From an uncultured Planctomycetales bacterium (GTDB lineage: Bacteria > Planctomycetota > Phycisphaerae > UBA1845 > PWPN01), in contig CAZUAQ010000010.1 in the NCBI GenBank assembly GCA_964618455.1, positions 1-64,000 on the forward strand: a DNA stretch of 64,000 nucleotides. The letters are read 5' to 3'. The notes under the pieces were generated by a model that was not told the origin of the DNA, ran no database searches, and saw only the letters and a list, made by a program, of their open reading frames with translations. This document shows, piece by piece, positions 1-64,000 of the stretch; position 1 is the first letter of the stretch; each line of letters opens with the position of its first letter. Made by a program: the position numbers and the translations under genes.

Positions 1-335
1 GCCTTTGTAACTCCTCTCGGCTCCCACAACCCCGGTCCGAAGACCGGTTTGGGCTAGATCCGCTTTCGCTCGCCGCTACTCACGGAGTCTCGGTTGATTT
101 CCTTTCCTCCAGGTACTGAGATGTGTCAGTTCCCTGGGTCGGCCCGACAGGCCTATGCATTCAGCCTGTCGCAATGCCATCTACTTGCGTAGTGACATTA
201 GGTTGCCCTATTCGGAGATCCCCGGATCTATCGCTTGTTTGACAGCTCCCCGGGGCTTATCGCAGCCTACCACGTCCTTCATCGCCTCTCGACACCTAGG
301 CATCCACCATGCACTCTTAGTAACTTGATCGCATG
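1..335 (-). rRNA. rrl: 23S ribosomal RNA, 5' part (continues beyond the window start)
   Basis: Reverse complement of 277-335 reads gatcaagttactaagagtgcatggtggatgcctagg...ggcgatgaaggacgtggtaggctgcgataagcc, the conserved 5' end of bacterial 23S rRNA. Confidence 0.85.
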
Positions 336-884
336 TATGACGGGCTGTCGACGTGAATCGACAAACCGCACCATCCACACTTTCAAGGCACCTTGACGCA
401 TCAAGGCGGTCTGCTCCGCCACGGCCGAAGCCGCAACGGCATCCACCGCCGGTCGCGTCATTCAACGATATCATTACGCCAAAACGTAAACACTCGAAGA
501 ATTGAACCTGTTGGTTGTGATGCTCACTACCTGCTGATGATCACGCACCTGCTCGCGCAGGTTCTGCGATCATCGATCTCACCTATCCAGTTGTCAAAGA
601 GCACGCGTCCCCATGGACGCATATCGTCACATCGTCCGAGGGCGAATTCCGCCGAAACGGCCGAAATCCCAAATCACCTCGGAGCCTAGCAAGTATACTC
701 GTCAATCGGCCGCTGTAAAGCCCACTGCGGCCGAAATCTTTACTTTTTTCGCGGCCTTTTTCGGGCTCGTCTCCACCGCAACGCGGTCGCCGAAACCGCC
801 GATCATGCACCCCCCGACGGGGGTCGTGATCAGGCCTTTCCGTGCCGTCCGCCGGGCTCGGGCGACGGTCCCACCCGAGTCACG

Positions 885-957
885 TGGAGCCGAGCGGGCT
901 CGAACCGCCAACCTCCTGGTTGCAAACCAGGCGCTCTCCCAGTTGAGCTACGGCCCC
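885..957 (-). tRNA. tRNA-Ala (anticodon TGC)
   Basis: Reverse complement ggggccgtagctcaactgggagagcgcctggtTTGCAAccagg...ggttcgagcccgctcggctcca; cloverleaf with anticodon loop tt-TGC-aa; sits in the ITS upstream of 23S. Confidence 0.9.
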
Positions 958-1006
958 GTATCCATCGACCGGGCTCACTACCGCCCGCGGCCGACGAAGA
1001 ATGCCA

Positions 1007-1080
1007 TGGGCCCGCGAGGATTCGAACCTCGGACCTCGTCGTTATCAGCGACGCGCTCTAACCAACTGAGCTACGAGCCC
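1007..1080 (-). tRNA. tRNA-Ile (anticodon GAT)
   Basis: Reverse complement gggctcgtagctcagttggttagagcgcgtcgCTGATAAcgacg...ggttcgaatcctcgcgggccca; anticodon loop ct-GAT-aa. Confidence 0.9.
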
Positions 1081-1158
1081 TCTTCAGTTGTCAGCCGCCT
1101 CCCGACGATCCTGCCTGCCCAGCCGACAATTTCCAAAAAACCGACTTTTCGTGAGGCG

Positions 1159-1187
1159 AAAAAAAAACCACCGACCCGAGTCGGCGG
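1159..1187 (-). terminator. Rho-independent terminator after the GATase/lipoprotein genes, upstream of the tRNA-23S unit
   Basis: On the minus strand ccgccgac-tcgg-gtcggtgg hairpin followed by a run of 9 T (plus strand has the A-run at 1159-1167). Confidence 0.5.
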
Positions 1188-1589
1188 TTCATCGCAGCAG
1201 GCGATAAACTTCGGCCTTCCGTCTAGGTCATCCCACGATCCCGGCTTGCCGGAACTCGGAATCCGTTGTCGGCTGGCATACGCAAAAGGCAGGATCCTCC
1301 GTTGGAGACCTCAAGACCGCTCATTCGCGGACCCACGCTCGTGAATCCACGGTTAAGTGTACATGCGTGTCGCGTTTTGTCAACCACGCGAAATCCACAC
1401 TCATGTCGACCTGTCCCCCGACAGGACTGCACCCAAAATGGCTGGATTCGATAGAATAATCGCCAATATTCCAGGAAATACATTCTCACTTTAATTGGCC
1501 TAGTTCACCCGTCTCGGGGCTATCTTGCAGCGTGAGCTTCGACCATTCGACGGCATCGCCTGCAGAACATGCTCCGGCTCCGCCCGATT

Positions 1590-1901
1590 TCATTCTTCGT
1601 ACCAAGTGAAATCGGTAAGCCGAGCGATGGGTACCACGTCTCCCCCGCCACCCTTCCGATACAGCACGATGTAATTCTCATGAAAGTCGATCCCCGTATA
1701 CTCCTGTAGAGAGTCGCTGCTGTGGTAGCCTTCGCCATGTGCTCTTGGGGTCCTGAAGGAGACCCTCAGTTTTCCCCTGACCCGTTTGGCGACGGCCGGG
1801 GCCTCTTCACTTCGGCCCGCTTGATCTGCTCCGCAGGCCAGATTTGTCAGGAAGCAGGCGCCCGCCACGAAACCGACCCACAACAGTGATGACTTACGCA
1901 T
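1590..1901 (-). CDS. Small secreted/lipoprotein-like protein (103 aa), hypothetical
   Basis: Internal Met of the 1590..2348 ORF (MRKSSLLWVGFVAGACFLTNLAC...) gives a signal peptide with a Cys after the h-region; an ATG reverse complement is at 1899-1901; the longer ORF's N-terminal part overlaps the GATase gene. Confidence 0.5.
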   Translation of the reverse strand: MRKSSLLWVGFVAGACFLTNLACGADQAGRSEEAPAVAKRVRGKLRVSFRTPRAHGEGYHSSDSLQEYTGIDFHENYIVLYRKGGGGDVVPIARLTDFTWYEE

Positions 1902-1932
1902 GTCTTGTACCCCTGCAAGGAATCCCGTGAAC

Positions 1933-2649
1933 TCAAATGTCGTCGTTCTGAAAAAGAGTGTTCCAACGCTGAACCAGTTCTCGCGCCTGCTGGTTCTGTC
2001 GTGCCAGTGCCGGTTCCAGACGATTTCGGTACTGCTCGAAACGATCCTCTTCCGGCAGCGCCGCCAGCTCATCCGCGCAGACGTGAACGAGGTTCTGCAC
2101 GATGTCCATCGTGCATTCGAGGTGGAACTGCAGGCCGTAGACACGGCGGCCGAGGCGAAAGGCCTGTTGCTCGTAGCGATGTGATCGGGCGAGCTGCACC
2201 GCCCCTTCCGGCATGTCGTATGTGTCGCCATGCCACTGGAACACTTCCAACTCCCGGGGAAGCGCGGCGAAGAGTGGATCGCTGTCCGAGCCGAGCGTCC
2301 GCTCGATCGGGAACAGACCGATCTCCTTCGGGCGTTGGGCATAGACACGGGCGCCGGCGGCGCGGGCGAGCAACTGACACCCCAGGCAGATGCCGAGGAC
2401 CGGCGCGTCGCGCCGAATCAATTCCACCAGCAGCGCGCGTTCGGGCGTGAGGTACGCATGCTTGTCCGTGTCATCCACGTTCATCGGGCCGCCCATCACC
2501 AGCCAGGCCTCGTAGTCGTCCGGGCCAGGCACGGGCGCGCCGCCATACAACGGCACACGCGTCAGCGCATGCCCCGCCTCCCGCAACGCTGCGCCGAAGA
2601 TTCCCTCGTTTTCACATTCGAAATGCTGCAATACCGCGATGCGCGCCAC
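1933..2649 (-). CDS. Class I glutamine amidotransferase-like protein
   Basis: 238 aa; GATase1 core motif GICLGCQLL with downstream His/Glu; compact single-domain protein. Confidence 0.7.
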   Translation of the reverse strand: MARIAVLQHFECENEGIFGAALREAGHALTRVPLYGGAPVPGPDDYEAWLVMGGPMNVDDTDKHAYLTPERALLVELIRRDAPVLGICLGCQLLARAAGARVYAQRPKEIGLFPIERTLGSDSDPLFAALPRELEVFQWHGDTYDMPEGAVQLARSHRYEQQAFRLGRRVYGLQFHLECTMDIVQNLVHVCADELAALPEEDRFEQYRNRLEPALARQNQQARELVQRWNTLFQNDDI

Positions 2650-2953
2650 AATCGGACCTCCGTGGGTGAGTCACAGGCAACTGCCATGGCTGGATCCGCG
2701 CATTGTAACGCACGTGAACACGCGTGACAGCGTCGCCGGGGCGTAAATGGAGGCTGAGAAAGTGTGTGAGAAGCTCTTCCAGAGAAAAGGACAGTCCCTG
2801 AGCTTGACACACACGTTCTGAGGCTTGCGAAGATGGGCACTGCCGCTTTCATCTTGTTTCGCCTCCTGCCGATGAATAAGATGATAGGTTGTGATTCAGG
2901 GCCCATCCGGCAAGTCTTTGCCGACTCCAGAACATCCGAGGTCAACGAATTCC

Positions 2954-5900
2954 ATGTCGCGGTTCAGACATGCTTGTGCAGTCCTCCTCTGGATGCTGAT
3001 CGTTCCGATGATGACGGAGCGCCTTTCGGCGGCGGAATCGCTTCCGGCTGATCGCTTGACGACCGATGCGCCGACTCCCGTCATTTACAGCCGGGACATC
3101 AAACCGATCCTCTCCGAAAACTGCTACACCTGCCACGGCCCTGACGCGAACCAGCGTAAAGCCAAGCTGCGGCTCGACACGCATGAAGGCGCCACGGGGG
3201 AATACCGCTCCGACCGCTACGCCGTGGTGCCCGGCGATCTGACGGCCAGCACGCTGATCCAGCGGATCACGACCGACGACGAATTTGATCGCATGCCGCC
3301 GGTGGACAGCGGGAAGGATCTCTCCGCGCGCGAGATCGATCTGCTCCAGCGCTGGGTGGCCGATGGCGCCCCGTTCGATCGGCACTGGTCGTACCAGCCT
3401 CCCGTCCGACCGGAGGTGCCCACACCGGCCGCCCATGCCGAACGCGTGCGTAATCCCATCGACGCCTACGTGTTTTCGAGGCTGGAATCAGAGGGCCTCG
3501 CGCCTTCTCCGGAGGCGGACCGGCGGACGCTGCTTCGGCGTCTCTCCTTCGACCTGACCGGGCTTCCGCCCCAACCGGACGACGTCGAGGCCTTTGAAGC
3601 CGCCACCTCACCGGAAGCTTACACACATGCCGTGGATCGCCTGCTCGCCTCTCCCCATTTCGGCGAACGCATGGCCATCTACTGGCTCGACCTCGTGCGC
3701 TACGCGGACACGACGGGCATCCATGGGGACAACCACCGCGAGGTTTCGGCGTACCGCGACTACGTCATCGATGCGTTCAACCACAACAAGCCGTTCGACT
3801 GGTTCACGGTGGAACAACTCGCGGGCGACCTTCTTCCGGACCCGACGACCGAACAACTTGTCGCCTCCGGTTACAACCGGCTTCTGATGACCACGGAGGA
3901 AGGCGGAGCGCAGCCCAAGGAGTACCGGGCGAAGTACGACGCGGATCGCGTGCGCAATGTGTCCTCGGTGTGGCTGGGTTCGACGATGGCCTGCGCGCAG
4001 TGCCACGACCATAAGTACGACCCGTTCACGATGAAGGATTTCTATAGCCTCGCCTCCTACTTCGCGGACATCAAGGAGACGGAGGTCGGGACGCAGCCGC
4101 CGAATCTCCGCCTGCCCACCGATGCCCAGCGCGAGCAACTGCGCCGGCTGGACAAGAGGATCGCGCAGGCACAGCGCCGGCTCGACACGCAGACGCCCGA
4201 ACTCGACGAGGCCTTGGCGGCCTGGGAATCGAAGGTCCGCGAATCGCAATCGATCTGGACCGCGCTCACTCCGCATGTGGCGGCTTCTCCGGGGGGATCG
4301 AATCTGCATGTTCAGGATGACGATTCGCTCTTCGTGGACGGCACTTCGGCCCAACAGGAACGGTATGTCATCGCGACCTTCACACCCTTGACCGGGATCA
4401 CCGGCCTCCGCCTGGAGGTGATGGCGGACGATCGCCTTCCCGCCAAGGGGCCGGGTCGGGCGCCGAATGGGAACTTCGTTCTCAACGAGTTGTCCGTCTA
4501 CGCCGCGGCGGCGGAACGACCGGGCGAGCAGCAACGCCTGGTTCTGCAGAACGCGACGGCGGACTTCAACCAGGACGGCTTTTCGGTCGAACGGGCCATT
4601 GACAGCGACCTGGCGACGGGCTGGGCGATCATGCCCTCCTCCGGTCGATCGCACCAGGCGGTGTTTGAAACGGACGTGGACGCCGGCTTCGCCGGGGGCA
4701 CCGTGCTCACCTTCGTGCTGGATCAGCACTACGGCAGCATGCATGCGATCGGACGGCTCCGCTTCTCCGTGACCACCGAGCAGCGTCCACTCACGGCGAC
4801 GGACCACATCGCGCCGCCGGCAGAGATCCGCGAGCTGGTCATGATCGCCCCGGAGGCGCGCACACCAGAGCAGCAGGCATCCATTGCCGCGCATTTCCGA
4901 AGCGTCACCCCCCTGCTTCAGCCGGCGCGCGATCGACTGGCTTCGTTGCAGCAACGGCATCAGGAGATAAACGCGGCGGTCCGCACGATGCTGATCAGCG
5001 AATCGATCGAGGAACCGCGGACGGTGCGCGTGCTGCCGCGTGGTAACTGGCTGGATGAGTCGGGCGAGGAAGTCGCGCCCGAGGTCCCCGCCGTGCTGGC
5101 CTCTTACGAACCCACCGATATTCCGAAGGATCCGCCCGCCCGGCCGACGCGACTGGATCTGGCGCGCTGGTTGACGGATCCCGAGAATCCGCTGGTGGCA
5201 CGGGTCCTCGTGAACCGGTTGTGGAAGATCATGTACGGCCGCGGCCTGGTGAGCACGCTGGAAGACTTCGGCTCGCAGGGCGATTGGCCGACGCATCCGG
5301 AGCTGCTCGACTGGCTGGCGGTGGAGTTCATCGACAGCGGGTGGGACGTCAAGCACATGCTCCGGCTGATGGCCCATTCGGAAACGTACCGCCAGACATC
5401 GGAAGTCACGACGGCTGCGATCGAGCGGGATCCGCTGAATCGTTTGCTGAGCCGACAGAACACGTTCCGCCTTCCGGCTGAATGCGTTCGCGACAATGCC
5501 CTGGCGGTCAGCGGCCTTCTGAATCGTGAGATCGGCGGGCGCAGCGTCAAGCCCTACCAGCCGGCGGGCTACTGGCAGCATCTGAACTATCCCAAGCGGA
5601 CGTACGAGGCGGACCAGGGCCACGCGCTGTATCGGCGCGGCCTCTACACGTACTGGTGCCGGACCTTCCTGCATCCGAGTCTGCTGGCGTTCGACGCGCC
5701 TACGCGTGAGGAGTGCACGGTGGAGCGGACTCGATCCAATACGCCGCTTCAGGCGCTGGTGCTGCTGAACGATCCGGCCTATGTGGAGGCGGCGCGGGCC
5801 CTGGCGGCACGCGTGCTGACGGAGGGCGGTGCGACCTTCGATGAGAGGTTGGGCCATGCGTACCACCTGGTGCTTCACCGGATAGCCCGGCCCTCGGAAA

Positions 5901-6088
5901 TGGAAACGCTGCGGACGCTCCTCGAGAAGCACATGTCGGATTACGCCGAGAATCCGGACCTGGCCGAGGCCCTGCTCGGTGTCGGCCATTATTCGGCGCC
6001 GGCGAATCTGGATCCCGTGGAACTGGCGGCCTGGACCTCGGTGACGCGGACGATTCTCAATCTGCACGAAACGATCACGCGGTACTGA
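2954..6088 (+). CDS. PSCyt1/PSCyt2/PSD1 (planctomycete cytochrome-c domain + DUF1549 + DUF1553) protein
   Basis: Signal peptide from the Met at 2954 (MSRFRHACAVLLWMLIVPMM); heme-binding-like CYTCHGPDANQRKAKLRLD motif; about 1040 aa; immediately followed by a DUF1501 partner, the typical planctomycete pair. Confidence 0.8.
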   Translation: MSRFRHACAVLLWMLIVPMMTERLSAAESLPADRLTTDAPTPVIYSRDIKPILSENCYTCHGPDANQRKAKLRLDTHEGATGEYRSDRYAVVPGDLTASTLIQRITTDDEFDRMPPVDSGKDLSAREIDLLQRWVADGAPFDRHWSYQPPVRPEVPTPAAHAERVRNPIDAYVFSRLESEGLAPSPEADRRTLLRRLSFDLTGLPPQPDDVEAFEAATSPEAYTHAVDRLLASPHFGERMAIYWLDLVRYADTTGIHGDNHREVSAYRDYVIDAFNHNKPFDWFTVEQLAGDLLPDPTTEQLVASGYNRLLMTTEEGGAQPKEYRAKYDADRVRNVSSVWLGSTMACAQCHDHKYDPFTMKDFYSLASYFADIKETEVGTQPPNLRLPTDAQREQLRRLDKRIAQAQRRLDTQTPELDEALAAWESKVRESQSIWTALTPHVAASPGGSNLHVQDDDSLFVDGTSAQQERYVIATFTPLTGITGLRLEVMADDRLPAKGPGRAPNGNFVLNELSVYAAAAERPGEQQRLVLQNATADFNQDGFSVERAIDSDLATGWAIMPSSGRSHQAVFETDVDAGFAGGTVLTFVLDQHYGSMHAIGRLRFSVTTEQRPLTATDHIAPPAEIRELVMIAPEARTPEQQASIAAHFRSVTPLLQPARDRLASLQQRHQEINAAVRTMLISESIEEPRTVRVLPRGNWLDESGEEVAPEVPAVLASYEPTDIPKDPPARPTRLDLARWLTDPENPLVARVLVNRLWKIMYGRGLVSTLEDFGSQGDWPTHPELLDWLAVEFIDSGWDVKHMLRLMAHSETYRQTSEVTTAAIERDPLNRLLSRQNTFRLPAECVRDNALAVSGLLNREIGGRSVKPYQPAGYWQHLNYPKRTYEADQGHALYRRGLYTYWCRTFLHPSLLAFDAPTREECTVERTRSNTPLQALVLLNDPAYVEAARALAARVLTEGGATFDERLGHAYHLVLHRIARPSEMETLRTLLEKHMSDYAENPDLAEALLGVGHYSAPANLDPVELAAWTSVTRTILNLHETITRY

Positions 6089-6109
6089 CGCGCGTGGGAC
6101 GGGACAGTC

Positions 6110-7546
6110 ATGAATCTTGAAGATCGCATCGGCATCAAAGAGACTCGGCGAACGTTCCTGGGGCGGGCGACGCACAGCATCGGCGCGATCGCGCTGGCTT
6201 CGCTGATGAACCCGGCGCGGCTCCTGTCCGCGGCCCCCCCCGCCGCCCTGGGGTCGCGCGGGATCGTGAACCCCCTGCACTTTGCCCCGAAGGCCAAGCG
6301 CATCATCCATCTGTACATGGCGGGCGGGCCGTCGCACCTGGAGACTTTCGATCCCAAGCCGAAGCTGGCGGAGATGCACGGCAAACCGATGCCCGACAGC
6401 TACACCAAGGGTCAGCCGATCGCGCAGCTCCAGGGGAAGCAGCTCAACTGCTTTGCCCCGCAATACCCGTTCCGAAAGTACGGCGAGAGCGGGCAGGAGA
6501 TCTGCGAACTGTTCCCGCACATCGGGTCCGTGGCGGATGACATCTGCATCCTGCGTTCGCTGCACACGGAAGCGATCAACCACGACCCGGCGCACACGTT
6601 CATGAACACGGGCACGACGATCTCCGGCCGTCCGGCGATGGGCGCGTGGCTGCTCTACGGCCTCGGGGCCGAAAGCGAGAACCTGCCCGGCTTCGTCGTG
6701 CTGACCTCCGAAGGCAAGTTCGGCCAGGCCCAGCCGATCGCCGCGCGGCAGTGGCACAGCGGTTTCCTGCCGAGCAAGTACCAGGGCGTCCAGTTCCAGT
6801 CGCAGGGGGACCCGGTGCTGTACGTGCGCAACCCGGACGGAGTCCTGCCCGACCAGCAGCGTGACATCGTCGAGGCGGTCAATACGCTGAACCGCGAACA
6901 CGGCGAAACGATCGAGGATCCGGAGATCGCCACGCGGATCGCGCAGTACGAGATGGCGTTCAGGATGCAGACCAGCGTGCCGGAACTGATGGACCTGGCT
7001 GACGAGCCGGAGTCGGTCAAGGCGATGTACGGTACGGAGGGGGCGGACGGCACTTTCGCGGCGAACTGCCTGCTGGCCCGGCGACTGGCGGAGCGCGGCG
7101 TGCGTTTCATCCAGGTGTATCACCGCGGCTGGGATCACCACGACGGCATCAAGAAGAACATCAAGGGCACGGCGAGCGAAGTCGACCAGGCGTCGGCGGC
7201 ACTGATCCGGGATCTCAAGCAGCGCGGCATGCTCGAGGAGACACTGGTGCTCTGGGGCGGTGAGTTCGGGCGGACGCCCATGGCCCAAGGTAACGGGCGC
7301 GATCATCACATCAAGGGCTACTCCATGTGGATGGCCGGTGGCGGGATTCAGGGCGGTGTCGCGTACGGGGCGACGGACGAACTGGGGTACAACGCCGAGG
7401 AGAACAAGGTTCACATGCACGACCTGCACGCCACGATGCTGCATCTGCTCGGCGTCGATCACGAACGGCTGACCTACCGCTTCCAGGGACGCGACTTCCG
7501 CCTGACGGATGTGGCGGGGCATGTCGTCAGCGATATTCTGGCGTGA
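6110..7546 (+). CDS. DUF1501 (sulfatase-like fold) protein with Tat-type signal
   Basis: N-terminus TRRTFLGRATHSIGAIALA (twin-arginine); 478 aa; HTEAINHDPAHTFMNTG and GGEFGRTP motifs typical of DUF1501. Confidence 0.8.
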   Translation: MNLEDRIGIKETRRTFLGRATHSIGAIALASLMNPARLLSAAPPAALGSRGIVNPLHFAPKAKRIIHLYMAGGPSHLETFDPKPKLAEMHGKPMPDSYTKGQPIAQLQGKQLNCFAPQYPFRKYGESGQEICELFPHIGSVADDICILRSLHTEAINHDPAHTFMNTGTTISGRPAMGAWLLYGLGAESENLPGFVVLTSEGKFGQAQPIAARQWHSGFLPSKYQGVQFQSQGDPVLYVRNPDGVLPDQQRDIVEAVNTLNREHGETIEDPEIATRIAQYEMAFRMQTSVPELMDLADEPESVKAMYGTEGADGTFAANCLLARRLAERGVRFIQVYHRGWDHHDGIKKNIKGTASEVDQASAALIRDLKQRGMLEETLVLWGGEFGRTPMAQGNGRDHHIKGYSMWMAGGGIQGGVAYGATDELGYNAEENKVHMHDLHATMLHLLGVDHERLTYRFQGRDFRLTDVAGHVVSDILA

Positions 7547-7633
7547 TGCCTCACCATCAAAGAAGGGCCCCACTCGTTTGATGAATGGGACCCTGTTGAA
7601 CTCACTTGTGATCTGCGAGCTATTCCCAACGAT

Positions 7634-9007
7634 TCACGCCCGGGGCTTCTTCTCTCCCGCTTCTGATGCCAGTGTCTGCGGTACCTCGGGGTTGCCGTTG
7701 GTCTTGCCGAGATCGCCGGCGAGCTTCTGCGTCAATGTCCGCAGGTCGATGCCGAGCACCGACTCGAGCGTGCCGAGTGACTCGGCCAGCATGCGGGCGC
7801 GCCCGAGGGCCGCCCCATTGATGGCAGTGCCCTGACCGCCGTCGATGACGGTCACGTCGCCGAGATCGACGTTGGCGATGGTCTTGGTCAAGTCACTGAC
7901 GACGTCCGGCAGCATCTCCGCCAGCATGACCTTGAGTGCCTCGGGATGGTTCTGGATAGCCTTGCCGATGGTCTCGATGGCGGCGGCGCGGGCCTTGCCC
8001 TCTTCAAGAATCGTGGCGGCGGCACCTTCCGCCTTCGCCTTGGCGACGTCACGTTCGGCGTCGGCCTGCTTGACCTCCGTCGCCAGCAGACGGGCCTCTT
8101 GCGCTTCGGCGGCGGCCTTCTGCGTCTCGGCTTCCATGAGTTCCGCTTCCCGCGCGAGTTCGGCCTTGCGAATACGCAGCTCGTTTTCCGACACGGCGAT
8201 CTCCGTGTCCGCCTTGAGTCGGGCGTTCTCGGCGTGCTGGCGGCTGGCGGCTTCGGCGGCTCGGGCCTCGGCATCGCGTTCGGCCTGGGCTCGACGGGAA
8301 ATCGCAAGGGCTTCGGCTTCCTTGACGTCGGCCTGCGACTTCTTCTCCGCCTCGTACTGGCGGGCCCCGGCGAGTACCTCCGCCGACGCCTTGCGGGCAA
8401 TCGACTCGAGGTACTGCTCGTCGTCATGCACGTTCTGAATGTTCACGCTGTCGATGGTGATGCCGAGCTTACGGAAGTCGTCGCTCACCTCGTTCATGAC
8501 GGTCGCCACGAACTTGTCGCGGTCTTCGACGATTTCCTCCGGGGTCATCTTGCCGATGACGGCACGAAGCCCGCCCTCGAGCGTCTCGCGCGAGACGCGT
8601 TGCATCTCCTGCAATGGCTGACCGAGAAATCGCTCGATGGCGTTGCCGCGCGTCTCGGGTTCGGACGAGATTTTGACGTTGGCGACACCGGTGACATAGA
8701 CGGGAATCATCTTGCCGCCACCGGATTGCGCCTTGACCTCCAGGCCGACCTGAATGTTGCGCAGCGAGATCCGGTTCACGCTTTCAAAAACGGGAATGAC
8801 GAGGGTGCGGCCACCGATGAGCACGCGATAACCTTCGCCGGCGCGGTTGCGCTTTCCGCTGATAACAATCATCTCGCTGGGGTTGCCGACCACCACCAGT
8901 TTGGCGGCGATAAAGACGGCGGCAATGATGATGAAGAGTATCCCGCCGCCCAGGATGAACGGCCATAATTCACTGACGCCTTGCGCGAGCATGGTCATGT
9001 GTTCCAT
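7634..9007 (-). CDS. floT: Flotillin-like SPFH/band-7 protein
   Basis: N-terminal TM, then an SPFH domain, then a long E/A/K-rich coiled-coil (AEAEKKSQADVKEAEALAISRRAQAERDAEARAAEAA...); paired with an NfeD gene upstream. Confidence 0.8.
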   Translation of the reverse strand: MEHMTMLAQGVSELWPFILGGGILFIIIAAVFIAAKLVVVGNPSEMIVISGKRNRAGEGYRVLIGGRTLVIPVFESVNRISLRNIQVGLEVKAQSGGGKMIPVYVTGVANVKISSEPETRGNAIERFLGQPLQEMQRVSRETLEGGLRAVIGKMTPEEIVEDRDKFVATVMNEVSDDFRKLGITIDSVNIQNVHDDEQYLESIARKASAEVLAGARQYEAEKKSQADVKEAEALAISRRAQAERDAEARAAEAASRQHAENARLKADTEIAVSENELRIRKAELAREAELMEAETQKAAAEAQEARLLATEVKQADAERDVAKAKAEGAAATILEEGKARAAAIETIGKAIQNHPEALKVMLAEMLPDVVSDLTKTIANVDLGDVTVIDGGQGTAINGAALGRARMLAESLGTLESVLGIDLRTLTQKLAGDLGKTNGNPEVPQTLASEAGEKKPRA

Positions 9008-9055
9008 CTCCAGAGTCCTCCTGCGTTTGCTGTGGTGTCCCTTGTCATGTCAGGC

Positions 9056-9796
9056 TTATTCCGGATCGGTCTCGGTAACCTGCACGAATTCCTTGCGCGA
9101 GATCACTTCGGCAGTCCCGTTCTTCATGCCGACGATGGCGACCGGCTGCCCGGCCGGGAAGGTGTCGTCCGCGCGTTTGCTTCGTGCGGGCACGTATCGC
9201 GTGCGCCCACGCACATGCGTCGCCACTTCGCCACGCTCGGGTGGCGCGATGGCGATGGTGACCCGTGCCGCCTTGCGCAGGTATTCCGTGGCGTTGATGG
9301 CGTCGTTGCCGCCCGAGCTGTGCAGGTAGCGCACCGCCTGGTGGACCGACTGACCGATCATGAGTCCGCCGATGAACGCCACCGCGAAGACCACACCCGT
9401 ACCGTATCCGCTGAGCGTGCCCATCACCGTGCCGATGAAGCCGAACGTGGCGGCGAAGAACACGAAGAATCGCATGGAAAGCCATTCGGCCACGGAGAAG
9501 CCCGATCCGTGCGCTCCGGCATGCGCGGCATCCAGTCCGTCCAGATCGACATCGCCCGCGTCGAAGTCGACGCCGTCGGCGGGCATCTCCATGTCGAAAT
9601 CCGCATCGAACTCGGCGTCCAGATCGAGATCCAGATCGGCATCGGCTTCGAAATCCCCCCCGTCATCGCCGCCCGACGCGAGCGAGATGAGGATCATGCC
9701 GCCGCCGACCACCAGGCAGATCACGTACAGGGCCGAAAGCCCGGTCCAGACGACCGCAACACACTGCATCAACACTAGGCCATCACTCGTGGACAT
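9056..9796 (-). CDS. NfeD-family membrane protein (flotillin partner) with an Asp-rich insert
   Basis: Start at MSTSDGLV; several TM helices; C-terminal OB-fold-like segment (PAGQPVAIVGMKNGTAEVISRKEFV); immediately upstream of flotillin. Confidence 0.65.
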   Translation of the reverse strand: MSTSDGLVLMQCVAVVWTGLSALYVICLVVGGGMILISLASGGDDGGDFEADADLDLDLDAEFDADFDMEMPADGVDFDAGDVDLDGLDAAHAGAHGSGFSVAEWLSMRFFVFFAATFGFIGTVMGTLSGYGTGVVFAVAFIGGLMIGQSVHQAVRYLHSSGGNDAINATEYLRKAARVTIAIAPPERGEVATHVRGRTRYVPARSKRADDTFPAGQPVAIVGMKNGTAEVISRKEFVQVTETDPE

Positions 9797-9970
9797 GAGG
9801 GTTGCTCCTCTCACGGAGGAACCCGGGGCGCACTTCACTCGACCCCGGTGCTTCTCCCGCAAGTGAAGTGTACCCCAACCTCGATTTGCGTGCCATTAGA
9901 AGAATGGCGTTTGTTTCAACCCTGGATCAAAGCAATCCTATCGCGTGATGCCGGAAACCGGGATTTCCGC

Positions 9971-11461
9971 TCATGGGTTGCCTTCGAAAGCCTGGGCATC
10001 GTGGCGATCCACATCGCCGTCCTGATCGAGATCGGCCGCCACGCACGCTTCGTCGATTCCGGCCTCGCTCAAGGTCTTCATGCATTGTTTCAGGAGGTCG
10101 CGATCGTTGTGATCCACGCGTCCATCCCCGTTGAGGTCCTTCCGGCTCTGGGTCAGCCCGTAGTCGTTCGTGTATTCGACGATGGACATGGCCAGGTCCG
10201 CCTTTTCATGCGGCTTACCGTTCACGTAGGCATGGCCCGGGACATCTTCGTTCATCTGCCACGTGTTGACGTCGGGGGAGGTCCATTCGAGGTAGTACAT
10301 TCGGCCCGGCTCGAGTCGGACCTCGTCGCGCTCCCACACTGCCACGGCGCGCGCCTGGGCAACCAGCGCCACACCGTGACCGGTCTTTTTCGGGCCGATC
10401 GGCTGACCGCCGGGCTGGTCGTACAGCTGGAACGTCACGGGATGCGCCGGTGGATGAAACTCGCCGGTCGCAAAGACCGCTTCGACCGCCGCCAGGCTTG
10501 TTCCGCTCGCCTTGAACGTCTGTCCGTGCGAGGTACCGGTGCCGATCAGCGTGCTGAACTGCTGCGTGGTGACCGGCGCGTAGTTGCACAGCGTGCCCGG
10601 CGCGCCGCCGCTGACGTAACCGTACGCGTCGAGATCCTTCCGCTCCATGCCGTCTACCCAGAGGTGGCCATGGGCGTAGCCATCCCCGGTATCCTGACGT
10701 ACCACCATTGAGAACGTTTTCGACTGTGAACTCGGGTCGCGCCAGAAGCGCATGGCGTAAGTCTTGCCGGGGGCAAGCTTCACTTCCTCGCTGCGATACG
10801 CCACCCAGAAGATGTGGATGATCGGGTCCGTGCCCTGCGACAGAAACCGCGACCGTACCGGCGAGATACGACGCCACGATTCCGGCGGCCCCTCATTCGG
10901 TTCATGAATCGCGTAGTTAAGCGTCAGGAAGTAGTGATCACCGGACTTACCCGCGAGCTTGGTGGCGACGCGCGTGACGTCGTTGCCCTCCGCGCGGAAG
11001 GTCTGGTAGAAATCGCTGCCCCACAGCCACGGCGAATCGCTCCACTCGGTATGGGCCTTATCGAATATGACGGAGTAGTGCGCGGGCGTGTTCAACCGCG
11101 CGCCGTCGAGTTTTTTCTCACCGCCGGGGATCTCGAGGTTCATGTGACAGGCGAAGGCAGGGATGTTGTCGTAGCTCAGCGCGGCCAGGGCGTACTCGCC
11201 CTTCGGGAAGCCTTGCTCGACGAAGGCGGGTTTGATCCCGAACCAGCCTGGCGGATTGTCGATGGTCGGCGCGCCGAATCCGAAACCCGGGCCGAGCGGG
11301 CAGACGTAGATATTCTGCTTGGACCAGTGATGAGGCGTCGCGTCGCGACCGGTCAGGCCGTCGGTCGTCAGCATGCCCTGCACCGCCTCGGCGGCGTGAA
11401 GGGTCGGCGTTATGCCATTGCATAAGAACACGATCAACGTCAGACGAAATGCAATTCTCAT
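9971..11461 (-). CDS. Secreted protein with C-terminal dockerin-like Ca-binding repeats
   Basis: Signal peptide MRIAFRLTLIVFLCNGITPTLHA; C-terminus DLNGDGRVDHNDRDLL...ADLDQDGDVDRHDAQAF resembles dockerin type I / EF-hand-like repeats. Confidence 0.6.
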   Translation of the reverse strand: MRIAFRLTLIVFLCNGITPTLHAAEAVQGMLTTDGLTGRDATPHHWSKQNIYVCPLGPGFGFGAPTIDNPPGWFGIKPAFVEQGFPKGEYALAALSYDNIPAFACHMNLEIPGGEKKLDGARLNTPAHYSVIFDKAHTEWSDSPWLWGSDFYQTFRAEGNDVTRVATKLAGKSGDHYFLTLNYAIHEPNEGPPESWRRISPVRSRFLSQGTDPIIHIFWVAYRSEEVKLAPGKTYAMRFWRDPSSQSKTFSMVVRQDTGDGYAHGHLWVDGMERKDLDAYGYVSGGAPGTLCNYAPVTTQQFSTLIGTGTSHGQTFKASGTSLAAVEAVFATGEFHPPAHPVTFQLYDQPGGQPIGPKKTGHGVALVAQARAVAVWERDEVRLEPGRMYYLEWTSPDVNTWQMNEDVPGHAYVNGKPHEKADLAMSIVEYTNDYGLTQSRKDLNGDGRVDHNDRDLLKQCMKTLSEAGIDEACVAADLDQDGDVDRHDAQAFEGNP

Positions 11462-11543
11462 CGAAGGTTATCCTCCCGGAAGGCGACGAAACTCACTACA
11501 GCAGAGATACAGGATACCCGTGTTCGTACCACACCGCCTGCTT

Positions 11544-11972
11544 TCAGTCGGGATCAAATTCCAACTCCATTTCGCTCCACGCACACGATGTCTCATCCAA
11601 GAACCAGCCGCGGATCGGTCGATCCTGCGTGGGCTCTAAAGAGACGATCACATAGAGCACGTCGGGCCACGCGCGGGAGGTGTCGAATTTGGAGGGGACG
11701 GCGGACGCGTCGGGATGCGAATGGTAGTAGCCCACGATGTCGATCTCTCGCCCGCGGGCGTCGCGCTGCAGACGGAGTTGCGCGCGGGCGTCGAGTTCGT
11801 AGCGGTGCGATCGATCGCCTTCCCAGGCGTTGGGCACGGCATGCACCTCGTGAATCTCGATCCGACCGACCGCGCTCACCCCCATCAGCACGCCGCAGCA
11901 CTCCTCGGGCGCCGCCGCGCGGGCGTGATCGAGCAGGACTTCACGATGCGCGTGGGACAGCACGACTTTCAT
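11544..11972 (-). CDS. JAMM/MPN+ metalloprotease (Mec+-like)
   Basis: 142 aa; motifs EECCG...HSHP...S..D (JAB/MPN catalytic signature); clustered with ThiS-like and E1 genes. Confidence 0.8.
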   Translation of the reverse strand: MKVVLSHAHREVLLDHARAAAPEECCGVLMGVSAVGRIEIHEVHAVPNAWEGDRSHRYELDARAQLRLQRDARGREIDIVGYYHSHPDASAVPSKFDTSRAWPDVLYVIVSLEPTQDRPIRGWFLDETSCAWSEMELEFDPD

Positions 11973-11981
11973 GGGCAGCGC

Positions 11982-13139
11982 CTAAAGGACCACCTGGTTC
12001 AGGGCATCAATGAGGACATCGATCTCCTCGGCAGTATTGAAATGCCCCGGGCTGACGCGGACCGCCCCGTCGGGGAAAGTGCCGAGTTCCTCGTGAATGT
12101 ACGGCGAACAGTGCAGGCCCGGCCGCACGGCCACCTGGAAGGAATCGTCCAGGATGGTGCCCAGCTCCGCCGGGGCAAGTCCCTCGGCGGTGAAGGCGAC
12201 GACGCCGCATCGGCGTGAGGCATCCTGGCTGCCCAGCAGCGTGAACCGATCGTCATCTTCCAGGGCCTGCGTGATCCTGGCGGCCAGGGTGCGCTCATGC
12301 TCAAGGGCGTTCTCAAACCCGAAGTCGTTCACGAATCCGATCGACGCCCCGAGCCCTGCCACACCGACGGTGTTCGGCGTTCCGCCCTCGAGCCAGTACG
12401 GATACAGGTGCGGCTGCGTGGGCGATGAGGAATCGCCACCCGTACCACCCTCGCGGAACGGTTTCGGATCCACACGCTCGCCGACGTAGAGCGCGCCGGT
12501 GCCCGTCGGCCCCAGCAAGGCCTTGTGACCGGGGAACGCCAGCAGATCGACGTTCATCTTTCGCACCGAGATCGGTACGAGTCCGATCGATTGCGCCGCA
12601 TCCAGCAGAAACAGCACGTCTGCTTCCCGCGCGATGCGTCCGATCTCCTCGGCGGGCTGAATCGTGCTCAGCACGTTGCTGCAATGCGTGCACGCGATCA
12701 ACCGCGTCTTCGGCGTGAGGGCCTGGCGGATCGCATCGGGGTCGATGAACCCGCCCTCGCTCATCGGCAAACGCGTGAGCGTGATGAAACCATTATCGGC
12801 CATCGCCTGCAGCGGGCGCGACACACTGTTGTGCTCGAGCGTGGTGGTGATGACATGATCGCCCTCGCAGACGACACCCTTGATGGCGATATTCAGCGCG
12901 TCGGTGCCGTTCATCGTCAGCACCATGCGGTGGGCATCGGTCCCGTCGATGATTTGTGTGAGCTTGGCGCGGACGTTGTCGAGCATGTTCTCGGCGGCGA
13001 CGGCCATGCGATGCCCGGATCGTCCGGGGTTGGCGGCATCTTCCGCGAGAAAGCGCGCCATCTCCCCCGCCACGTTGGGGGGCTTCGGCCAACTTGTTGC
13101 CCCGTTGTCCAGGTAAATCATATCGAACGTTTGCCTCAA
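11982..13139 (-). CDS. Cysteine desulfurase (aminotransferase class V, NifS/IscS/SufS-like)
   Basis: 385 aa; fold-type I PLP enzyme; motifs YLDNGATSWPKP, FPGHKALLGPTGTGALY (PLP-Lys), catalytic-loop Cys. Confidence 0.75.
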   Translation of the reverse strand: MRQTFDMIYLDNGATSWPKPPNVAGEMARFLAEDAANPGRSGHRMAVAAENMLDNVRAKLTQIIDGTDAHRMVLTMNGTDALNIAIKGVVCEGDHVITTTLEHNSVSRPLQAMADNGFITLTRLPMSEGGFIDPDAIRQALTPKTRLIACTHCSNVLSTIQPAEEIGRIAREADVLFLLDAAQSIGLVPISVRKMNVDLLAFPGHKALLGPTGTGALYVGERVDPKPFREGGTGGDSSSPTQPHLYPYWLEGGTPNTVGVAGLGASIGFVNDFGFENALEHERTLAARITQALEDDDRFTLLGSQDASRRCGVVAFTAEGLAPAELGTILDDSFQVAVRPGLHCSPYIHEELGTFPDGAVRVSPGHFNTAEEIDVLIDALNQVVL

Positions 13140-13163
13140 TGTTGGGTATCGCCGTTTCCGGCG

Positions 13164-14237
13164 TCAAGATCCGATGTACCGCGCGTAGATCGTTCGCGCG
13201 ACTTCCGGCTTGTCCGTCCCTTTGACGATGGCGCGGCCGTCGGCAAAGACGGTCAGTTCGTACTCGGGCAACTGGGCCTTGAGCATGAACGCGTTGAAGC
13301 GCGGCGTACCGCCCTCGGCATCCTTGACCTTCTGGGCGATGGTCGGAAAGTCGATGCGAATCCCTTCCGGCGGCGTGACCTGTACGGCATTGCGGCCGCA
13401 CAGCGTGGTCGCGCTGCTGCCGAACTTGCCCTCGAGGAATTCGAAGTTCTTCTGCTTGCAGCAGGGGCAGTTGCCCATCTGGTAAGCCTTCTGCACCTTG
13501 AGCATCGAGAACCGCCCATCCCACGCATCGAAGTAGAGCAACCGCCGGTTCAGGGCATCCATCCGGCCCATGAGGATCTTCATCGCCTCGAGCGCCTGGT
13601 GACTGGCCACCATGTTGACGACCGGCCCAAGCACACCGGCGGTATCGCACGTCGGATTCATCTCCGGCGGCGGGGCCTGCTCGAAGATGCATCGCAGGCA
13701 CGGCGTCTCGTTCGGCAGAATCGGCATGGCCAGCCCCGTCGCGCCGATGCACGCCCCGTACACCCACGGCCGCTCCGTCTTGACCGCCACATCGTTGATC
13801 AGAAAGCGCGTCTCGAAGTTGTCGGTGCCGTCCATTAGCAGGTCGACATCCTCGCAGATGCTCTCGATGTTGCGATGGTTCACGTCCTTCACGACCGCCT
13901 CGACGGTGATGTTGGAGTTGATCCGCTGAATCTTCCGCTTGGCGGCCTCGGACTTCGGCAGGTTGCTGGCGATATCGTCCTCGTCGAAGAGCACCTGGCG
14001 CTGGAGGTTGTTGAACTCGATGAAGTCGCGATCGACGATGCGCAGGTAGCCGACGCCCGCGCGGGCCAGCGTGTTGGCCAGCACCGTCCCGAGCGCGCCG
14101 CAGCCGATCATCACGACCTTGGACTGCAGGAGCTTGCGCTGCCCTTCCTCGCCCACCGGTTCGTAGAGCATCTGCCGGGAGTACCGGGCCAGCTCGGCAT
14201 CCTGTTCAATCTTCGCCGCTTCTTTACTGATTGCCAT
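13164..14237 (-). CDS. ThiF/MoeB/HesA-family E1-like adenylyltransferase with C-terminal extension
   Basis: ARYSRQ...GQRKLLQSKVVMIGCGALG Rossmann/ATP motif; CLRC...CPCC zinc motif; extra ~100 aa at the C-terminus. Confidence 0.8.
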   Translation of the reverse strand: MAISKEAAKIEQDAELARYSRQMLYEPVGEEGQRKLLQSKVVMIGCGALGTVLANTLARAGVGYLRIVDRDFIEFNNLQRQVLFDEDDIASNLPKSEAAKRKIQRINSNITVEAVVKDVNHRNIESICEDVDLLMDGTDNFETRFLINDVAVKTERPWVYGACIGATGLAMPILPNETPCLRCIFEQAPPPEMNPTCDTAGVLGPVVNMVASHQALEAMKILMGRMDALNRRLLYFDAWDGRFSMLKVQKAYQMGNCPCCKQKNFEFLEGKFGSSATTLCGRNAVQVTPPEGIRIDFPTIAQKVKDAEGGTPRFNAFMLKAQLPEYELTVFADGRAIVKGTDKPEVARTIYARYIGS

Positions 14238-14313
14238 GTTCCATCATTCCCAATGCGTGTGTTCCGTCTTCGCGATGCGTCCGGCGCACATTCAACCGGC
14301 GCCGGCATCGCGA

Positions 14314-15042
14314 TCAGCCGTCATCTTTGCCGAAATCCGCCAGAAAGCCGTCCGGCGGTGGTTCTTTTTCTTCTCTCACCTTGCTCACGTCGACGTTCAT
14401 CGGCGGCGGTGTGACGCCCTTCCGGCGTGCGGGATCCTGCGCCTGCTGCTGCCCTGATGGATTCGTCGTCCGTCCATCTTCCTTCTGCGACACCACCCGC
14501 CGCAACGCCTCCGCCCGCGCTGCCGCCTGATCGGCATCCACGCGTTGCATCTCTCCATAGGATTCGGAGCCGATCGACCGCGCCATCATGACGGGATCAT
14601 TGCCGATCTTCAGAACACTCCGATGCGCGATGAGGTTATTCCTGGCCATGTAGATGAAGTAAGCGCCAATCGCAATGAACAGGATATCGTTCATGAAACC
14701 GTATCCCAGCATGACGAGGAGTCCACTGCTGGTTATCCAGGCGGCTCCGATGATCGCCGTGATGATGGCATCGATGACCAGCGCATACGGCACAGCCAGA
14801 AAGCAGAGTGCCGCGGCGATCAACAATGCAAAGCCGCCATATTGAATCGACCAGTTGTAGGTCACTGCAGCAAACGACAATAAAGCCGCCTCCTGCTTGG
14901 GTTCGTACAGCGCAATGACGCGCGAGACCAGAACCAGGAGAACTCCACCGATCAGCGCCGACATCGCCGCGTTGGACATCACCTGCTTCGCATACGGCGT
15001 CTTCCAGACCGAACCCGATTGTTCCTGCGGTGCTTCCTGCAT
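14314..15042 (-). CDS. Integral membrane protein, function unknown (in the sulfur-carrier operon)
   Basis: About 4 predicted TM helices; start chosen at MQEAPQEQ (ATG reverse complement at 15040-15042); C-terminal polar tail. Confidence 0.45.
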   Translation of the reverse strand: MQEAPQEQSGSVWKTPYAKQVMSNAAMSALIGGVLLVLVSRVIALYEPKQEAALLSFAAVTYNWSIQYGGFALLIAAALCFLAVPYALVIDAIITAIIGAAWITSSGLLVMLGYGFMNDILFIAIGAYFIYMARNNLIAHRSVLKIGNDPVMMARSIGSESYGEMQRVDADQAAARAEALRRVVSQKEDGRTTNPSGQQQAQDPARRKGVTPPPMNVDVSKVREEKEPPPDGFLADFGKDDG

Positions 15043-15112
15043 GCCGATCCCTCGATTCTTTGCGTGTCGGTGCCCCGTGGTGATCGCGCCGCGGGCGTCC
15101 GCGGCGACCAAC

Positions 15113-15646
15113 TCACCCCTCCACGATGCTCTTCTCGATCGGTTCGACCTCCGCGCCGGTCTGCTCCAGGAAAGCGACCGCCTGGTCGACCTGGCTTTCC
15201 GGCCCTTCCAGCATCAACGCCATGATGCCGACCGTCTCGCCGGTACTCGACTGCCGCAGGTCGAACGCGACATCGAACCGGTGGGCCATCTCCCAGAGGA
15301 TCGGTGCGCGGTAATGTTCGAGCTGCCACGTTACCCAGAGTTTCCGCCCGACGCGCGGCTCGTCCTGGGAGCCGAAGGCCTTCTTCGGCCGTGGCGGAAC
15401 GTCGCCCTCGTGCGGATCGCTCTTGAGCACGTTCACGCCGACGCCATTCTTGCGAAAGAACGCCTCGGCATCCTCGACCGCCTCGCGCGAGCCCCACAGC
15501 GACAGCACGACATGCCCTTCGCGATGAGACACGTTCGCCTTGTCGAAGTTGTAGACCACGTCATGCGCCTGCCCCATCTGCCAGAGCAGGTTGCCGGTCA
15601 CCAGGTCCGTCGGGAACGTCAATTCCAATGTGTGTTCAATCGCCAC
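15113..15646 (-). CDS. Tandem NIL-domain-like small protein
   Basis: 177 aa with two repeated about 80-aa modules (GNLLWQMGQAHDVVYNF.../APILWEMAHRFDVAFDL...) resembling the NIL domain of MetN C-termini and sulfur-metabolism proteins. Confidence 0.45.
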   Translation of the reverse strand: MAIEHTLELTFPTDLVTGNLLWQMGQAHDVVYNFDKANVSHREGHVVLSLWGSREAVEDAEAFFRKNGVGVNVLKSDPHEGDVPPRPKKAFGSQDEPRVGRKLWVTWQLEHYRAPILWEMAHRFDVAFDLRQSSTGETVGIMALMLEGPESQVDQAVAFLEQTGAEVEPIEKSIVEG

Positions 15647-15690
15647 GCGACTCGTCCTTCATGTATCGGCACGCTTCACGCACCTTCCCA

Positions 15691-15966
15691 TTAACCGCCC
15701 GCCACCGCCTGGATAATGCTCACGTCGTCGCCTTCCTTGACCGGTGTTTCTAGGTTCTCCTGAAAGCGGATGTCCTCGTCGTTGACGAAGATATTCACGA
15801 AGCGGTTCAGTGAGCCGTCCTCCTTGAAGAGCCGCGGTTTGAACTCGGCGTACTTCCCGCAGAGCCCGTCGAGCACCTCGCCGACCGTGCCGCCCGACGC
15901 CTCGACCACGTCGTTGCCCTCGGTGAACTTGCGCAACGGTGAGGGTATTCTTACTTCAATCGCCAT
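15691..15966 (-). CDS. ThiS/MoaD/CysO-like sulfur-carrier protein (ends -AGG)
   Basis: 91 aa MAIEVRIPSPLRKFTEGNDVVEASGGTVGEVLDGL...DDVSIIQAVAGG* with terminal Gly-Gly; found as the C-terminal part of the spurious 447-aa ORF 15691..17034; ATG at 15964-15966 (reverse complement). Confidence 0.75.
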   Translation of the reverse strand: MAIEVRIPSPLRKFTEGNDVVEASGGTVGEVLDGLCGKYAEFKPRLFKEDGSLNRFVNIFVNDEDIRFQENLETPVKEGDDVSIIQAVAGG

Positions 15967-16049
15967 GTCTGTCGTCTCCTCCACATGCCGTCTCGCGATT
16001 CCGAGTCGCGACGCTATTGCCATTCTCCTGTCCTCGATGCCCGTCGATT

Positions 16050-17300
16050 TCAACCCACGCCGGCCGTCTCGCGCCGGGCGCGGATGATCTCGTCGAACGC
16101 GCTGAGCTTCGGCGGAATCACCGGCGGTTCCTCGAGCCGGTCCACGACTGCCTCGATGGTCTTGAGTCCCTGGCCGGTCACGCTGATGACGATGGACTCG
16201 TCGCGCGGGATGCGGCCCTGCTCGATGAGCTTCTTCGTCACCGCCACGGTCGTTCCACCGGCGGGCTCGGTCCAGAGCCCTTCGCACTCGGCCAGTTCCT
16301 TGATGCCGTCCACGATCTCGTCGTCGGTGACGCTCTCGGCCCAGCCGCCGGATTCCTGCACCGCCTGGACCACGTAGTAGCCGTCGGCGGGGTTGCCGAT
16401 GGCGATCGACTTGGCCAGCGTGTTCGGTTTCTGCGGGGCGATGAGATCGGTGCCCTCGTGAACGGCCTTGACCACCGGATTGCAGCCGCCCGCCTGCGCG
16501 GAATACACCTTGCACGGCGTATCCTCGACCAGTCCGATCTTCACGAACTCGCGGAACGCCTTGTGCACCTTGGGCAGGATCGTTCCCCCGGCGGTCGGCA
16601 CCACGATATGCTGCGGCAGACGCCACCCGAGCTGTTCCGCCACCTCGTAACCATAGGTCTTCGCGCCCTCGGTGTAGTACGGCCGAAGGTTCACGTTGAC
16701 GATCGCCCAGCCGTACTTGTCGGCGATTTCCGCGCAGAGGCGGTTCACGTCGTCGTAGTTGCCCTCGATCTTGACCATGTGGGGCTTGTAGATCAACGAG
16801 CCGACGACTTTGCCCAGCTCGAGATCGTGGGGAATCATGACGTAGGCGGGCTTGCCGACGTGGGCGGAGTGGGCAGCGACGCTGTTGGCCAGGTTGCCCG
16901 TGCTCGCACAGCCGAAGGTGTCGAAGCCGAACTCCAGCCCCTTGCTGATGGCCACGCTGACCACGCGCTCCTTGTAGGACAGCGTGGGCACGTTGACCGA
17001 GTCGTCCTTGATGTACAACTCGCGGCAGCCCCACCGCGCGCCAAGGTTCTTCGCCCGACGAAGCGGCGTCCAGCCGGAATGTTCTCCCGTGGCAGGCTCG
17101 CCTTCGACGGGCAGCAGATCACGGTAACGCCACAACGAGGCCGGGCCGGCCGCGATCGACTCGCGCGTCACCTTGCCCTTCATGGCCTCGTAATCGTATT
17201 CCACCTCGACCGGTCCGAAACACATGTCGCAGACGTGAATCGGCTCGATGGGATATCGTTGACCGCACTCCCGGCACTTCAGCCCGATGACATAACTCAT
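16050..17300 (-). CDS. Threonine-synthase-like PLP enzyme with N-terminal Cys4 zinc ribbon
   Basis: Start at MSYVIGLKCRECGQRYPIEPIHVCDMCFG (ATG reverse complement at 17298-17300, RBS aggaag); fold-type II PLP motifs (TLSYKERV... Lys, GCASTGN, PTAGGT); ThrC-like length. Confidence 0.75.
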   Translation of the reverse strand: MSYVIGLKCRECGQRYPIEPIHVCDMCFGPVEVEYDYEAMKGKVTRESIAAGPASLWRYRDLLPVEGEPATGEHSGWTPLRRAKNLGARWGCRELYIKDDSVNVPTLSYKERVVSVAISKGLEFGFDTFGCASTGNLANSVAAHSAHVGKPAYVMIPHDLELGKVVGSLIYKPHMVKIEGNYDDVNRLCAEIADKYGWAIVNVNLRPYYTEGAKTYGYEVAEQLGWRLPQHIVVPTAGGTILPKVHKAFREFVKIGLVEDTPCKVYSAQAGGCNPVVKAVHEGTDLIAPQKPNTLAKSIAIGNPADGYYVVQAVQESGGWAESVTDDEIVDGIKELAECEGLWTEPAGGTTVAVTKKLIEQGRIPRDESIVISVTGQGLKTIEAVVDRLEEPPVIPPKLSAFDEIIRARRETAGVG

Positions 17301-17455
17301 GCCTGACTTCCTGCTTTCGTGGCCCATGCTCCCGGGCGGTATGCCGAGAGACAGGATTGGACACCGACCCGCTGCAATCCCGAACGAAAGACCCCAGGCA
17401 TCTTGTCGAAAGGGGAGGTCTGGGCAAGGCCGGCAAGGTTCCGAAGGCATGCCGC

Positions 17456-17500
17456 CACAAAAAAACCTCTTTCCACCCGGTGGGAGAAAGAGGTCCGATT
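17456..17500 (-). terminator. Intrinsic terminator (expression platform of the SAM riboswitch)
   Basis: Minus strand cctctttctcccaccgggtggaaagagg hairpin followed by ttttttt; lies between the aptamer and the start codon at 17300. Confidence 0.7.
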
Positions 17501-17520
17501 CGCTGAAAGGAATGGGCCCC

Positions 17521-17652
17521 CTTATCTTCCCCGCGCCGATTCGGGCCGGGTTGGAGTTAGCACCCTACTGCGGATCAGCCGATCGGGCCTTTCCCAGCGG
17601 GTTGCTGTGGCTTCACAGGGCCAATCCCTCCGCCACTCTCGATAAGAGACCT
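17521..17652 (-). ncRNA. SAM-I (S-box) riboswitch aptamer
   Basis: Minus strand: cucuuaucGAGAGuGGcGGAGGGAuUGGCCCugUGAAgccacaGCAACCc...GGUGCUAAcUCCaac...GAAGAUAAG; matches the S-box consensus (P1 cuuauc/gauaag, AGAG.GG, GGAGGGA, UGGCCC, GCAACC, GGUGCUAA). Confidence 0.8.
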
Positions 17653-18051
17653 GCAATGTCTAATGCCCGCATTGTAGTCATGCCCGTCGGCGGCGTCAAA
17701 CGAGGAGGGCCACCACCGCCGATCCGGCGTCCTCGGGCTCCCCACCCGCGGGAGGACGGTCCCCGCGCCCGCTCCACTGCAGAAAATGGCGTTTTTATAG
17801 GCGCGTGATCTCGCAGACAGCTATAATGACAGGTGTATCGGCGGAAGGAACGACTCGCGTTCCCCGCACGCGTCCGACGCCTGTCACCTTTCGGTGAATG
17901 CATATCGACGGCGTCCGATGCTTGCCCTGTCCGCCGCCTGTCGCGGAAGCCTGTGACGCGAAAATGGGATGTCTCGGTACACGTCGCTTGGACGTGGCGC
18001 TTTGGTTTTGCCGCGAAGGCAGATCCATCCCCCATCGACGGGAGGTCTTAC

Positions 18052-18909
18052 ATGTCCGGTCGAGTTCCTCAAGCAATCCTACGCCATCGATCTTCGCGCG
18101 CATTCACCTTGATCGAGATGCTCGTGGTGGTGGCCATCATCGCACTGCTCGTGGCGATTCTGCTCCCATCACTCAGCAAGGCGCGCCAGGCCGCACGGGT
18201 GACGCTGTGCCTGTCAAACCTGCGATCCATCGGATCCGCGTCCACCATGTACATGAGCGATAACCGGGACTGGCTCCCCGTCGGCCCCCCGGACAAACTC
18301 TACTGGCGCTACCAGAAGAACGGTCGCACGTTTACGTCGCGGAGCTTCGTCTCCAATGCCCGGCCCTATCCCTACTCCAACTGCCATTGGGGCGGACGCC
18401 GGGCCGAGCAGGTTCACGGCAACGATCCGGAAACATTCAACCGCCCGCTGACGCGCTACCTCTATCCGAAGTCGAGCCTCGACAACGAGATGCCGCTCTT
18501 CCAGTGCCCGGGCGACACCGAACTGACGAATGACAACTTCACCAAGCTGAAACGCTCGTTCAGTGACATCCGAAAGGACCAGAGCATCTACGAGATCTGC
18601 GGCAACAGCTATTACAACAATCCCTGGTTGGATTCCACCATGGAAGAGAAACGTCACGCCCTGGTCACCAGCCGTGTCGTGCTCTATGAAGACGCGGTCT
18701 TCTTCATCGACAAGCGCCGTTACGGCAACGAGGGATCGGAATTCTATCTGCCGGCCGTGCAGAGCATGGGATGGCACGGCTCCTTCTCGAAGCACAACCT
18801 GCTCTTCCTCGACTTCCACGGCGAGTTCAAGTACGCGGACACGCGTGCCGACAGCGGCCCGGGTTGGATCGTCGAGAACTACTTCGACATCATGGACTAC
18901 TACTATTGA
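18052..18909 (+). CDS. Prepilin-type N-terminal cleavage/methylation + H-X9-DG (DUF1559) protein
   Basis: Start MSGRVPQ.. with RBS gggagg; RAFTLIEMLVVVAIIALLVAILLPSL prepilin leader/TM; typical planctomycete DUF1559 C-terminus. Confidence 0.8.
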   Translation: MSGRVPQAILRHRSSRAFTLIEMLVVVAIIALLVAILLPSLSKARQAARVTLCLSNLRSIGSASTMYMSDNRDWLPVGPPDKLYWRYQKNGRTFTSRSFVSNARPYPYSNCHWGGRRAEQVHGNDPETFNRPLTRYLYPKSSLDNEMPLFQCPGDTELTNDNFTKLKRSFSDIRKDQSIYEICGNSYYNNPWLDSTMEEKRHALVTSRVVLYEDAVFFIDKRRYGNEGSEFYLPAVQSMGWHGSFSKHNLLFLDFHGEFKYADTRADSGPGWIVENYFDIMDYYY

Positions 18910-18992
18910 CGAGTGGACGCGAGCGTCCGGATTCAACCTGAGATCACTCCTCGTCCTGATCACGCACCGGTTCGACAGAATCAAGCCAAAGG

Positions 18993-19034
18993 AAAAAGCC
19001 CGGATGAAGGTATCTTCATCCGGGCCTGGGTTTT
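18993..19034. terminator. Bidirectional intrinsic terminator between convergent genes
   Basis: aaaaag-cccggatgaag-gtat-cttcatccggg-cctgggtttt: perfect 11-bp stem flanked by an A-run (left) and a T-run (right). Confidence 0.7.
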
Positions 19035-19062
19035 CAGTCTCTCAGGATATCGCCCGTCGGGC

Positions 19063-20517
19063 TTATCCCTGCAGCAGCGACAGCACGCTCTGCGAGGTGG
19101 TGTTCGCGATGGCCAGCACCGAGGTGCCCGCATTGACCAGAATCTGGTTTCGGGTCAATCGGGAGGTTTCGGCCGCGAAGTCCGTATCGCGAATGGCAGA
19201 CTCGCTGGACATCAGGTTTTCCATCGTAATGGTCAACGAGTTGATGTTGGTCTGCAGCGTGTTCCGCTCAAAGGCGCCCAGCCGTCCTCGGAGCACCGCC
19301 ACCTGGCGGATCGCTTCGTTGACGATGAGTGACGATTGCGCGGCGTTCGTGACGTTGCGAATCACTTCAAAATCACCGCCTTCCTTGATCTGACTCAGGA
19401 ACCCGACGTTGGCGTTTCCGAGCCGGGAAGCCGCGATCGACTGCACGCCGATGTTCACCTGCTGGTTCGGACTGACGTCCGGACCGAGCTGGAACAGGGC
19501 GCCACCGCCGGTGACCGCGAACGCGGTCGACCCGATCCCGAAGCTTTCCTCGAGGGTCAGCGAGAGATCGAGATTGCGTGTGTTCAGGACGAGGTCGAGA
19601 CCGCGACCGATGCTCTTCGCACCGTTGATGGTCGCGACCGCGTCGCGCCCGTCGTCGCGCTTGAAACCGTCGCCCAGCGTCACCCCGTTCTCGTTCACGA
19701 GATCGAAGTTGCCGCTCCCGGGCAGAAGTGAGACTTCCACGAACTCGTCACTTCCGTAGCCGACGCTCTGCAGCGTCATCCCGCTGGCGGGATTGGCGCT
19801 GTTGATGAGCTGGGCCTCGATACCGCTGCCTTCGGTCTCCCGGTTGATCGCGGCCACGATGTCCGAAGCCGTGGTCCCCGAGACGAACTCGATGACCGTC
19901 GTTCCCAGCACACCGCGCACCTCGATCGAGATGCTGCTGGCAATGGACGAGGTCTGGAACTGCAGCATCGCCTTCTGCGCCGACGTCGTTACGGCGACGT
20001 CCACGGGGATGAAGCTGGCGTTCCCGAACTTCGCGGAATGGACCGCGAGTGTGGCGATGGCGGAACTCTGCACACCGCTGGTGATGTAGCCGAGATCTCC
20101 GTTCAGCAGAGGTCTCCCGGCAAAGGTTGTCGAATTGGCGATACGCGTGATGGACTCGATGGCCGAGTCGATCTGCAATTGATTGGCACGCTTCTCATCG
20201 TCGGACAAGGCGGCATCGTTGGCAATTTCAACGATCAGACCCTGAATATCGATGAGCAAGGCGGCCGCTTCGTCGAGGGCGCCTTCGGTCGTGGCGATGA
20301 TGTTGATCGCTCTTTGCGAGTTGCTGATGGCCTTCTGGACACCCGCAATCTCGGCCCGCAGACTCTCGGAATTGATGAGACCTGCCGGATCATCGGCACC
20401 ACGATTGATACGAAGACCACTCGAGAGGCGTTCCAACGAGACTTGAAGATCACGTTGCGTGCGACTCAACGTGCGTTGCGCGACTATCGCCGGTACGTTT
20501 GTGTTGATCCTAGCCAT
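19063..20517 (-). CDS. fliC: Flagellin
   Basis: N-terminal MARINTNVPAIVAQRTLSRTQRDLQVSLERLSSGLRINRGADDPAG and C-terminal LTRNQILVNAGTSVLAIANTTSQSVLSLLQG flagellin D0/D1 helices. Confidence 0.9.
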   Translation of the reverse strand: MARINTNVPAIVAQRTLSRTQRDLQVSLERLSSGLRINRGADDPAGLINSESLRAEIAGVQKAISNSQRAINIIATTEGALDEAAALLIDIQGLIVEIANDAALSDDEKRANQLQIDSAIESITRIANSTTFAGRPLLNGDLGYITSGVQSSAIATLAVHSAKFGNASFIPVDVAVTTSAQKAMLQFQTSSIASSISIEVRGVLGTTVIEFVSGTTASDIVAAINRETEGSGIEAQLINSANPASGMTLQSVGYGSDEFVEVSLLPGSGNFDLVNENGVTLGDGFKRDDGRDAVATINGAKSIGRGLDLVLNTRNLDLSLTLEESFGIGSTAFAVTGGGALFQLGPDVSPNQQVNIGVQSIAASRLGNANVGFLSQIKEGGDFEVIRNVTNAAQSSLIVNEAIRQVAVLRGRLGAFERNTLQTNINSLTITMENLMSSESAIRDTDFAAETSRLTRNQILVNAGTSVLAIANTTSQSVLSLLQG

Positions 20518-20599
20518 TTTGCAATCCTCCTTGATTGATGCCTGGCTACGAATCCGTCATCTTGACGGATGGACCCGCGTTTCTCCGCGGGCGGGCAGG

Positions 20600-20851
20600 C
20601 TACCCCTTGTCTGGACTCCCGGCGTTGCCCTTGGGAGCACCTGCCACGTTTGCAATGTCATCCGGCTTTACATTAGCCGCCGCACGATTTTCCCGTTTGA
20701 TCGCTTCGTATACTTCTTTTCGATGGACGGGGATGTCCTGTGGGGCGTTGATCCCCAGTCGGACTTTATCACCGCGAATGTCGACAACCGTGATCTCGAT
20801 ATGATCGCCGATCATGATTGTCTGGTCGCGTTGTCTGGATAGCACCAACAT
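20600..20851 (-). CDS. csrA: Carbon storage regulator CsrA
   Basis: MLVLSRQRDQTIMIGDHIEITVVDIRGDKVRLGINAPQDIPVHRKEVY matches the CsrA consensus; next to fliW and flagellin. Confidence 0.9.
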   Translation of the reverse strand: MLVLSRQRDQTIMIGDHIEITVVDIRGDKVRLGINAPQDIPVHRKEVYEAIKRENRAAANVKPDDIANVAGAPKGNAGSPDKG

Positions 20852-21104
20852 CCTCGGCTCCTTCCTTGGCCATGCCGATGCTTGTGAAGAATCCCTGCTT
20901 GACGTTGCCGGACTCCGATCCCCTTTTCGGCATGGGGACGTTTGATCGGAGGGGCGGGAGGTCGGCGTATGACCCGCCCTCGGACAACCTGTGATGTCAA
21001 GCAGCCGTTTGAGTGCATCCGCTCAAGCCAGAGCATTCATTATACCGTCCGGCCATCCTTGACCAAAATAACAGTATAATCTTCCTGGCGGCACGGATCG
21101 CACC

Positions 21105-21557
21105 TTATGCCGTCTTGCTGACGGCAGCCTCCCGTTGATTGAGATTCATCAACGGATGCCGCGTCGAATAACGGCGATCGCTCAGCACGAGCTGCTTGGC
21201 TTCACGCGTGTCCACGTTGACCACGATCGGCCCCTGCAGGTTCCCGGTCAGCATGTCGTCCACCTTGTTGACGATGGTGAAGACCTGCGCGTCGGACGGA
21301 TCCGACAAGCCGATCTGCGACAGCTCTTCCAGCTTGACCGGGACGACGTAGTCCGGCACGAAGAGCCTCGGGTCACAGACCACGAAGGCCAGGTCCGCGC
21401 GTCCGACCGCCTGCAGCCAATAGAACCCACTGCTCTCCGCTGTTTGAATCAGCGCGTACTCCTGTTGATCCGGAAACCCGAGGACGCCTTTCGGGAACCG
21501 GATCAGTCGAGTCTCATCGACCTCCAAAGGTCCAAAGCGCGACGTTTCGATGATCAT
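21105..21557 (-). CDS. fliW: Flagellar assembly factor FliW
   Basis: Start MIIETSRFGPLEVDETRLIRFPKGVLGFPDQQEYALI (ATG reverse complement at 21555-21557); FliW/DUF180 signature; the longer upstream extension is G/R-rich and not credible. Confidence 0.8.
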   Translation of the reverse strand: MIIETSRFGPLEVDETRLIRFPKGVLGFPDQQEYALIQTAESSGFYWLQAVGRADLAFVVCDPRLFVPDYVVPVKLEELSQIGLSDPSDAQVFTIVNKVDDMLTGNLQGPIVVNVDTREAKQLVLSDRRYSTRHPLMNLNQREAAVSKTA

Positions 21558-21856
21558 CGCGACTCTCCTGATTGACCCATCCCAGGAACGATCAATCGCA
21601 CACGTGCTCACCTGGACTTCGGCCCCGCCATCCTTAGCGTGGAAACCACCGTCGTCCCGGCCACCTCCATTCGCACATCTGCGACCCGCGTGATCCTCAT
21701 CGCTACCCGGCATAACCCATCCGGGCAATCGTCAGCGCGACGTCGCTGGGTCAACGGACGACGCCTCGCACTTCTTTCTCCTCCACCCTTCTTTCCCGTC
21801 TCCTGCGTTCGTTCTTTTCCCTCATCCCACCCGGCTCAACCCGGTGGGCGTTCGTC

Positions 21857-23812
21857 TCAGATAAAGTCCAGCAGCGATAACTGCAGAATCCGCGAACCGG
21901 TCAGCAGGTTCGCCTGCAACGCCGTCTGGGCCTGTTGAAATCGGGTCACCGCCTCGGTGTAGTCCAGGTCCTGAACCTCGCTCAGCAGCGCGGTCGAGGA
22001 CACCACCGCGTCTTCCGTCAGTTCCAGTCGCGTGTTCATCGCGCGGGAGCGGGCACCCATCACGCCCTGCAGCCGGTTCGTCTGATCGATGAACGCGTTG
22101 ATCCGTTCGCCTGCGTCGGTGATCGCCTGCACGTCACCGGCCTTGAGAGAATCGAAGAGATCGATCAGCGCCGTGAAGACACTGTCCACCCGAACGGTGC
22201 CCGGATCGTTGCTGAACAGTTCCGTGTCTCCGGCATTGGTCACCGTCGTGTTCAAACCGAGATCGTCGATCGCCGACGAGAAGTTTTGTCGCTCGATCCG
22301 CAGCGTGCCCGTCCCGCCGGTCGCGTCGGTGATGAGAATGCCGTTGCCCGTGGGCGGGAGCGATGCCGTCACCGACACGCCGGCAGCGCCCGCCGCCGCG
22401 TTGATCGTGTCGAGGACGTCCTGAAGCGTGGTCGCCCCGTCGAGATTGACGTTTACGATCTGACCGTCCTTGGCGATGATCCGGAAGTCGTCCTGACCGT
22501 CCTTGAACGACACGCCTTTGCCGTCGTTCAGCGTGCTCAGTTCCGTGCCACCGTAGAGCGTGCGGATGCCGAGTTGCGTGGCGGTGTCGCCGCCCGCTTC
22601 GCCGATGCTCATCCGCGTGCCCGACGAGATGTTCACGACGTCGAGGCTGCCGTTTTCCTGATCGATCCGCACGCGCACCTGGAGGCCCGTCGACTCGATG
22701 GCGTTGATGACATCGCCGATCGTTTCCGCCGCGCTGAGATCGACCGTCGCACTCTGGCCGCCGTTGGTCACCTGCAACGAACCCAGCACGAGGCCGGTAC
22801 CGCCCAGCAGGCTGTCCAGCGTGGTGCGCGGAGTCAGTTTCGGATTGAGATCGTCGCCGCTGATCGTGGCGGCCCCGGTGCCGAGGATACCGAGGTCGCG
22901 TGCGGTCGTGGTCTGACCGACTTCTTCGACGGTCAGGTCGCTGCCGCTGATGCTCAGGTCGATCCCCGTTCCGGCGGCGTTGATCTCAGCGAAGAAGTCG
23001 CTGCCCGCCCCGACGGTCAGGCCGGCGTTCTTCGCCGCCTGGTTGATCAGGTCGACGACGTCACCCACCGTATCCGCCGATCGCAAGTCCACCGTGAACG
23101 AGAGGTCCGGCGAATCGAGCGTGAACTTCACGTACGATTTCTGGATGCCCGTCCCCGCCGCGCCGTGGAGATCGGCCAATCGCGTATCGGCGGTCAGGAT
23201 CGGATCGAGATCCACGTAACCTTCATGAATACCCGTCAGCGATCCGAAGAGTTCCGCCCCGTCGAGATTGATCTTGGGATCGAGAGTCTCGTCGACGGAA
23301 GTCGTCAGGCTGTTCGTATCCCCGACATACTCGACGCCGCCGAAGATCTGGGTGAACGGCGGCGACTGTGTCTGCTGCCCGCCGAAGAGATAGATGCCCT
23401 TGTATTGGCGGTTCCCGATGGTCACCATCTGGTCGATCATCGCGCGGATGAGTTCCGCCTGAGACTCCCGCTGATCCTGGTCCGCGTGGCTGTTCACCAT
23501 TTCCAGGGCGATGGCGTGGGCGTCGATCAGCAGATCGTTGACGTCCTGGATACCAACGTCGGTGGCGGTGAGCACGCCGTCGGCATGACGGATGTTGGCG
23601 AGAATCTGCTCCTGCCGCTCGAGGATCTGTGAGAGCTGAACCGCCTTGGCCGCCCCGACCGGATCCTCGCTCGGCGCGTTCAGCTTCCGCCCCGACGACA
23701 GTCGGTTCTGCTCGAGGAACATATCCAGCGTGTTGTTCCGCAGTGAACTCAGCAAGGAGAGCGTCTGCAGGCTCGAACTCACGCGTGCGATATTGATCGG
23801 TGTGATAGCCAT
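21857..23812 (-). CDS. flgL: Flagellar hook-associated protein 3
   Basis: Flagellin-like N-terminus (NRLSSGRKLNAPSEDPVGAAKAV) and C-terminal helix; 651 aa; downstream of flgK. Confidence 0.75.
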   Translation of the reverse strand: MAITPINIARVSSSLQTLSLLSSLRNNTLDMFLEQNRLSSGRKLNAPSEDPVGAAKAVQLSQILERQEQILANIRHADGVLTATDVGIQDVNDLLIDAHAIALEMVNSHADQDQRESQAELIRAMIDQMVTIGNRQYKGIYLFGGQQTQSPPFTQIFGGVEYVGDTNSLTTSVDETLDPKINLDGAELFGSLTGIHEGYVDLDPILTADTRLADLHGAAGTGIQKSYVKFTLDSPDLSFTVDLRSADTVGDVVDLINQAAKNAGLTVGAGSDFFAEINAAGTGIDLSISGSDLTVEEVGQTTTARDLGILGTGAATISGDDLNPKLTPRTTLDSLLGGTGLVLGSLQVTNGGQSATVDLSAAETIGDVINAIESTGLQVRVRIDQENGSLDVVNISSGTRMSIGEAGGDTATQLGIRTLYGGTELSTLNDGKGVSFKDGQDDFRIIAKDGQIVNVNLDGATTLQDVLDTINAAAGAAGVSVTASLPPTGNGILITDATGGTGTLRIERQNFSSAIDDLGLNTTVTNAGDTELFSNDPGTVRVDSVFTALIDLFDSLKAGDVQAITDAGERINAFIDQTNRLQGVMGARSRAMNTRLELTEDAVVSSTALLSEVQDLDYTEAVTRFQQAQTALQANLLTGSRILQLSLLDFI

Positions 23813-23881
23813 TGCGTTTCACCCGGGGTTACCCGGTCCGTTTTAACCTTGTATCGATCGCGTTTCGGCGACCGTTCTCTT

Positions 23882-25591
23882 TCAGCCCACCAGTGCCAGC
23901 ATCTCCTGCAGCAACCGGTCCACGGTGGTGGTGTACCGGGCCGCACCTTGAAACGCGCGTTCGTAGCGGATGAGGTGGATGGCTTCTTCATCCAGGCTCA
24001 CGCCGCTGACCGATTCGCGTTGTGCCGTCAGGGAAAGCACGATCGCGTCGATGGACTCGGCTTTGTCGAGTGCCGAGGCTGCCGTCGTGGCGACCTGTGT
24101 CGCGATCGAGGTATAGAACTCGTTGAGACTCTGCCCGCCGAGGCCTTCCTGGGGATCGAGCCCCAGCCGGGCGATGGCGGCGGCGTTCGAGCCGTCACCG
24201 GGCGTATTCTGCGTGGCGGCGGCGATCAGGAACGGGTTCTCGACCACGAAGCTGTTCAGCCCGATGTCCCGCGCGTCCGTACCCGTGAAGAGCGTGTTCA
24301 CGCCCAGCGCCGCCAGCACGTTCGACGTGTCTTCGGCGAACGTAAACTCGTATCCATCGTCGGCGGTGATGCTCAACCGCCCGTCGGCGGTCACTTCCGC
24401 CGTGATGTTCGAGGCCACCGCGTTGATCTGATCCACGATCGACTGCAGCGAATCGTCCGTGCCGATGCCGTCGAGATCCACGTTGATCTGGTACGAACGC
24501 TGCTGTGCCGTTTCCGAATCATGAACATGGATCAGGAACGAACCGTTCTTCGGCGTCAGGGCCAGTCCGTGCGCGGGGTCGTTCAATGCCAGCGTCGGGT
24601 CGTCCAGCGTGTATGTTCCGCGAACCAAGGTGAATTGCTCGTAACCTTGACCGCGGGCGTGGACCTGGTTGATCTCGCGTATCAGCGCCGTGGCCATGCC
24701 GTTGAGCGCATCGACCTGGCCTTGAATGTAGGTGTCGCGGGCGGTGACCAGCCCGGCGATCTGCCCGCCGCGAAGATCGATCGGCGAGTTGTTGTCGGCG
24801 AACCGGACGACCACGCGCGGTTGTTCATTCGTCGTCTCGAGCGTGGTGGTCAGGCCCCGGTTCAGCCCGCCCTGGATCAGCAGTTCGTTACCGATGTAGA
24901 CGTTGACGCTCCCGCCGGGCTGTTCGCGGATCTGAACCTGGATCAAGGCACTGAGTTCCTTCAGCAGGCCGTCGCGGCGATCGCGGAGATTGCTCGCGCC
25001 CGCGCCGCCGGTACTTTCCAGGTCGGTGATCTGCACGTTGATGTCGGCGATGGCCTCGGCCAGGCGATTGGCCTCGCCGACCACACCGGTCAACTCATCA
25101 TTGAGTTCGTCCCGCAGTTCGAGCAACTCGACGCGCTGGCGTTGAAGTTCCCGAATGATTGTCGAAGCGGACGAGACGACCACCTGCCGGCTGCCGAGAT
25201 CGTGCGGCTGGTTCTGAAGCTCGCTGAAGGAGTTGAAGAAGTCCTGCATGAGGCTCGACAGGTCGCTTTCGGAAAGTTCGTTGAAGATGCCTTCGATCCG
25301 GGCGAGCAGTTGCCGCTCGATCTGGGCGCCCGCCTGATCGCCGAGGGCGATGCGGATGCGGTTTTCCAGCGACTCATCGACGTTGCGCTTGAGCGCGGAC
25401 AGGGCAACGCCTCCGCCGGGCGCGAATCCCTCGGGCAGGACGACGCCGCCGGCGGGGTTGAGCACGGGCGTCTGGCGCGTGTAGTTCTCGTTCCCTGCGT
25501 TGGTCACGTTGTTACCGACGACCTGCAGGGCGCTCTGATACGCGAGCAACGCGCTCTTGCCGATTTGTAATGCGCCTGTCATCAAGCCCAT
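23882..25591 (-). CDS. flgK: Flagellar hook-associated protein 1
   Basis: N-terminal MGLMTGALQIGKSALLAYQSALQVVGNNVTNAGNENYTRQ, the rod/hook FlgK family motif; 569 aa. Confidence 0.8.
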   Translation of the reverse strand: MGLMTGALQIGKSALLAYQSALQVVGNNVTNAGNENYTRQTPVLNPAGGVVLPEGFAPGGGVALSALKRNVDESLENRIRIALGDQAGAQIERQLLARIEGIFNELSESDLSSLMQDFFNSFSELQNQPHDLGSRQVVVSSASTIIRELQRQRVELLELRDELNDELTGVVGEANRLAEAIADINVQITDLESTGGAGASNLRDRRDGLLKELSALIQVQIREQPGGSVNVYIGNELLIQGGLNRGLTTTLETTNEQPRVVVRFADNNSPIDLRGGQIAGLVTARDTYIQGQVDALNGMATALIREINQVHARGQGYEQFTLVRGTYTLDDPTLALNDPAHGLALTPKNGSFLIHVHDSETAQQRSYQINVDLDGIGTDDSLQSIVDQINAVASNITAEVTADGRLSITADDGYEFTFAEDTSNVLAALGVNTLFTGTDARDIGLNSFVVENPFLIAAATQNTPGDGSNAAAIARLGLDPQEGLGGQSLNEFYTSIATQVATTAASALDKAESIDAIVLSLTAQRESVSGVSLDEEAIHLIRYERAFQGAARYTTTVDRLLQEMLALVG

Positions 25592-25594
25592 GAC

Positions 25595-26110
25595 TTAGCC
25601 CACCGCCTCGAAAACGTTGGCCGAAGAATCATCCGCGCGCCGGCCGTTCGGCGCGTACGTCTCTGGATCCGAATGCCCACGCGTCATCACGTGAAGCACG
25701 TCGTGCAGATGCGACAGCATCGATTCGGTCACCAGCGTGGATTTCAGGCGGGCCCGCTCCAGCGTCTTCAGCTTCGCCTTCAGCCCCGACGACGCCACCA
25801 GCAGGCGGCTCCGCATCGGCTCGCGGAAATAGCCCGCCAACTCGCTCAGCCGCATCGTCCGGTTCTCGTCCACGCCCAGTCCTTCGTGAATCCGTTTCAT
25901 CATCTGCCGGCGAAGACCGTCGCGCTCGGCGATGTGATTGATCAACGCCAGTTCTTTCGCGTTCAGCTCTTCGAGGGCATCGACGTCGGCTTTCTTGACC
26001 ACCTCGATCTTCTGCTGCATCAGCGCGGTCAGCTCGCCCTGAAGCTCCGCCAGGTGGTTCAGCAAACGCACCAGGTTGTCCACCAGGATGTCCACGCTCA
26101 CTTTAGCCAA
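25595..26110 (-). CDS. FlgN-like flagellar export chaperone (start uncertain; TTG at 26110 or GTG at 26101)
   Basis: About 170-aa coiled-coil protein immediately upstream of flgK; the listed ORF's first 26 aa (R/K-rich) overlap the upstream gene and are probably not translated. Confidence 0.45.
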   Translation of the reverse strand: MAKVSVDILVDNLVRLLNHLAELQGELTALMQQKIEVVKKADVDALEELNAKELALINHIAERDGLRRQMMKRIHEGLGVDENRTMRLSELAGYFREPMRSRLLVASSGLKAKLKTLERARLKSTLVTESMLSHLHDVLHVMTRGHSDPETYAPNGRRADDSSANVFEAVG

Positions 26111-26498
26111 CGCCGTTCTCCTTCTGTCCCGTTTCTTCCGCCTCGTTCGGATCCGTGTATGGTTCCGTCGCATCCGAGGAGGTCGCATCGATCCGATCCG
26201 CGTAGCGCTCCGCCATCCGGTCGTACATGGTGTTGAGGAAGCCCACCTGCGACGACTGGCTGATCCGCGTCACGAGTTCCTCATCCAACTGGCCGCGAAA
26301 CATCTCCTCGCCGCGGCCGCCATGACCGAATTCGCTCTTGAACGTCGACTCCCTTGCCATCTTCAGCATCGATCCGAAGAACGTCTGGCCGACCACCTCG
26401 TTCACCGCCACGCGCAGCGCCGCGCGCTTCTGCGTTGCCGTGGCATCCGGATGGACCCCCTGGCGGAGAACATGAGACAGGCCGCCCGTCGTACTCAT
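26103..26498 (-). CDS. flgJ: Flagellar rod-binding protein (FlgJ N-terminal-domain-like, no hydrolase domain)
   Basis: FFGSMLKMARES...MFRGQLDEELVTRI...VGFLNTMY resembles the Rod_binding domain; located directly after flgI. Confidence 0.6.
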   Translation of the reverse strand: MSTTGGLSHVLRQGVHPDATATQKRAALRVAVNEVVGQTFFGSMLKMARESTFKSEFGHGGRGEEMFRGQLDEELVTRISQSSQVGFLNTMYDRMAERYADRIDATSSDATEPYTDPNEAEETGQKENGVG

Positions 26499-26535
26499 CG
26501 TTTCGACTCCCTATCGTTGCCGTGCATGACTCGAC

Positions 26536-27681
26536 TTACTCTTCCACACGCAACGTCGCGTGCAACTTTCCGATCTTGTGCAGGTGCTCGACGATGGCGA
26601 TGCGGTCCTCGATCGGGACGCGAAGCTGGACCAGCGCCGCCACGAGATCCTCGAGGTTCGTGCCGCTCTTCCAGGCCGCCTCGTCCTGCGGCGCGTCACC
26701 CTGCTGCTGCTCGGGATTCCGCTCGGGATCGGTGATCGTGATCGTCAATCCGCCCTGGTTGACAATTGCCGGGTACACCTCGACGTCACCCGAGATGGCG
26801 ATCGTCTTGGTCTTGCGATTGATCGTGACCCGCGCCTCGGTGTATGGCATCATGAGTTGCTGGTTTTCCAGCCGGGCCAGGAACGGCGCGGGGTTCATCA
26901 ACTCCTGCCGCGGGACGCGAATCAACACCGTCCGCGGATCGATCGCCATGGCGATCTGGTTGCGGACATCGCCCGAGGCCAGGTCGGGGTTCGATTCCTC
27001 GCGGTTGATCGCATCGGCGATGTTGTCGGCGATGGCCCATTCGGCATGGGGTTCGTCGATGACCAGCGTGACGTAGCGCTCGTCGGGGCGGATCCAGGCG
27101 CGGTTGCGGATTTCGATCGGCAGTGATCGTCCGTCAATCATGTACGTATGCACCCAGTTGCGTTCGAGTGTCGCGCCCTGCGGAATGCGTCCCGTCGTGG
27201 AAATATCCTCTTCTTCGAGCTTGACCGGACCCGCCGCCGTCGCCCAGATCTGGCCGTCCTCGGGGTTCGGGCCGGTCAGCGGCGTCATCAGCAAACGCCC
27301 GCCGCGAAGGCTCTTCGCCGGGCCGACACTGCTCACGTGCACGTCCACGCGCTCACCTTCACGCACACCGTTGTCCGGCAGGACGATATCGACTGCGACA
27401 ATCGCGACATTGTCGACATCCTTGAACTCCTCGGGGCTCGCCACCGGCATCGCCATGCGCTTGTAGAACTGCATCAACGGGCGCATCACCGGCAGGTATT
27501 GTCCGCCATCACCGGTCCCGTTGAGACCGACGACCAGTCCCATCCCCGTGAGCCGGTTGGTGCGCGTGCCCTGGTAGTGCGTGATGTCGCTGATCTTCAC
27601 TGCCGACGCGCCGGAACACAGCGCCAGGCTCAGCCCGACCATCAGCATCAGGACATTCGAGTTGTTGCGATTCGTCGTCAT
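26536..27681 (-). CDS. flgI: Flagellar P-ring protein
   Basis: Signal peptide, then ISDITHYQGTRTNRLTGMGLVVGLNGTGD (FlgI hallmark); 381 aa. Confidence 0.9.
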   Translation of the reverse strand: MTTNRNNSNVLMLMVGLSLALCSGASAVKISDITHYQGTRTNRLTGMGLVVGLNGTGDGGQYLPVMRPLMQFYKRMAMPVASPEEFKDVDNVAIVAVDIVLPDNGVREGERVDVHVSSVGPAKSLRGGRLLMTPLTGPNPEDGQIWATAAGPVKLEEEDISTTGRIPQGATLERNWVHTYMIDGRSLPIEIRNRAWIRPDERYVTLVIDEPHAEWAIADNIADAINREESNPDLASGDVRNQIAMAIDPRTVLIRVPRQELMNPAPFLARLENQQLMMPYTEARVTINRKTKTIAISGDVEVYPAIVNQGGLTITITDPERNPEQQQGDAPQDEAAWKSGTNLEDLVAALVQLRVPIEDRIAIVEHLHKIGKLHATLRVEE

Positions 27682-27717
27682 GCGAAACTCCTGGAGACGC
27701 CTCGATCACCCACTCGG

Positions 27718-28473
27718 TCAGAACGGCTTGGTGAAGTCCAGAATCCGGGGAACCCATCCACGCTGTTCGGCATCGCGCACCGCGCCCTTGTTTTTCTCCG
27801 TCACGACAATCTCCGCCAGTTGCGTGCTCAGCACGGTGTTGGCGGGGGTGACATCCTCGCTCCGGCAGATGCCGGTCAGCGTGACTTCCATGACTTCCTC
27901 GTCATGCATCTGGCGCGACCGCGCCTCGATCACCAGGTTCCCGTTGGGCTTCACGTCGATGACGGTGGCCTGGATGCTGGTCGTGAACTTGTCCTCGCGA
28001 TCCTTCTCGCCCTCGGTCTCGTACTTGTCGCTGTACTGAAAAGCGAAGCCCGGCTGGCCGTTCGTGAGTTGATCCGTCCCGAGATGCTTGAGATCACCGT
28101 GGAAGCGGAACCACTCGGAAAGCTTGCCGTCGATGTCCCAGGATTTCTCCTTGTCATACTCCGCCTGCCCCTCGTAGCGCTTGTGCTGGCGGACGATCAC
28201 GTTGATCAGGTCGTTGACCTTGAATTTGCGCGGTTCCGCCGGCGAGATCGCGAACATGGAGACCTGCTCCAGCGTGCGCGTCGCCGGGGCGGACTGGCCC
28301 TTCGGGGGCATGGTGGTGAACCGATCCTCACCTGCCACCTTGGCCGGGTCGGGTTCCTCCTGCTGATCCACCGGTAGCGGCGCCGAGCGGAACAGCAGCG
28401 ATGAGGACTGGGCCGCGACCGTATTGGCCGCGAGTCCGGTCATTGCCATCATGAGCAGGGCTTTTTGCATCAC
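27718..28473 (-). CDS. flgH: Flagellar L-ring protein
   Basis: Signal peptide; FlgH-like central region (NDLINVIVRQ...) and C-terminus; ATGA overlap with flgA. Confidence 0.8.
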   Translation of the reverse strand: MMQKALLMMAMTGLAANTVAAQSSSLLFRSAPLPVDQQEEPDPAKVAGEDRFTTMPPKGQSAPATRTLEQVSMFAISPAEPRKFKVNDLINVIVRQHKRYEGQAEYDKEKSWDIDGKLSEWFRFHGDLKHLGTDQLTNGQPGFAFQYSDKYETEGEKDREDKFTTSIQATVIDVKPNGNLVIEARSRQMHDEEVMEVTLTGICRSEDVTPANTVLSTQLAEIVVTEKNKGAVRDAEQRGWVPRILDFTKPF

Positions 28474-29642
28474 TTCTTCTCCTTCGATGTCACGAGCGTG
28501 AGCGTCTCCTCAGGCGGAGCGCCCGGCAGTTCCACCGTCTCATGCCCGGTCACGACACCCGTGAAGTACTTGCGTGTCTGAAGATTCTTGAGTTCCACCG
28601 TCTCGCCGTAGCCTCCGCTTTCCAGCGCCTTGGCGGTGTACTTGATGACCAGCCCTCCGCGCCGCACCCACACCACGACCAGGTCATTCCGCTTGACCAG
28701 CGGGACCGGTTCGATGTCGCGCGGGGTGATGCGCTCGCCTTCCTTGATCAGCTTCTTGGCCTGCTGGCCGATGAGCGGTTGGGTTTCGGTGAGAGTGACG
28801 TCGTTGAGATTCTTGAACGGGAAGGTGCGCAGGGTCACGTCGCTTTCCTGGATGACGTGCCCGCGGTTCATCGGACGTGTCGCGACCACGACCTCTTTCT
28901 CGAGGATCACCTCGGCCAGGATCGACAGTGTCTGGCGGACCAGGTCGCCTTCGCTGACGGTCACGCGCATGGACACCATCCCCACGAGGCGGTCGGTTTC
29001 GTCGACGATCTTGAAGTCGTAGGTCGGCTTGGTGAGTTTCAGGTAGCGCTCGGCCATGGCGCTGAAGCGAATGACCGGTGTTCCGCCGAGTCGCGCCATC
29101 CTTTGGGCGAGATGCCGGCGCAGGTCGGCTTCGAGGCTGTTCGGCTCGACACCCCGCAGGTACGCCGGGACACCCGGCATCTGCGACGCGAGCGACTCGC
29201 CGATCAGAATGGGGCCATCCTGCGTGGAATCCTTGCCGTCGGCAGCCTGCCCCGCCCGTTGAACGGTGCACTGGCTGTGGCCCCGAAAGACCCACAGGCC
29301 CAGGTTCACGCCGTGACGTCGCAGGGCCTGCTCCAACGCGTCGACCGTCACCACGTACGATCCCTCGGGCTTCAGGCCGGAGACGATCACCCATTCCGCG
29401 GCGCGCGACGATCGCGGCCCCTCGATCGTTCCGATGTCACCCAGACGGATGACCTCGGACGTCACGACGGCCGATGGATGAACCTGCACGGTGGTCTCGC
29501 CGATCTCCAGATCGTGCTGCGATGCCTCTTCCGCATGCAACACCATCGGGCTGCCCGCCAGCGCGACCAGGACGACAAGCGTCCATGTCTGACGGGGATC
29601 GGTGATCCGCCCTGCTCGAATTGTCAGTTGTGCATCCTGCAT
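28470..29642 (-). CDS. flgA: Flagellar basal-body P-ring formation chaperone FlgA (long form)
   Basis: Signal peptide; C-terminal SAF/FlgA domain (ITPRDIEPVPLVKRNDLVVVWVRRGGLVIKYTAKALESGGYGETVELKNLQTRKYFTGVV). Confidence 0.65.
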   Translation of the reverse strand: MQDAQLTIRAGRITDPRQTWTLVVLVALAGSPMVLHAEEASQHDLEIGETTVQVHPSAVVTSEVIRLGDIGTIEGPRSSRAAEWVIVSGLKPEGSYVVTVDALEQALRRHGVNLGLWVFRGHSQCTVQRAGQAADGKDSTQDGPILIGESLASQMPGVPAYLRGVEPNSLEADLRRHLAQRMARLGGTPVIRFSAMAERYLKLTKPTYDFKIVDETDRLVGMVSMRVTVSEGDLVRQTLSILAEVILEKEVVVATRPMNRGHVIQESDVTLRTFPFKNLNDVTLTETQPLIGQQAKKLIKEGERITPRDIEPVPLVKRNDLVVVWVRRGGLVIKYTAKALESGGYGETVELKNLQTRKYFTGVVTGHETVELPGAPPEETLTLVTSKEKK

Positions 29643-29822
29643 GTCGACGACCTCCGCGCCGATGATCCGTTTGGCGAACCGCTGTCACTCCTCCAGGTTC
29701 GCTTGCTTCTCTCCGTCTCCCGGTCATCCTGCCGAACGCGTGCCTTCACGAAGCCCGGCGGAATTCTGCGTCCGCTCATGTCCCGCGATCAGGATTCCAC
29801 CTCATCGCCCGTCAATTGCCTC

Positions 29823-30629
29823 TTACCGTCTCAGGTTCGAGACGATCCGCAGCGACTCATCCGCGCTCTGGATCGTCTGGGAGTTCAATTCAAAGCCGCG
29901 CTGCGTCAGGATCAGCCCGACGAGTTCCATCACCGGATCGACGTTGCTCATTTCCAGACTCGCCTGCCGGAGACTGCCCAGGCCCTCTTCCTGCGGAAAA
30001 CCCTCGATGGGCGCGCCGGACGCGTCCGTCTCCAGGTAAAGGTTCTTGCCGATCTGCTGCAGCCCCTCGTTGTTCACGAACCGCGCGAGCTCGATCTGCC
30101 CGAGCTGGGCGATCTCGCCGCCGGTGCGCACCCCGACCTGGCCGTCCTGGCTGATCACGATGTTCTCTTCGGGCACGTTCTCCGGAATATTGATGGGCGG
30201 ATCGAGCAGCGTGCCGGGCGTATTGGCGAGCACCAGGTCGCCGTTGGCGTTGCGGACGAAGTTGCCCGCCCGCGTGTAGGCGGTGACCTCTTCCCCGTTG
30301 AAGAAGGTCTGCACCTTGAAGAAGCCCTCACCCTCGATCGCCATGTCCAGGTTGCGGCTGGTCAGCTCGCTCGCGCCCTGGTTGAAATCGAGCTGCGTGC
30401 CCGACAGCGCCACGCCGAGACCGACCTGAATCCCGTGCGGGTTGGGATTGTCGTTCGCGTCGCGGACGCCGGGTTCTCGCTTGACCTGGTACATCAGATC
30501 CTCGAAGTTCACGCGGCTCTTCTTGAAGCCGACGGTGTTGACGTTCGCCAGGTTGTTGGCGATGACGTTCAGCTTCGTGTCGAGCGCCGCCATGCCCGTG
30601 GCGGCCGCATGAAACGCGTTAATACCCAT
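29823..30629 (-). CDS. flgG: Flagellar basal-body rod protein FlgG
   Basis: N-terminal LDTKLNVIANNLANVNTVGFKKSR and C-terminal ...VSNLRR rod protein motifs; 268 aa. Confidence 0.85.
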   Translation of the reverse strand: MGINAFHAAATGMAALDTKLNVIANNLANVNTVGFKKSRVNFEDLMYQVKREPGVRDANDNPNPHGIQVGLGVALSGTQLDFNQGASELTSRNLDMAIEGEGFFKVQTFFNGEEVTAYTRAGNFVRNANGDLVLANTPGTLLDPPINIPENVPEENIVISQDGQVGVRTGGEIAQLGQIELARFVNNEGLQQIGKNLYLETDASGAPIEGFPQEEGLGSLRQASLEMSNVDPVMELVGLILTQRGFELNSQTIQSADESLRIVSNLRR

Positions 30630-30650
30630 GACAAACCTCTACCTCTTCAC

Positions 30651-31424
30651 CTACCGGAGCCGCGCGATGTCGTTCACGGCGCGATTCAACGTCGCGTCCG
30701 CCAGGCCGATCATCTGCGCGTTCATCTCGTACAACCGGGTGGCCTGCATCATGGCCACCATCTCCCGCGTCGGGTCCACCGTGGAACGCTCGATGGAACC
30801 CACCTCCAACTGGACGTCCATGCGTTGCGGCGTCGCGCCCATGGCGCGATAGACGTTGCCGCCGACCTTGCGCAAGAGGCTGCGGTCCTCGAATCTCACC
30901 GTGCCCAGCCGCGCCAGCACCGCATCCTTCGCGCGGACGTATCCATTGCCGTCGATCGAGATCTCGCCTTCGGTCTCCGGCGGAATCACGATCGCATTGC
31001 CCGATGCGTCGAGCACGTTGTGATCCGTGACCGTCACCAGCTCGCCGGCCCGGTTGGTCGTGAACCGGCCGTCGCGCGTGTAGTGTTCCTGCCCGTCTTT
31101 CTCGACGGTGAAGAATCCATCACCCTTCAGGGCGACGTCGAGCGGGTTGCCCGTCTTTTCGATCATGCCCTGCTCGTGCGCGGTATAGGTCGGCGCGACC
31201 AGCGATCCGCCGGTCATGGGATCGAGGAGTTCCTGCGACAGCGCGGGATCCCCGGGATTCTCCCGGCTCTCGATCGCGCGCTCGCGGATGACGGCCAGGT
31301 CCTTCTTGAAGCCTGCCGTATCCAGGTTGGCTAGATTGTTGGCGAGGATCTCCTGCCGGTACTGGTTGGTCTGTAGACCCGTGGCCGACATGTAGATGCC
31401 ATAAACCATCGCCTGACTCCTCAA
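30651..31424 (-). CDS. flgF: Flagellar basal-body rod protein FlgF
   Basis: GIYMSATGLQTNQYRQEILANNLANLDTAGFKKD N-terminus and C-terminal rod domain; true start may be the Met at 31409. Confidence 0.8.
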   Translation of the reverse strand: MRSQAMVYGIYMSATGLQTNQYRQEILANNLANLDTAGFKKDLAVIRERAIESRENPGDPALSQELLDPMTGGSLVAPTYTAHEQGMIEKTGNPLDVALKGDGFFTVEKDGQEHYTRDGRFTTNRAGELVTVTDHNVLDASGNAIVIPPETEGEISIDGNGYVRAKDAVLARLGTVRFEDRSLLRKVGGNVYRAMGATPQRMDVQLEVGSIERSTVDPTREMVAMMQATRLYEMNAQMIGLADATLNRAVNDIARLR

Positions 31425-31794
31425 TCACCGGCAGCCGGATGCGCGACCGCCACGAAGTACTTCACCGTCGGTAGTGCATCGCCGCCCGATCTTCATGGGG
31501 GGTGTGATCCGGGCGAATCCGATCGTCTCCGACAGATTCACTGCAATGCAGCCGAGCGACTTCCACCATGTGGACGGCGCTGGCGGCTGCGGCCAATCGC
31601 CTGATTCGCGCGCCGAGGGTGGCCCAGTCCATGGCCACTGTGTCGCAATCCGTTGCTCGGTCCGATGACCGTGTCCTCATCGACGCGCTCCTTAGGCTCT
31701 GCATGACCCCGCGGGGCCACTGAATGCATACACCGATGGACTCCGAGCCCATCTCGTCGCCACCGCATTACGCAACCCCTGTGCCAGTTCCGCT

Positions 31795-31810
31795 TGGCAC
31801 GCCAATTGCC
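31795..31810 (+). promoter_or_regulatory. Sigma-54-type -24/-12 element (TGGCAC-N5-TTGC), orientation puzzling
   Basis: cttTGGCACgccaaTTGCc at 31795-31809 with exact GG-N10-GC spacing; in the AT-richer intergenic region between murD and the flg operon; points away from flgF (plus direction). Confidence 0.3.
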
Positions 31811-32004
31811 TGCTTCGAGAGATTTCATTTTCTGATGTAATTCACTTCTGAATAAGGACTTACGAAAAATGTAAATCTGGGCAAGTCGATGGCGACTCGG
31901 ATATGGCAGGGCGGGACCGGCCGCGCAACTCTTGCCGCGGTTCGGCAACTCTTGCCGATCGCGCGAGGGGAAAGGGAGAGGGTTTCACGCCCGGAAAGGT
32001 GGGT

Positions 32005-33357
32005 TCAGGAGGAGGGCTCGAGGGACTCGACAAGCTCGCGGAACCGCGCGCCGCGCTGCTCGTAGTTGTCGAACATGTCGTAGCTCGTGCAGGCGGGCGA
32101 TAGCAACACCACGTCCCCCGGCGCGGCCAACGCGGCGGCCCGCATGACCGCGTCATCGAATCGGGAAGCCTTTTCCAGAATAAGATCCCGCGCGTCCGAT
32201 TGATGGGCCGAGACCGCCGCATGAAGCGCCTCCCCCGTCGCGCCGTACGTCACCACGCCTTTGGCCCGCTGTGCGAGCAGTTCGCCCAGCCCGTCGAACG
32301 GAATCCCCTTGTCCGCGCCGCCGACCAATACGATCACGTTGCCGTCGAAGGCGTTCAGCGCGATCTGCGTGGCGTCAGGCGTGGTGGATTTCGAGTCGTT
32401 GTAATAGACCACGCCCCCTGCCTCCGCGACGCGCTCCAGGCGATGCGGCAATCCCTTGAATTCCACCAGTCCGCGCCCGATCGTTTCATCCGGAATCTTC
32501 AGCGCACGCGCGACGGCGATGGCGGCCGATGCGTTGATCTCATTGTGCACGCCGGGCACCTGGAGAGCGGTGCGAAATGCGGGATCGAAACCGTATCGAA
32601 TCATCGTTCGTTCCCCGGGCACCGCCTGAATGCATCGACACAACTCATCCTGCGCGCTGTGAATGAAAACCTGCTGAATCCCCTTGAAAAAGCGCACAAT
32701 ATTGAGCTTGGCATCGAGGTAGACGTCGAACGTGCCGTGCCGGTCGAGATGGTTCGGCTGCACGTTGGTCAGGATGGCATGCGACGGACTCCAGCGCAGC
32801 GCCGCCAGGTCCTCCAGTTGGAAGCTCGACAACTCCAACACCACGACGTGCTCTTCGGCGATGCGATCCAGATCGAACAGCAGCGACTTGCCGATGTTTC
32901 CCCCGGTCCACGCGCCCGGAAGCGCGCCGTCGACAACGGCCTTCCGGAGCACCGCATCCAGCATGGCGGTGGTCGTGCTCTTGCCTGCCGTTCCAGTGAT
33001 GCCCACGACCCGCCGCGCGCGGAGCCGCTCGATGAACAGGTTCATCTCACTCGTCAGGGGAATGCCGCGACGCCGCGCTTCGTGAACGAACGGGCTGCGA
33101 TCCTTCGGCACCGCCGGGCTGACCACCAGCACATCGCACGCGTCGAGATCCACACCGTCATGCCCGCCGAGGCGATACTCCACGTCCAGCCCGCGAAGCT
33201 GATCGAGACTGGCGGCGAGCTTCTCCGCCGGAGCGGCATCGGTCACCGTCACCCGCGCATTCTTCTCGGCCAGCCAGCGCGTCACGGCGATGCCCCCCCC
33301 GAAACGCCCGAGACCCATGACCACCACTCGCTTGTCGGCAACATCCGTGTAGCTCAT
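32005..33357 (-). CDS. murD: UDP-N-acetylmuramoyl-L-alanine--D-glutamate ligase
   Basis: VVVMGLGRFGGGIAVTRWLAEKNARVTVTD N-terminal Rossmann; GITGTAGKSTTTAM P-loop; Mur ligase middle and C-terminal domains; 450 aa. Confidence 0.85.
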   Translation of the reverse strand: MSYTDVADKRVVVMGLGRFGGGIAVTRWLAEKNARVTVTDAAPAEKLAASLDQLRGLDVEYRLGGHDGVDLDACDVLVVSPAVPKDRSPFVHEARRRGIPLTSEMNLFIERLRARRVVGITGTAGKSTTTAMLDAVLRKAVVDGALPGAWTGGNIGKSLLFDLDRIAEEHVVVLELSSFQLEDLAALRWSPSHAILTNVQPNHLDRHGTFDVYLDAKLNIVRFFKGIQQVFIHSAQDELCRCIQAVPGERTMIRYGFDPAFRTALQVPGVHNEINASAAIAVARALKIPDETIGRGLVEFKGLPHRLERVAEAGGVVYYNDSKSTTPDATQIALNAFDGNVIVLVGGADKGIPFDGLGELLAQRAKGVVTYGATGEALHAAVSAHQSDARDLILEKASRFDDAVMRAAALAAPGDVVLLSPACTSYDMFDNYEQRGARFRELVESLEPSS

Positions 33358-33527
33358 GCCCCCATTCTAGCCCCGCCACGCAGAACCATCGACCAACCTT
33401 GACCGCATCCTCACACAACCTTGATGCGCGCCGAACACGGCTTCGCTTAGGATGACCCCTCCAACTGCCTCGTGTACCATTATGCCGTGCTTCCCATCGA
33501 TCCGATTCAGAATCATCGGAGGATCCC

Positions 33528-35981
33528 ATGACCGACACCCGCCAACCGCGTGCGTGCCTCATTGCCTTGCTCGTGCTGCTGCTCATCTCCGCCGCCGATG
33601 CCGCGCCCGAAGCTTTCGAGATCGGCCCCGGCAACGTGGACCAGCTCCCCGGCGGCGAGGAAGCCGACGGCATCATCGGCGACTTCGTCATCCGCAACGA
33701 TCTCATCGAAGCGGTCGTCGCCGGCAATCAGCACAACCGCAAGGCCAACATGCTGGTCAACTGGGACTCGACCACGCAGGGATGTCTCTATGACCTCACG
33801 CTCCGCGGGCAGGACAACGATCAACTTACCGCTCTCCGCCCGGGCCACCAGCAGGGCCAGCTGTCCCGTGTCTCCGTCATCAAGGACGGCGGCGACGGTG
33901 AAGCGATCATCCGCGCGGAACTCAACCTCACCGCCGGCAACGGATTCGCCCGGGCGCACGAATACATCCTGGTCGATGGCTGGCAGCATCTTCTGATCGT
34001 CTCGACGTACACCAACCACACCGGTAAGCCGGTGAAGGTGAACGTCGGGCCGGACATCAAGGGTCTCGTCGGCGGGCCGACGATCGACGATATCCGCACC
34101 GGTACCTGCCAGGACCCCGCTTATCGTGTTGGTTACGCCGTGAAGCCCATGCAGGTGAAGTCCGCCGAGCCGGCAACCGGTGAAGTCGAGATTGCGCCCG
34201 GAACCTCGCGAAGCTATGCCCTCGCCGTCGCCATCGGGGATGGCCCGGCGGAAGCGTTCTTCCATTTGAAGAACATGTTCGGCGAGCAGCGCCGTTGCCA
34301 GGGACGTGTGCTCGATGCCGCCGGCAATCCGGCAACCGATATCGAGCTGATCTTCCCGATCGGGGACCAGTCGCTCGTGGCTTATGTCGACGAGGATGGC
34401 CGGTTCGACCTGATTCTTCCCACGATGAAGTTCGACGTGACCCTCCGCAGCCTGGGACGGGCGGACACTGCGGTCACATTGATCGCCGGAGAGACCTTCA
34501 AGCTGACGGTCCCCGTTGCCGCCGGCGCGCATGTCGTCGTCAAGGACAACCACGGCAAGCCCCTGCCCTGCCGCGTGCAGTTCATCGGCATCGACGGTAC
34601 GGCCATGCCCTTCCTCGGCCCGCACATTCGTGCCCACGGTTGCGCGAACGAGTATCACACCGAGCGCGGTGCATTCTTCCAGCCGTTGCCGCCGGGCAAG
34701 TATCGCATCGTGATCACGCGCGGCATCGAGTACGACCACGCCGAGCGCACCATCGAGATCAAACCCGAAACCACGACCGAGGTTGAAGCCACGCTCACGC
34801 GCATCGTCGACACCACCGGCTGGATCAGCTCCGACTTCCACAACCACACGACCAAGAGCGGCGACAACTACTGCGTGACCGATTCGCGCATCATCGATCT
34901 CGTGGCGGAGCACATCGAGTTCGCCCCCGCCACCGAACACAACCGTGTCTATCCGTGGATGCCGCACATTGAGAAGCTCGGCGTGACCGAACACCTCAAG
35001 TCGATCCCCGGCATCGAACTGACCGGCGGTGGACCGCACCTGAACGCCTTCCCGCTGATTCCCGTCTTTCACACACAGGACAACGGCGCACCCCAATGGG
35101 ACCCCGACCCGCGCATCAACGCCCTTGCCCTGCACAACATGCCCGGCGACCGCAATGCCCGATGGATCCAACTCAACCACCCGGACGTGGCCCGCTACTT
35201 CCGCCACTTCCGCAGCGACGCCAAGCCCGGCGAGGGCTACCCCGGCCTCGAGGGATTCATCAACGGCGCGGAACTCTGGGGCGAGCAGTTCCTCAACCCC
35301 AGCCCGAAGGTGCAGGTCGAGTGGAAGGGCAAGATGCACACGCGCCAGAACTGGCCGTTCTACTGGATGCAGATGATCAATGCCGGGCACCGCATCTGGG
35401 CCATCGCCGTCAGCGACGCCCATGAAGTGACTCAGGGCGGCGTGGGCGGATGGCGGACGTACCTGCCGAGCTCCACCGATGCCCCGGCGGAAATTGACCC
35501 GAACGAAGTGATCGCCCACGCCAAGGCCGGCCATGCCTACATGACCAACGGCCCGTTCCTTCAGGTGCATACCGTCGAGGGGGGGCACGGCCCGGGGGAA
35601 ACGATCTCCGCCACCGGCGAAGTCGCGCTCCAGGTCAGCGTGCAGTGCAACACCTGGGTCGATATCGATCGTGTGGTCGTCTACGCCAACGGGCGCCCGC
35701 ACCCGAAGGCCGACTTCCGCCGCGACACCCACCCCGACATGTTCCACAAGGACGTGACGCGCTTCGACGAAACCATCCGCGTCCCGCTCGACGGAGACGC
35801 CCATCTCATCGTCGTCGCCGGCGCCGAAGACGACGCCCTCAAGCTCACCACCGGCTACGGACTGAGCTGGCAGAAACGCATGCACCCGCTGGCGTATCAC
35901 AACCCCATCTTCGTCGATACCGACGGCGATGGCTTTACACCCAACGGCGACATGCTCGACCAGGAGTTCCTGCCTGAATAA
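33528..35981 (+). CDS. Secreted large protein with C-terminal PHP-like (CehA/McbA-type metallohydrolase) domain
   Basis: Signal peptide MTDTRQPRACLIALLVLLLISAADA; DFHNHTTKSGD...ATEHN motifs resemble PHP-domain metal-binding His clusters. Confidence 0.55.
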   Translation: MTDTRQPRACLIALLVLLLISAADAAPEAFEIGPGNVDQLPGGEEADGIIGDFVIRNDLIEAVVAGNQHNRKANMLVNWDSTTQGCLYDLTLRGQDNDQLTALRPGHQQGQLSRVSVIKDGGDGEAIIRAELNLTAGNGFARAHEYILVDGWQHLLIVSTYTNHTGKPVKVNVGPDIKGLVGGPTIDDIRTGTCQDPAYRVGYAVKPMQVKSAEPATGEVEIAPGTSRSYALAVAIGDGPAEAFFHLKNMFGEQRRCQGRVLDAAGNPATDIELIFPIGDQSLVAYVDEDGRFDLILPTMKFDVTLRSLGRADTAVTLIAGETFKLTVPVAAGAHVVVKDNHGKPLPCRVQFIGIDGTAMPFLGPHIRAHGCANEYHTERGAFFQPLPPGKYRIVITRGIEYDHAERTIEIKPETTTEVEATLTRIVDTTGWISSDFHNHTTKSGDNYCVTDSRIIDLVAEHIEFAPATEHNRVYPWMPHIEKLGVTEHLKSIPGIELTGGGPHLNAFPLIPVFHTQDNGAPQWDPDPRINALALHNMPGDRNARWIQLNHPDVARYFRHFRSDAKPGEGYPGLEGFINGAELWGEQFLNPSPKVQVEWKGKMHTRQNWPFYWMQMINAGHRIWAIAVSDAHEVTQGGVGGWRTYLPSSTDAPAEIDPNEVIAHAKAGHAYMTNGPFLQVHTVEGGHGPGETISATGEVALQVSVQCNTWVDIDRVVVYANGRPHPKADFRRDTHPDMFHKDVTRFDETIRVPLDGDAHLIVVAGAEDDALKLTTGYGLSWQKRMHPLAYHNPIFVDTDGDGFTPNGDMLDQEFLPE

Positions 35982-36024
35982 ACGTGTTGGATGTCATCGC
36001 ACTTTCCCTTGATAATCCGAAAAC

Positions 36025-37770
36025 GTGGTGTTGGAACTTCAGCTATACGGGGGTATCTTGCTCATGGACCTGCCATCTTTTCGCGGATCGGAAGCACCTT
36101 TCCGCGCGGAGTTTGCCAAATTTATTCAGTCCAGGGAATTCAAGTCTTTTTACAACCGCACACACCGAAGGCCCCGATTTCATTGGATCCTCATGATTCT
36201 CTTCAGCCTCACCGGCGTGGGTATCGCGATCGCGATTGGGCTGTTTCTCAGAACACTTCGGCAACGTCATCTCCATCAAACCGCGTTTCAGAAATTCGCC
36301 GCACGCGCACAACGCACCGTGCCCATCTGGACGTACGTCGCCATGGCCAACACCCAGCTCATGGAACGCCCGCATACGATTGCGCCGGCATTGGTCATTG
36401 GGACATTTGATCCCGTTGTCGGAGCCGATGGGAAGGCCATGCTCGACATGTCGATCGCGCTTTCGGTGTCCGATGACCCGGCATTAGAGGCGATCATGGC
36501 CGACGAAGCCTTCAACGAACATCGCCGCCGGTTGCTCCCCGCTTCGTTGACTGGCACTACAGAAGTGTTCGCCTTCGATCTGATGATCAACAGCGACTGG
36601 TTGCCCGGAGGCGACATGAATGTGGCCATACCTTGCATGGCGGAGCCGGGAAGTCAGGGCATCATCACCATGCTGCCGATAGCCTTACTGAAGGAAGTCT
36701 TCAGTCGCTACGAAGAGGAGGATGATTCGCTCATACCTGAGGAGGGTTGGGGAGAAGGCCCATCTATTTACGACCATCTCCGACGTCATCTGCCGGAGGA
36801 CGAGGCGGAAAGCCCCCTCTCTTCGATGACCTTGCCTGATGAAGACCGCTTTCGTGAGGGATCTTCTCAGCGCTATGCCCCCGGAGCACACGACGAGATT
36901 ATGGCCCAGTTCGGCATGCCCGTTCCCGAGGACTACGCGGCAGCCGTAGCCGCTCGGCTGAATGCGTTTTGCCACAAACCTGGCGAGGAAACCCAGAAAG
37001 CCCTGTATGAGGTTCTCTGCGCGGATCCCCTGCCTCCGGCAATTGGTGATATCTTTGAGATGATGGCCGCGGATCATCCGGACCCGACACGGGCTGTCCA
37101 CCTTGCTCGAATGCTGACCACGCGTTCCGCTGATCGTAACCCGGTCAAGTTCGGGATCGCACTTCTCAGTTCATTTCGGGATCTGGATCATCTTGAGATA
37201 CTCAAGACACTGGCCCGCCACGACGAATTCACCCGATATTGCATCGTCGGCCTGAGACATCAGACGGATCACGTCGAGCGCGAACTCGCCTGGATTGCCA
37301 GGCGTGTGAAGGGCTGGGGCAGAATACATGCCATTCGTCAGATGAAGAATGTGACCGATCCCGAGCTCAGAAACTGGCTCCTCCGCGAAGGCTGCAGGAA
37401 CGAAGTCATGTACGAGTACACGGCGTATCCTTGCGCTATGGAGGGCGATCTCGTCTCAGCTCTTGCCGCGCCGGAGATAGACGGTCAATTGTTCTCTTCC
37501 GCCGCTATCCTATTGAATGCGCTGCTGCAGGGTGGGCCGGCCGAGGAGATCCGGGACTACGAACATGCCCCTCAAGCCATTTCCCACTTCATGCGACACG
37601 CGCAAGAGCAGCCGCTTGACTCGGATCACATTCAGATGATTCAGAATCTACAAGCCTACCTCACTGACGATGATGGAGAGTGGTGGAAGCGACGCGGCGA
37701 AGGCTGGAGCGAAGAACTTCGCATGGATGTGCTGGCGCAATGTCAATCGCTACTCGACTCGAATCCGTAG
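36025..37770 (+). CDS. Hypothetical membrane-anchored protein (lower-G+C segment); start possibly the Met at 36067
   Basis: 581-aa ORF; N-terminal TM (WILMILFSLTGVGIAIAIGLFL); no family recognised; codon usage and G+C differ from neighbours. Confidence 0.5.
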   Translation: MVLELQLYGGILLMDLPSFRGSEAPFRAEFAKFIQSREFKSFYNRTHRRPRFHWILMILFSLTGVGIAIAIGLFLRTLRQRHLHQTAFQKFAARAQRTVPIWTYVAMANTQLMERPHTIAPALVIGTFDPVVGADGKAMLDMSIALSVSDDPALEAIMADEAFNEHRRRLLPASLTGTTEVFAFDLMINSDWLPGGDMNVAIPCMAEPGSQGIITMLPIALLKEVFSRYEEEDDSLIPEEGWGEGPSIYDHLRRHLPEDEAESPLSSMTLPDEDRFREGSSQRYAPGAHDEIMAQFGMPVPEDYAAAVAARLNAFCHKPGEETQKALYEVLCADPLPPAIGDIFEMMAADHPDPTRAVHLARMLTTRSADRNPVKFGIALLSSFRDLDHLEILKTLARHDEFTRYCIVGLRHQTDHVERELAWIARRVKGWGRIHAIRQMKNVTDPELRNWLLREGCRNEVMYEYTAYPCAMEGDLVSALAAPEIDGQLFSSAAILLNALLQGGPAEEIRDYEHAPQAISHFMRHAQEQPLDSDHIQMIQNLQAYLTDDDGEWWKRRGEGWSEELRMDVLAQCQSLLDSNP

Positions 37771-38051
37771 TCGCCCCGACCGGTGGGGCCGTGCCTTCTG
37801 CCCCAACTGCGAGGGAGTGCCCCCATCCCAGCCGCGAGAAAACTTTCTTCCGCCCCTTAAGACCAATCGGCACGTTACTTTAAATGGTTTCTTTATCTAC
37901 AGTTACCAAAGACACGGGCAGTGGTATCAATATCAGGCCTCAGAATTCTTGGAAACCGGGAATGCCTTATTGAGAATCCCCGCCTCCGCCATACACTATA
38001 AAGAGATCGTCACATCCATAGCATTTTCTGGACGAGACAGGAGTTCAAAAC

Positions 38052-38270
38052 ATGGTCTGCAAGATTCTGGGCGGCGGCATTGCGCTGATGGGGCTGTTCT
38101 GGCTGGTGATGCCGACACTGGGCTACCGCGGAGGCATGGAAAACTGGATCAGCGGCTTCGGTTCGATCACACCGATCCTGCTCAAGGTGCTCATGATCGC
38201 GTTCGGCCTGCTGGTCGTCAAAGTCGGCTGCGACAAGACGATGCCCCGGCACAGCCTGGCCCGCAAGTGA
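38052..38270 (+). CDS. Small two-TM membrane protein, hypothetical
   Basis: 72 aa with two hydrophobic helices; RBS aggag 8 nt upstream of the ATG; lies in an AT-richer segment. Confidence 0.4.
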   Translation: MVCKILGGGIALMGLFWLVMPTLGYRGGMENWISGFGSITPILLKVLMIAFGLLVVKVGCDKTMPRHSLARK

Positions 38271-38335
38271 CCCGGCACACATCTCGATCGGAAACAGCGA
38301 GCTGCTTGTTGCAACACTGAGGATCGCGGCGTCGA

Positions 38336-38788
38336 CTATCGCGTGCGCGGGAAGTCCCGGTCGAAGCGGTTGAGAACCACCTCCGCCGCGCGGACGTTTT
38401 CGCGCACACTGACCGCGTCGCGCAGATCGACCGCCTGCCGGATGTTCAGCGCGATGGCATAGAATTCATCGCAGTACGCTTCGAAGGTACCCGGATCGCG
38501 CGATGTGGCGGCGTAGGAGCGCAGCTCCTGGATATCCTCGATCCAGTCGCCGGTTTCATCCTGCGCTTCCTCCCAATCCCGCTTGTTGACCTCTTCAATG
38601 ATCACGTACCGCTGCTTGTCCACGTCGTGAAGTGCTTCACCATGCGTTGACCATGCCCCGCCGTCCGGCGGCGATGAGGAGCGCGACACATCCACGCGGA
38701 CGTCAGGTGTATCGACGTTGACGCAGCCGCTGAGGATAAGTATGCCGAGAAAAGCTCCTGCTACTGGGATAAATGTCGCACGGTTCAT
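38336..38788 (-). CDS. Hypothetical lipoprotein
   Basis: MNRATFIPVAGAFLGILILSGC lipoprotein signal (LSGC lipobox); 150 aa. Confidence 0.55.
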   Translation of the reverse strand: MNRATFIPVAGAFLGILILSGCVNVDTPDVRVDVSRSSSPPDGGAWSTHGEALHDVDKQRYVIIEEVNKRDWEEAQDETGDWIEDIQELRSYAATSRDPGTFEAYCDEFYAIALNIRQAVDLRDAVSVRENVRAAEVVLNRFDRDFPRTR

Positions 38789-39018
38789 GATTCACCTCGC
38801 CATGGATGGGTTCCGGTCCAGAGTGCTCCTGAACGATTATCGGCGAAGCCCCACTCAAGTTGCCAGAAAAATCTGCGAGAGCGTCACTGCACGCGGAAGA
38901 AGCAAGCCCGATCCAGGCCTGGACGCCCTTCGGAAACAAGACATCCGGCATCCGAACCGCGGTCCGGATGCCGGATGGGATCACCTTCTCCACCGGCGAT
39001 GTGCTGGGGGGGGCGCGC

Positions 39019-39561
39019 TTACTCGAGCCCATCCTCGGGGAGATCGTCCTCGTCCATCTCGGTGAAGTCCACGCCGACCGCATCCGAGATCTCCTGCACC
39101 GCTGTCTTGGCAGACGTCCTGATCAGATCCAGGGCGGTCTCGCACACCGCTTCAACGTCGGCGATCAACGCTTCGTCGGCCTCCAGGCGGTTAAGCAGGT
39201 GGACACAGCGCCGGCAGTGGTGGGCCACGCGATGGGCACAGCGGCGCGAACCCTTGTGGACATACCCCACGGTACGCTCGGCCAGGGCAATCGCTTCCTC
39301 CTCTTCACCGGCCTCAAGCAGTTCATTGATCCTGGCCACCGCCATGGCGCCGAGATCCTCATTGCGCTGGGCACAGTACTCGGACACGCGGGTAACCCGC
39401 TCGATGCAGTTGGCGGCGACCTCCTCGGGCGTGACATCCGACGGGGGCTGGTGGCGCGGGCCGTTGCCACGTGGGCCGGGCTGCGCGATGGCGGGCGACA
39501 GGGTGAACAGGGCGGCGATGCCGGCGAACAACGCGAATCGCGTAACGGTTAATTGACGCAT
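39019..39561 (-). CDS. Hypothetical secreted protein (180 aa)
   Basis: Start at MRQLTVTRFALFAGIAALFTLSPAIA (signal peptide; ATG reverse complement at 39559-39561); the longer listed ORF extends into prmC and is not credible. Confidence 0.5.
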   Translation of the reverse strand: MRQLTVTRFALFAGIAALFTLSPAIAQPGPRGNGPRHQPPSDVTPEEVAANCIERVTRVSEYCAQRNEDLGAMAVARINELLEAGEEEEAIALAERTVGYVHKGSRRCAHRVAHHCRRCVHLLNRLEADEALIADVEAVCETALDLIRTSAKTAVQEISDAVGVDFTEMDEDDLPEDGLE

Positions 39562-39717
39562 GGGTCCATTCTCCTTTGAGTCGAAACAGAAACTGACCAG
39601 TACACCAGGAGCGAAAGGCCGGCACTTCCGCGGTTTGTCGCGACGACAGGGAACCCAACGCGACGCGTTCGGTCTTATTGCGGGAAAATCACATCCTTCG
39701 TTATAGTTGGCCCGATC

Positions 39718-40620
39718 ATGAGTGGATCCCCCGCCGCGGACGAGAAATGGACGGTCGGCAAACTGCTGACCTGGACGGTGCAGTTCTTCCAGGACAAGCA
39801 GGTCGAAGGCGGACGCCTCGCCGCCGAGCTGCTGCTGGCCCGGGCGCTGGGATGCCGCAAGATCGAACTCTACACCCGTTATGAGACCGAACCGTCCGCG
39901 GCGCAGCGCGACGCCTTCCGCGACCTGGTCCGCAAGGCCGCCGACCACTCGCCGATCGCTTATCTTCTTGGGTACCGTGAATTCTTCTCGCTGGATTTCG
40001 AGGTCACCCCGGCGGTGCTCATCCCCCGCCCGGAGACCGAAGTGCTCGTGCAGCGCGCGATCGAGATCTGCCGCGATGCACCGGAGCGGAGGTGGCAGGT
40101 GCTCGACGTCGGCACCGGCAGCGGATGCATCGCCGTGTCACTGGCGAAGCTGGTTGGCAACGTCCGCATCGTGGCGTCGGATGTCTCCCCCGAGGCGCTC
40201 GACGTCGCCCGCCGCAACGCGGAGAAGCACGAGGTGGGTGAGCGGGTCATCTGCGTCGAAGCCGACGCCGTCGATCTCCCGCGCGAAGTCATGCCCGACG
40301 GCGGATTCGACGTCATCGTCTCGAATCCGCCGTACATCAGCGAGGCCCACTGGGCGACGCTACCGCCGCACATCCGCGAACACGAGCCCGCCATTGCATT
40401 GACCGGCCCCGGCGGCGATGGATTGGCCCTGTATCGCGTGCTGGCCGAGCGGGCGGGCGAGGTCCTCACGCCGAACGGAACCATCCTCGTGGAGTTCGGT
40501 TTCGATCAGCGGGATGCCGTGCGTGGCATCTTCGAGAACGCCGGTGGCTGGACGTACGTGAACACGCACCGCGATCCGACCGATCCCCACGACCGCGCGA
40601 TGGAGTTCCAACGCGCGTAA
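39718..40620 (+). CDS. prmC: Release factor glutamine N5-methyltransferase PrmC (HemK)
   Basis: VLDVGTGSGCIAVSLA SAM-binding motif and VSNPPY catalytic motif; 300 aa. Confidence 0.85.
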   Translation: MSGSPAADEKWTVGKLLTWTVQFFQDKQVEGGRLAAELLLARALGCRKIELYTRYETEPSAAQRDAFRDLVRKAADHSPIAYLLGYREFFSLDFEVTPAVLIPRPETEVLVQRAIEICRDAPERRWQVLDVGTGSGCIAVSLAKLVGNVRIVASDVSPEALDVARRNAEKHEVGERVICVEADAVDLPREVMPDGGFDVIVSNPPYISEAHWATLPPHIREHEPAIALTGPGGDGLALYRVLAERAGEVLTPNGTILVEFGFDQRDAVRGIFENAGGWTYVNTHRDPTDPHDRAMEFQRA

Positions 40621-40640
40621 ACGTAAGGCTTCCGGCTGCG

Positions 40641-41738
40641 TTAAGACGACTTGGATTTCGCTTTGGAAACGCCGCCCTTTTTCCCGCCCTTGGGCTGCCC
40701 CTTTTCATCCAGCCAGGGCGGATCGAACGGTACCGCACGCGGCGAGCGCAACGGCTGAAACTGGAGCCCGATGATCCACGCCAGCGCCCCGAGGAACAGC
40801 ACCACGCTGACAAATTGCGAGATGGTCATCCCGGCGGTATCTAGAGGATTGTCCGCGCGGATCGCCTCCTCGAAGTAACGCATGATCGGATACAGCAGGA
40901 AACACAGCCCCGCCACCATACCGTGCCGCTTTCGCTGATAGAAATACGCGTTCAACATGAGGCCCAGCAGGATACCTCCCGTCGAGGCGTACAATTGTGA
41001 GGGATGTACTGGAAGTGTGTGCAGGCGTTCCACGATGTCCTCGAACTCGCGATGCGTGAGATCGAATTTCTTCTCGAGCGCCATGCGCACACCGAAACCC
41101 CCGGGCGGACTCTTCTCGATCTTCGCCCGTTCCGAATCCGACAGGAAAACGAAATCCCGGTAGACCAGCGTCGCGCCTCCATCGTTCCGCACGTAGATGG
41201 CTTCCTGGGGCAGTGTCAGCTTGCGTTCCTCCCATTGGCGGTGCATCGCCGGGCTGGCGTATGGAAACTCCACGGCCCAGGGAAATTCATGCTGACACAC
41301 GCCGCCCCAGCAACAGCCGTTCAGGAAGCACCCGATCCGCGCCATGCACATCCCGAACATCAGCGACGGCGTCACGATGTCCAGGTACCAGCGTAGTGAA
41401 CGCCCGGTGAACGCGAGATAGCCGAGAATCGCGAGCGTTCCGCCAATGAATCCGCCGTAGAACTCAAGTCCGCCGTTCGTCAGGTTCACGATCTTCCACA
41501 AGCCCTGACCGGCAAAATCGCGCTCCCAGTAATGCAGCACGAAGAAGATCCGCGCCCCCAGGATGCTGAAGATCAGCGCGAGGAAACCCATGTTGACGAT
41601 GACATCGGGGTCGCCCTTGGTGCGGATCGCCCGGCGCGTCGCCCACCACGTCCCACCGACGAAACCGATCATCAGCATCAGTCCGTAGCTTCGCAGCGGA
41701 ATATCCAGGCCGGGAATGGTAAAGATCGTGGGAAACAT
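40641..41738 (-). CDS. lgt: Prolipoprotein diacylglyceryl transferase with Lys-rich C-terminal tail
   Basis: Lgt signature region (HPSQLYASTGGILLGLML, multi-TM); C-terminal extension DEKGQPKGGKKGGVSKAKSKSS. Confidence 0.8.
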   Translation of the reverse strand: MFPTIFTIPGLDIPLRSYGLMLMIGFVGGTWWATRRAIRTKGDPDVIVNMGFLALIFSILGARIFFVLHYWERDFAGQGLWKIVNLTNGGLEFYGGFIGGTLAILGYLAFTGRSLRWYLDIVTPSLMFGMCMARIGCFLNGCCWGGVCQHEFPWAVEFPYASPAMHRQWEERKLTLPQEAIYVRNDGGATLVYRDFVFLSDSERAKIEKSPPGGFGVRMALEKKFDLTHREFEDIVERLHTLPVHPSQLYASTGGILLGLMLNAYFYQRKRHGMVAGLCFLLYPIMRYFEEAIRADNPLDTAGMTISQFVSVVLFLGALAWIIGLQFQPLRSPRAVPFDPPWLDEKGQPKGGKKGGVSKAKSKSS

Positions 41739-41819
41739 GCAGGCTCGTCTCGTTGGAGTCGATCCGTAATCGCGGGATCGACGCGTGTTCTGGCTCTATT
41801 CGTTGCGCGAGGGTGAATC

Positions 41820-42701
41820 CTAATCCTGCAGCCGGTCAGCGTCCACCATCACGTTGTCGATCAGCCGGGTTGATCCGATGCGGACCGCCACCGCGATCAG
41901 GACGCGCCCTTGCACTTGATCCACAGGTTGCAGCTCATCCGCATCCACGACCTCTACGTAATCGATGGAGCATGGCCCGGCCGATTCGATCCTCGCGCGG
42001 ATGCTCGACGCCACCGTGACCGCGTCCCGCTCGCCCTGATTGATTGCCTCGCTCGCCGCGAACAACGCCTGTGACAGGCTCCGCGCCTGCTCACGTTCGG
42101 CGGGCGACAGATAAACGTTGCGGCTCGACATCGCCAGGCCGTCCGGCTCTCGGACCGTCGGGCAGATCACAATCTCGATCGGCCAGGAGAGATCGCGGGT
42201 CATCTTGCGGATCACCGCCGCCTGCTGGGCGTCCTTCTGCCCGAAGTAGGCGGCGTCCGGCTGCACGATGTTGAAGAGTTTACTGACCACGGTCGTGACC
42301 CCGTCAAAATGCCACGGCCGCGACGCCCCGCAAAGCCCTTGGGTCAACCGATCCACGTGAACGGTCGTGGAGGCACTGGCGTCATACATTTCCGACACGA
42401 CAGGGCAGAAAACCGCGTCCGCTCGCTCCGCCGCGCAGGCGTTCAGATCCGCCTCGATCGGCCGCGGGTACTCATCGAAATCCTCGTTGGGGCCGAATTG
42501 TGTCGGATTCACGAAAATCGACACGATCACGATTTCACAATCTCGCCGCGCCGCCCGGATCAACGAGCGATGGCCTTCGTGCAGCGCGCCCATCGTCGGC
42601 ACCAGCCCGATGCGACGTCCTGCCGCCCGATGCGGCCCGGTAAACGCCCGGACCTCATCCACTGTTTCCAACTTCTTCAATGGAAGTGACTTGCGTTCCA
42701 T
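41820..42701 (-). CDS. panC: Pantoate--beta-alanine ligase
   Basis: Start MERKSL..; LVPTMGALHEGHRSLI (HIGH-type) and FGQKDAQQ motifs; 293 aa. Confidence 0.85.
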   Translation of the reverse strand: MERKSLPLKKLETVDEVRAFTGPHRAAGRRIGLVPTMGALHEGHRSLIRAARRDCEIVIVSIFVNPTQFGPNEDFDEYPRPIEADLNACAAERADAVFCPVVSEMYDASASTTVHVDRLTQGLCGASRPWHFDGVTTVVSKLFNIVQPDAAYFGQKDAQQAAVIRKMTRDLSWPIEIVICPTVREPDGLAMSSRNVYLSPAEREQARSLSQALFAASEAINQGERDAVTVASSIRARIESAGPCSIDYVEVVDADELQPVDQVQGRVLIAVAVRIGSTRLIDNVMVDADRLQD

Positions 42702-42886
42702 CCCTGCGATTATCCACAGCGAACCGGCATTCCACAAGCCGCCCCGGCCCGTTTGACACCCCGCCACGCGGCTTGATAATCACAGGCGGTTATCGGGAAT
42801 GGGGAAGCGTTGCGTCGAAAAACCCCTTCAGAGCCCCTCGAAAGGGGATTTTCTCTAACCCTGCGACCGGGGGCGTGTCTATACCC

Positions 42887-43504
42887 ATGACGTCTGCGGA
42901 TGAATCGGCATTCGGCGAATCGACCGGTCAGCGGGATGCCGCCTGGGTCCGAGAGGCCATTGCGGGTGACACGGAGGCCTTCGGACGGCTGGTCACGGAA
43001 TACCAGCGACGCGCCGTGGCGGTGGCGTATCGGATCCTGGGCAATCGCGACGATGCCGTGGACGTGGCCCAGGAGGCTTTTCTCCGGGCGTACCGGTCGC
43101 TTGACAAGTTGAAGGAACAGGCGCGATTCGGCCCCTGGCTGATGCGAATCGTGAGCAACCAGGCGCTTAACGCCCGGCGCTCGCGCAAGACCGGAGCCAC
43201 GGTCGAACTCGACGAATCGCAGGGGTCCGAAGGTCTGGACTCCGGCGAAGGAAGCCCGACGGTCTCCCGCACGTTCACGCCGGATACCCGGCTGGAACAT
43301 CGGGAGATGCAGGAAGCGCTGGAGGAAGCCTTGAATACGCTGCCTGAGAAACAACGCCTGTCGCTGGTTTTATTCACGATTGAAGGGTGGGCACAGAAAG
43401 ACATTGCCGAGCTGCTCGAATGCAGTCTGGAGAACGTCAAGTGGAACGTCTTCCAGGCGCGCAAGCGATTGCGGGAGCAACTGGGCGACGCCATCCACCT
43501 TTAA
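42887..43504 (+). CDS. ECF-family RNA polymerase sigma factor
   Basis: Start MTSADES (ATG at 42887); sigma-70 region 2 (EAFGRLVTEYQRRAVAVAYRILGNRDDAVDVAQEAFLRAY) and region 4 (LPEKQRLSLVLFTIEGWAQKDIAELLECSLENVKWNVFQARKRLR). Confidence 0.85.
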   Translation: MTSADESAFGESTGQRDAAWVREAIAGDTEAFGRLVTEYQRRAVAVAYRILGNRDDAVDVAQEAFLRAYRSLDKLKEQARFGPWLMRIVSNQALNARRSRKTGATVELDESQGSEGLDSGEGSPTVSRTFTPDTRLEHREMQEALEEALNTLPEKQRLSLVLFTIEGWAQKDIAELLECSLENVKWNVFQARKRLREQLGDAIHL

Positions 43505-43513
43505 CGGAAGTGT

Positions 43514-44290
43514 GTGATGCAAGCACGGATCAATGAACATGACGAGTTCCTGCTGAGCCGGTTGTTGGACGGGGATCTGGCGGCGGAGGAAGCCGATGCG
43601 CTTCGCGCGCGACTGGAACGCGAACCGGAGCTGCAAGCCGCTTACGACGCCCTGCGCCGCATTGATGAGGCGCTGGAGTCGCGCCGCAAGGATCAGCCGG
43701 ACGTCGACTTCCGCGCGTTTCATGCGAACGTGATGCAGGCGGTCGAGGCGGAAGCCGGCGCGACCGTTTCCGGGAAGGATCGCGAGACCGGCGGCGTGCT
43801 GCTCAAGTTCCCGTCGTGGTTCAAGGTGGCTACGCCGCTTGCCGCCGCGGCGGCCCTCGCGCTCGTTCTGCTGCTGAATTCCGGGAAACCGACGATCGAC
43901 ACGCCCACCGCGCAACCGGGCCAGGGTGATTCGGGAACGTCATCGATCGCCATGACCGAGGGGCCGACTGCAAAGCCCGCGCTACTGGACCCCACGACGC
44001 ACGGCGGACGCCTTGTCCTGGCCCAGGTGAGCCGCCCCGTCTCGGATTCCAGCGGCAAGATCGTGGTGCGCGTCGGTCAACCCGCCGAAGCGGCTCCCGC
44101 GGAACGATCCATGGTCCAGGTCAGCTTCCGCCATTGCGACGAGTTGGCCCGGCTGGTCGAATACAAGGATCAATCGACGGAGAACGAATCGAAGCTGGTA
44201 GAAATCTGGCCGTCGCAGCCCGAAAACAAGAATCGTGAGCCGGAACCAGCGTGGGGCATCGATCTGGAGATCGACGCCACACCTTTGTGA
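43514..44290 (+). CDS. Putative anti-sigma factor (single TM)
   Basis: Immediately downstream of the ECF sigma; N-terminal cytoplasmic helix region, one TM (VATPLAAAAALALVLLL), periplasmic C-terminus. Confidence 0.55.
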   Translation: MMQARINEHDEFLLSRLLDGDLAAEEADALRARLEREPELQAAYDALRRIDEALESRRKDQPDVDFRAFHANVMQAVEAEAGATVSGKDRETGGVLLKFPSWFKVATPLAAAAALALVLLLNSGKPTIDTPTAQPGQGDSGTSSIAMTEGPTAKPALLDPTTHGGRLVLAQVSRPVSDSSGKIVVRVGQPAEAAPAERSMVQVSFRHCDELARLVEYKDQSTENESKLVEIWPSQPENKNREPEPAWGIDLEIDATPL

Positions 44291-44366
44291 TGAGGATGAC
44301 TGGACGGGTAAGTTCCTGAAAGCGAGCGTTGCCCAACCGTGTGCGTCACAGGCCGCGCGGATAAGG

Positions 44367-45626
44367 ATGAGCACCATGAAACGACAGAGTCACATGTACG
44401 CCGGGGCACTCGTACTGGTCGCCGCGTGGATGTTCACACTTTCGACCCACGCTCAGACCTCCACGGGTGAACGTGCGGTCGCCACGGAGAAGGCCAAGCC
44501 TGCCGATGGCATGAAGTTCTTCAGCTCGCCGAATGAACCGCGCGGCGATACCCAGGAAGTCGAGATTATCCAGGCTCTCGACCGGAAGACGGACCTCGTC
44601 GTCAACGACGCCCCGATCCAGGAAGCGCTCGCCCAACTGGCGGAGGGTACGGACATTCCGCTGGTGGTGAAGGCGGGCACGATGGACCTGCTGCCGTACG
44701 GCTCGAAGACGGCGCTGACCGCCACCATCGAGGATCTTCCCCTGCGCGACAGCCTGGCGGGGTTGCTCTGGCCGGTCGGGCTGACGTTCGAGGTCAAGAA
44801 CGCGCGTGTCGTCGTGATCCCGACCGAGGGACTCGCGCGGCTCGGCCGCCGGGCGACCTGGGATGAACTGGCCACGCTGAAAACGCTCTACACGCAGCCC
44901 TGGACGAACGATCTGACCGAAAAGCTCTCGTTCCGGTTCCGCGAAATCTCCGGGACCGGCGCGAACACCAATCGCGACCTGCTGCAGAAGTCGGCGCAGA
45001 ACGTCGGCGAAGGCTCGGCGGCGGACGTGCTCACGCTGGCGTGCGAGCGTTACGGCTGGACGTGGTACCCCGAGCGCAACCAGGTCGTCATCCTTCCCAA
45101 GACCAAGCAGGTCGAGCGACAGTTGGAGAAGCGCGTGTCGCTGCAGTATTCGCAGATCGGGCTACGCGAGGCGCTGCTCGACCTGGCGGACCGGGCGGGT
45201 GTGCTGCTGGAGATGGACCCCGGTGTGTTCGCCGAGCTTCCGCCGCAGACCGCCGAGCGGTTCTCGCTTCGTATCGAGAACGCCACCGTGCGCCAGGCGC
45301 TCGAGGTCGTGGCGGGGCAGACGGGATTGAAATACACCGTCGAACCGGAGGGCATCCGGCTGACCGGCAACGCGCTGCCCGTGCACGGTACGCTTGCCAC
45401 AACCCATGCCGCCTCGACGCAGGTCGTACGTCCCGAGGCCACCGACATCCGCACCAACCCCATCGTCGGTCAGATCACCAAGACCGGCGCGGACGGCACG
45501 CAGTACTCCTTCTTCATCCGCCTGGAAGACCTCCCGCCGGAGATGGCCCGCCTCCGCCAGATCGCCATCGAGAAGGAAGTCGTCAACTTCCGCAAACTCC
45601 TCGAAGCCGAACAACCGCAGGATTGA
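44367..45626 (+). CDS. Secreted protein with two STN (secretin/TonB N-terminal)-like domains
   Basis: Signal peptide MSTMKRQSHMYAGALVLVAAWMFTLSTHA; two repeats resembling STN domains (EALAQLAEGTDIPLVV... and EALLDLADRAGVLLEM...ATVRQALEVVAGQTGLKYTVEPEGIRLT). Confidence 0.5.
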   Translation: MSTMKRQSHMYAGALVLVAAWMFTLSTHAQTSTGERAVATEKAKPADGMKFFSSPNEPRGDTQEVEIIQALDRKTDLVVNDAPIQEALAQLAEGTDIPLVVKAGTMDLLPYGSKTALTATIEDLPLRDSLAGLLWPVGLTFEVKNARVVVIPTEGLARLGRRATWDELATLKTLYTQPWTNDLTEKLSFRFREISGTGANTNRDLLQKSAQNVGEGSAADVLTLACERYGWTWYPERNQVVILPKTKQVERQLEKRVSLQYSQIGLREALLDLADRAGVLLEMDPGVFAELPPQTAERFSLRIENATVRQALEVVAGQTGLKYTVEPEGIRLTGNALPVHGTLATTHAASTQVVRPEATDIRTNPIVGQITKTGADGTQYSFFIRLEDLPPEMARLRQIAIEKEVVNFRKLLEAEQPQD

Positions 45627-46121
45627 GCGCGCCCCCACTCTTCGTTTGGCGAAGAATGGGCCACGCCACCTTCCGTGAATCCCTCAGAGTCCCACCCTCT
45701 CCACGCACGTCGGTTGATCACCCACAACGATGAAGCCCCCACACGCAAGGTGCAAGGCACACACGCGAGGGACCAGGCACCACCCTCTGATAAGCAAGGT
45801 GTAGGGCTTCGCCCGCAACGCGGGAGCAAGCGGTCTATCGCCCTTTGCAGGGCTAGAAATGATCGCGCGGTCTTCGGTTCCAGGGGCTCGCGCCACTGAC
45901 TAACGACTGTCGGCCCTTCAGGCCTGAGAATCAGATTCGCATGCCATGCCGCGGATCGCGAGCGTTGCCCGTACCGCAGAATCATCGTCACATGCACGCG
46001 GCAACTTCGCCAAGTTATAAATACCACATCCCCAAAACGTGGACACAAGTTTATTGTCGAAACACGCTCACAGGAGGAAGTACCTAGAAAATGCCTTGCC
46101 GGTTCAACCGTTTCACTCATT

Positions 46122-47066
46122 TCAACCGTAGATCGCCCGCAGCGCGTCGGGCAGCTTGGGATAGGTGAATTCAAACCCCTCCTCGCGCAATCGTCGCGAT
46201 ACGCAGTACCGTCCGTATAACGCCAGTTCGGGATCGGTGCGCATGACCAGCGGCGCGCCGAGGCGAACCATCCACGCGGCGGCGGGCAGACTGATCGGTA
46301 CGCGCAGCGCGCGGCGCAGTTCGCGCATGAACTCCGCGTTGGACACCGGATGCGGGGCGGTGGCGACGTACGTACCCTGCATGGATGTGTCGGTGATGGC
46401 CCGATGCAGCAGGCGGTTCAAGTCGTGCTCGTGGATCCAACTGATGCCCTGCCGGCCGTGGCCGACCTTGCCGCCGAGGCCGACGCGGGCCAGCTTCGCC
46501 AGGCGCGGCAGCGCGCCGCCCTCGCGCCCCAGCACGAACGACGTGCGCAGGATCACCTGCCGCATGCCGGGCAGAACGCCCTGCCCGAACGCCTCCTCCC
46601 ACGCCTGGCCGATCTCCGGCGCCAGGCCGAGCCCGAAGGCGGCATCCTCGTCGCAGATCGCCTCGGGCGGATCGCCGTAGATGTGCGCGGTGGACATCTG
46701 CACCCACACCGGCGGCGGGTCACGCAGCTCACGCACCGCCAGCCCCAGCACCCGCGTCGATTCCACGCGCGACCGCAGGATCTCGTCGCAGTGATCGGGC
46801 GTCTTGATGCAATCCACCGACCGCCCCGCCAGATTCACCAGCGCCCCCGCCCCCTCCAGGCATGACACCCACTTTCCCCACGTGCGGCCATCCCAGGCGA
46901 CATGTGTCCACGGCCCGGCGACCCGCGGCGCGTGGCGGCTGAGCAGGACGACTTCATGCCCCCGCTCCGCCGCGTACCGCGCCAGGTTCCTCCCGAGGAA
47001 CCCGGATCCCCCGGCGATGACGATGCTGCCCGGTGAAGCGGAATGTGATGATGTCGCCTCGGTCAT
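46122..47066 (-). CDS. TIGR01777/YfcH-family NAD-dependent epimerase/dehydratase (DUF1731)
   Basis: Start MTEATSSH; [30 protein letters not shown] Rossmann motif; C-terminal DUF1731-like region. Confidence 0.75.
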
Positions 47067-47278
47067 GGTCCGCCTTTCTGAAAACCCGCCAACGGCCCAG
47101 AACGCCCCCTCGACCGGCACCGCCCTGACATCCGGTCGCGCCCGGCGCATTCTAGACCCGAGCCACCACTGGACCAGCGTTGAGAAGTTTTTTGAAACTC
47201 CGCCAACTCACGCCGCCATTCCCGCTTCGATCCGCCATCCGACCCTCTTGAGCCGGCGGGGCCGTCCGCGTACAGTGC

Positions 47279-49096
47279 ATGAAGCAACGACCCGACGTGA
47301 CGCTCCCCTACCTCCGAGTCGACCGCATGCCCTTCGAAGAATTCGATGAACCGAAAACCAGGCCACTGGACGCCGCCATCATGGGGCGCATGTGGGAGCG
47401 GACCCGCCGTTACCGGCGCGGCATCTGGATCAACCTCGGCATCACGGTCGTGCTGGTGAGCCTGGAACTGGTGCCCCCGCGCCTGACCAAGTACATCATC
47501 GACGTCAACATTCCGCAGAACGATCCGTGGGGCCTGTCGCTGTCGGTCGGCATCCTGCTCGCGACGGTGCTCATCATGCTCGTGCTGATCCGCCTTCATA
47601 TCGGCCGCGTAGTGTCCATCGGCGAGCGGATGGTCTTCGACCTGCGCGAGGAGATCTTCCGCCACCTCCAGTTGCTTTCACTGAGCTACTACGACAAGGT
47701 CAAGGTCGGCCGCATCATCGCCCGGGGCACCTCCGACCTCGCCGCCATGCGCAACACCATCGTCTGGGGTCTGCCGCGCATCCTTCACGCCATACTGATG
47801 ATGGCGGGCACGCTGGTGATGATGGTCCTGCTGAGCTGGAAGCTGTTCGTGGCGGTGTGCGTGATCGTTCCGCTGCTGTGGGCGGCCAACACCTGGTTCC
47901 GCAGGCACATCAGCCAGGCGTGGCGGAACGTGCGCGAAACGCAATCGCGCATCGTCGCGACGCTGGCGGAGAACATCAACGGCATGCGCGTGGTGCAGGC
48001 GTACGCACGCGAGCAGCACAACCTCGGCGTGTTTCACGATCTGCAGAGTGAGAGCTACAACCGTCATCTTGTGGCGGCGAAAATTGTCGGGACGTACCTG
48101 CCATCGCTCGGGCTGATCAACGCCGTGGGGATGGGCATCATCCTGATTTACGGCGGATGGCTCGTGTGGCAGGGTCAGGTGCCGATCGGCACGCTGGTGG
48201 CGTTCGCGATGTACCAGGAGCTGCTGCTCGGGCCGATTCACGAAATGGGTGACATCTACAACGAGGCGCTGCACGCCATGGCAGGTGGCGAGCGCATCTT
48301 TACGCTGCTCGACGAGAAACCCGAGGTGCACGACCAGGCCGACGCCTATGCCCTGCCGCCGATCGAAGGGCGCGTCGTCTTCGATCACGTCACCTTCGGT
48401 TACAACCCCGAGCATCCTGTCTTGCACGACATCACGTTCGAAGCGATTCCAGGGCAGACGATCGCCCTGGTCGGCCCGACCGGCGCGGGCAAGAGCACCG
48501 TCGTCAAGCTGGTGACGCGTTTCTACGACATTCAGCAGGGCGACATCCGCATCGACGACCACTCCATCCGAAACGTGACGCTGGAGAGCCTGCACCGCCA
48601 GATGGGCATCGTGTCGCAGCGCAACTTCATCTTCTCCGGCACGATCATGGACAACATGCGTTACGCGCGACCCGACGCCGCCGACGCGGAAGTGATCGAG
48701 GCGGCCCGGGCCCTCGGCGCCGACGAAGTGATCGAGCGGTTGCCCGACGGCTACTACACGAAGGTCAGCGAGCGCGGCGAGTCGCTCTCGCTCGGGCAGC
48801 GGCAACTGGTCTGCTTCACGCGGGCGATGGTGGCCGACCCGCGCATCTTCATCCTCGACGAAGCGACAAGTTCCATCGATCCGCAGACCGAGCTGCGCAT
48901 CCAGCACGCCCTGGACCGCCTGCTGAGCCACCGGACCTCGTTCGTGATTGCCCACCGGCTGAGCACCATCCGCCACGCCGACCAGGTGCTCTTCATCGAT
49001 GGCGGACGGCTCATCGAACGCGGCACGCACGACGAACTGCTTGCTTTCGGCGGACGATATCGGGCACTGTATGAAGAGTTCGTCCGCACAGTGTAG
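47279..49096 (+). CDS. ABC transporter permease/ATP-binding fusion protein (exporter type)
   Basis: Six-TM N-terminal domain; Walker A GPTGAGKST, signature LSLGQRQ, Walker B IFILDEATS; 605 aa. Confidence 0.85.
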   Translation: MKQRPDVTLPYLRVDRMPFEEFDEPKTRPLDAAIMGRMWERTRRYRRGIWINLGITVVLVSLELVPPRLTKYIIDVNIPQNDPWGLSLSVGILLATVLIMLVLIRLHIGRVVSIGERMVFDLREEIFRHLQLLSLSYYDKVKVGRIIARGTSDLAAMRNTIVWGLPRILHAILMMAGTLVMMVLLSWKLFVAVCVIVPLLWAANTWFRRHISQAWRNVRETQSRIVATLAENINGMRVVQAYAREQHNLGVFHDLQSESYNRHLVAAKIVGTYLPSLGLINAVGMGIILIYGGWLVWQGQVPIGTLVAFAMYQELLLGPIHEMGDIYNEALHAMAGGERIFTLLDEKPEVHDQADAYALPPIEGRVVFDHVTFGYNPEHPVLHDITFEAIPGQTIALVGPTGAGKSTVVKLVTRFYDIQQGDIRIDDHSIRNVTLESLHRQMGIVSQRNFIFSGTIMDNMRYARPDAADAEVIEAARALGADEVIERLPDGYYTKVSERGESLSLGQRQLVCFTRAMVADPRIFILDEATSSIDPQTELRIQHALDRLLSHRTSFVIAHRLSTIRHADQVLFIDGGRLIERGTHDELLAFGGRYRALYEEFVRTV

Positions 49097-49349
49097 CCAC
49101 CTTCGCACGGATTCCGCTCCACCCTCGCCTGCTTTCCCCTGCTGTTGGTAGCGAAAGGGCTCACCCGAAGACGCGAAACCGCGAGACGTTGCTCTGCAAT
49201 CTTCGCGACTTCGCGTGTCATACAAGTCGGGCGTGGTCAATTCGCCCGGCAGGGATTAGCATAATCGAGTTCGGCCCGCGGCTTCGTTTGCCGCCGTTCA
49301 TGGCTGATCGATGATGCCACAACAGGACTGCCGCACGGAGAAGCGATCG

Positions 49350-51065
49350 ATGAGTACCGCCGTCACTGAAAAATCCTACCCCCGCAAGTTCGTCCCCGCC
49401 GACGCCGACATGGGCGACTGGGCCCAGATCGAGCCGCTCTTCGACCAGCTCGACCAGGTGCCCCTCACCTCGACCGAGGACCTCGAGGGCTGGCTCGGCT
49501 ACGTCAGCGAACTGGCGAGCTGCCTCAGCGAGGAAAACAGCAAGCGGTACGTGGCGATGACGTGCCAGACCGACGACCCCGAACGCGAGAAGGCGTACAT
49601 GCACTTCGTCGAGAATATCGAGCCGAAGTGCGAGCCGCGCTGGCACAAGCTCAAGGAACGCTACGTGGCGGCGCCCGCGCGGACGGACCTGTCCAAGGAA
49701 CGCTACACCGTCTACGACCGCAGCGTCCGCAACGATGTCGAGCTCTTCCGCGAGGAGAACATCCCGCTGAAGACGGAGGACACCAAGCTCGACCAGAAGT
49801 ACATGAAGACCTGCGGCGTTATGACCGTCACGTACGAGGGCGAGAAGCGCACGCTCCAGCAGATGGCCCGCTACCAGCAGGAGCCCGACCGTGCCGTTCG
49901 CGAGAAGACCTGGACGATGGTCGCCAGGCGCCGCCTCGAGGATCGCGAAGCCATCGACGAGATCTTCGATCAGATGATCACGATTCGCACCCAGATTGCC
50001 GAGAACGCGGGCTTCGAGAACTTTCGCGACTACCAGTTCCGCCGGTACGAGCGCTTCGACTACACACCCGACGACTGCTTCGCCTTTCACGAGGCGATCG
50101 AGGAGCTCATCGTCCCCGCCATGCGGATCATCCAGGGCGAGCGGCGGCAGAGCCTGGGTGTCGAGAAGCTGCGCCCGTGGGACCTGGCGGTGGACGTGAA
50201 GAACCGCGCCCCCCTGCGCCCCTTCGACAAGGCGGAAGACCTTCGCGACAAGTGTGAGACGATTTTCGCAAAGATCGATCCGGAACTCGGCACGCAGTTT
50301 CACGCCATGGTCGAAGCCGGCTGGCTGGATCTCGAAAGCCGCGAGGGCAAGGCCCCCGGCGGCTACCAGGCCACCTTCGACGAGACGCGGCATCCGTTCA
50401 TCTTCATGAACGCCGTCGGGCTGCATCGCGATGTGGAGACGCTTCTGCACGAGGGTGGGCACGCGTTTCATGCCGTGGCCTGCCGCGACGAGCCGCTCGT
50501 GTCTTACCGCCACTGTGGGATGGAGATGGCCGAGGTGGCGTCGATGGGCATGGAACTGCTGGCCTACGATCATCTCGACGTCTTCTACGACGGCGAGGAT
50601 CTCCACCGGGCCCGGCGCGAGCAACTCGAGGGGATCGTCAACGTCTTCCCCTGGATCGCGACCATCGATGCCTACCAGCACTGGCTGTACCTGCATCCCA
50701 CGCATACGCGCGAGGCACGAACCGCGCACTGGCTGTCACTGAACGAGCGGTTCGGCGGCATTGTCGATTACGAAGGGCACGAGGATGCGCGGCGGGCGAT
50801 GTGGCAGCGGCAACTGCACCTGTTCGGCGTGCCGTTTTATTACATCGAGTACGGGATCGCCCAGATCGGCGCACTGCAGTTGTGGCGCAACGCGCGGCAG
50901 GACAAGGCCCAGGCGCTGAAGCAGTACCGCGAGGCACTGGCTCTCGGCGGCAGCCGGCCCCTGCCCGAACTCTGGTCCGCCGCCGGGCTGACGTTCGACT
51001 TCAGCAAAGCCACGCTCGCCCCCCTCATCGAGGACCTCATGGCGGAGCTGGACAAGCTGAACTGA
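49350..51065 (+). CDS. M3-family oligoendopeptidase F-like zinc metallopeptidase
   Basis: HEGGHAFH zincin motif with a downstream Glu; about 570 aa; PepF-like architecture. Confidence 0.75.
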   Translation: MSTAVTEKSYPRKFVPADADMGDWAQIEPLFDQLDQVPLTSTEDLEGWLGYVSELASCLSEENSKRYVAMTCQTDDPEREKAYMHFVENIEPKCEPRWHKLKERYVAAPARTDLSKERYTVYDRSVRNDVELFREENIPLKTEDTKLDQKYMKTCGVMTVTYEGEKRTLQQMARYQQEPDRAVREKTWTMVARRRLEDREAIDEIFDQMITIRTQIAENAGFENFRDYQFRRYERFDYTPDDCFAFHEAIEELIVPAMRIIQGERRQSLGVEKLRPWDLAVDVKNRAPLRPFDKAEDLRDKCETIFAKIDPELGTQFHAMVEAGWLDLESREGKAPGGYQATFDETRHPFIFMNAVGLHRDVETLLHEGGHAFHAVACRDEPLVSYRHCGMEMAEVASMGMELLAYDHLDVFYDGEDLHRARREQLEGIVNVFPWIATIDAYQHWLYLHPTHTREARTAHWLSLNERFGGIVDYEGHEDARRAMWQRQLHLFGVPFYYIEYGIAQIGALQLWRNARQDKAQALKQYREALALGGSRPLPELWSAAGLTFDFSKATLAPLIEDLMAELDKLN

Positions 51066-51277
51066 GTTGCGGCGCGATGGTTGAGGATCCGAGTTCCGCG
51101 AGCGAACTCGGCAGCATCAATGACCGGTCGGGACAGATGGGCTCAGCGCATCGCAACCAGTCAGTACCGCGACCGTGAGGGAGTGGATTCCAGGGACACG
51201 TTGCCCTTGTGGGATGCCCATCGCTTCACCTTTTCATCGATGTAAGGCTCACCCCTGGCCCATGTCGGGGTCACTGA

Positions 51278-52576
51278 TCACACCACCGGTCGACCTTGGC
51301 GCCAATCCTTGTCGCGCCACTTGCCGCCTGTGAAGTCCGGCATCTCCACCGAACCACCGTTCGCGTCGATCGACTGCTTCGAGCAGTGGTAGATCACGCT
51401 CCAGCTGGCAGCGTCGTACACGTCAATCCATGGCTCGCGATCCTCGCGCACCATGTTCACGAACGCGCGGACCACGAAATAATCACCGCCACCATGGCCG
51501 GCATGCTTCGCCTGCTCCCCTTCCTGCTTCCAGACCGGGTGTTCGTACTTGCTGTAGTACTCCTCGCGATCCTCCCACAGCTTCATCGACTGATCGAAGA
51601 AGAGCCCCACGCGCGAATCGTAACACCCCCGCACGCCCTGCAGCAGGTAGTAGTTCGACATCGGCCGCGGGGAGTTCACGTCGTAGTCGTTGCGGATCAG
51701 CCTCCCGTGCTCGGTGGTCATCATGACCGACGTGAAGTCCCCGTTGGCCCACTCGATCTTCGCCTGCTGGCTGTCGGGGCCGTACTCGCGCGTCGCGTAT
51801 CGCTCGAGCACGCGCGGCGTGGACATCATCGCCGACAGGTGCGTCACGCGATCGCCGTCGTTGATGCCCATCCACTTGCTCACCGGCCCCATGGCGTGCG
51901 TCGGGTAATCGTGGCCGTAGTACTTGCCCGCCCAATCGCCCCACCAGTCCAGCGAACCGTCGTCCTTGAAGAGCATGAAACGGCAGTCGTGAATGTACGC
52001 GCACTCGGCGTAGTAGGGATCGCCGAAGATCCCCTGCATGGCCATGTTGTAGACCGCCATCGCCTCCCGGGCGTAGAGGTAGTTCTCCAGGAGGATGTAG
52101 CGCTTGCCGGTCGCTTCTTTCGTCCGGACAAGTTCCCACAGTTCGTCGAGGTGAAACCCGGCAGGTACTTCGCTGGCGACGTGCTTGCCCGCCTTCATCG
52201 CCGCCACCGCCATCGGGCAGTGCCACTTCGTCGGTGTGGCAACCAGGATGGCGTCGAGGTCGTCGCGCTGGAGCATCCTGCCGTACGCGTCAGGGCCGTC
52301 ACCGTAGCCGGCGGGCGGATCGCCCTGCTTGCCAGCGACAAGATCCCGCGCCTTCTGAAGATTCTCCGCGTCCAGATCACACAGAGCGTTGACCTTCACC
52401 CCCGGCACGCCGAGAAGGATCCGCAGCAGGTGCGTGCCCCGATTGCCCACGCCCACGATGCCGATCCGCACCGGGCGCTCCGATGTACTGTCGGCGGCTT
52501 GAGCCCGGTGACTCGATACGGATGCTGCCAGGGCAGCCGCCCCCAGGCTGTTTCGTAAAAACTCACGACGTTTCAT
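51278..52576 (-). CDS. Gfo/Idh/MocA-family oxidoreductase with Tat signal
   Basis: MKRREFLRNSLGAAALAASVSSHRAQA twin-arginine signal; VRIGIVGVGNRG Rossmann motif; 432 aa. Confidence 0.8.
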   Translation of the reverse strand: MKRREFLRNSLGAAALAASVSSHRAQAADSTSERPVRIGIVGVGNRGTHLLRILLGVPGVKVNALCDLDAENLQKARDLVAGKQGDPPAGYGDGPDAYGRMLQRDDLDAILVATPTKWHCPMAVAAMKAGKHVASEVPAGFHLDELWELVRTKEATGKRYILLENYLYAREAMAVYNMAMQGIFGDPYYAECAYIHDCRFMLFKDDGSLDWWGDWAGKYYGHDYPTHAMGPVSKWMGINDGDRVTHLSAMMSTPRVLERYATREYGPDSQQAKIEWANGDFTSVMMTTEHGRLIRNDYDVNSPRPMSNYYLLQGVRGCYDSRVGLFFDQSMKLWEDREEYYSKYEHPVWKQEGEQAKHAGHGGGDYFVVRAFVNMVREDREPWIDVYDAASWSVIYHCSKQSIDANGGSVEMPDFTGGKWRDKDWRQGRPVV

Positions 52577-52620
52577 GGAAGACCTCGCATTCAGGACTCA
52601 TGGATTGACTACCCATCATC

Positions 52621-53997
52621 CTAAGCGCGGGGGTCCCCGGGGTGAAGCCCGGTCGCCTCTTCCAGCCGCGCGATGAGCCAGGCGGCATCCTCCTTGCTCG
52701 GGATCATGTTCGCCAGGTGAAACGTGTCGCCCGATTCATCCTCGGCATAGAGCCGGTACGTGGTGCGACCGCCACCACGCATGAACTGGTCATAGTCGAA
52801 CTTGGACAGTCCCTCCCGGTGTTTTGATCCGCTCAGCAGCGGCAGTCCACACACCGTCCACCTGCGTCGCACGGCATCGGGGGTGATCGTCACGCGCCAT
52901 CGGCCGCTGCACGACACCAGCAGCGCCAGGAACAGCAAGGCCAGAAGGCTGACGATCAATGCGAAAGGCCAGGCCATCAGCGTCTCCGTGAAGCTCCAGT
53001 ATGCCAGGAGGCCTGCCAATGTACCGAAGCCCCCCGCCGTGATCGTGAAGAAAATCTTCCCACCGCGGTCGAGCTTCGCGCGCACCACATATTCCGAGCC
53101 ACCGTGTGCATTGGCGCGAGGCATGATCAGATCGGGACGAGGCGGTTCGAATGCGTCCGCCGCCGCCTGAAGATCCGCCGTGAACGGAGCGCGTTTCGCC
53201 GGCTCGAACTCTCCGGTCCGCACTTCTTCGGCGGGCACGTCGAACACAGGCACGATGTATTTCAGATCCAGGTTCGCCCCCGGCAGCGACGCACGGGCCC
53301 GCATCCGCCACTGGATCTTGTACGTGCGATCGGATCGCCCTCGGTCCACCGGACCCGTCGGGTCGACGTCCAGCGGGATGCTGAACGCCACCGGCACCTC
53401 CACCTCATGCGTGTCGAAGGCCACACCTGAGACTTCGACCTCCTCACGATCCGCGTAGATGATCTTCGAGCCTTTGCGCTTACTGGTGTTCTGGGAGGAC
53501 CGCCTTTCGGTAGACTCCCAGAACTCCTTGCACTGCAGGTCGACCCGGACCTTCCGCAAGCCGGACAGCCGTCCCCGAATGACCAGCCTGACACGAAGAT
53601 CACCGCCGATCCGCCCCGGCAACGTCTCCAGGATCAGATCACTCTTGCCGAAGCGTCGGTAGCGTAGTGTGGATCGAATCGCGACGTACAAGAGAAAGAT
53701 CCCAATCCCCAGGATCACGCCGTACGTCAGCGACCCCACCGTCCGCACCCAACCCTCGGCATAGGGCGCACTTTCCCGAATCGCCAGGACAAAGGGGATC
53801 ACCAGCGCGATGTACAAGGCCAGGCCACCCCAGTACAGCAAACACTCGAACAGGCTCGCCGGCGCCAGGCGCTGCCGGCGCCAATCCATGCGCTTCAGCC
53901 ATGGCCGATCGGACCTGGGTTCCGACTCAGCCGAACGTGTTTTGCGAGCGGAGACCGCTTCCGCTGTTGACCGTTGATCGAGTGGCGTCATCGCCAT
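52621..53997 (-). CDS. Hypothetical membrane protein
   Basis: 458 aa; N-terminal polar region, two TM helices early and a further TM pair near residue 330; no recognisable catalytic motif. Confidence 0.45.
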   Translation of the reverse strand: MAMTPLDQRSTAEAVSARKTRSAESEPRSDRPWLKRMDWRRQRLAPASLFECLLYWGGLALYIALVIPFVLAIRESAPYAEGWVRTVGSLTYGVILGIGIFLLYVAIRSTLRYRRFGKSDLILETLPGRIGGDLRVRLVIRGRLSGLRKVRVDLQCKEFWESTERRSSQNTSKRKGSKIIYADREEVEVSGVAFDTHEVEVPVAFSIPLDVDPTGPVDRGRSDRTYKIQWRMRARASLPGANLDLKYIVPVFDVPAEEVRTGEFEPAKRAPFTADLQAAADAFEPPRPDLIMPRANAHGGSEYVVRAKLDRGGKIFFTITAGGFGTLAGLLAYWSFTETLMAWPFALIVSLLALLFLALLVSCSGRWRVTITPDAVRRRWTVCGLPLLSGSKHREGLSKFDYDQFMRGGGRTTYRLYAEDESGDTFHLANMIPSKEDAAWLIARLEEATGLHPGDPRA

Positions 53998-54384
53998 GGC
54001 CCCCTGGATCAGAAATCATGCTTGGTTCGAGGATACCCCCCTTGGAGAAATCGGCAGAAAGGGGCCTCCATCGTGCGGTAATTCAGAGCCAGACGGCTCA
54101 TTCGGATCAATCCACACGGCGACCAGTCATCTGCAACCGAGCGTGTAACGTAAAAACGAAAAACAGACGCCTTCCCACGCGGGGAGGGCGTCTGTAGTCG
54201 TATCTTGGCTACTCCTGATCACCACAACGTGACACTCGCCGGTAACCCGACTGGAGCCTCGCTGCATGATCAGCCAAGCGACGAGAGCACAGCCCGAAGG
54301 CTGCCTCAATGCTTGGATATCCTTGGCCTCTCGGACGCGCAGATCGCGCGGTACGAGAGTCCGTCGGAAAAAAGGCCTGCCAAC

Positions 54385-54570
54385 TTACGTGGTGAGGCCG
54401 CCGAGGAGACCACCGAGAAGGTTCGTGCCGACCAGCGTCGCCACGAGCGAGATCCCGAAGTCCCACACGTTGAACAGACGGTTCACCGTGAGGTCACCAA
54501 TGCAGCCACTGCCGAGCAGCGTCGCGCCAGTCACCGTGCTTGCGAGAAGCATAGTCTTGAACTTAGTCAT
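54385..54570 (-). CDS. Small secreted/lipid-anchored glycine-rich peptide (61 aa), paralog A
   Basis: MTKFKTMLLASTVTGATLLGSGC signal; C-terminus NVWDFGISLVATLVGTNLLGGLLGGLTT; RBS aggag 9 nt upstream; a paralog lies 230 bp away. Confidence 0.5.
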   Translation of the reverse strand: MTKFKTMLLASTVTGATLLGSGCIGDLTVNRLFNVWDFGISLVATLVGTNLLGGLLGGLTT

Positions 54571-54798
54571 TAGAATTCGCTCCTAATTTTTCCTTTAGCG
54601 CCCGGGGCGACTTGTTCCACACGTCGCCTGCCAGGCATTTCCTTGCTTGTCATCCAATCTTACCGAGTGCTGCCGACCAACCACCGGAATGCTGCGTCAA
54701 TACAACTCGACGTCACCACATGCAAGGTCGGCCAATGTCACCTGGTCATTTCTCAAATCAAAATGCCAGGCCATCCAAGCCAGCAAATGCCCGTCGCC

Positions 54799-54990
54799 TT
54801 AGGTGGCCAGATTGAGGCCCGCGCCCTGCAGCAGGGTACCGGCAATGACACCAAGACCAATGTCGAACAGCTCAATGGCGGTAATCGCGATTGTGGAATT
54901 GCCGAGGTTGCCCCAGTTACCCCAACCACAGCCACCGCCGAAGAGCATCGCCGCACTCAGGATCAGGGCCCACTTTTTCATCCTATGCAT
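54799..54990 (-). CDS. Small secreted/lipid-anchored glycine-rich peptide (63 aa), paralog B
   Basis: MHRMKKWALILSAAMLFGGGCGWGNWGNLGN...ELFDIGLGVIAGTLLQGAGLNLAT; same architecture and shared F-D-x-G...GT-LL-G motif with paralog A; RBS aggagag. Confidence 0.5.
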   Translation of the reverse strand: MHRMKKWALILSAAMLFGGGCGWGNWGNLGNSTIAITAIELFDIGLGVIAGTLLQGAGLNLAT

Positions 54991-55345
54991 GGGAAGTCTC
55001 TCCTATGGAAATAACCCGGACTCCAAACTCTTGAAGCCTTTTCGAAACTCTATGACTTCGGCCCACGCGGCCGCGCCAATTTCATACGTTCACACGAACG
55101 ATACATTTATTCACTCTATGGCCCAGCATCATGGGCCTGAACATTGATTCAGGATCCGCCCTTCCGACTTACCGCTTTTGATCAGCCGGCCTGCGAATTC
55201 CGTGTCTCTTCGATTGTCGTGAAACCGAAATACTGCTCGCTCGGCAAGGCACCCTGAAGCGTGATTGCTGCTTCGGCCCTGTAGACTGGCCGCGCTTCCA
55301 ATCTAAGGGGCAGGATCATACTGATTTTCATCCCGTTTGCAAGCC

Positions 55346-56389
55346 TCAATCTCGAAAAAATCCTTCGATCGAGGTCCGGCTCACCGGGCTGATGACGCCC
55401 TTTTCCGTGATGATGCCGCGAATCAACTCGGCCGGAGTGACATCAAAAGCCGGATTGTAACACGCCACGCCCTCCGGAACCGTCCGATGGCCCATGGCCT
55501 CACCGATCTCCGCCGGATCACGCTGCTCGATCGGAATCGAGGCTCCATCGGGCAAGCTCATGTCGAACGTCGATCGAGGCGCTGCCACGTAAAACGGCAC
55601 TTTATGATAGTCAGCCAAAACGGCCAAGCCATACGTCCCGATCTTGTTGGCGGCATCGCCGTTGGCCGCAACTCGATCCGCGCCGGTGATCACCAGGTCC
55701 ACACGACCTTCGCGCATCACCTGGGCCGCCATATTGTCGCAAATCACGGAGACATCTATACCTGCGCGTGACAATTCCCACGACGTCAGGCGCGCGCCCT
55801 GAAGCAACGGACGGGTCTCGTCCGCGAAGACGCGGAACTTCCGTCCCTGCTCATGAGCGACAAACATCACCGCAAGCGCCGTCCCGTACTCCGAGGTAGC
55901 CAGTCCGCCGGCATTGCAGTGCGTCAGCACGCCCGATCCCTCCGGGATCAGCATCTGACCGGCGTCTCCAATCGCCCGACACACGGCAGCATCCTCGACC
56001 CGGATCCTCCGAGCCTCGTCCAGAACGGCGTTCTGGAGCTCCCGTGTCGTCTTCCCGCGGTACGCCTCGGCGTGGCGGCGCATCCGATCCAGCGCCCAGA
56101 ACAGATTCACGGCGGTGGGCCGGCTGCTCGCCAGGTAGTCGCATACGCTTGCCAGCTTCTCAAAGAACGCGTCCTCGGTCTCCGCATCCCGGGTTCCGAG
56201 CACGACACCCATGGCCGCCGCCACCCCGATGGCCGGGGCGCCGCGAACCCGAAGGCTCTTGATCGCCTCCCATAACGTCTCCACGTCGGTGATGGCGATC
56301 ACCTTCTCCTCTTCGGGGAGCAGGGTCTGATCGATCATCTCGATCGCCCCATCGAGCCCGCCCACCCACTCTATGGTCTTGTAAGACAT
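55346..56389 (-). CDS. mtnA: S-methyl-5-thioribose-1-phosphate isomerase (eIF-2B alpha/beta/delta family)
   Basis: Start MSYKTIEW (ATG reverse complement at 56387-56389); RVRGAPAIGVAAAMG and GADRVAANGDAANKIGTY family motifs. Confidence 0.75.
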   Translation of the reverse strand: MSYKTIEWVGGLDGAIEMIDQTLLPEEEKVIAITDVETLWEAIKSLRVRGAPAIGVAAAMGVVLGTRDAETEDAFFEKLASVCDYLASSRPTAVNLFWALDRMRRHAEAYRGKTTRELQNAVLDEARRIRVEDAAVCRAIGDAGQMLIPEGSGVLTHCNAGGLATSEYGTALAVMFVAHEQGRKFRVFADETRPLLQGARLTSWELSRAGIDVSVICDNMAAQVMREGRVDLVITGADRVAANGDAANKIGTYGLAVLADYHKVPFYVAAPRSTFDMSLPDGASIPIEQRDPAEIGEAMGHRTVPEGVACYNPAFDVTPAELIRGIITEKGVISPVSRTSIEGFFRD

Positions 56390-56393
56390 GGGC

Positions 56394-56909
56394 TTAGACA
56401 AGGCCGATCCTCTCCCTGAGAGATTGGCGTTTCTTATCGACCGATTGTGCTTGAGAACTTTTGAAATTCTTGAGGGCCTCCTCCATTTTCGGATCCGATT
56501 CGGCGAGAATCTGTACCGCCAGCAGGGCCGCATTCCGGGCGCCCGCCGAGCCGACGGAGACCGTGGCTACGGGGATGCCCGGGGGCATCTGCACCATGCT
56601 CAGGAGGGCATCCACCCCCTGCAGGGCTCCGGAGACCAGCGGTACGCCGATGACCGGGCGGGTCGTATGTGCCGCCACGACGCCGGGCAGCGCGGCCGCC
56701 ATCCCGGCGGCAGCGATGAACACGCGAACCCCGTCCTTCTCCGCCTGGGTCACGTATTCAGTGACCGCCACGGGCGTCCGGTGAGCGGAACGCACCTGCA
56801 CATCCGTGGGCACGCCGAATTCCTTGAGCTGATCGTAGCAGCGCTGCATGACCTCCCAGTCCGAATCACTGCCCATCAGTATCGCCACACGATAGTTCGC
56901 GTCAGGCAT
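56394..56909 (-). CDS. purE: N5-carboxyaminoimidazole ribonucleotide mutase
   Basis: Start MPDANYRVAILMGSDSDW; PurE motifs (SAHRTP, AAGMAAALPGVVAAHT); 171 aa. Confidence 0.85.
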   Translation of the reverse strand: MPDANYRVAILMGSDSDWEVMQRCYDQLKEFGVPTDVQVRSAHRTPVAVTEYVTQAEKDGVRVFIAAAGMAAALPGVVAAHTTRPVIGVPLVSGALQGVDALLSMVQMPPGIPVATVSVGSAGARNAALLAVQILAESDPKMEEALKNFKSSQAQSVDKKRQSLRERIGLV

Positions 56910-57328
56910 GACACCTCGTCTCCTGAAGTTCCGGCAGAGGTAATCGGACGTCCGATCGTGGGGTCCGCCCGGCCGGTCGCTTTCGATCTCGCATGACCGC
57001 CGCAAGATCTCGAAAGAGAAATTGCCTCGCCGGAAATCGAATCGTACATGTAAGGGTAACGCTTGTCGGGGGAAATGAGAAGCAGACCGGGATGTCGTAC
57101 GGCGGCGATGGGGCGCCCGAGGGGGGCGCGCCTCATCGTGCCGCGCGCAGGATCATCGCCATCCAGATCCCGGACTGTAGCGGAGCTTCCCAGTACAGAT
57201 GGCATGACTTTCCGGTCTCGCGGGCTCGCCCGCGGGACACCGGCGACAAGGCCGATGCGATCGGGCAACGCCGGTGCGCGGACATCGTAACAGAAGTCGC
57301 GAGACACCCTCCGTCAGGAGCGATCGGC

Positions 57329-58129
57329 ATGACGAGCCAACAGGGTTGCCCGGAGAAGCTGTGGAAGCGTTATCACCGGAACCGCTCGACGAAGAATCGC
57401 AATCGGCTCGTGGAGTGCTACGTGTCGCTGGTTCGCGCCGAGGCGGTGCGGATCGCGCGGCGCCTGCCCGCCCAGATCAGCATGGATGAGATCGTCAGCG
57501 CCGGTTTCGATGGGCTGATGCGGGCGGTGGAAGCGTATGACCCGGAGAAGCCCGCCAAGTTCGAGACGTTCTGCCGGCAGCGGATCCAGGGCGCGGTCAT
57601 CGACTGGCTGCGCAGCCAGGACCATCAGTCCCGCACAATCCGCCTCTTCGAGAAGCAGCGTAACCGGGCATGGGAAGAGCTGGAGCGCGAGCTGCAACGT
57701 CCGCCGACGGATGAGGAACTCCGCACCCGGCTGGACATGAGCCCCAAACAGTACGCGAAGATGTCGCGCATCTCGCACGTCGGTCAGTCGGTGCCGTTCT
57801 CGTCGATGGACGCCAAGCTGGGCAGCCTGAACGCCTCTCCGCACGAAGAGCGGACTTGGGAGGCCGAAGACCCGGACGCCATCGACCCGTCGGAGCAGAT
57901 GGAGCAGAAGATGCTCGTGGACATCCTCAAGAGTGGCCTCTGCAGGCAGGAGCGGTTGCTGCTGGCCCTGTATTACGAAGAGAACCTGTCGATGGCGGAG
58001 GTGGGTCAGGCGCTGGAATTGTCGGAGTCCCGCGTCAGCCAGATCCACAAGCAGGTGCTGCAGCAACTCCGCGACCGGTATGACTCGCGCGTCGCTGTCC
58101 GGCAATACGGCGAGGCGGTACATATCTAA
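57329..58129 (+). CDS. fliA: Flagellar sigma factor sigma-28 (FliA/WhiG family)
   Basis: Start MTSQQG with RBS caggag; region 2 (LVECYVSLVRAEAVRIARR), region 3 and region 4 (LSMAEVGQALELSESRVSQIHKQVLQQLR); 266 aa. Confidence 0.8.
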   Translation: MTSQQGCPEKLWKRYHRNRSTKNRNRLVECYVSLVRAEAVRIARRLPAQISMDEIVSAGFDGLMRAVEAYDPEKPAKFETFCRQRIQGAVIDWLRSQDHQSRTIRLFEKQRNRAWEELERELQRPPTDEELRTRLDMSPKQYAKMSRISHVGQSVPFSSMDAKLGSLNASPHEERTWEAEDPDAIDPSEQMEQKMLVDILKSGLCRQERLLLALYYEENLSMAEVGQALELSESRVSQIHKQVLQQLRDRYDSRVAVRQYGEAVHI

Positions 58130-58441
58130 GCGCAGCATGCTTCGGGATCGGAAGCTCGCACAGAGGCGGCGGCGAATTGCAGTCAGAATCGCACAAGTGA
58201 GGAAGCAGGCCGAGAAAGAGAGGTCCGTTTCGTCATTGTCCGTGATAAAGGAGAGTCTTCATTCATCCGCATGAGGCATGGATCCTGTGTTCGCTTCTCC
58301 TTTTCACCCCTCCCTCACGGTCGGGGTACTGACTGATCGCGCGTTGGGCCGACTGAATCTCGAACTTGTGCGTCTCGTTAAGACGCCTTGATCACGCGAA
58401 TGAGCGGAGCCACGCGGTAAACACGGCGGTGGATCGCGAGA

Positions 58442-58960
58442 TCAAGAAGTCGTCGGTATGGCTTCCCCGCACTCCGAACACACGTCCGTGACGTTTCCCG
58501 TCAGATCGTAGCCGCACTTCCGGCAATGGCCGGGCGGGAAGGGTTTGCGTACGCGCCAGAAGAGGACGGCGGTCGGCACCGCCACGCCGACCAGGATGAA
58601 CCAGAAGGGCACACGCAGCCATCGATGAACGACCCGCCCGCTGCGGTTGGAGCCGAAATCATCCTCCATGGTGACGATTTTACCGTAACGGAACCCGCTC
58701 AAGCGAAACGCCGGCGAATTCAAGGGACCGTACTGAAACCCCGCGGGTACGCCGGTCTTGTCGTACTCATAGCGTTTGATGTCGCAGGCAATGCCTTCGG
58801 CTTCGAAGAGATGCAGGCCGTACTCAATCTGCAGATTCCGCCGGGGGCGGGAAGTAATATAGAATGAGACGTCGTAGAAACAGGCGACGGCCCACAGGAT
58901 CACCACCAGCAGGCACCCTGCCGCGCCGATCCAGCGCATGCACCTCGCCACGCGATTCAT
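58442..58960 (-). CDS. Membrane protein with C-terminal CxxC-x11-CxxC zinc ribbon (paralog 1 of 3)
   Basis: Start MNRVARCMRWIG (ATG overlaps the upstream stop as ATGA at 58957-58960); two TM helices flank a globular segment; ends HCRKCGYDLTGNVTDVCSECGEAI. Confidence 0.6.
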   Translation of the reverse strand: MNRVARCMRWIGAAGCLLVVILWAVACFYDVSFYITSRPRRNLQIEYGLHLFEAEGIACDIKRYEYDKTGVPAGFQYGPLNSPAFRLSGFRYGKIVTMEDDFGSNRSGRVVHRWLRVPFWFILVGVAVPTAVLFWRVRKPFPPGHCRKCGYDLTGNVTDVCSECGEAIPTTS

Positions 58961-59435
58961 ACCGTGCTCCCGCATTTCGGACAAATGCCGCTGGTGTTGC
59001 CGGTGAGGTTATAGCCGCACGAAATGCACAAGTTGCTGACTTTCGCTCCCAACGACGAAGCGGTCCACGTGCGGCCATCCACAGAAACATGGGGACTCCT
59101 GTCACGATAAGGGTAGTCATCCAGTGTGGTAGCGTGATTTGCCTGCAATGACCTCCTCTGTATAACCAGTACTGATACTCGATGAATTGATACTTCGGCA
59201 AAATCCAATTGAGATCACCCGATGCAGACGTGAATTCCCATCCATCCGCAAAGAGAAATGCACTACTGATACTGATATCCCAGGTGATTATCGTATTCCC
59301 GCCTTGGAACTGATACGCCCAGGTCCTTGCATGGAACCCTGCATCCCAGTGCATGGCGACGGCATATCCGGCAATCACCACGCCCACACTCAAAATCAGC
59401 CAAGAGATGAGGAGCAGTCTTACAAATCGGATCAT
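58957..59435 (-). pseudogene. Frameshifted paralog 2 of the TM + zinc-ribbon family
   Basis: Length 479 nt (not a multiple of 3). N-terminal frame: MIRFVRLLLISWLILSVGVV...TM2 (TTLIVTGVPMFLWMAA)...RRWERK. The -1 frame then continues ...VSNLCISCGYNLTGNTSGICPKCGSTV*. The frame change is near 59040-59050 (gcgaaagtcagc). Confidence 0.5.
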
Positions 59436-59692
59436 ATCCGCTCCCCGCATTCCGGGCAGCGCGGTTCGGTGATGCCGCGCAGGATATGGTTGCACTTGCG
59501 GCAGCGGGTTTCGCGAGCGGAACCCACTTTCATACCCATAAACCGAGTCAACAGCCTGTAGGTCGTCAGTGCAATCAATGCCAGCGGCACCCCATAGGCA
59601 ATCGCTCGGGAGAATTGGTATCGCCATTGCGGCTTGATGACCGGAACGCGACGCTTCCGGCGGGTGAAATTGCCGCGCGGTCGCGCCGTCAT
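59432..59692 (-). CDS. Short TM + zinc-ribbon protein (paralog 3)
   Basis: Start MTARPRG (ATGA overlap with the upstream PEP-CTERM stop at 59689-59692); basic N-terminus, one TM, ends CRKCNHILRGITEPRCPECGERI; stop overlaps the paralog-2 start (ATGA at 59432-59435). Confidence 0.6.
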   Translation of the reverse strand: MTARPRGNFTRRKRRVPVIKPQWRYQFSRAIAYGVPLALIALTTYRLLTRFMGMKVGSARETRCRKCNHILRGITEPRCPECGERI

Positions 59693-60315
59693 GCGAGTTT
59701 TCGCGAGCGCGTGAGTACGCTGATCATCCCGCACAGGACGAGTACCAGCGTGCCCGGCTCCGGCGGAGCAATGACGGTCGATTCCAGCGACCAGGTGAGA
59801 CTCTCACGTTCCCCCGTACCGCCGGAGGTTCCCGCATAGGCAGAGAGGCGGTACATGTGCGTCGGATCAACAGTGAGGGGTGGATAGTACGAAGCATAGT
59901 CCAACCCCTCGAACACCAGCACATTCGTGTCCAGATCGGTGATGGTGAAGCTGCCCCAGGCGTTGGCGTCATTCAGGTAGACATCCAGCGAAAGTTCGGT
60001 CCCATAGGGGCGGAACGTCAGTTCGGTGGTGGCCTCGGCGGTCATGTACGGACCGCAGCACGAGATGGGACTCGTATCGAGATAGACATCGATGCGATCG
60101 TTCGTACTCGTCGCGCTGACGGTGGCAACCTCTCCCGGGGCGTATTCTTCCTGAAGGAAAGCGTTCCCCACGCCGGCGTCGCTGCCGAAACCCTCCATGG
60201 TGACCTCGGCCCAATAGGATTGCGTCAGGATGTCGATGCCGATGAAATTGGCCGAGGCCGCCGGCGCCCACGCCGACATTCCCAGCAACACACCCCACAT
60301 GATTCGCGCATTCAT
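59689..60315 (-). CDS. PEP-CTERM sorting-domain protein
   Basis: Start MNARIMWGVLLGMSAWAPAASA (signal peptide; ATG reverse complement at 60313-60315); C-terminus ...PEPGTLVLVLCGMISVLTRSRKLA = PEP motif + TM + basic tail. Confidence 0.75.
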   Translation of the reverse strand: MNARIMWGVLLGMSAWAPAASANFIGIDILTQSYWAEVTMEGFGSDAGVGNAFLQEEYAPGEVATVSATSTNDRIDVYLDTSPISCCGPYMTAEATTELTFRPYGTELSLDVYLNDANAWGSFTITDLDTNVLVFEGLDYASYYPPLTVDPTHMYRLSAYAGTSGGTGERESLTWSLESTVIAPPEPGTLVLVLCGMISVLTRSRKLA

Positions 60316-60822
60316 TGGCGCTCTTCCTCCAGCCCGGCCAGTAGCGCCCCGGTAATCCCAGGTTTCCAGAGGGCGATGGCCCGAGAAACAGACCCAATCG
60401 ATCAATGCACAACCGATGGCTTGGTCGCCGCGCCATTCGAGCGGCTCAGAACTGCAAGACCTCGATCTCGAAGTGACATATCTATGATACTCCCATTGGA
60501 TCGATTTTGTCCAACGGCGCGGGGAGCGTGGACTCCCGTGTCACCTCGGAAATCTCCAGCCAGTGAATCAGGCGGCCTCTACGTGCCAGAGAAGGGGACG
60601 ACCGCCGCTCCCTTCCGATGAGGTCGGCCGATGGCGGTCGGTGATTGATTTTTCATCGGCGATCACCTAACTTTTCAATATTGTTCGAGCCGTCTCATGT
60701 AAAATGCCCTGATTCCTCGATGATCCGCCATCCCTCGGCAGTGGAAGTCTTCGCCGACTCACCGGGAGGATCGGAAAGCTGATCGTGCGGGGCAAACTGC
60801 AATTCCCACGGTACAAGCGCTC

Positions 60823-62370
60823 ATGATGAAGCGATATACAAGCAGACCATGGTATTATCTCCCTCTGAAGGCGACCGTCGCGCTGTTCTTTGCCGCGTCG
60901 GCGACCTTGGCCCAGCCCTCTAACCTTTTCCGGCCCACCGACAAGCCTCTGCCTGGGGCGGCGGCAAACGTGATGGATTCGCGCGCGGTCAACGTGGATC
61001 TCGATTTGCTCGCCTCGGTGCAGCCTGGTCATACCATGGCCTTGAACCTTTTTCGGGGTAAGCCGTTCATCGGCGACGTCGTTGAAGCCGAAGGGCCCGT
61101 GAACAGAGGTCGCCTGGTTCGCGGCACGATTCAGGGTCGGCCGGGTTCGTCGTTCACCTTCGTCCGTCGCAACAACGCCGTGGTCGGGATCGTTCGCTTC
61201 GCGGGGACGCCTCACATCTACGAGTTGCGTTCCATCGGCAATGGGACCTCGCGGCTCGCGCGAATCGATGCATCGAAATACGCGCCGGAGTTATGCTTCA
61301 CGAAGATGCCGGACGGCGACAACCTCGCGCCGGACGGCGATGCGAAAGCGGGCAAGGGTCAGGCACCTGTTCCGGCGCAATCGGCCGACGACACCGACAC
61401 CCCGAACAGCAATACGCAGAACACCGGGACGGAAGCGGATCCCGCCGCCGCGCCGGCGTGTGCGCCGCTACCGATCACGTTGGATGTCATGCTGGTTTAT
61501 ACACCGGCGGCACGCATGGCGATGGACGGCACGCACGACACGATCATCGCCCAATGCCAGCTTGCCTTGGCGGTCACCAACCAGGTCTACCAGAACAGCC
61601 AGATCATCCCGCGGGCGCGTCTTGTGCACTGCACCGAGATAAACCGCACCGAAGCCAACGACATGGAAAACGATCTCGGTTGGCTGGCCACCTCCCAGAC
61701 GATAAAGGATCTACGCGACACTTACGCGGCGGACTTTGTCAGTATGATCATTTCGTACGGCAGCGGCTATGGTTACTGCGGCGGCCCCGATTACCGGGCA
61801 TATTCCGTGGTGAAATGGGATCGCGCGGTCAATACCTGGTCGCTGGCTCACGAGATCGGCCACAATCAGGCGTGTGAACACAATCGGGAGGATGCCGGCT
61901 GCGGTGTGGCCGACGGGTACGGCTACGGCCATTATTTCAACGGCAACAGCGGTACCCAATGGGGCACGGTCATGTCCTACATCGGTACGCGCATCAGCAA
62001 CATTTCCAACCCGAACGTGCTGTTCGACGGCCAGCCCACCGGCGTACCCATCGGTCAATCGGGTGAGGCCTACAACGCGTATCGCATCAACGGGCTGGCT
62101 CCCTGGCATGAGAGCTACCGACTCACCCGCTACGATGTCTGGGCCGACTTCGATCGTCTCTGTTTTTTTTCGACGGTGTGCAACGGGGCGTACGATACGC
62201 CTTTCAACAACCTCGCCGATGCGGTCGACGGCGCCGTCAACGGCGAGAACACCACGGCCATCCCGACGGTATGGATCAAATCGAGCACCACAGACGAAAC
62301 AATGACGCTCGACAGGCCCATGGTGCTTCGCGTCTGCGACGGGCCGGCCACGATCGGCCTGACGCCGTAA
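60823..62370 (+). CDS. Secreted metzincin-type zinc metalloprotease (reprolysin/M12B-like)
   Basis: Signal peptide MMKRYTSRPWYYLPLKATVALFFAASATLA; HEIGHNQACEH (HExxHxxxxxH) zinc-binding motif; 515 aa. Confidence 0.7.
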   Translation: MMKRYTSRPWYYLPLKATVALFFAASATLAQPSNLFRPTDKPLPGAAANVMDSRAVNVDLDLLASVQPGHTMALNLFRGKPFIGDVVEAEGPVNRGRLVRGTIQGRPGSSFTFVRRNNAVVGIVRFAGTPHIYELRSIGNGTSRLARIDASKYAPELCFTKMPDGDNLAPDGDAKAGKGQAPVPAQSADDTDTPNSNTQNTGTEADPAAAPACAPLPITLDVMLVYTPAARMAMDGTHDTIIAQCQLALAVTNQVYQNSQIIPRARLVHCTEINRTEANDMENDLGWLATSQTIKDLRDTYAADFVSMIISYGSGYGYCGGPDYRAYSVVKWDRAVNTWSLAHEIGHNQACEHNREDAGCGVADGYGYGHYFNGNSGTQWGTVMSYIGTRISNISNPNVLFDGQPTGVPIGQSGEAYNAYRINGLAPWHESYRLTRYDVWADFDRLCFFSTVCNGAYDTPFNNLADAVDGAVNGENTTAIPTVWIKSSTTDETMTLDRPMVLRVCDGPATIGLTP

Positions 62371-62445
62371 CCAGAATCGATCACCACGGATAGCAAGGCA
62401 ACGGACTGCACACGCGGAAGCGCGTGTTATTGCGCTGGGATGCTC

Positions 62446-63540
62446 TCAGCCGGGCGGATGGCCCATGCTCGCCAAGGCCTGCAATTGGGCGGGCTCTGTG
62501 ATGACGGCGAGGCGGCACTGCAGTACGCGTTGCTGACAGGCTTCCAGCATGGAGAACCAGCCCCGTTCACGATCGCGCGCCCACCCTTCGACCCCGGCGG
62601 TCAACGGTTCGAGGGAGGCGATGTACGAGCCCCCCGGACCGAAATGCAGCCAGTGCCCCAACCTCGGGTAATGCGCTTTCCTGAACATCATGGCCAGGCC
62701 CACGCTTCGCCTGGAATTGACGATGCCGGCGGTCACCATGCCCTCTTCGTCGACATCGGGATCGATGTAGGCGAATTCCTCGCCCCCGCCGCGATGATGT
62801 TCGAGAGGGCGGGGAGCCACGCGTGCGTCGGCCCGCGCGAACCAATCGTCGCTGTCGAAGGCGGGCTCCACCTTACCCGCGTAGCAGAACGTGCTGCACT
62901 CCGGCTCCAGGAGGGGGTAGCCGAAATTGATATGCAGCATCCAGGCGAAGGGAGTCGCCGTGTTCCCGAGATTCGTGAACTCGTCGTGAATCTCGATCGA
63001 TGGAACACCCAGCGTGCTGCGCAGCGTGCGGCGCAGTTCGATGTTGGGCCCGAAGACGCGGGCGGATCGGACGATGCCCGTAATGCTCATGTCGCGCCGG
63101 CCTCTGGGGAGATCCGGATTGACGACGGACTCGAGCGTTGCTCGCGTGTTGGAGTGTGTACCGTGGAGTCCGTATTCCTCGCCGTTTTCCTCGAAGGGAT
63201 CGCCTACGTTGACGGGACCGCAACCGACGACGAGCCCCCCCGCAAAGCCGCGAAGCCATTCGAATCCGCGATGGCGCGCCTGCGAAGGCGCGGTGACGCC
63301 GGCATGAGAATGCCAGGTGAGGGACTGGCCCATGAACTCGGCATCGGCGATATCCATGCCGCGATCCGGCACGACCTTGTAACGCAGGCCCGCGCCGGTG
63401 TTGACCCAGGCGATCCGCGTGCCACGTCCCGGTCCGTTGTCGAGCACGGAAGTTTCGATACCGCCCCACTGTGCCGCATTCAGGAGCGGAGCATCGGCGG
63501 GAAAGTCCATCTGCATGTTCGGCTGCGTCTGGGTGTTCAT
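62446..63540 (-). CDS. Aldose-1-epimerase-like (DUF4432-type) protein
   Basis: 364 aa; His/Glu/Asp-containing beta-sandwich mutarotase-like motifs (LHGTHSNTRA, WMLHINFGYP); low-complexity antisense ORF on the plus strand rejected. Confidence 0.5.
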   Translation of the reverse strand: MNTQTQPNMQMDFPADAPLLNAAQWGGIETSVLDNGPGRGTRIAWVNTGAGLRYKVVPDRGMDIADAEFMGQSLTWHSHAGVTAPSQARHRGFEWLRGFAGGLVVGCGPVNVGDPFEENGEEYGLHGTHSNTRATLESVVNPDLPRGRRDMSITGIVRSARVFGPNIELRRTLRSTLGVPSIEIHDEFTNLGNTATPFAWMLHINFGYPLLEPECSTFCYAGKVEPAFDSDDWFARADARVAPRPLEHHRGGGEEFAYIDPDVDEEGMVTAGIVNSRRSVGLAMMFRKAHYPRLGHWLHFGPGGSYIASLEPLTAGVEGWARDRERGWFSMLEACQQRVLQCRLAVITEPAQLQALASMGHPPG

Positions 63541-63573
63541 GGTCGTCCTCGGATGATAACCAATGAGAGTCGA

Positions 63574-63984
63574 TCAGCGCTCTTTTCGCAACAGGACCGT
63601 CTTCGCTTCAGGATGAACGACGTTCCAGATTGTACTTTGAATGGAGGTCACGCTCAGCAGAGCCAGGATCTCTTCTTCGCCGATCGTGTCGACGATCCGG
63701 CAGGCCGCATCGCCCTGCAGCGTGACGCCGTCGCCGGTCTGGCTGCCCAGCAGCAGATCGAACGTACGATTCTCCCGCTTGAACGTGAGATTGAAGGTCT
63801 CCTCCCCCTCTGCATTGAGACCTGAGCGCGTGTCGACGATCGCAAGACGCGACCGGCCGTTTTCATGCGGATGCAGGAGGGTGATGAAATCCTGTTTCGT
63901 TTCGCGCTGTTTCAACGTGATCCATGACGGATGTGATTCGGCAACGAGCGTCGGTACAAAGTCCTTTTCGACGTGCAACTCCAC
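63574..63984 (-). CDS. Hypothetical protein (136 aa; N-terminal limit near the window end)
   Basis: Open frame with ordinary composition; no family recognised. Confidence 0.3.
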   Translation of the reverse strand: MELHVEKDFVPTLVAESHPSWITLKQRETKQDFITLLHPHENGRSRLAIVDTRSGLNAEGEETFNLTFKRENRTFDLLLGSQTGDGVTLQGDAACRIVDTIGEEEILALLSVTSIQSTIWNVVHPEAKTVLLRKER

Positions 63985-64000
63985 GGGATGCGGGTCGCGC

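Follow-up and report, generated by a model that had tools for sequence, protein, structure and literature searches.

A 23S rRNA gene preceded by tRNA-Ile and tRNA-Ala, without an upstream 16S rRNA gene, in a planctomycete contig

Gene content of the locus

The window, by which we mean the whole stretch of 64,000 nucleotides that was analysed, opens inside a 23S rRNA gene that is read on the minus strand and whose remainder lies beyond the window start (Table 1). Upstream of it, on the same strand, are a tRNA-Ala gene and a tRNA-Ile gene separated by 49 nt, and the minus-strand series tRNA-Ile, tRNA-Ala, boxA, 23S has the order and orientation of a canonical ITS. The initial annotation, made from the sequence alone, had listed a terminator, tRNA-Ile(GAT), tRNA-Ala(TGC), a spacer and 23S on this strand; Rfam, ARAGORN and a terminator scan confirm each element, with the spacer measuring 553 nt. 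Its statement that the classical spacer tRNAs go with the 23S gene also holds, in canonical order and orientation.

Table 1. Coordinates of features at the 23S end of the window, in order of distance from the window start
Feature	Position	Strand	Evidence or remark
23S rRNA gene, 5' end (model positions 1-326)	330..1	minus	Rfam RF02541 (cmscan), bacterial LSU, 240 bits, E 6e-75
boxA antitermination motif (candidate), TGCTCTTTGACAA	603..591	minus	Exact consensus match, 273 nt before 23S
boxB-like hairpin, GCGTCC-ATGG-GGACGC	620..605	minus	Read from the sequence, directly upstream of boxA
Candidate rrl promoter, -35 TTTACA (719..714), 16-nt spacer, -10 TATACT (697..692)	719..692	minus	10/12 match
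A-rich UP-element-like tract, AAAAAAGTAAAGATTT	749..734	minus	Upstream of the -35 hexamer
Region between tRNA-Ala and 23S, 553 nt	883..331	minus	
tRNA-Ala(TGC)	957..884	minus	ARAGORN; Rfam tRNA (957..885), 66.7 bits
tRNA-Ile(GAT)	1080..1007	minus	ARAGORN; Rfam tRNA, 73.5 bits
Stretch between terminator T-run and tRNA-Ile, 75 nt	1155..1081	minus	No sigma-70-like site of at least 9/12
Intrinsic terminator	1190..1156	minus	11-pair hairpin (1190..1165) and T9 (1164..1156)
Promoter-like site, TTGACA-16-TACACT	1383..1356	minus	10/12 match
Small ORF, 103 aa	1901..1590	minus	N-terminal signal or lipoprotein-like sequence; nearest upstream protein gene
Class-I glutamine amidotransferase gene	2649..1933	minus	PF00117, E 1.6e-19

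The small ORF upstream of the tRNA genes, a putative secreted protein, has no Pfam match and is absent from L044, the most closely related locus that we found. Further upstream, beyond the amidotransferase gene, positions 2891-7546 encode a PSCyt1/PSCyt2/PSD1 protein and its DUF1501 partner, a gene pair typical of Planctomycetota. Since this pair adjoins the locus and the closest loci in our survey all belong to Planctomycetota, the window organism is a planctomycete. Between the small ORF and tRNA-Ile (1081-1590) there is no convincing ORF, in agreement with the initial annotation, which had described the 500 bp upstream of tRNA-Ile as non-coding; the stretch is, however, not featureless, as it contains a promoter-like site (1383..1356) followed by a terminator.

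We found no 16S rRNA gene in the window. An Rfam search of the whole 64 kb (cmscan, gathering threshold) returned no SSU rRNA match, and positions 1-4000 contain no SSU fragment even at E<=10 with permissive filters. The initial annotation had proposed that this 23S gene is unlinked from 16S, which it did not find upstream; the absence of 16S from the 63 kb before tRNA-Ile upholds the proposal. Any 16S gene on that side is at least 63 kb from tRNA-Ile, the side beyond 23S lying outside the window, and none is present where a canonical linked rrn operon has it, which is no more than ~1.5 kb ahead of the spacer tRNAs and 23S. Brewer et al. (bioRxiv 10.1101/705046) regard rRNA genes as unlinked when over 1500 bp separates the nearest 16S and 23S genes, and on its upstream side the window exceeds this distance.

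Distribution of the arrangement in Planctomycetota

From a species-representative genome collection, scanned with the anticodon arm of the window's tRNA-Ile, we extracted 120 loci, 76 of which are labelled Planctomycetota. The loci were oriented on tRNA-Ile and annotated with ARAGORN, with BLAST (using a 16S query and the complete 23S gene of locus L003) and, for 18 loci, with Rfam. In 58 of the 76 Planctomycetota loci the sequence extends 1.7 kb or more upstream of tRNA-Ile, and we observed a 16S gene there in none of them. Downstream sequence was sufficient in 48 loci: 24 have the order Ile-Ala-23S seen in the window, 12 have the Ile-Ala pair without rRNA within 1.5-7 kb, and in the other 12 tRNA-Ile stands alone.

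The Ile-Ala-23S order is present across several planctomycete lineages. The 23S 5' end of L044 is 87% identical to that of the window, the next-closest loci (L100, L033, L003 and L052) are at ~83%, and the Pirellulaceae loci are at ~67-70%. The amidotransferase gene upstream of tRNA-Ile is syntenic in L044, and the nucleotide identity of that region is 70%. A 5S gene follows 23S in the relatives L003 and L036, the 3' end of the window's own 23S gene being outside the window. In one locus, L107, tRNA-Ala and 23S are separated by two protein genes, one of them on the opposite strand. Because 24 loci share the layout, several of them on contigs of 0.9-2.9 Mb (L037, L087 and L096), we conclude that the Ile-Ala-23S order without 16S is an old trait common in the phylum and neither a private rearrangement nor an assembly error. 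The initial annotation had read the layout as the record of an event in this genome, a reading that these counts contradict.

We also examined the 16S side in related DNA. In L034, a Planctomycetota MAG, the 16S gene has no 23S gene within 2.3 kb downstream; it is preceded by the promoter-like sequence TTGACA-16-TATTAT at -346 and by boxA at -286, and a terminator consisting of a hairpin and T8 lies ~200 nt past its 3' end. A metagenome scan, for which the query was the target of the PLA886 probe, a planctomycete 16S signature, yielded 120 contigs, only 14 of which carry a 16S 3' end together with at least 400 nt of downstream sequence. Seven of the 14 have no 23S gene after 16S, and after the removal of L169, a partial hit, six remain. 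None of the six carries a tRNA, 23S or boxA downstream of the unlinked 16S gene, and in four a strong intrinsic terminator is found 84-271 nt after it. The scan also contains five contigs in which 16S and 23S are linked, all of them without a spacer tRNA. Three of the five carry both planctomycete 16S signatures. Within the scan as a whole, L132 and L189 are probably not planctomycetes, since the PLA46 signature is absent though the 16S 5' end is present, and L219 matches the reference 16S poorly (64%). Given that L034 has its own promoter, boxA and terminator, and that all six unlinked contigs are without a downstream tRNA or 23S gene, the unlinked planctomycete 16S gene is an autonomous unit, after which the Ile and Ala tRNAs were not found.

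Candidate promoters, boxA and the unit upstream of tRNA-Ile

A TTGACA-16-TAnnnT promoter is located within 200 nt upstream of tRNA-Ile, mostly at 40-130 nt, in 65 of the 76 Planctomycetota loci, a pattern suggesting that the tRNA-Ile/tRNA-Ala pair is normally a self-sufficient unit in the phylum. The window and its five closest relatives (L044, L100, L003, L052 and L033) are exceptions. Between the window's terminator and tRNA-Ile the best candidate that we could pick out by eye, TTGGAA-17-CAGGAT, is weak (7/12), and the equivalent terminator-to-tRNA stretch of the five relatives likewise contains no site of at least 9/12. The initial annotation had suggested mapping the rrl promoter in 1081-1160; no site of at least 9/12 is found there, and the best candidate lies in the spacer instead.

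In the spacer, the candidate rrl promoter is downstream of tRNA-Ala and ~90 nt upstream of boxA, with an expected start near 685. Its -35 hexamer is TTTACA and not TTGACA, which counts against the assignment. The A-rich tract that precedes it may function as an UP element; similar A-rich tracts are present in L044, L100, L007, L008 and L050, and in L044 the sequence TTGACA-16-TAAACT follows the tract at the same relative place as the window's candidate. The boxB-like hairpin and boxA follow one another as in classical rrn leaders. A further site in the output of the promoter scan, TTGACA-17-GATGAT at 597..569, was rejected as being the boxA motif itself. We stress that our promoter and boxA assignments are consensus matches.

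All 24 Ile-Ala-23S loci have a boxA, with at most 3 mismatches, 194-425 nt before 23S. In 20 of the 24, boxA is preceded at 30-210 nt by a promoter-like site, and the layout of the window is a recurring one; in shuffled sequences the corresponding count averages 1.4 and never exceeds 5 (500 rounds), and the flanks give a rate of 0.026 per 180 nt, shuffles and flanks being the baseline here rather than the true ITS of linked operons. In L107, boxA and a promoter-like site still stand in front of 23S despite the intervening protein genes. No site of at least 9/12 is found between tRNA-Ala and boxA in L004 or in the short-spacer close relatives L003, L052 and L033, and in these four loci 23S may depend on upstream transcription.

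We searched for a leader boxA upstream of tRNA-Ile as well and found no convincing match there in any locus, and none at all in the window; the few matches with 3 mismatches in other loci were set aside, as they are the -35 TTGACA of the tRNA promoter. In E. coli, boxA is found downstream of the spacer tRNAs in classical linked operons too, and for this reason boxA alone does not show a separate unit. Taken together, the excess of promoter-like sites over shuffled sequence, the presence of boxA and the arrangement in L107 indicate that 23S is probably transcribed from a promoter of its own that lies past tRNA-Ala, at 719..692. On this evidence the 553-nt region would be the promoter and leader of rrl rather than a plain ITS.

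The sequences flanking 23S in L100, L003 and L036 pair with each other at -50 to -61 kcal/mol, compared with ~-30 to -35 kcal/mol after shuffling, and none of 300 shuffles paired as well; for the window, the 3' partner lies outside the window. The pairing predicted in these relatives has the appearance of a self-contained processing stalk.

The terminator that precedes tRNA-Ile is the only terminator-like site in positions 1-2500. Together with the promoter-like site farther upstream, it bounds an unannotated unit of ~190 nt (1383..1156). The five closest relatives have the same architecture, including the hairpin and T-run, with the promoter 220-380 nt upstream of tRNA-Ile; in all six loci the predicted promoter would give an RNA of 140-240 nt that ends at an intrinsic terminator, with tRNA-Ile beginning 47-174 nt farther on. 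The unit matched no Rfam family, at E<=10 for the window and at E<=1 for the five relatives, and the fold predicted for the window's version does not stand out from shuffled sequences in stability (z = -1.0). We considered 6S RNA, for which a paired 5'/3' rod is not evident. The units of L003, L052 and L033 align with one another and share one stem with compensatory changes. An nhmmer profile built from these three finds no match in the window, L044 or L100, and the six units therefore have an architecture in common without detectable common sequence. A conserved peptide is unlikely because the small ORFs, as we read them, fall in different frames.

A fossil 16S processing stalk was another candidate for this region. 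It was suggested by an 11-nt complementarity between CCAGCCGACAA (~1275..1265) and TTGTCGGCTGG (~1137..1127), which flank the terminator. We rejected it because a significant duplex energy was obtained for the window alone (z = -4.6), the values for the five relatives, none of them significant, ranging from z = +1.0 to -1.9.

The promoter-to-terminator unit is the only potentially new element of the locus. As a speculative suggestion, to which we give little weight, it could be an undescribed sRNA gene, or a leader of the attenuator type, in which conditional read-through would govern how much of the essential tRNA-Ile and tRNA-Ala is made. Such read-through would perhaps contribute to 23S transcription also.

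Interpretation and relation to known rRNA gene arrangements

Unlinked rRNA genes are the norm in Planctomycetota, and we consider it likely that the window shows the 23S-side half of such an arrangement, with the 23S gene most likely on its own promoter. We hypothesize that the counterpart of the classical 16S-tRNA-23S-5S operon exists in this phylum as up to three separate transcription units: the 16S gene with its own promoter, boxA and terminator; the tRNA-Ile/tRNA-Ala pair; and 23S-5S. The window would then contain the second and third of these, head to tail. Transcription of 23S would begin at the sigma-70-type promoter in the spacer, and the transcript would pass the boxB-like hairpin and then boxA, which, if it works as a Nus antitermination site as it does in E. 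coli, would load the antitermination complex; ~260 nt past boxA it would reach the 5' strand of the 23S processing stalk. As there is no terminator between tRNA-Ala and the spacer promoter, transcripts that contain the tRNA pair may extend into 23S as well. The window's own tRNA pair, which is without a recognisable promoter and stands behind a strong terminator, is not accounted for by this three-unit model.

The origin of the tRNA pair has to be considered in its own right. It is plausible that the pair marks the point at which an ancestral operon was broken, as the initial annotation held. The exact match of the order Ile, Ala, boxA, 23S to the canonical one makes that proposal reasonable. 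It is unproven, however, since the pair behaves in this phylum as an autonomous unit that can be separated from 23S, and since it occurs alone both here and in Actinobacteria. Alternatively, the pair could be no relic of an ITS at all but a separate tRNA operon, of the kind seen in Actinobacteria, which reached its place beside 23S secondarily or was kept there for co-regulation. Several observations agree with such an origin: the strong TTGACA-16 promoter of the pair's own in 65 of the 76 Planctomycetota loci; the 12 loci in which the pair stands alone and the 12 more with tRNA-Ile alone; the stand-alone Ile-Ala pairs of Pseudonocardia, Actinomycetospora and other Actinobacteria, which were matched by the same search pattern; and the absence of ITS tRNAs both from our five linked contigs and from a linked planctomycete operon reported in the literature (PMC7534041). 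We nevertheless think an independent origin unlikely, given that the exact canonical order, on one strand, is found in half of the informative loci and in several lineages, and that descent from an ITS would be the simpler history, since stand-alone pairs can be derived states.

Somewhat more doubtful still is a single transcription unit, in effect an rrn operon minus 16S, in which a promoter at 1081-1160 would drive tRNA-Ile, tRNA-Ala, a true processed spacer and 23S-5S. The gene order and orientation are those of a canonical ITS, no terminator intervenes from tRNA-Ala to 23S, boxA comes after the tRNAs as in the classical ITS of E. coli, and L003, L052 and L033 have no spacer promoter, all of which would be expected of a single unit. 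Against it, there is no site of at least 9/12 in 1081-1164 or in the corresponding part of the loci of the five closest relatives, a strong terminator stands directly upstream of the stretch that leads to tRNA-Ile, a promoter-like site precedes boxA in most of the Ile-Ala-23S loci, with the window and L044 among them, and in L107 protein genes divide the tRNA pair from 23S. Finally, the loss of an upstream 16S gene through misassembly of repeated rRNA genes, which often break assemblies and might be suspected in a window that itself starts inside 23S, is highly improbable in view of the 63 kb of ordinary single-copy genes past tRNA-Ile, the 24 independent assemblies with the same layout, some of them on the megabase-scale contigs named above, and the syntenic amidotransferase gene of L044.

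Compared with the classical rrn operon of the E. coli rrnA/D/H type, the window has the same one-strand order of tRNA-Ile, tRNA-Ala, boxB/boxA and 23S, and the 23S genes of its relatives appear likewise to be flanked by a processing stalk. It differs in being without 16S, in having a terminator directly before tRNA-Ile and a promoter-like site between tRNA-Ala and boxA, and in the unusual length of the region from tRNA-Ala to 23S (553 nt; 327-991 nt in most relatives). In Borrelia burgdorferi the rRNA region consists of 16S, tRNA-Ala, farther on tRNA-Ile, and 23S-5S-23S-5S. There too a split cluster has kept a spacer tRNA upstream of 23S, but each half has one of the two spacer tRNAs, whereas here both are on the 23S side. 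The stand-alone Ile-Ala pairs of Actinobacteria (Pseudonocardia, Actinomycetospora and Arthrobacter loci) resemble the window's in being a tandem independent of 16S, and the 12 stand-alone planctomycete pairs are equivalent to them; unlike these, the pair in the window adjoins 23S. Helicobacter pylori has an unlinked 23S-5S unit with an experimentally mapped promoter and an RNase III processing stalk (PMC6582327). The likeness extends to the separate 23S-5S unit, the consensus promoter, the leader and a processing stem of its own; the start is mapped in H. pylori and only predicted here, and a tRNA-Ile/tRNA-Ala pair is found directly upstream only here.

The closest counterparts are the unlinked rRNA genes of Planctomycetota themselves, which the initial annotation had correctly described as known (bioRxiv 10.1101/705046; PMC6995999; PMC7534041; PMC13514998). 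Unlinked rRNA genes in Pirellula marina are attributed to Liesack and Stackebrandt (1989) as cited in PMC13514998 and PMC7761764, separate 16S and 23S-5S genes are routine in planctomycete genome descriptions (PMC6995999 for Lacipirellula parvula; PMC7534041; PMC13514998), and Brewer et al. have surveyed unlinked rRNA genes across Bacteria and Archaea (bioRxiv 10.1101/705046). The window agrees with the published cases in the 16S gene being far more than 1.5 kb from 23S(-5S), in its planctomycete host, the published host being a free-living planctomycete to which the window organism may be likened, and in clade-wide conservation; nothing essential is different. With such genes on record in planctomycetes since 1989, and by now recognised as widespread, the present locus changes no existing picture. 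In the literature that we searched, from which two key older papers were missing, we found no description of where tRNA-Ile and tRNA-Ala lie in unlinked planctomycete rRNA operons, nor of promoters or boxA in these genes.

The position of the tRNAs and the promoter and boxA anatomy add a little descriptive detail to a known kind of system. The addition is that the tRNA pair either accompanies 23S or occurs by itself, with no case found downstream of 16S, that each piece appears to have a promoter of its own, and that both rRNA units keep boxA. Parallel promoter-boxA units would be a testable answer to the question of how rRNA is synthesized stoichiometrically without a common transcript. A practical consequence of the arrangement is that methods based on 16S-ITS-23S amplicons will miss such organisms.

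The unit upstream of tRNA-Ile

The tRNA-Ile gene of the window is adjoined on its upstream side by an unannotated unit of ~190 nt (1156-1383). The layout of promoter, RNA and terminator is common to the window and five related Planctomycetota loci (L044, which is the closest relative, L100, L003, L052 and L033); in none of these five was sequence similarity to the window's unit detectable, and no Rfam family matched it. The CCAGCCGACAA / TTGTCGGCTGG duplex beats shuffled sequences in the window only (z = -4.6), the equivalent duplexes around the terminator in relatives being not significant versus shuffles.

Features of the window and of related loci (L-numbers)
Feature	Location	Strand	Description
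~190-nt unit	window 1156-1383	minus	TTGACA-16-TACACT promoter, RNA, hairpin + T9 terminator
CCAGCCGACAA / TTGTCGGCTGG	window ~1265-1275 and ~1127-1137	minus	11-nt perfect complementarity flanking the terminator
SAM riboswitch	window 17519-17648	minus	RF00162, 81 bits
Gap-ORF peptide	L003		MNWGLLALIGIVVVLMLLRAKGGG, stop
Gap-ORF peptide	L052		MSWGMLALIGVAVVLMLMRVRGGG, stop
Gap-ORF peptide	L033		MPNWGYLVILAGAFVLLLLLRAKGGG, stop
Group I intron in 23S	L003 3412-4108	minus	RF00028, 51 bits
Insert, gene 1	L107, within 2604-5524	opposite	MATE-like membrane protein
Insert, gene 2	L107, within 2604-5524		374-aa secreted protein

Intervals on either side of tRNA-Ala

Between tRNA-Ile and tRNA-Ala, L003, L052, L033 and L100 contain a tiny conserved ORF, whose product is a hydrophobic peptide with basic residues and GGG-stop at its end; the 49-nt gap of the window holds no ORF of this kind. 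Downstream of tRNA-Ala, two protein genes are inserted before the 23S gene in L107. The corresponding spacer of L090 carries three promoter-like TTGACC-16-TAAACT sites, 110 nt apart, and a fourth promoter-like site closer to the boxA antitermination motif, from which its sequence suggests tandem repeated promoters before 23S.

Ribosomal RNA genes in relatives and a riboswitch in the window

In L034, from a Planctomycetota MAG (coordinates oriented on tRNA-Ile), the 16S gene (4118-5660) lies 3.6 kb downstream of tRNA-Ile (near 460-530), and no 23S was found after it within 2.3 kb downstream. Its 16S trailer has a motif of GAAACTGG-repeat, GTCTCYAGTGAG and small hairpin that L003, L052 and L033 also carry between tRNA-Ala and 23S. 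In L003 a group I intron lies within the 23S gene. That of L036 spans 3.7 kb (2947-6680), a length suggestive of an insertion. Elsewhere in the window, a SAM riboswitch precedes a PLP-dependent enzyme ORF (17450..16050, PF00291), which is an ordinary arrangement.

Follow-up and report, generated by a model that had tools for sequence, protein, structure and literature searches.

Related Systems of Homocysteine and Cysteine Synthesis

The closest described system is the MetM/MetO route of homocysteine synthesis in Streptomyces albulus (Hasebe et al. 2024, Appl Environ Microbiol 90:e01247-24), known here through GapMind 2026, mSystems 2025, and a 2026 preprint. According to GapMind 2026, MetO, Mec, MoeZ, and MetM together convert O-phosphohomoserine to homocysteine, and MetM is a homologue of threonine synthase (ThrC). 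According to mSystems 2025, S. albulus metM has a SAM riboswitch upstream and metO adjacent. The actinomycete MetM and MetO genes form a two-gene operon, and MoeZ (an E1 with a rhodanese domain) and Mec are encoded elsewhere.

Three other systems are comparable. The CysO/CysM/Mec+/MoeZ cysteine pathway of Mycobacterium tuberculosis combines a sulfur carrier, an E1, and a JAMM hydrolase with a fold-type II PLP enzyme acting on a phosphorylated hydroxy-amino acid. In Wolinella succinogenes, the HcyS/HcyD/HcyF/MetY pathway to methionine (Krishnamoorthy and Begley 2011) uses a protein thiocarboxylate as the sulfur donor of homocysteine. In methanogens and Desulfovibrio, homocysteine is formed by DUF39 and a NIL/ferredoxin protein, with or without COG2122 (Rauch 2014; Price 2018).

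Organization and Conservation of the Operon

The window, that is, the whole analyzed stretch of 64,000 nucleotides from an uncultured Planctomycetales bacterium, contains seven ORFs at 11544–17300, all on the minus strand. From 5' to 3' they encode a ThrC-like enzyme, a sulfur carrier, a NIL-domain protein, a membrane protein, an E1, a cysteine desulfurase, and a JAMM protease. The initial annotation described them as co-oriented and tightly spaced, and the ORF check of the window confirmed every one, with intergenic gaps of 83, 44, 70, 76, 42, and 9 nt. A simple scan found no terminator-like site on the minus strand inside the cluster. Domains were assigned by Pfam and NCBIfam profile searches, and the families that had been predicted (ThiS, ThiF, Prok-JAB, Aminotran_5, PALP, and NIL) were all matched. 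The proposed extent of 11544–17300 is correct for the genes, with two likely starts revised (that of the membrane protein to 15042, that of the desulfurase to 13121), but the riboswitch, the terminator, and a promoter-like site lie outside it.

Gene context was counted in 62 related loci with at least 3 kb of downstream sequence. A ThiS gene is adjacent to the MetM-like gene in all 62. An E1 gene is present in 56 of the 62, a small NIL gene in 44, and a separate CysM-like gene stands beside the MetM-like gene in 42. Its recurrence across phyla puts this arrangement far beyond chance. A two-gene version is seen in Nonomuraea (locus L081), where a SAM riboswitch (68.7 bits) is followed by a ThrC-like gene, a gene for a 91-aa ThiS protein ending in GG, and groEL.

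SAM-I Riboswitch and Expression Platform

A SAM-I (S-box) riboswitch aptamer is located at 17519–17648 on the minus strand. It matches RF00162 with 81.1 bits (E = 1.6e-17; gathering score 44.4) over the full length of the model, positions 1–108 of 108. An intrinsic terminator starts 25 nt downstream of the aptamer, at about 17459–17494 on the same strand. In this expression platform, recognized from the sequence and the minimum-free-energy fold, the strong hairpin ACCUCUUUCUCCC...GGGUGGAAAGAGGU is followed by UUUUUUU (U7). The simple scan did not flag this terminator, probably because its stem is bulged. The SAM riboswitch expected ahead of the operon is thus present, together with its terminator. 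Directly upstream of the riboswitch, at 17671–17699 on the minus strand, is the sequence TTGACG-17 nt-TACAAT, which agrees with the promoter consensus at 10 of 12 positions; it is the sole such site in 11300–17950, and as shuffled sequences contain 1.3 on average, it is a consensus match only.

Homologous SAM-I aptamers are found upstream of related operons. The SAM-I core motif is seen in 53 of 72 loci; Rfam confirmed SAM-I in all nine motif-positive loci tested and in none of four motif-negative loci.

The ThrC-Like Enzyme

The first gene (16050–17300, minus strand) encodes a 416-aa threonine synthase homologue (PALP, 203.6 bits), which is a candidate MetM-like homocysteine synthase. The protein carries an N-terminal CxxC...CxxC zinc ribbon, and its PLP lysine K110, corresponding to K61 of Thermus thermophilus ThrC, is invariant. 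Several observations would fit an ordinary or bifunctional threonine synthase/threonine deaminase, whose tie to sulfur-carrier genes would be incidental or regulatory. Against the thrC equivalog TIGR00260 of NCBIfam the protein scores 257.7 bits, above the cut-off of 167.1, which is a point against assignment to MetM. Its best PDB matches, the closest solved relatives, are ThrC structures with 32–37% identity, and its homologues are all named "threonine synthase" in databases. Furthermore, a Microcystis ThrC sharing 51.6% identity with S. albulus MetM was reported to act in vitro mainly as a threonine deaminase, with weak synthase activity, and did not raise methionine (mSystems 2025).

The phylogeny points the other way. 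In the neighbor-joining tree, a comparison with bona fide ThrC that the initial annotation had called for, the window protein, proteins from 11 loci, and the riboswitch-linked protein of Nonomuraea form one clade in 60 of 60 bootstraps. Canonical bacterial ThrCs group apart from this MetM-like clade, also in 60 of 60, and they include the canonical ThrC that Nonomuraea itself has. The window protein is 51% identical to the riboswitch- and ThiS-linked protein of Nonomuraea and 32.6% identical to the canonical ThrC of the same genome. All 13 clade members have the replacements T88L, S155N, N157R, and R160Y (T. thermophilus numbering), whereas T, S, N, and R are kept at these positions by at least five of six ThrCs. 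T88, S155, and R160 are presumably substrate-phosphate-site residues of ThrC. The window protein therefore passes the TIGR00260 cut-off and keeps the PLP lysine, yet is placed outside canonical ThrC with T88, S155, and R160 altered.

The context also speaks against threonine synthesis: the upstream element is a SAM riboswitch in most loci rather than threonine or T-box control, and the ThiS gene is the neighbor in all 62 loci counted. As for the database names, GapMind 2026 states explicitly that threonine synthase is a frequent misannotation of MetM. Taken together, a threonine synthase or deaminase is a very unlikely identity for this enzyme. The operon is very probably a methionine-repressible one for MetM/MetO-type, protein-thiocarboxylate-dependent homocysteine synthesis from O-phosphohomoserine. 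The S. albulus proteins were compared through the Nonomuraea pair (51% and 47% identity for enzyme and carrier), a stand-in picked by matching architecture alone. The shared features are a ThrC homologue beside a ThiS-type carrier ending in Gly-Gly, the SAM riboswitch, an E1, and a JAMM protease (Mec), the last with a putative role here. Unlike the actinomycete operon, that of the window includes a rhodanese-less E1, a desulfurase, the JAMM protease, a tandem NIL protein, and a membrane protein.

Sulfur Carrier, E1, and Cysteine Desulfurase

The gene for the sulfur carrier (15691–15966, minus strand) is 83 nt downstream of the ThrC-like gene. Its product is a MetO/CysO-type beta-grasp protein of 91 aa (ThiS, 58.3 bits), and the reading frame ends in AGG-stop, in agreement with the Gly-Gly terminus originally noted. 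It is 47% identical to the 91-aa protein adjoining the MetM-like gene in Nonomuraea. The C-terminus is already GG-ended, in contrast to HcyS, which requires C-terminal trimming.

The best solved relatives of the carrier are 4n6e_B (81.8 bits; deposited as "ThiS/MoaD family protein") and 3dwg_C of M. tuberculosis (71.9 bits), both of which we take to be CysO-type carriers of cysteine pathways. This similarity, together with the CysM-like enzyme and sulfate-assimilation genes encoded in many related operons, could indicate that the carrier thiocarboxylate serves to make cysteine or another thiol product, such as a thio-cofactor or a natural product, with the ThrC-like enzyme acting on O-phosphoserine or another substrate. 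However, 42 of the 62 loci pair the MetM-like gene with its own distinct CysM-like gene, so different jobs are expected for the two enzymes; in Binatia-type loci, CysM-like and MetM-like genes are arranged around one carrier. In addition, the control element of the operon responds to SAM, the desulfurase of the window operon uses up cysteine, and no ThiG, ThiH, MoaE, or natural-product genes are found near the operon among the flanking ORFs scanned. A cysteine or other thiol product is thus very unlikely, and homocysteine is the more probable one. The operon does not belong to the CysO/CysM/Mec+ pathway itself, although the carrier family, the E1, and the JAMM hydrolase are common to both: its sole fold-type II PLP enzyme is ThrC-like, not cysteine-synthase-like, it is without a CysM-like gene, and its product is probably homocysteine.

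The initial annotation also placed an E1 and a cysteine desulfurase in the operon, and both are present. The ThiF/MoeB-type E1 adenylyltransferase (13164–14237, minus strand; 357 aa) matches ThiF with 259.7 bits. It scores 367.5 bits against PRK12475, below the cut-off of 510, and 150 bits against E. coli ThiF across residues 13–264. No rhodanese domain is matched in it by Pfam or NCBIfam. The protein has an additional C-terminal domain of about 95 aa, which holds an invariant cysteine in LCGRNAVQ. Among the loci compared, this domain is restricted to E1s adjoining a cysteine desulfurase, and the two co-occur strictly.

The desulfurase (11982–13121, minus strand) has a class V aminotransferase fold (Aminotran_5, 284 bits) and comprises 379 aa from the ATG at 13121, with the ORF extending to 13139. 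It exceeds the cut-off of TIGR01977 (398.2 versus 377 bits), and in its translation the PLP lysine lies within a GHK motif and the catalytic cysteine within GLHCSP. Among the related loci compared, a cysteine desulfurase gene is seen only in those of the Phycisphaerae type. It is plausible that the E1 and desulfurase of the window are equivalent in function to MoeZ.

The HcyS system resembles the route proposed here in its use of a thiocarboxylate for homocysteine and in having the E1 and JAMM-type hydrolase encoded with the carrier. It differs in that its substrate is O-acetylhomoserine, on which the fold-type I sulfhydrylase MetY acts. The operon contains no Cys_Met_Meta_PP gene; the desulfurase gives the only hit to this family, a weak secondary one of 28.7 bits, and the operon is not assigned to the HcyS/MetY type.

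JAMM Protease

The last gene (11544–11972, minus strand) begins 9 nt past the desulfurase stop codon. It encodes the JAMM/MPN+ metalloprotease (Mec/HcyD-like, 142 aa) that had been assigned as Mec+-type; the assignment agrees with a Prok-JAB score of 84.1 bits and with the intact metal-binding motif EECCG...HSHPDASAVPSKFD (E...HxHx7SxxD) in the translation. The best PDB match is 2kcq (57 bits). An operon-encoded JAMM gene is rare. It is missing from the operons of the closest relatives, which is a point against the JAMM step, and from all 62 other loci; one is near the operon in one of 80 other loci.

A small Gly-Gly protein with an E1 and a JAMM protease might also represent ubiquitin-like conjugation of the SAMPylation type, in which the E1 attaches the small protein to targets and the JAMM protease removes it. 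The best-named NCBIfam matches are in fact SAMP1 (59.6 bits), the SAMP-activating E1 UbaA (211 bits), and desampylase (91.5 bits), but all three are under their equivalog cut-offs of 60, 450, and 130, and the archaeal SAMP/UbaA/desampylase system is rejected as the class of this operon. A PLP enzyme and a SAM riboswitch heading the operon, and the near-general lack of JAMM genes in related operons, also speak against conjugation, which is extremely improbable here. In archaeal SAMPs, sulfur carriage does not preclude conjugation, and this was weighed against the conjugation reading.

NIL-Domain Protein and Membrane Protein

The third gene (15113–15646, minus strand, GTG start) encodes a 177-aa tandem NIL-domain protein (NIL, 69 bits, in two stretches). 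Both halves match the same single NIL gene of about 80 aa in other loci. The initial annotation listed it as an extra, uncharacterized component. It is uncharacterized, but it is not peculiar to the window, given the NIL genes of related operons: it is a conserved companion, tandem-duplicated here and single in most relatives.

The AF2 model (pLDDT 88.5) has two beta-alpha-beta-beta-alpha-beta domains. The folds closest to it are those of the MetNI C2 domain and of regulatory domains that bind amino acids, in tandem and of ACT type, with TM-scores of only about 0.35. The model resembles, as a tandem ACT module, the small regulatory subunits of the IlvN/IlvH type and the IlvA regulatory domain. 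The C2 (NIL) domain of MetN, the methionine-importer ATPase, belongs to the same Pfam family; the window protein differs in being free-standing, and its ligand binding is only putative. An (N/D)I(R/I)xA motif lines up with the NNIISA segment of MetN, although by sequence the C2 domain is not matched significantly (E = 0.56). The protein is most likely a small subunit, ACT-like and ligand-binding, with a regulatory or accessory role.

A NIL-domain protein genetically linked to homocysteine formation is also a feature of the DUF39 pathway. There, NIL is fused to ferredoxin and acts with DUF39 on aspartate semialdehyde, whereas the NIL protein of the window is stand-alone and accompanies a ThrC-like enzyme and a ThiS-type carrier. 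No DUF39 match is present in the operon genes or the 12 flanking ORFs scanned, and the Pfam search found no Fer4 or other Fe-S domain in the NIL protein; the operon is not of the DUF39 type.

The fourth gene (14314–15042, minus strand) encodes a membrane protein of 242 aa from the ATG at 15042 (242–265 aa, the ORF extending to 15111). Hydropathy indicates about four hydrophobic (TM) segments, followed by a disordered tail ending in the conserved motif EPxPDGFLAxxG. Neither Pfam nor NCBIfam contains a matching family. Homologues are few; they occupy the same operon position in the close relatives L082–L084, and a distant one (P0124) adjoins argJ, not such an operon. The protein is inside the operon, as originally listed, but its membership in the pathway is doubtful: it is lineage-specific, is probably a passenger, and may be outside the pathway.

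Proposed Pathway

The following scheme can be proposed from the gene content. At low SAM, the riboswitch would permit read-through of the terminator. The E1 would adenylate the 91-aa carrier at its C-terminal Gly-Gly, and the adjoining desulfurase would give persulfide sulfur from cysteine, turning the acyl-adenylate into carrier-COSH. The conserved cysteine of the E1 C-terminal domain may pass the sulfur on, replacing the rhodanese domain of MoeZ. The ThrC-like PLP enzyme would then remove phosphate from O-phospho-L-homoserine, with the thiocarboxylate added at C-gamma. The putative carrier–homocysteine adduct would be opened by the JAMM hydrolase, which would free homocysteine directly or following an S-to-N acyl shift. 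The initial proposal, in which the ThrC-like enzyme and ThiS-COSH convert O-phosphohomoserine to homocysteine under SAM control, is supported by the placement in the MetM-like clade and corresponds to the published MetM/MetO route.

The core route is therefore already known from Streptomyces (2024), and the unexplored parts are the NIL protein, the dedicated E1 and desulfurase, and the membrane protein. The pairing of a long, rhodanese-less E1 with a desulfurase suggests that the sulfur is derived from cysteine in the Phycisphaerae lineage.

Operon Structure and Control Elements

Seven ORFs run head-to-tail on the minus strand from 17300 to 11544, separated in gene order by 83, 44, 70, 76, 42, and 9 nt. 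A simple scan detects no terminator-like sites on this strand within the cluster. Gene families were assigned by Pfam and NCBIfam profile searches. The first gene, with its ATG at 17300 (−), encodes a threonine-synthase-like PLP enzyme of 416 aa (PALP, 203.6 bits; TIGR00260, 257.7 bits) with an N-terminal CxxC...CxxC. The following minus-strand genes encode a 91-aa ThiS/MoaD-family protein with a Gly-Gly-stop end (ThiS, 58.3 bits), a 177-aa NIL protein (NIL, 69 bits in two stretches), and a membrane protein of 242–265 aa with around four hydrophobic segments and no match to any Pfam or NCBIfam family. Next are a 357-aa E1 (ThiF, 259.7 bits), in which the Pfam and NCBIfam searches find no rhodanese domain, a 379-aa cysteine desulfurase (TIGR01977, 398 bits, exceeding the cut-off of 377), and a 142-aa JAMM protease (Prok-JAB, 84 bits) whose E...HSHx7SxxD motif is complete.

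A SAM-I riboswitch (RF00162, 81.1 bits against a gathering score of 44.4) lies at 17648..17519 (−), and 218 nt separate its end from the first gene. Between them, at about 17494..17459 (−), is a strong hairpin followed by U7, which was missed by the simple terminator scan and was established by folding. Together, the riboswitch and the hairpin-U7 are built like a transcriptional OFF switch. A promoter-like site, TTGACG-17-TACAAT, matches the consensus at 17699..17671 (−). All three elements are upstream of the interval 11544–17300 to which the initial annotation had assigned a SAM-regulated seven-gene operon. That operon is borne out in full by the ORFs, the domain matches, and the riboswitch, with the expected families (ThiS, ThiF, JAB, Aminotran_5, PALP, and NIL) matched in the profile searches.

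The genes on either side have nothing to do with sulfur or methionine metabolism; among their products are a dockerin-containing protein, a Band 7 protein, a DUF1559 protein, and flagellins. Two flagellin-family genes, at 19063–20517 (−) and 21857–23812 (−), and the DUF1559 gene, at 17833–18909 (+), adjoin the operon. The DUF1559 protein carries a prepilin-type N-terminal methylation motif, a combination which we take to be typical of Planctomycetota. At the start of the window, the 5' end of a 23S rRNA gene occupies 1–330 (−), and tRNA-Ala(tgc) and tRNA-Ile(gat) are found at 884–957 (−) and 1007–1080 (−). This stretch is the 16S-23S spacer of an rRNA operon running past the window start.

Placement of the Threonine-Synthase-Like Enzyme

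Homologues of the window enzyme are all named "threonine synthase" in the databases. The closest solved structures are ThrC, at 32–37% identity and without the ~50-aa N-terminal zinc ribbon. The published alternative is MetM, the ThrC-homologous enzyme that acts with the ThiS-type carrier MetO in Streptomyces albulus (Hasebe et al. 2024). In an mSystems 2025 paper, S. albulus metM is described with a SAM riboswitch upstream and metO adjacent.

A tblastn search against PLSDB found a locus (L081) on the 11.85-Mb chromosome of Nonomuraea gerenzanensis, filed as a plasmid. The order is a SAM riboswitch (68.7 bits), a 411-aa ThrC-like gene, a 91-aa ThiS gene ending in GG, and groEL. This matches the two-gene architecture of MetM/MetO in S. 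albulus. The window ThrC-like and ThiS proteins are 51% and 47% identical to the Nonomuraea pair. N. gerenzanensis also has a canonical ThrC, which shares 64% identity with M. tuberculosis ThrC and 32.6% with the window protein. The PLSDB record, NZ_LT559118.1 "plasmid I" (L081/L086), carries three ThrC-family loci, the riboswitch-linked pair and the canonical thrC among them; its length of 11.85 Mb indicates that it is the chromosome.

In a neighbour-joining tree with 60 bootstraps, the window protein groups with eleven relatives from other phyla and with the riboswitch-linked Nonomuraea protein in a single clade (60/60 bootstraps). The canonical bacterial ThrCs form a separate clade, also with 60/60. 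The substitutions T88L, S155N, N157R, and R160Y (T. thermophilus numbering) are present in 13/13 clade members, at positions that at least five of the six ThrCs conserve, and the PLP lysine is invariant in the same alignment. T88, S155, and R160 are presumably phosphate-site residues of ThrC. The initial annotation had named clustering within the canonical threonine synthases as the result that would speak against its proposal; the window protein clusters outside them.

The gene could otherwise encode an ordinary threonine synthase or a bifunctional threonine synthase/deaminase, an activity reported in vitro for a Microcystis homologue in the mSystems 2025 paper. Arguing against this are the phylogeny, control by SAM, and the universal linkage to ThiS.

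Genomic Context of MetM-Like Genes

Scanning one genome per species yielded 80 loci (L-numbers) at 59–74% identity, drawn from Phycisphaerae and Tepidisphaerales, Binatia, "delta" lineages, Brocadia, Omnitrophota, and Margulisiibacteriota. Neighbours were counted by per-family phmmer and hmmsearch in the 62 loci where 3 kb or more of sequence is available downstream of the MetM-like gene. Gene calls were judged by GC3 content and homology, the longest-ORF picks being antisense in high-GC DNA. Single-linkage BLAST clustering of neighbour ORFs was not used, as it gave one giant cluster through spurious GC-rich ORFs.

A ThiS-type carrier is a neighbour in 62/62 loci, an E1 in 56, an NIL protein in 44, and a separate CysM-like PLP enzyme in 42. 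Cysteine desulfurase is seen in only 4/62, all from Phycisphaerae, and JAMM in 0/62. Of the 72 loci with enough upstream sequence, 53 have the SAM-I core motif there on the same strand, either directly 5' of the MetM-like gene or 5' of an E1 gene preceding it. Of the loci tested with Rfam, 9/9 motif-positive loci were confirmed and 0/4 motif-negative loci had a match. The linkage of MetM-like genes to carrier, E1, and NIL is conserved.

Omnitrophota and Margulisiibacteriota operons also encode a PHO4-family transporter, JAMM, sulfite reductase, TusA, and a fusion of ThiS with CysM. The fused protein (ThiS and PALP domains, 367–378 aa; L080:2313-3449 and L074:7659-8762) has the MetM-like operon, sulfite reductase, and a TusA-like protein as neighbours. 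Binatia-type operons include CysM as an extra gene, with sulfate-activation genes farther along. They also contain a truncated ThiF-like ORF (119–192 aa, N-terminal part only) 3' of the NIL gene and a 409–485-aa protein with a weak Radical_SAM match (23.6 bits, below the cut-off); these ORFs lie at L013:11857-13438, L050:11897-13665, and L029:11884-13637. Some Binatia and "delta" carriers have one residue beyond Gly-Gly (GGL or GGR; L013:10288-10596 and the L029 ORF ending at 10583). C-terminal trimming would be needed for these carriers, and no JAMM gene was seen near their loci.

Proposed Mechanism

The core pathway has been known since 2024. GapMind 2026 gives the steps as MetO (carrier), Mec (JAMM hydrolase), MoeZ (E1-sulfurtransferase), and MetM, and a 2026 preprint cites the same MetM/MetO route. 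As described by these sources and mSystems 2025, this route is the protein-thiocarboxylate mechanism for homocysteine proposed in the initial annotation, which was essentially right. The finding is real but rediscovers the pathway.

The following steps are modelled on the published pathway and family chemistry. The E1 would adenylate the Gly-Gly terminus of the carrier, and the cysteine desulfurase would give sulfur to form carrier-COSH. Trimming would not be needed here, because the carrier already ends in GG. The MetM-like enzyme would remove phosphate from O-phosphohomoserine and add the thiocarboxylate at C-gamma. The JAMM hydrolase would then free homocysteine, possibly after an S-to-N acyl shift.

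The product could instead be cysteine or another thiol, but the CysM-like genes co-resident in relatives and the cysteine-consuming desulfurase are contrary to this. CysM-like and MetM-like genes around one carrier argue for different products of the two enzymes. A SAMPylation-like conjugation system is likewise disfavoured relative to homocysteine synthesis, its three NCBIfam matches all being below the cut-offs. Two other assignments were rejected. For thiamin or molybdopterin biosynthesis, ThiG, ThiH, and MoaE genes are missing nearby, and the riboswitch senses SAM. For a defence or CBASS-type JAMM/E1 system, the Cap2/Cap3 matches are marginal.

Features of the Phycisphaerae Lineage

The relatives at 80–82% identity share the order MetM-like, ThiS, tandem NIL, membrane protein, E1 (357 aa), and cysteine desulfurase. 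The E1 of this lineage has a C-terminal domain of ~95 aa in which the motifs (T/S)LCGRNAVQ and FxDGRAIxKGT are invariant. The domain occurs only where a cysteine desulfurase is the neighbour; elsewhere the E1 is 255–273 aa. The MoeZ of the MetM/MetO route has a rhodanese domain, whereas the window E1 has the extra C-terminal domain and a desulfurase neighbour instead. The extra domain may stand in for the rhodanese domain of MoeZ. Given the desulfurase and the lack of a CysM-like gene, sulfur would come from cysteine via a persulfide. The window represents a self-contained and probably cysteine-fed variant in Phycisphaerae.

JAMM within the operon is peculiar to the window. A nearby JAMM is found in only one of the 80 loci (L074), and no JAMM gene was identified in the close relatives L082 and L084.

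The membrane protein, at 14314–15042 (−), has only three homologues in a word-indexed search, and a distant one sits beside argJ, an unrelated context. For these reasons it is regarded as a lineage-specific insertion and left out of the pathway. In the membrane-protein alignment (A1), an invariant C-terminal EPxP(D/E)GFLAxxG ends a variable tail. The tail is otherwise probably disordered, and its invariant end suggests a docking peptide.

In L084, a relative at 82% identity, three genes are inserted between E1 and cysteine desulfurase (L084:4608-6828): a 136-aa protein without a Pfam match, a 392-aa ATPase (AAA_15/AAA_21), and a 195-aa DUF4276 protein. The ATPase and DUF4276 genes look like a mobile pair that landed inside a biosynthetic operon. 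In several Phycisphaerae loci (e.g., L002:11956-12516), the genes for the long E1 and the cysteine desulfurase flank a DinB_2-superfamily gene (65.9 bits); the window has no gene at this position. This superfamily includes thiol-transferase-like proteins.

The NIL Protein

The window NIL protein is a tandem duplication, and each half matches the same single ~80-aa NIL gene of other phyla. A full-database HMMER search gives 186 cluster representatives at E <= 0.001, mostly of 80–110 aa, with around fifteen in tandem. The family motifs are (N/D)IRxA(S/N)V, which corresponds in alignment to NNIISA in the C2 domain of E. coli MetN, and the C-terminal VEPIEKNVIE.

The AlphaFold2 model (pLDDT 88.5) predicts two beta-alpha-beta-beta-alpha-beta domains. 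In Foldseek, the model comes closest to tandem ACT-type regulatory modules that bind amino acids (the isoleucine-bound IlvA regulatory domain, SerB2, and the small subunit of AHAS), and the MetNI C2 domain is also among the matches, at 21–25% identity. With TM-scores of only ~0.35, these matches are suggestive of a fold class and do not establish a function.

NIL-ferredoxin proteins are genetically required for the DUF39 homocysteine route, an unrelated pathway. The literature searched tied no NIL domain to the thiocarboxylate pathway beyond general discussion with the DUF39 route. Our best guess is that the NIL protein would be a small ligand-sensing regulatory or accessory subunit. By analogy with ACT-type small subunits, it could for example serve the MetM-like enzyme or the E1 as a regulatory subunit that senses methionine, SAM, or homocysteine.

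Two readings are offered jointly and tentatively, as possible rather than probable. The NIL protein, which is free-standing and has one copy of the domain in most phyla and two in tandem here, would be a new component of thiocarboxylate-dependent homocysteine and cysteine synthesis; and the Phycisphaerae variant would be fed by cysteine through a rhodanese-less E1 with a new Cys-bearing domain and a dedicated desulfurase. If true, the latter would be a cystathionine-independent route from cysteine to homocysteine.

Implications

The conserved NIL companion and the desulfurase-coupled E1 without the usual rhodanese domain are candidate additions to the published scheme. The window combines carrier, E1, sulfur donor, hydrolase, and synthase in one riboswitch-controlled unit, which is handy for pathway reconstitution. 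In Planctomycetota, Binatia, Omnitrophota, and other phyla, thousands of proteins annotated as "threonine synthase" are probably homocysteine synthases of the MetM type. Such reannotation changes the predicted methionine prototrophy of many uncultured lineages.

Follow-up and report, generated by a model that had tools for sequence, protein, structure and literature searches.

A SAM-I riboswitch in the leader of a putative MetM/MetO-type homocysteine operon of an uncultured planctomycete

In the CysO-CysM-Mec-MoeZ pathway of Mycobacterium tuberculosis and the HcyS/MetY pathway of Wolinella succinogenes, a protein thiocarboxylate is the sulfide donor to a PLP enzyme, and the helper proteins of both pathways are a ThiF-type E1 and a JAMM protease. 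MoeZ carries a rhodanese domain. To our knowledge, neither of these pathways is under the control of a SAM-I riboswitch. In Streptomyces albulus, MetM, a threonine-synthase homologue, has been described to convert O-phosphohomoserine to homocysteine by means of the MetO thiocarboxylate (Hasebe et al. 2024, AEM 90:e01247-24, as presented in PMC12172450 and bioRxiv 10.1101/2024.10.14.618325), and the MetO/Mec/MoeZ/MetM thiocarboxylate pathway is described in Appendix 4 of the GapMind work (bioRxiv 10.1101/2024.10.14.618325). The discussion of PMC12172450, citing Hasebe et al. 2024, reports a SAM riboswitch upstream of S. albulus metM. Here we analysed a 64,000-nt stretch of planctomycete DNA (referred to as the window), and we consider it very probable that it contains a SAM-I riboswitch which acts by SAM-OFF termination on a MetM/MetO-type homocysteine operon.

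Across the whole window, Rfam 15 yielded a single riboswitch match, to RF00162 (SAM-I/S-box), at 17648..17519 on the minus strand. Its score was 81.1 bits (E = 1.6e-17), while the gathering score of the family is 44.4 bits, and it covered the model in full (positions 1-108 of 108). When the region 17150..18150 was scanned permissively (E up to 1), Rfam returned RF00162 only and no second regulatory RNA. The SAM-I (S-box) riboswitch claimed in a preliminary description of this DNA thus passed the RF00162 test by a wide margin, and the motifs quoted there, namely both P1 strands, AGAGUGG, GGAGGGAUUGGCCC, GCAACC, and GGUGCUAACUCC, were all read on the minus strand of the aptamer. The parts of the aptamer are as follows.

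17519..17648, minus strand: SAM-I (S-box) aptamer (RF00162, 81.1 bits; our own covariance model, 103.7 bits).
17648..17641 with 17526..17519, minus strand: P1 helix, CUCUUAUC pairing with GAUAAGGG.
17551..17624, minus strand: SAM-I pseudoknot, P2 loop UUGG (17624..17621) with J3/4 CCAA (17554..17551), four Watson-Crick pairs.

P2, P3, and P4 make up the four-way junction, P3 is longer than in the Rfam consensus by an insertion of 19 nt, and P1-P4 were recovered by RNAalifold. The core nucleotides were all found: AGAG in J1/2, GGAGGGA...GGCCC, UGAAG of the P2 kink, GCAACC, and GGUGCUAA. These are the invariant columns of 16 Rfam-validated relatives. Judged from its sequence, this RNA has all the computable defining features of SAM-I, and the element appears to be a genuine but ordinary, textbook SAM-I riboswitch, which would be expected to sense SAM.

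The nearest supported minus-strand gene upstream of the aptamer encodes flagellin (20517..19063), and a plus-strand DUF1559/prepilin-type N-methylation gene (ORF 17833..18909) lies between the leader and this gene. This places the element in a divergent intergenic region, as a 5′ leader, in agreement with the preliminary description, which had taken it as a leader and not as a 3′ terminator. DUF1559 genes are a signature of planctomycetes. Three minus-strand ORFs (17613..18035, 17795..18103, and 18214..18984) overlap the Pfam-supported plus-strand DUF1559 gene and were rejected as high-GC artefacts. On either side of the aptamer, two further parts of the leader were noted.

17671..17699, minus strand: promoter-like site, sigma-70-like by consensus match only, with −35 TTGACG (17699..17694), a 17-nt spacer, and −10 TACAAT (17676..17671).
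17301..17458, minus strand: spacer of 158 nt from the terminator to the start codon, with the ribosome-binding site AGGAAG at 17312..17307.

The promoter-like site agrees with the consensus at 10 of 12 positions and is the sole one on the minus strand within 3 kb, where shuffled sequences are expected to give 0.5 such matches over both strands. It lies about 23 nt upstream of the aptamer. Transcription is predicted from it to start near 17664, about 15 nt before P1. The start codon of the first gene is ATG 17300, which has the AGGAAG ribosome-binding site 6 nt upstream. ATG 17450, which opens a longer ORF inside the leader, was rejected as the true start, because the alignments with homologues begin at residue 1 of the protein that starts at ATG 17300. 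The 158-nt spacer is longer than in most relatives; it has no Rfam match (E up to 1), and its fold is unremarkable (z = +0.95).

Between the aptamer and this spacer we found an intrinsic terminator.

17459..17496, minus strand: intrinsic terminator, hairpin 17494..17465 (extendable to 17496), followed by U7 at 17465..17459.

The hairpin consists of ACCUCUUUCUCCC, the loop ACC, and GGG(U)GGAAAGAGGU, in which U17475 is bulged, and the first T of the run 17465..17459 pairs with A17494. Its energy in ViennaRNA is −16.8 kcal/mol, or −18.8 to −19.2 kcal/mol when two basal G-U pairs are included. It begins 24 nt past the end of P1, so the strong hairpin with 7 T that had been placed "about 20 nt" downstream of the aptamer is indeed there. 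A census of T runs over both strands of the whole window, which has 62% GC, found only nine runs of at least 6 T, and the run of the terminator is among the two or three of these that directly abut a stable hairpin; the hairpin and U7 are therefore not a chance feature. The hairpin 17494..17465 escaped a simple consensus terminator scan, in all likelihood owing to the bulged U17475, which interrupts the stem and its inverted repeat. An equivalent hairpin followed by a U-tract was present in 12 of 16 related leaders.

Folding analysis predicted an antiterminator that would compete with both P1 and the terminator.

17482..17531, minus strand: predicted antiterminator, GGGaAGAuAAGGGG (17531..17518, which includes the P1 3′ strand) with CCUCUUUCUCCC (17493..17482, the terminator 5′ arm).

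This duplex has 12 bp with two 1-nt bulges and an energy of −15.6 kcal/mol. When the transcript was ended at 17482 or 17479, behind the 5′ arm or the loop of the terminator, the minimum-energy fold was the antiterminator, with P2-P4 intact and P1 open. The preliminary description had proposed that terminator and antiterminator are mutually exclusive. This is what the constrained and shortened-transcript folds predict, but the pairing in the window does not stand out from shuffled sequences: 238 of 1000 composition-matched shuffled arms were as good (z = −0.7), and about 22-27% of shuffled arms were at least equal to it. The two strands of the window antiterminator are almost pure purine and almost pure pyrimidine, and shuffles pair almost as well, so the antiterminator step rests on the relatives and on folding. 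In the planctomycete relatives, the complementarity went beyond composition in every one of the nine tested (z = −2.0 to −6.1). In most of the related leaders the terminator 5′ arm is a near-copy of the P1 5′ strand (CUUCUUAUC or UUCCUAUCUUA), so that the P1 3′ strand can pair with either P1 or the terminator arm, as in the classical S-box antiterminator. The antiterminator of the window is thermodynamically plausible and supported by homology, and not demonstrated by its own sequence alone.

The computed energies of the competing states were as follows.

Full platform, P1 and terminator forced: −83.0 kcal/mol.
Full platform, antiterminator forced: −78.5 kcal/mol.
Full leader, unconstrained minimum: −85.7 kcal/mol.

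In the unconstrained minimum, 17630..17617 is paired with 17519..17505 and the terminator is retained, and both the aptamer fold and the antiterminator are missing; the z-score of the whole-leader fold is only −1.67. For a switch that is stabilised by its ligand and controlled kinetically, such an unconstrained fold carries no information. Of the two forced states, the one with the terminator is the more stable, so the switch would have to decide kinetically and in dependence on its ligand, as transcriptional riboswitches usually do.

We propose the following mechanism. When SAM is abundant, it would bind the four-way-junction aptamer and lock P1; the P1 3′ strand would then be unavailable, the hairpin with U7 would form, and RNA polymerase would stop near 17460. 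When SAM is scarce, P1 would not persist, and its purine-rich 3′ strand would take up the pyrimidine-rich 5′ arm of the terminator as the antiterminator, so that the polymerase would read through into the operon. The riboswitch would in this way provide end-product feedback on methionine/SAM synthesis (SAM-OFF).

It is improbable, in our estimate, that the aptamer is real but the hairpin and U7 are not the regulated step, with control being Rho-dependent, translational, or exerted on RNA stability instead. SAM-I elements that act on translation do exist, for example in Xanthomonas (PMC7270179). In this leader, however, the ribosome-binding site (17312..17307) follows the terminator at a distance of about 150 nt and the aptamer at about 200 nt. 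Direct sequestration of this site is unlikely, because it is distant from the aptamer and the spacer between them has no significant structure. The 158-nt untranslated spacer could load Rho, and it also speaks for control by one of these other means that the window antiterminator is not distinguishable from base composition and that the terminator is kept in the full-length minimum-energy fold in every state. Against this, the hairpin and U7 are strong, rare, and placed as in the relatives with significant antiterminators, and the fold of the shortened transcript yields the antiterminator. Premature transcription termination is the most likely way in which the riboswitch would shut off the operon.

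Seven minus-strand genes follow the riboswitch, with intergenic gaps of 9-83 nt. The T-run census of both strands found no T-run terminator among them, and they would form a single operon. They are listed below in the order of transcription.

16050..17300, minus strand: ThrC-like PLP enzyme with an N-terminal Cys4 zinc ribbon, 416 aa (PALP, 3.9e-60); candidate MetM.
15691..15966, minus strand: ThiS/MoaD-type sulfur-carrier protein, 91 aa, ending in ...AVAGG (ThiS, 1.1e-15; MoaD family, SAMP1); candidate MetO.
15113..15646, minus strand: protein with two NIL domains, 177 aa (NIL, 3.2e-19, 2 stretches).
14314..15042, minus strand: membrane protein, 242 aa, as called on an identical public contig.
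13164..14237, minus strand: ThiF/MoeB-type E1 adenylyltransferase, 357 aa (ThiF, 2.5e-77; MoeB/ThiF family); presumed activator of the carrier.
11982..13139, minus strand: class-V aminotransferase/cysteine desulfurase, 385 aa (Aminotran_5, 1.9e-84; TIGR01977, 398 bits, cutoff 377); presumed sulfur donor.
11544..11972, minus strand: JAMM/Prok-JAB metalloprotease, Mec-like, 142 aa, motif HSHPDASAVPSKFD (HxHx7Sx2D) (Prok-JAB, 8.6e-24; desampylase-like).

The domain search found no rhodanese domain match in the E1 (13164..14237), and the membrane protein (14314..15042) had no family match in the domain and family model searches. In the ThrC-like protein, a small zinc-ribbon match was located at residues 8-32. 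The protein scored 296.6 bits against PRK08197 over residues 1-386, just under the cutoff of 303. The matches of this protein to PALP and to the thrC model, together with the GG-ending carrier of the ThiS family, bear out the ThrC-like/sulfur-carrier operon that had been noted downstream of the leader.

The gene-content features of MetM/MetO are present: a ThrC homologue adjoining a GG carrier, an E1, a JAMM protease, and an upstream SAM riboswitch. In the proposed pathway, the cysteine desulfurase and the ThiF-type E1 would load the C-terminal Gly-Gly of the carrier with sulfur and so give a thiocarboxylate. With this thiocarboxylate, the ThrC-like enzyme would turn O-phosphohomoserine to homocysteine, and the JAMM protease would hydrolyse carrier adducts. 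The operon would fit a self-sufficient MetM/MetO-type pathway, in which the MetM-, MetO-, E1-, and JAMM-type functions and a cysteine desulfurase lie behind one riboswitch. The preliminary description had tied the operon to methionine/SAM metabolism in general. The gene families and the S. albulus precedent narrow this to the MetM/MetO-type thiocarboxylate pathway of homocysteine synthesis.

The first gene could instead be a bona fide threonine synthase, in which case the riboswitch would tune the threonine/methionine branch at O-phosphohomoserine. We consider this very improbable. The protein matches TIGR00260, the thrC equivalog, with 258 bits (cutoff 167), and every one of its nearest solved structures is a threonine synthase. 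These structures align only from residue 53 onward and do not include the zinc ribbon, which is fused to the gene here and missing from the solved ThrCs. A SAM-OFF switch would cut threonine synthesis when methionine is plentiful, which would make little metabolic sense. Plant threonine synthase is activated by SAM, which is the opposite of SAM-OFF on threonine synthase. The neighbouring genes also argue against a plain threonine synthase, as a GG-terminated carrier comes next almost invariably and an E1 commonly. According to PMC12172450, a cyanobacterial homologue 51.6% identical to MetM acted as ThrC/threonine deaminase, which favours the threonine-synthase assignment. MetM is, on the other hand, "often misannotated" as threonine synthase, as stated in the GapMind work (bioRxiv 10.1101/2024.10.14.618325). 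Evidently, TIGR00260 does not separate MetM from ThrC, and an automatic annotation of the window gene would say threonine synthase. We keep the homocysteine-forming role as the probable one for this gene.

A search with the ThrC-like protein, with one genome taken per species, found 328 relatives, and the best 80 of these were used as the survey loci. Within this set the closest were MAGs of Tepidisphaeraceae and Phycisphaerae (70-74% identity), followed by Binatia, 'Deltaproteobacteria' MAGs, Brocadia, Omnitrophota, and others. Together with the DUF1559 gene, these closest homologues suggest a Phycisphaerae-like planctomycete as the host. Exact-sequence look-ups gave no entry for the ThrC-like protein and, for the ThiF protein, only a 2.7-kb contig of run SRR7048224. 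Every one of the 13 Planctomycetota loci scanned had an RF00162 match upstream of the homologous gene, and so did three loci from Binatia and one from Limnocylindria; the family was absent from the Omnitrophota, Thermodesulfobacteriota, and Margulisiibacteriota loci scanned. Our own covariance model, built from 16 RF00162-matched loci, detected the aptamer in 56 of the best 80 loci, always on the strand of the gene. Several of the remaining loci have shortened upstream flanks.

Among the 56 distinct sequences, 95.1% of the cells of the P1-P4 pairs were standard pairs, and compensatory changes on both sides were seen in 15 of 29 pairs. As controls, none of 500 shuffles was as good, and slid registers were at most 50% paired. 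The pseudoknot between the P2 loop and J3/4 was paired in 82% of cells, with two of its four pairs covarying. That the aptamer is a decayed or fortuitous RF00162 match with no regulatory function is effectively refuted by score and conservation, given the E value of 1.6e-17 over the full length, the presence of all family-invariant nucleotides, the position kept in 56 loci, and the intact terminator.

The gene arrangement is conserved as well. The ThrC-like gene adjoins the carrier gene in nearly all of the best 80 loci, and the NIL gene is kept within the operon in many of them. Phycisphaerae share the core order of the window (SAM-I, ThrC-like, carrier, NIL, ThiF, desulfurase), while in Binatia ThiF comes first and there is a second PLP enzyme. 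Judged from the conserved leaders in our survey, control of this pathway by SAM-I would be the rule across several uncultured phyla.

The link between the riboswitch and the gene has already been reported in Streptomyces, as far as the sources cited above present it. What is new here is modest: the planctomycete instance, and the sulfur-activation genes that are probably co-transcribed with the core genes. The practical value lies in annotation, as the riboswitch flags a gene that pipelines would annotate as 'threonine synthase' as a member of the methionine/SAM regulon. The conserved cases (56/80) support the view that the recently described O-phosphohomoserine/thiocarboxylate route is spread widely among uncultured lineages, with Planctomycetota and Binatia among them. 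The NIL-domain and membrane proteins are uncharacterised passengers of the operon that may merit testing. Tentatively, the unit might be a self-contained seven-gene variant of MetM/MetO with its own sulfur supply, in which the NIL protein and perhaps the membrane protein are uncharacterised functional parts of homocysteine synthesis; we hold this as possible, though doubtful. NIL domains also occur in MetN and in the methanogen homocysteine system; by analogy, the NIL protein might, for instance, be a regulatory subunit that binds methionine/homocysteine, or an adaptor for sulfur delivery.

Compared with the SAM-I leaders of Bacillus subtilis yitJ and metI, the leader in the window has the same P1-P4 four-way junction, the same pseudoknot between the P2 loop and J3/4, and the same invariant core. 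The OFF logic, with P1 as the anti-antiterminator, an intrinsic terminator, and an operon of the methionine pathway downstream, is alike in the proposed scheme. The differences are that P3 in the window is extended by 19 nt, that 158 nt separate the terminator from the start codon, and that the predicted antiterminator is a bulged purine/pyrimidine duplex and not a crisp copy of the P1 5′ strand. B. subtilis is a Firmicute, whereas the host of the window is a high-GC planctomycete.

Compared with the other thiocarboxylate systems, the ThrC-like enzyme belongs to another family than the PLP enzymes CysM and MetY and would use other substrates, and the E1 has no rhodanese match, unlike MoeZ. The S. 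albulus metM-metO system, as far as it is presented in the sources cited above, resembles the window in having a ThrC homologue beside a small sulfur carrier with a SAM riboswitch upstream, in the chemistry proposed with O-phosphohomoserine and a thiocarboxylate, and in the helpers, an E1 (MoeZ) and a JAMM hydrolase (Mec). The window differs from that description in that the genes for the E1, the desulfurase, the JAMM protease, the NIL protein, and the membrane protein lie on the same strand behind one riboswitch.

In its unconstrained minimum-energy fold, the leader of the riboswitch operon pairs window 17630..17617 with 17519..17505 on the minus strand. The strands involved are the 5′ side of aptamer helix P2, GGAGGGAUUGGCCC (17630..17617), and the linker immediately 3′ of P1, GGGCCCAUUCCUUUC (17519..17505). 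In this model, the pairing could be an alternative that disrupts the aptamer when SAM is absent. It could also be a mere folding artefact.

The genes flanking the operon appear unrelated to the riboswitch finding, and the DUF1559 gene supports the planctomycete origin of the window.

17833..18909, plus strand, DUF1559/prepilin N-methylation protein, divergent from the operon
20517..19063, minus strand, flagellin gene
11461..9971, secreted protein with a dockerin domain, downstream of the operon

The start of the window carries the following RNA genes.

330..1, minus strand, 5′ end of the 23S rRNA
957..884, minus strand, tRNA-Ala(TGC), upstream of the 23S rRNA
1080..1007, minus strand, tRNA-Ile(GAT), upstream of the 23S rRNA

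Since Rfam found no 16S rRNA upstream of these genes within the window, the 16S and 23S genes are apparently unlinked. Such unlinking is common in planctomycetes. A strong hairpin followed by U9, ending at 1159 on the minus strand, lies immediately upstream of the two tRNA genes.

Within the operon, the gene in the middle encodes a membrane protein, whose length is taken from the gene call on L081, an identical 2.7-kb public contig (run SRR7048224).

15042..14314, minus strand, membrane protein, 242 aa as called on L081

It had no match in Pfam or NCBIfam, and no homologue was found in the related loci by tblastn.

Our comparison also showed how the operon varies among relatives. In the Binatia locus L012 (8191-12792), the SAM-I riboswitch is followed, in this order, by genes for ThiF, the ThrC-like protein, the carrier, another PLP enzyme, the NIL protein and a further ThiF-like protein, and this arrangement recurs in similar loci. 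The second PLP enzyme is a PALP-fold protein of 328 aa, CysM/CysK-like in size. This gene order suggests that in Binatia one SAM switch governs two thiocarboxylate-dependent PLP enzymes.

About 50 of the 80 loci (the best 80 of 328 relatives), from several phyla, include a NIL-domain gene in the ThrC-like/carrier operon. The number of NIL repeats differs between the window copy and that of L002, a Phycisphaerae locus.

Window 15646..15113, minus strand, NIL-domain protein, 177 aa, two NIL repeats
L002 10601-10855, NIL-domain protein, 84 aa, only one NIL repeat

L002 also has a DinB-family (mycothiol-S-transferase-like) gene between ThiF and the cysteine desulfurase (11956-12516), whereas the window has none at this position. 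Accessory content therefore differs among close relatives.

Follow-up and report, generated by a model that had tools for sequence, protein, structure and literature searches.

What do two short open reading frames, lying in tandem on the minus strand of a planctomycete contig, encode? Annotation under-represents small membrane proteins as well as small lipoproteins, and the envelope of planctomycetes is poorly understood. The two frames, here termed pepB (upstream) and pepA (downstream), were noticed in a stretch of 64,000 nucleotides from an uncultured Planctomycetales bacterium (the window). An earlier note, made from the sequence alone, had described them as paralogous, glycine-rich secreted peptides, and had offered lipid-anchored peptides, bacteriocin-like peptides and small membrane modulators as possible identities. 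We asked whether the frames are genes, how far they are conserved, and which of these identities fits them best.

Coding status of the two reading frames

Both frames lie where they had been placed (Table 1) and are real, separately initiated protein-coding genes arranged in tandem, with a gap of 228 nt between them. Translation of the ORFs gives precursors of the form MTKFKT...LLGSGC23... for pepA and MHRMKKW...LFGGGC21... for pepB. The strong ribosome-binding sites attributed to them are present as well: AGGAG precedes each start codon at identical 9-nt spacing, [TG]AGGAG[CT] is found 5' of every pepA-type ORF, and the pepB start context TAGGAGA-N-CTTCCC/CTCCG-ATG is kept in 7/7 aligned lineages. 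A search of the region for tRNA genes returned none.

Comparison of orthologues gave dN/dS values of 0.23-0.35 for pepB and 0.22-0.23 for pepA at dS 0.8-1.05, with Fisher p values for the low ratios of 7e-6 to 0.012. Among all six frames, pN/pS is lowest in the sense frames of both genes (0.34-0.35), which contain no stops, and all indels among the orthologues are multiples of three. The GC3 values of the two ORFs (0.79 and 0.70) compare with 0.76-0.84 in the neighbouring genes. The reading frames are thus conserved in relatives under purifying selection. Four long plus-strand ORFs do overlap the genes, as had been pointed out, and they are not the frames under selection. The antisense frames show pN/pS of 1.5-1.9, or are stopped in orthologues, or share wobble positions with the sense frame at a ratio above that of the sense; the wobble-sharing frame, moreover, runs into unconserved DNA. 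As genes, the overlapping ORFs are not supported. The initial observation withstood both refuting conditions set for it, loss of the frames in related strains and evidence in favour of the plus-strand frames.

One segment departs from the general pattern. Codons 1-21 of pepB contain no synonymous change among three lineages, while such changes are plentiful in the rest of pepB and in all of pepA. In the consensus fold of the pepB start region the Shine-Dalgarno sequence is paired with codons 16-17. RNA structure as the cause of this synonymous silence was nevertheless rejected, with neither covariation nor an excess of folding energy (z -0.37 and 0.0). The expectation that gene callers with a length threshold would miss both genes did not hold: public collections (NCBI and Logan sources) already list the two exact sequences among their called proteins, so that gene callers do find them.

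Table 1. Positions of the genes, signals and candidate RNA elements of the pepB-pepA locus in the window.
Feature	Position	Strand	Remarks
purE (AIR carboxylase family)	56394..57005	-	conserved gene upstream of mtnA
mtnA (S-methyl-5-thioribose-1-phosphate isomerase)	55346..56389	-	conserved upstream neighbour of pepB; start probably 56389, not the longest-ORF start 56533
sigma-70-like promoter TTGCAA-N16-TATGAT	55315..55342	-	directly after the mtnA stop; candidate for the pepB transcript
leader hairpin GATTGG-AAGCGCGG-CCAGTC	55284..55303	-	conserved 8-nt loop
pepB leader block TTGGCGCGGCCGCGTGGGCCGA	55058..55079	-	conserved; CGGCC/GGCCG hairpin and palindrome CGCGGCCGCG; unique in the window
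GC-rich hairpin followed by U-rich tract	55019..55038	-	terminator-/attenuator-like; ends ~15 nt before the pepB Shine-Dalgarno sequence
pepB Shine-Dalgarno AGGAG	55000..55004	-	9-nt spacer to ATG
pepB	54799..54990	-	63-aa precursor; signal peptide residues 1-20, mature part 43 aa
pepB invariant Cys21 codon	54928..54930	-	
pepB mature part			G/N/W-rich linker and hydrophobic helix with Asp43, Gly47, Gly51, Gly56; ends in -AT
pepA leader hairpin (GCCTG..GGCGAC...GTCGCC.CGGGC)	54600..54636	-	preceded by conserved ACAAGCAAGGAAAT
pepA Shine-Dalgarno AGGAG	54580..54584	-	9-nt spacer to ATG
pepA	54385..54570	-	61-aa precursor; signal peptide residues 1-22, mature part 39 aa
pepA invariant Cys23 codon	54502..54504	-	
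pepA mature part			motif RLFNVWDFG and Gly-rich helix ...GTNLLGGLLGGLTT
intrinsic-terminator-like hairpin and U tract	54152..54195	-	14-nt arms, 93% complementary, 5-nt loop
ORFs opposite pepA/pepB	54643..55014; 54803..55147; 54205..54573; 54266..54586	+	not supported as genes

A conserved gene pair downstream of purE and mtnA

Orthologues were found in eight further metagenomic lineages (nine with the window), and the order is always pepB then pepA. All relatives came from protein collections, in which the close orthologues form clusters P0002, P0004 and P0005, and six more 50%-identity clusters of the pepB type were recovered with E values of 1.5e-14 to 3.7e-4 among 1.84 billion representatives. 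Members sharing 40-60% identity were recovered, and they keep the architecture of the family. Pattern scans of genome and metagenome contigs, based on the peptide alignments and on the invariant pepB start region, gave no matches.

A pepA-type ORF lies 170-230 nt downstream of pepB in every contig inspected, and purE-mtnA precede the pair wherever the contig extends far enough upstream. These two genes are the only conserved neighbours; the downstream genes vary by lineage. Similarity between contigs begins ~90 nt before pepB and ends exactly at the pepA stop codon. A 458-aa membrane protein encoded downstream was considered as a functional partner and discarded, as lineage L001 lacks it, the neighbouring 454-aa protein in L092 is not related to it, and it belongs to no family. 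The divergence of pepA and pepB loosely tracks that of mtnA (r 0.54-0.58 over 15 non-independent pairs). In species-representative genomes, 80 mtnA loci (60-68% identical in mtnA) were inspected, and all of them lack both genes. The two genes constitute a conserved module of one Planctomycetota clade in the order (purE-)mtnA-pepB-pepA.

Other small ORFs occupy comparable sites elsewhere. In Phycisphaerales, eight small ORFs are found at the same position after mtnA, and another lineage carries two Cys-rich ORFs just after purE-mtnA. The Phycisphaerales peptides were examined as homologues and rejected: their alignment to pepA and pepB is limited to the signal-peptide region, and we regard them as no more than analogues by position.

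Signal peptide and invariant cysteine

The N-terminal region of both precursors consists of a segment with Lys or Arg followed by an uncharged hydrophobic region. As had been proposed, the signal peptide ends near a Cys, which is conserved in every member examined (17/17 family sequences) within a lipobox-like context. We applied a PROSITE PS51257-like pattern, which asks for Lys/Arg in the N-region, an uncharged hydrophobic region, and a Cys at positions 15-35 after small residues. Both window peptides match it (Cys23 and Cys21), as do 12 of the 17 members overall; the remaining five do not. Compared with the canonical lipobox [LVI][ASTVI][GAS]C, the window sequences G-S-G-C and G-G-G-C fit at positions -1 and -2 but carry Gly instead of Leu, Val or Ile at -3, and in some relatives position -1 is Phe or Asn.

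The most likely interpretation of these features is that both peptides are lipidated at the invariant Cys. Each precursor would be exported via Sec by its short signal peptide, and the Cys, most likely diacylglyceryl-modified, would become the N-terminus after cleavage by signal peptidase II. The product would be an anionic lipopeptide of 39-43 residues, with a short Gly/Asn-rich linker and one hydrophobic helix of ~30 residues.

The C-terminal helix and the relationship between pepA and pepB

In AlphaFold2 models of both precursors the signal forms a helix, the Cys lies in a coil, and a single long helix makes up the C-terminal part; confidence is modest, with pLDDT values of 61-65, and the pepA model was built from two sequences only. 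Each peptide does have the hydrophobic, Gly-rich C-terminal segment that had been described. This segment has a 19-residue Kyte-Doolittle maximum of 1.74-1.80, a mean hydrophobicity of 0.56-0.59 and a hydrophobic moment of 0.08-0.09, values that suggest a membrane-embedded rather than a surface-amphipathic helix. The mature peptides carry net charges of -1 and -2, and no positive residues follow the helix, which would make it an unusual stop-transfer anchor. Invariant residues in the alignments are Asp and Gly, and the helix ends in [GA]-T. The GGLLGG of pepA contains two GxxxG pairs and pepB has DxxxGxxxG, while some relatives (P0014, P0011) have the full GxxxGxxxG. The helix would present small residues at GxxxG spacing; an invariant Asp lies close to its start, and G-x-[GA]-T is conserved at its C-terminal end.

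The same models can be read in another way, in which the N-terminal hydrophobic segment is retained as a transmembrane helix and the peptides stay uncleaved as two-helix hairpins that serve as small subunits or modulators of a larger membrane complex, with the Cys in a short periplasmic loop where it might form an A-B disulfide or bind metal. In the AlphaFold2 models a Gly-rich turn connects two helices, several members have a non-canonical lipobox, and Trp7, invariant in the N-terminal region of pepB, would suit a structural membrane subunit together with the invariant Asp of the second helix. Against this, the first hydrophobic stretch comprises ~13-17 residues rich in Gly, Ser and Thr, and its 19-residue Kyte-Doolittle maximum of 1.07-1.4 is below the transmembrane range. 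The Cys, furthermore, always comes right after the small residues that end this stretch, as in lipoproteins, and no gene for a large membrane-protein partner is conserved next to the pair, whose downstream neighbours differ between lineages. We therefore regard the hairpin arrangement as rather unlikely.

The two peptides had been called paralogous, and this is likely but not proven. BLASTP of pepA against pepB is not significant (E 2.6). Comparison of the full-length alignments (A7 for pepA, A8 for pepB) with hhalign gave 94% probability with an E value of 1.4e-7 over 50 columns, whereas the mature parts on their own reached 24%. It is chiefly the signal peptide and the Gly-rich tail that support the relationship. 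A shared C-terminal motif had also been claimed, and it is approximate only: pepA reads W-D-F-G-I ... A-TLV-GT-N-LL-GG and pepB reads F-D-I-G-L ... A-GT-LL-Q-G. In lineage L096, both peptides end in GLGVAT. Because the pairing is obligate and the C-termini match within a genome, we infer that pepA and pepB probably pack together, or into a larger oligomer, via the face formed by the small residues and Asp.

Candidate promoter, leader and likely transcript end

The putative promoter directly after mtnA is partly conserved: TATGAT is kept in the window and in L001, L003, L096 and L099, and TTGCAA only in the window, L001 and L003. The hairpin next to it has a 6-bp stem that is 95% paired in 7 lineages, with compensatory changes in four of the six pairs; the observed values were reached by 1-3 of 500 shuffles, and the sequence is unique in the window. 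Seven lineages retain the stem of the terminator-like hairpin before the pepB ribosome-binding site; its loop varies, and three pairs show two-sided changes. The pepA leader hairpin comprises 11 pairs, of which two show compensatory changes (3 sequences), and is common to close relatives only.

The conservation of the leader leads us to infer that pepB is expressed from the promoter following mtnA, through a structured leader with the terminator-like hairpin before its ribosome-binding site. The hairpin downstream of pepA is likely the end of the pepA transcript, ~190 nt past the stop codon. The pepB leader does not fold more stably than shuffled sequence (z -0.37), and an Rfam search with the leaders and the 3' region returned nothing relevant.

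Comparison with known families and systems

Neither peptide belongs to a known family: searches of Pfam, NCBIfam, PADLOC, PHROGs and PDB sequences gave no match. Of the identities offered initially, lipid-anchored peptides or small membrane proteins fit best. We consider it somewhat probable that pepB and pepA are a pair of lipid-anchored, glycine-zipper-like single-helix micro-membrane proteins with an envelope role, which by analogy may be that of small envelope or membrane components akin to OsmB, SlyB and YfgH. Like these proteins and YiaD, they would be small lipoproteins whose mature part is mostly a Gly-rich, membrane-embedded helix with GxxxG spacing. Glycine-zipper lipoproteins have been proposed to act as envelope oligomerisers (preprint 10.64898/2025.12.22.696046). 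The planctomycete pair differs from them in several respects: the mature part is modelled as one helix (AlphaFold2, pLDDT 61-65) and not as a 2TM hairpin, the short zipper has one or two GxxxG and an invariant Asp at its head, the peptides always occur as a heterologous pair, and the phylum is Planctomycetota. Against the glycine-zipper Pfam models (PF05433/PF13488/PF13441/PF13436), the window peptides had no match at E<=1 and all 16 family members none at E<=10, so the functional parallel is one of analogy only. Profiles of pepA and pepB aligned by hhalign to E. coli OsmB scored below 0.5% probability.

Two further systems resemble the locus in layout. The E. coli genes ecnA and ecnB, paralogues in tandem, encode the entericidins, very small lipoproteins that are amphipathic in their mature form. 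Class IIb bacteriocins are encoded by adjacent genes and consist of two peptides of 30-45 residues whose GxxxG helices act jointly. The pepB-pepA locus shares with both the adjacency of two very small genes, with the former the putative lipoprotein type and with the latter the GxxxG-containing hydrophobic helices, and a gene for an ABC transporter lies ~5 kb away in the window. An exported toxic or antagonistic pair, either a class IIb-like bacteriocin or an entericidin-like lytic lipoprotein with its antidote, whose helices jointly permeabilise membranes, is nonetheless improbable. The leaders are basic, hydrophobic and of the Sec/lipobox type, not double-glycine; the mature peptides are anionic, not cationic, and uniformly hydrophobic, unlike the entericidins; and PF08085 (Entericidin) matches neither the window peptides nor the family members. 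The conserved neighbourhood is one of housekeeping genes, with no immunity gene and no dedicated transporter of the C39-peptidase type. Pfam assigns only ABC_membrane, ABC_tran and a sub-threshold SMC_N to the window transporter and finds no peptidase domain in it; the other pepB-pepA contigs, within their extent, show no gene for such a transporter. The fixed synteny and the divergence that loosely follows mtnA fit a vertically inherited core pair and not an accessory weapon. The descriptions "secreted" and "bacteriocin-like" consequently find little or no support.

The precursors could also be lipidated RiPP precursors, modified enzymatically in their core and then lipidated by the lipoprotein pathway. 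Small precursors with lipoprotein-type signals are a hallmark of the recently described DAG-RiPPs (PMC13056109); pepA and pepB are likewise short, with such a signal and a predicted N-terminal Cys, and arrays of several such small ORFs stand at the same position in Phycisphaerales. However, each peptide has a single Cys, that of the lipobox, and its core is a hydrophobic helix without a Cys-containing motif; no MNIO (DUF692)/ChrH-like or other modifying enzyme was found among the called genes of the nine loci or the window neighbours. This origin appears very improbable. The view that the conserved feature is an RNA (a leader or sRNA) or a plus-strand gene, to which the silent pepB codons, the covarying leader hairpins and the long antisense ORFs might point, is largely refuted by the abundant synonymous changes elsewhere, the dN/dS well under 1, the antisense ratios and the recovery of a divergent protein family, and has hardly any probability left.

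Possible significance for the planctomycete envelope

The favoured reading of a lipid-anchored, single-helix pair can be extended to an envelope module that is inherited vertically in a planctomycete clade and is new to the literature. It would comprise a lipidated hetero-oligomer held together by an Asp-headed glycine zipper, a new cis-regulatory leader in which a hairpin near the promoter, conserved in its loop, is combined with an attenuator-like terminator just ahead of the ribosome-binding site, and a conserved site after purE-mtnA that, in different classes of Planctomycetota, hosts batteries of small exported peptides anchored by a Cys. This extended proposal is speculative, and we think it doubtful in its entirety.

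The mature peptides, of ~40 residues, are conserved and experimentally tractable, and Cys, Asp, Gly and the C-terminal Thr stand out in them as invariant. Their fixed genomic address and conserved structured leader make the pair a good candidate for a new small-protein family, and possibly point to a new regulatory RNA. Should they prove to be no more than "conserved hypothetical lipoproteins", the finding is an ordinary one. If, on the other hand, they act on membranes like SlyB and YfgH of E. coli, by stabilising or organising them, the same principle would hold in a distant phylum, in a much simpler design of two components with a single helix each.

Genomic context of pepB and pepA

The earlier note had placed two short minus-strand ORFs, here called pepB and pepA, at positions that match the ORF listing of the window exactly. 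The two genes are separated by a gap of 228 nt, each carries AGGAG and a 9-nt spacer ahead of its ATG, and all of their neighbours are on the minus strand (Table). Downstream are a predicted 458-aa membrane protein, which gave no match in Pfam, NCBIfam, PADLOC or PHROGs, and a GFO/IDH-type oxidoreductase gene. On the related contig L001, pepA and the oxidoreductase gene are not separated by the gene of the 458-aa protein, which would therefore represent an insertion in the window lineage or a loss in the L001 lineage. At 395 aa, the longest mtnA ORF probably starts too far upstream: homologues measure 347–359 aa, family matches start near residue 50 of this ORF, and moving its start to 56389 (MSYKTIEW) abolishes the overlap with purE. 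A divergent sigma-70-family gene is found upstream of purE in the window and, in the same arrangement, in L001; it may be a member of the conserved neighbourhood.

Table. Features of the pepB–pepA locus and of small-ORF loci on related contigs
Feature	Position	Strand	Remarks
Sigma-70-family gene	56993..58129	+	upstream of purE
purE	56394..57005	-	upstream neighbour
mtnA	55346..56389	-	upstream neighbour; longest ORF 55346..56533
mtnA–pepB spacer	54991..55345	-	
Candidate sigma-70-like promoter	55342..55315	-	TTGCAA-N16-TATGAT; directly 3' of mtnA stop codon
Leader hairpin	55303..55284	-	conserved 8-nt loop A[AT]G[CT]GCGG; 6-bp stem 95% paired; compensatory changes in 4/6 pairs
Conserved block	55079..55058	-	TTGGCGCGGCCGCGTGGGCCGA
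Terminator-like GC-rich hairpin	55038..55019	-	U-rich tail; ends ~15 nt ahead of pepB SD
pepB	54799..54990	-	63 aa; MHRMKKWALILSAAMLFGGGC-GWGNWGNLGNSTIAITAIELFDIGLGVIAGTLLQGAGLNLAT
pepB codons 1–21	54928..54990	-	
pepA leader hairpin	54636..54600	-	two compensatory pairs among three sequences
pepA	54385..54570	-	61 aa; MTKFKTMLLASTVTGATLLGSGC-IGDLTVNRLFNVWDFGISLVATLVGTNLLGGLLGGLTT
Structured region past pepA stop	54150..54400	-	~190 nt
Strong terminator-like hairpin	54195..54163	-	U tract; end of structured region
458-aa predicted membrane protein	52621..53997	-	downstream; no family match
Small-ORF arrays	L060:11282-11944; L086:555-3732; L087:1342-2142		conserved across several metagenomes
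Two Cys-rich small ORFs	L006:11281-11978		

Coding status and selection

Gene callers do find pepA and pepB, contrary to the earlier note, because both exact sequences are already called proteins in a public collection (NCBI, Logan). Close relatives on metagenome contigs L001–L004 display 67–69% identity for the pepA type and 79–86% for the pepB type. Among the window, L001 and L003, dS is 0.81–1.05 for pepA and 0.27–0.38 for pepB, with dN/dS values of 0.22–0.23 and 0.23–0.35, respectively; the corresponding values for mtnA and the oxidoreductase are about 1.0–1.45 and 0.135–0.149. Fisher tests of synonymous versus non-synonymous differences gave p values of 7e-6 to 0.012, and all indels within the two ORFs are multiples of three. 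GC3 is 0.79 and 0.70 for the peptide genes, compared with 0.76–0.84 in their neighbours, and the similarity between contigs extends from ~90 nt upstream of pepB to exactly the pepA stop codon.

Four plus-strand ORFs of 106–123 aa overlap the pair, and the earlier note had considered that these might be the true genes, or that its own frames might be unconserved. The frames of the 123-aa and 122-aa ORFs have pN/pS values of 1.5 and 1.7, the latter with stops in orthologues; that of the 114-aa ORF is likewise interrupted by stops in orthologues, and the 106-aa ORF, in the wobble-sharing antisense frame (pN/pS 0.56), extends into unconserved DNA. The proposed sense frames are conserved, contain zero stop codons and have the lowest pN/pS of the six (0.35 and 0.34), so the original finding survives. 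pepB and pepA are two conserved coding genes.

Peptide architecture and comparison with known families

An alignment of 17 pepA- and pepB-type sequences revealed a common organization: a basic N-terminal region, an uncharged hydrophobic region of 13–17 residues rich in Gly, Ser and Thr, a single invariant Cys immediately behind small residues, a short linker rich in Gly and Asn, and a hydrophobic, Gly-rich C-terminal segment terminating in G-x-[GA]-T. Invariant residues are Cys23, Asp37, Phe38, Gly48 and Gly58 in the pepA type, and Trp7, Ser32, Asp43, Gly47, Gly51 and Gly56 in the pepB type, in which every member has the Cys, yet spread over more than one column of the MAFFT alignment.

The N-terminal stretch is signal-peptide-like, with a 19-residue Kyte-Doolittle maximum of 1.07–1.4. 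Both window peptides, and 12 of the 17 members, pass a PROSITE PS51257-like lipoprotein pattern; the remainder have Tyr, His, Phe or Asn near the Cys. In the C-terminal 30 residues the Kyte-Doolittle maximum reaches 1.74–1.80 and the Eisenberg mean hydrophobicity 0.56–0.59, with a hydrophobic moment of just 0.08–0.09. These values indicate that the segment would be a membrane-spanning rather than a surface-amphipathic helix. The mature peptides carry net charges of -1 and -2. AlphaFold2 models, of modest confidence (pLDDT 61–65), begin with a signal helix, pass through a coil at the Cys and continue as a single long helix (residues 33–61 in pepB, 28–59 in pepA). The main rival to a processed lipoprotein is an uncleaved two-helix hairpin.

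Searches of Pfam (up to E 10), PADLOC, PHROGs and PDB sequences returned nothing relevant; in NCBIfam the sole match was weak and concerned the signal peptide. In functional terms the closest analogues are the glycine-zipper lipoproteins OsmB, SlyB and YfgH, from which pepA and pepB differ in lacking a profile match and a 2TM hairpin. An entericidin identity fails for want of amphipathicity and of a profile match, and that of a DAG-RiPP, a RiPP precursor using the lipoprotein pathway, for want of a modifying enzyme. The bacteriocin-like option of the earlier note, as class IIb, fails on leader type, transporter, immunity gene and charge; what stands of its interpretation is a real conserved gene pair encoding lipoprotein-type membrane peptides.

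Distribution and relationship of the two peptides

A profile of three pepB-type sequences, searched against 1.84 billion cluster representatives, recovered six more 50%-identity clusters (P0009–P0014; E 1.5e-14 to 3.7e-4, identity 41–59%). On every readable contig a pepB-type ORF (54–64 aa) is followed 170–230 nt later by a pepA-type ORF (55–61 aa), with purE-mtnA directly upstream wherever the contig reaches that far; L091 ends before this region, and its synteny covers pepB onward. The downstream gene varies by lineage (oxidoreductase, an unrelated 454-aa protein, ornithine decarboxylase or tRNA). The two genes are always encoded together, and each product combines an export-type N-terminus with an invariant Cys and one hydrophobic helix marked by Gly and Asp.

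The pair occurs in nine lineages, Tara Oceans marine assemblies among them, whose mtnA identities are 66–78%. Because peptide identities loosely follow those of mtnA (r 0.54–0.58 over 15 non-independent pairs), the data fit vertical inheritance of a fixed module. The pair was found in none of 80 mtnA loci (60–68% identical, chiefly Planctomycetota and Poribacteria) from species-representative genomes, and the family therefore appears confined to one clade of Planctomycetota.

The shared architecture of pepA and pepB is certain; their descent from one ancestor is likely, though unproven. The paralogy proposed in the earlier note gains from hhalign, which aligned seven pepA-type with nine pepB-type sequences over their full length (94% probability, E 1.4e-7, 50 columns), against less than 0.5% for a control with E. 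coli OsmB, a small Gly-rich lipoprotein. By contrast, plain BLASTP is not significant (E 2.6), shallow profiles align at the lipobox only, and with signal peptides removed the Gly-rich C-terminus alone aligns (24% probability). In L096 both peptides end identically in GLGVAT.

Other small ORFs also follow purE-mtnA. Three Phycisphaerales loci (L060, L086, L087) contain three to eight ORFs of 40–84 aa directly after it. Each is preceded by a strong SD and encodes a signal-like N-terminus and a Cys that often sits within Q-x-x-C; two members (#5, #6) are Cys-rich. In L006, from another Planctomycetota MAG, two Cys-rich ORFs of secreted type directly follow mtnA; #5 is homologous to the first (BLASTP E 3e-8), and #6 resembles the second as judged by eye only. 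Since their mature parts have no detectable homology to pepA or pepB, the Phycisphaerales peptides are treated as putative positional analogues.

Leader regions and proposed role

The mtnA–pepB spacer is conserved as two blocks across seven lineages and is apparently a structured leader. A variable stretch of 100–280 nt separates its hairpin from the TTGGCGCGGCCGCGTGGGCCGA block. No Rfam family matches it, and its fold energy shows no excess over shuffled sequence. Codons 1–21 of pepB display 0 synonymous changes over 13 synonymous sites among the window, L001 and L003, despite a dS of about 1 in mtnA and a pS of 0.32–0.42 in the remainder of pepB, which indicates a probable nucleotide-level constraint; by our rough estimate, the probability is 4e-3 to 3e-5 per comparison at pS 0.35–0.55. 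Both of the two substitutions in these codons are compatible with the predicted pairing, and the RNA folding energy is not exceptional. The pepA leader hairpin is preceded by a conserved ACAAGCAAGGAAAT and has no U run behind it. With an MFE of -114 kcal/mol (z -4.7), the region past the pepA stop is strongly structured; it is conserved in neither L001 nor L003.

That pepA and pepB are real exported small membrane proteins is highly probable. The precursors would be exported by Sec and processed by Lgt/LspA at the invariant Cys, leaving a lipid anchor and a helix embedded in the membrane; lipidation itself we regard as somewhat favoured. The two products could associate through a small-residue/Asp face and take a structural or stress-related part in the envelope, although a role as hetero-oligomeric envelope stabilisers is a tentative and rather doubtful proposal. 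The pair pepB–pepA is uncharacterised yet conserved and encodes small membrane peptides of lipoprotein type, and the conserved pepB leader merits follow-up.
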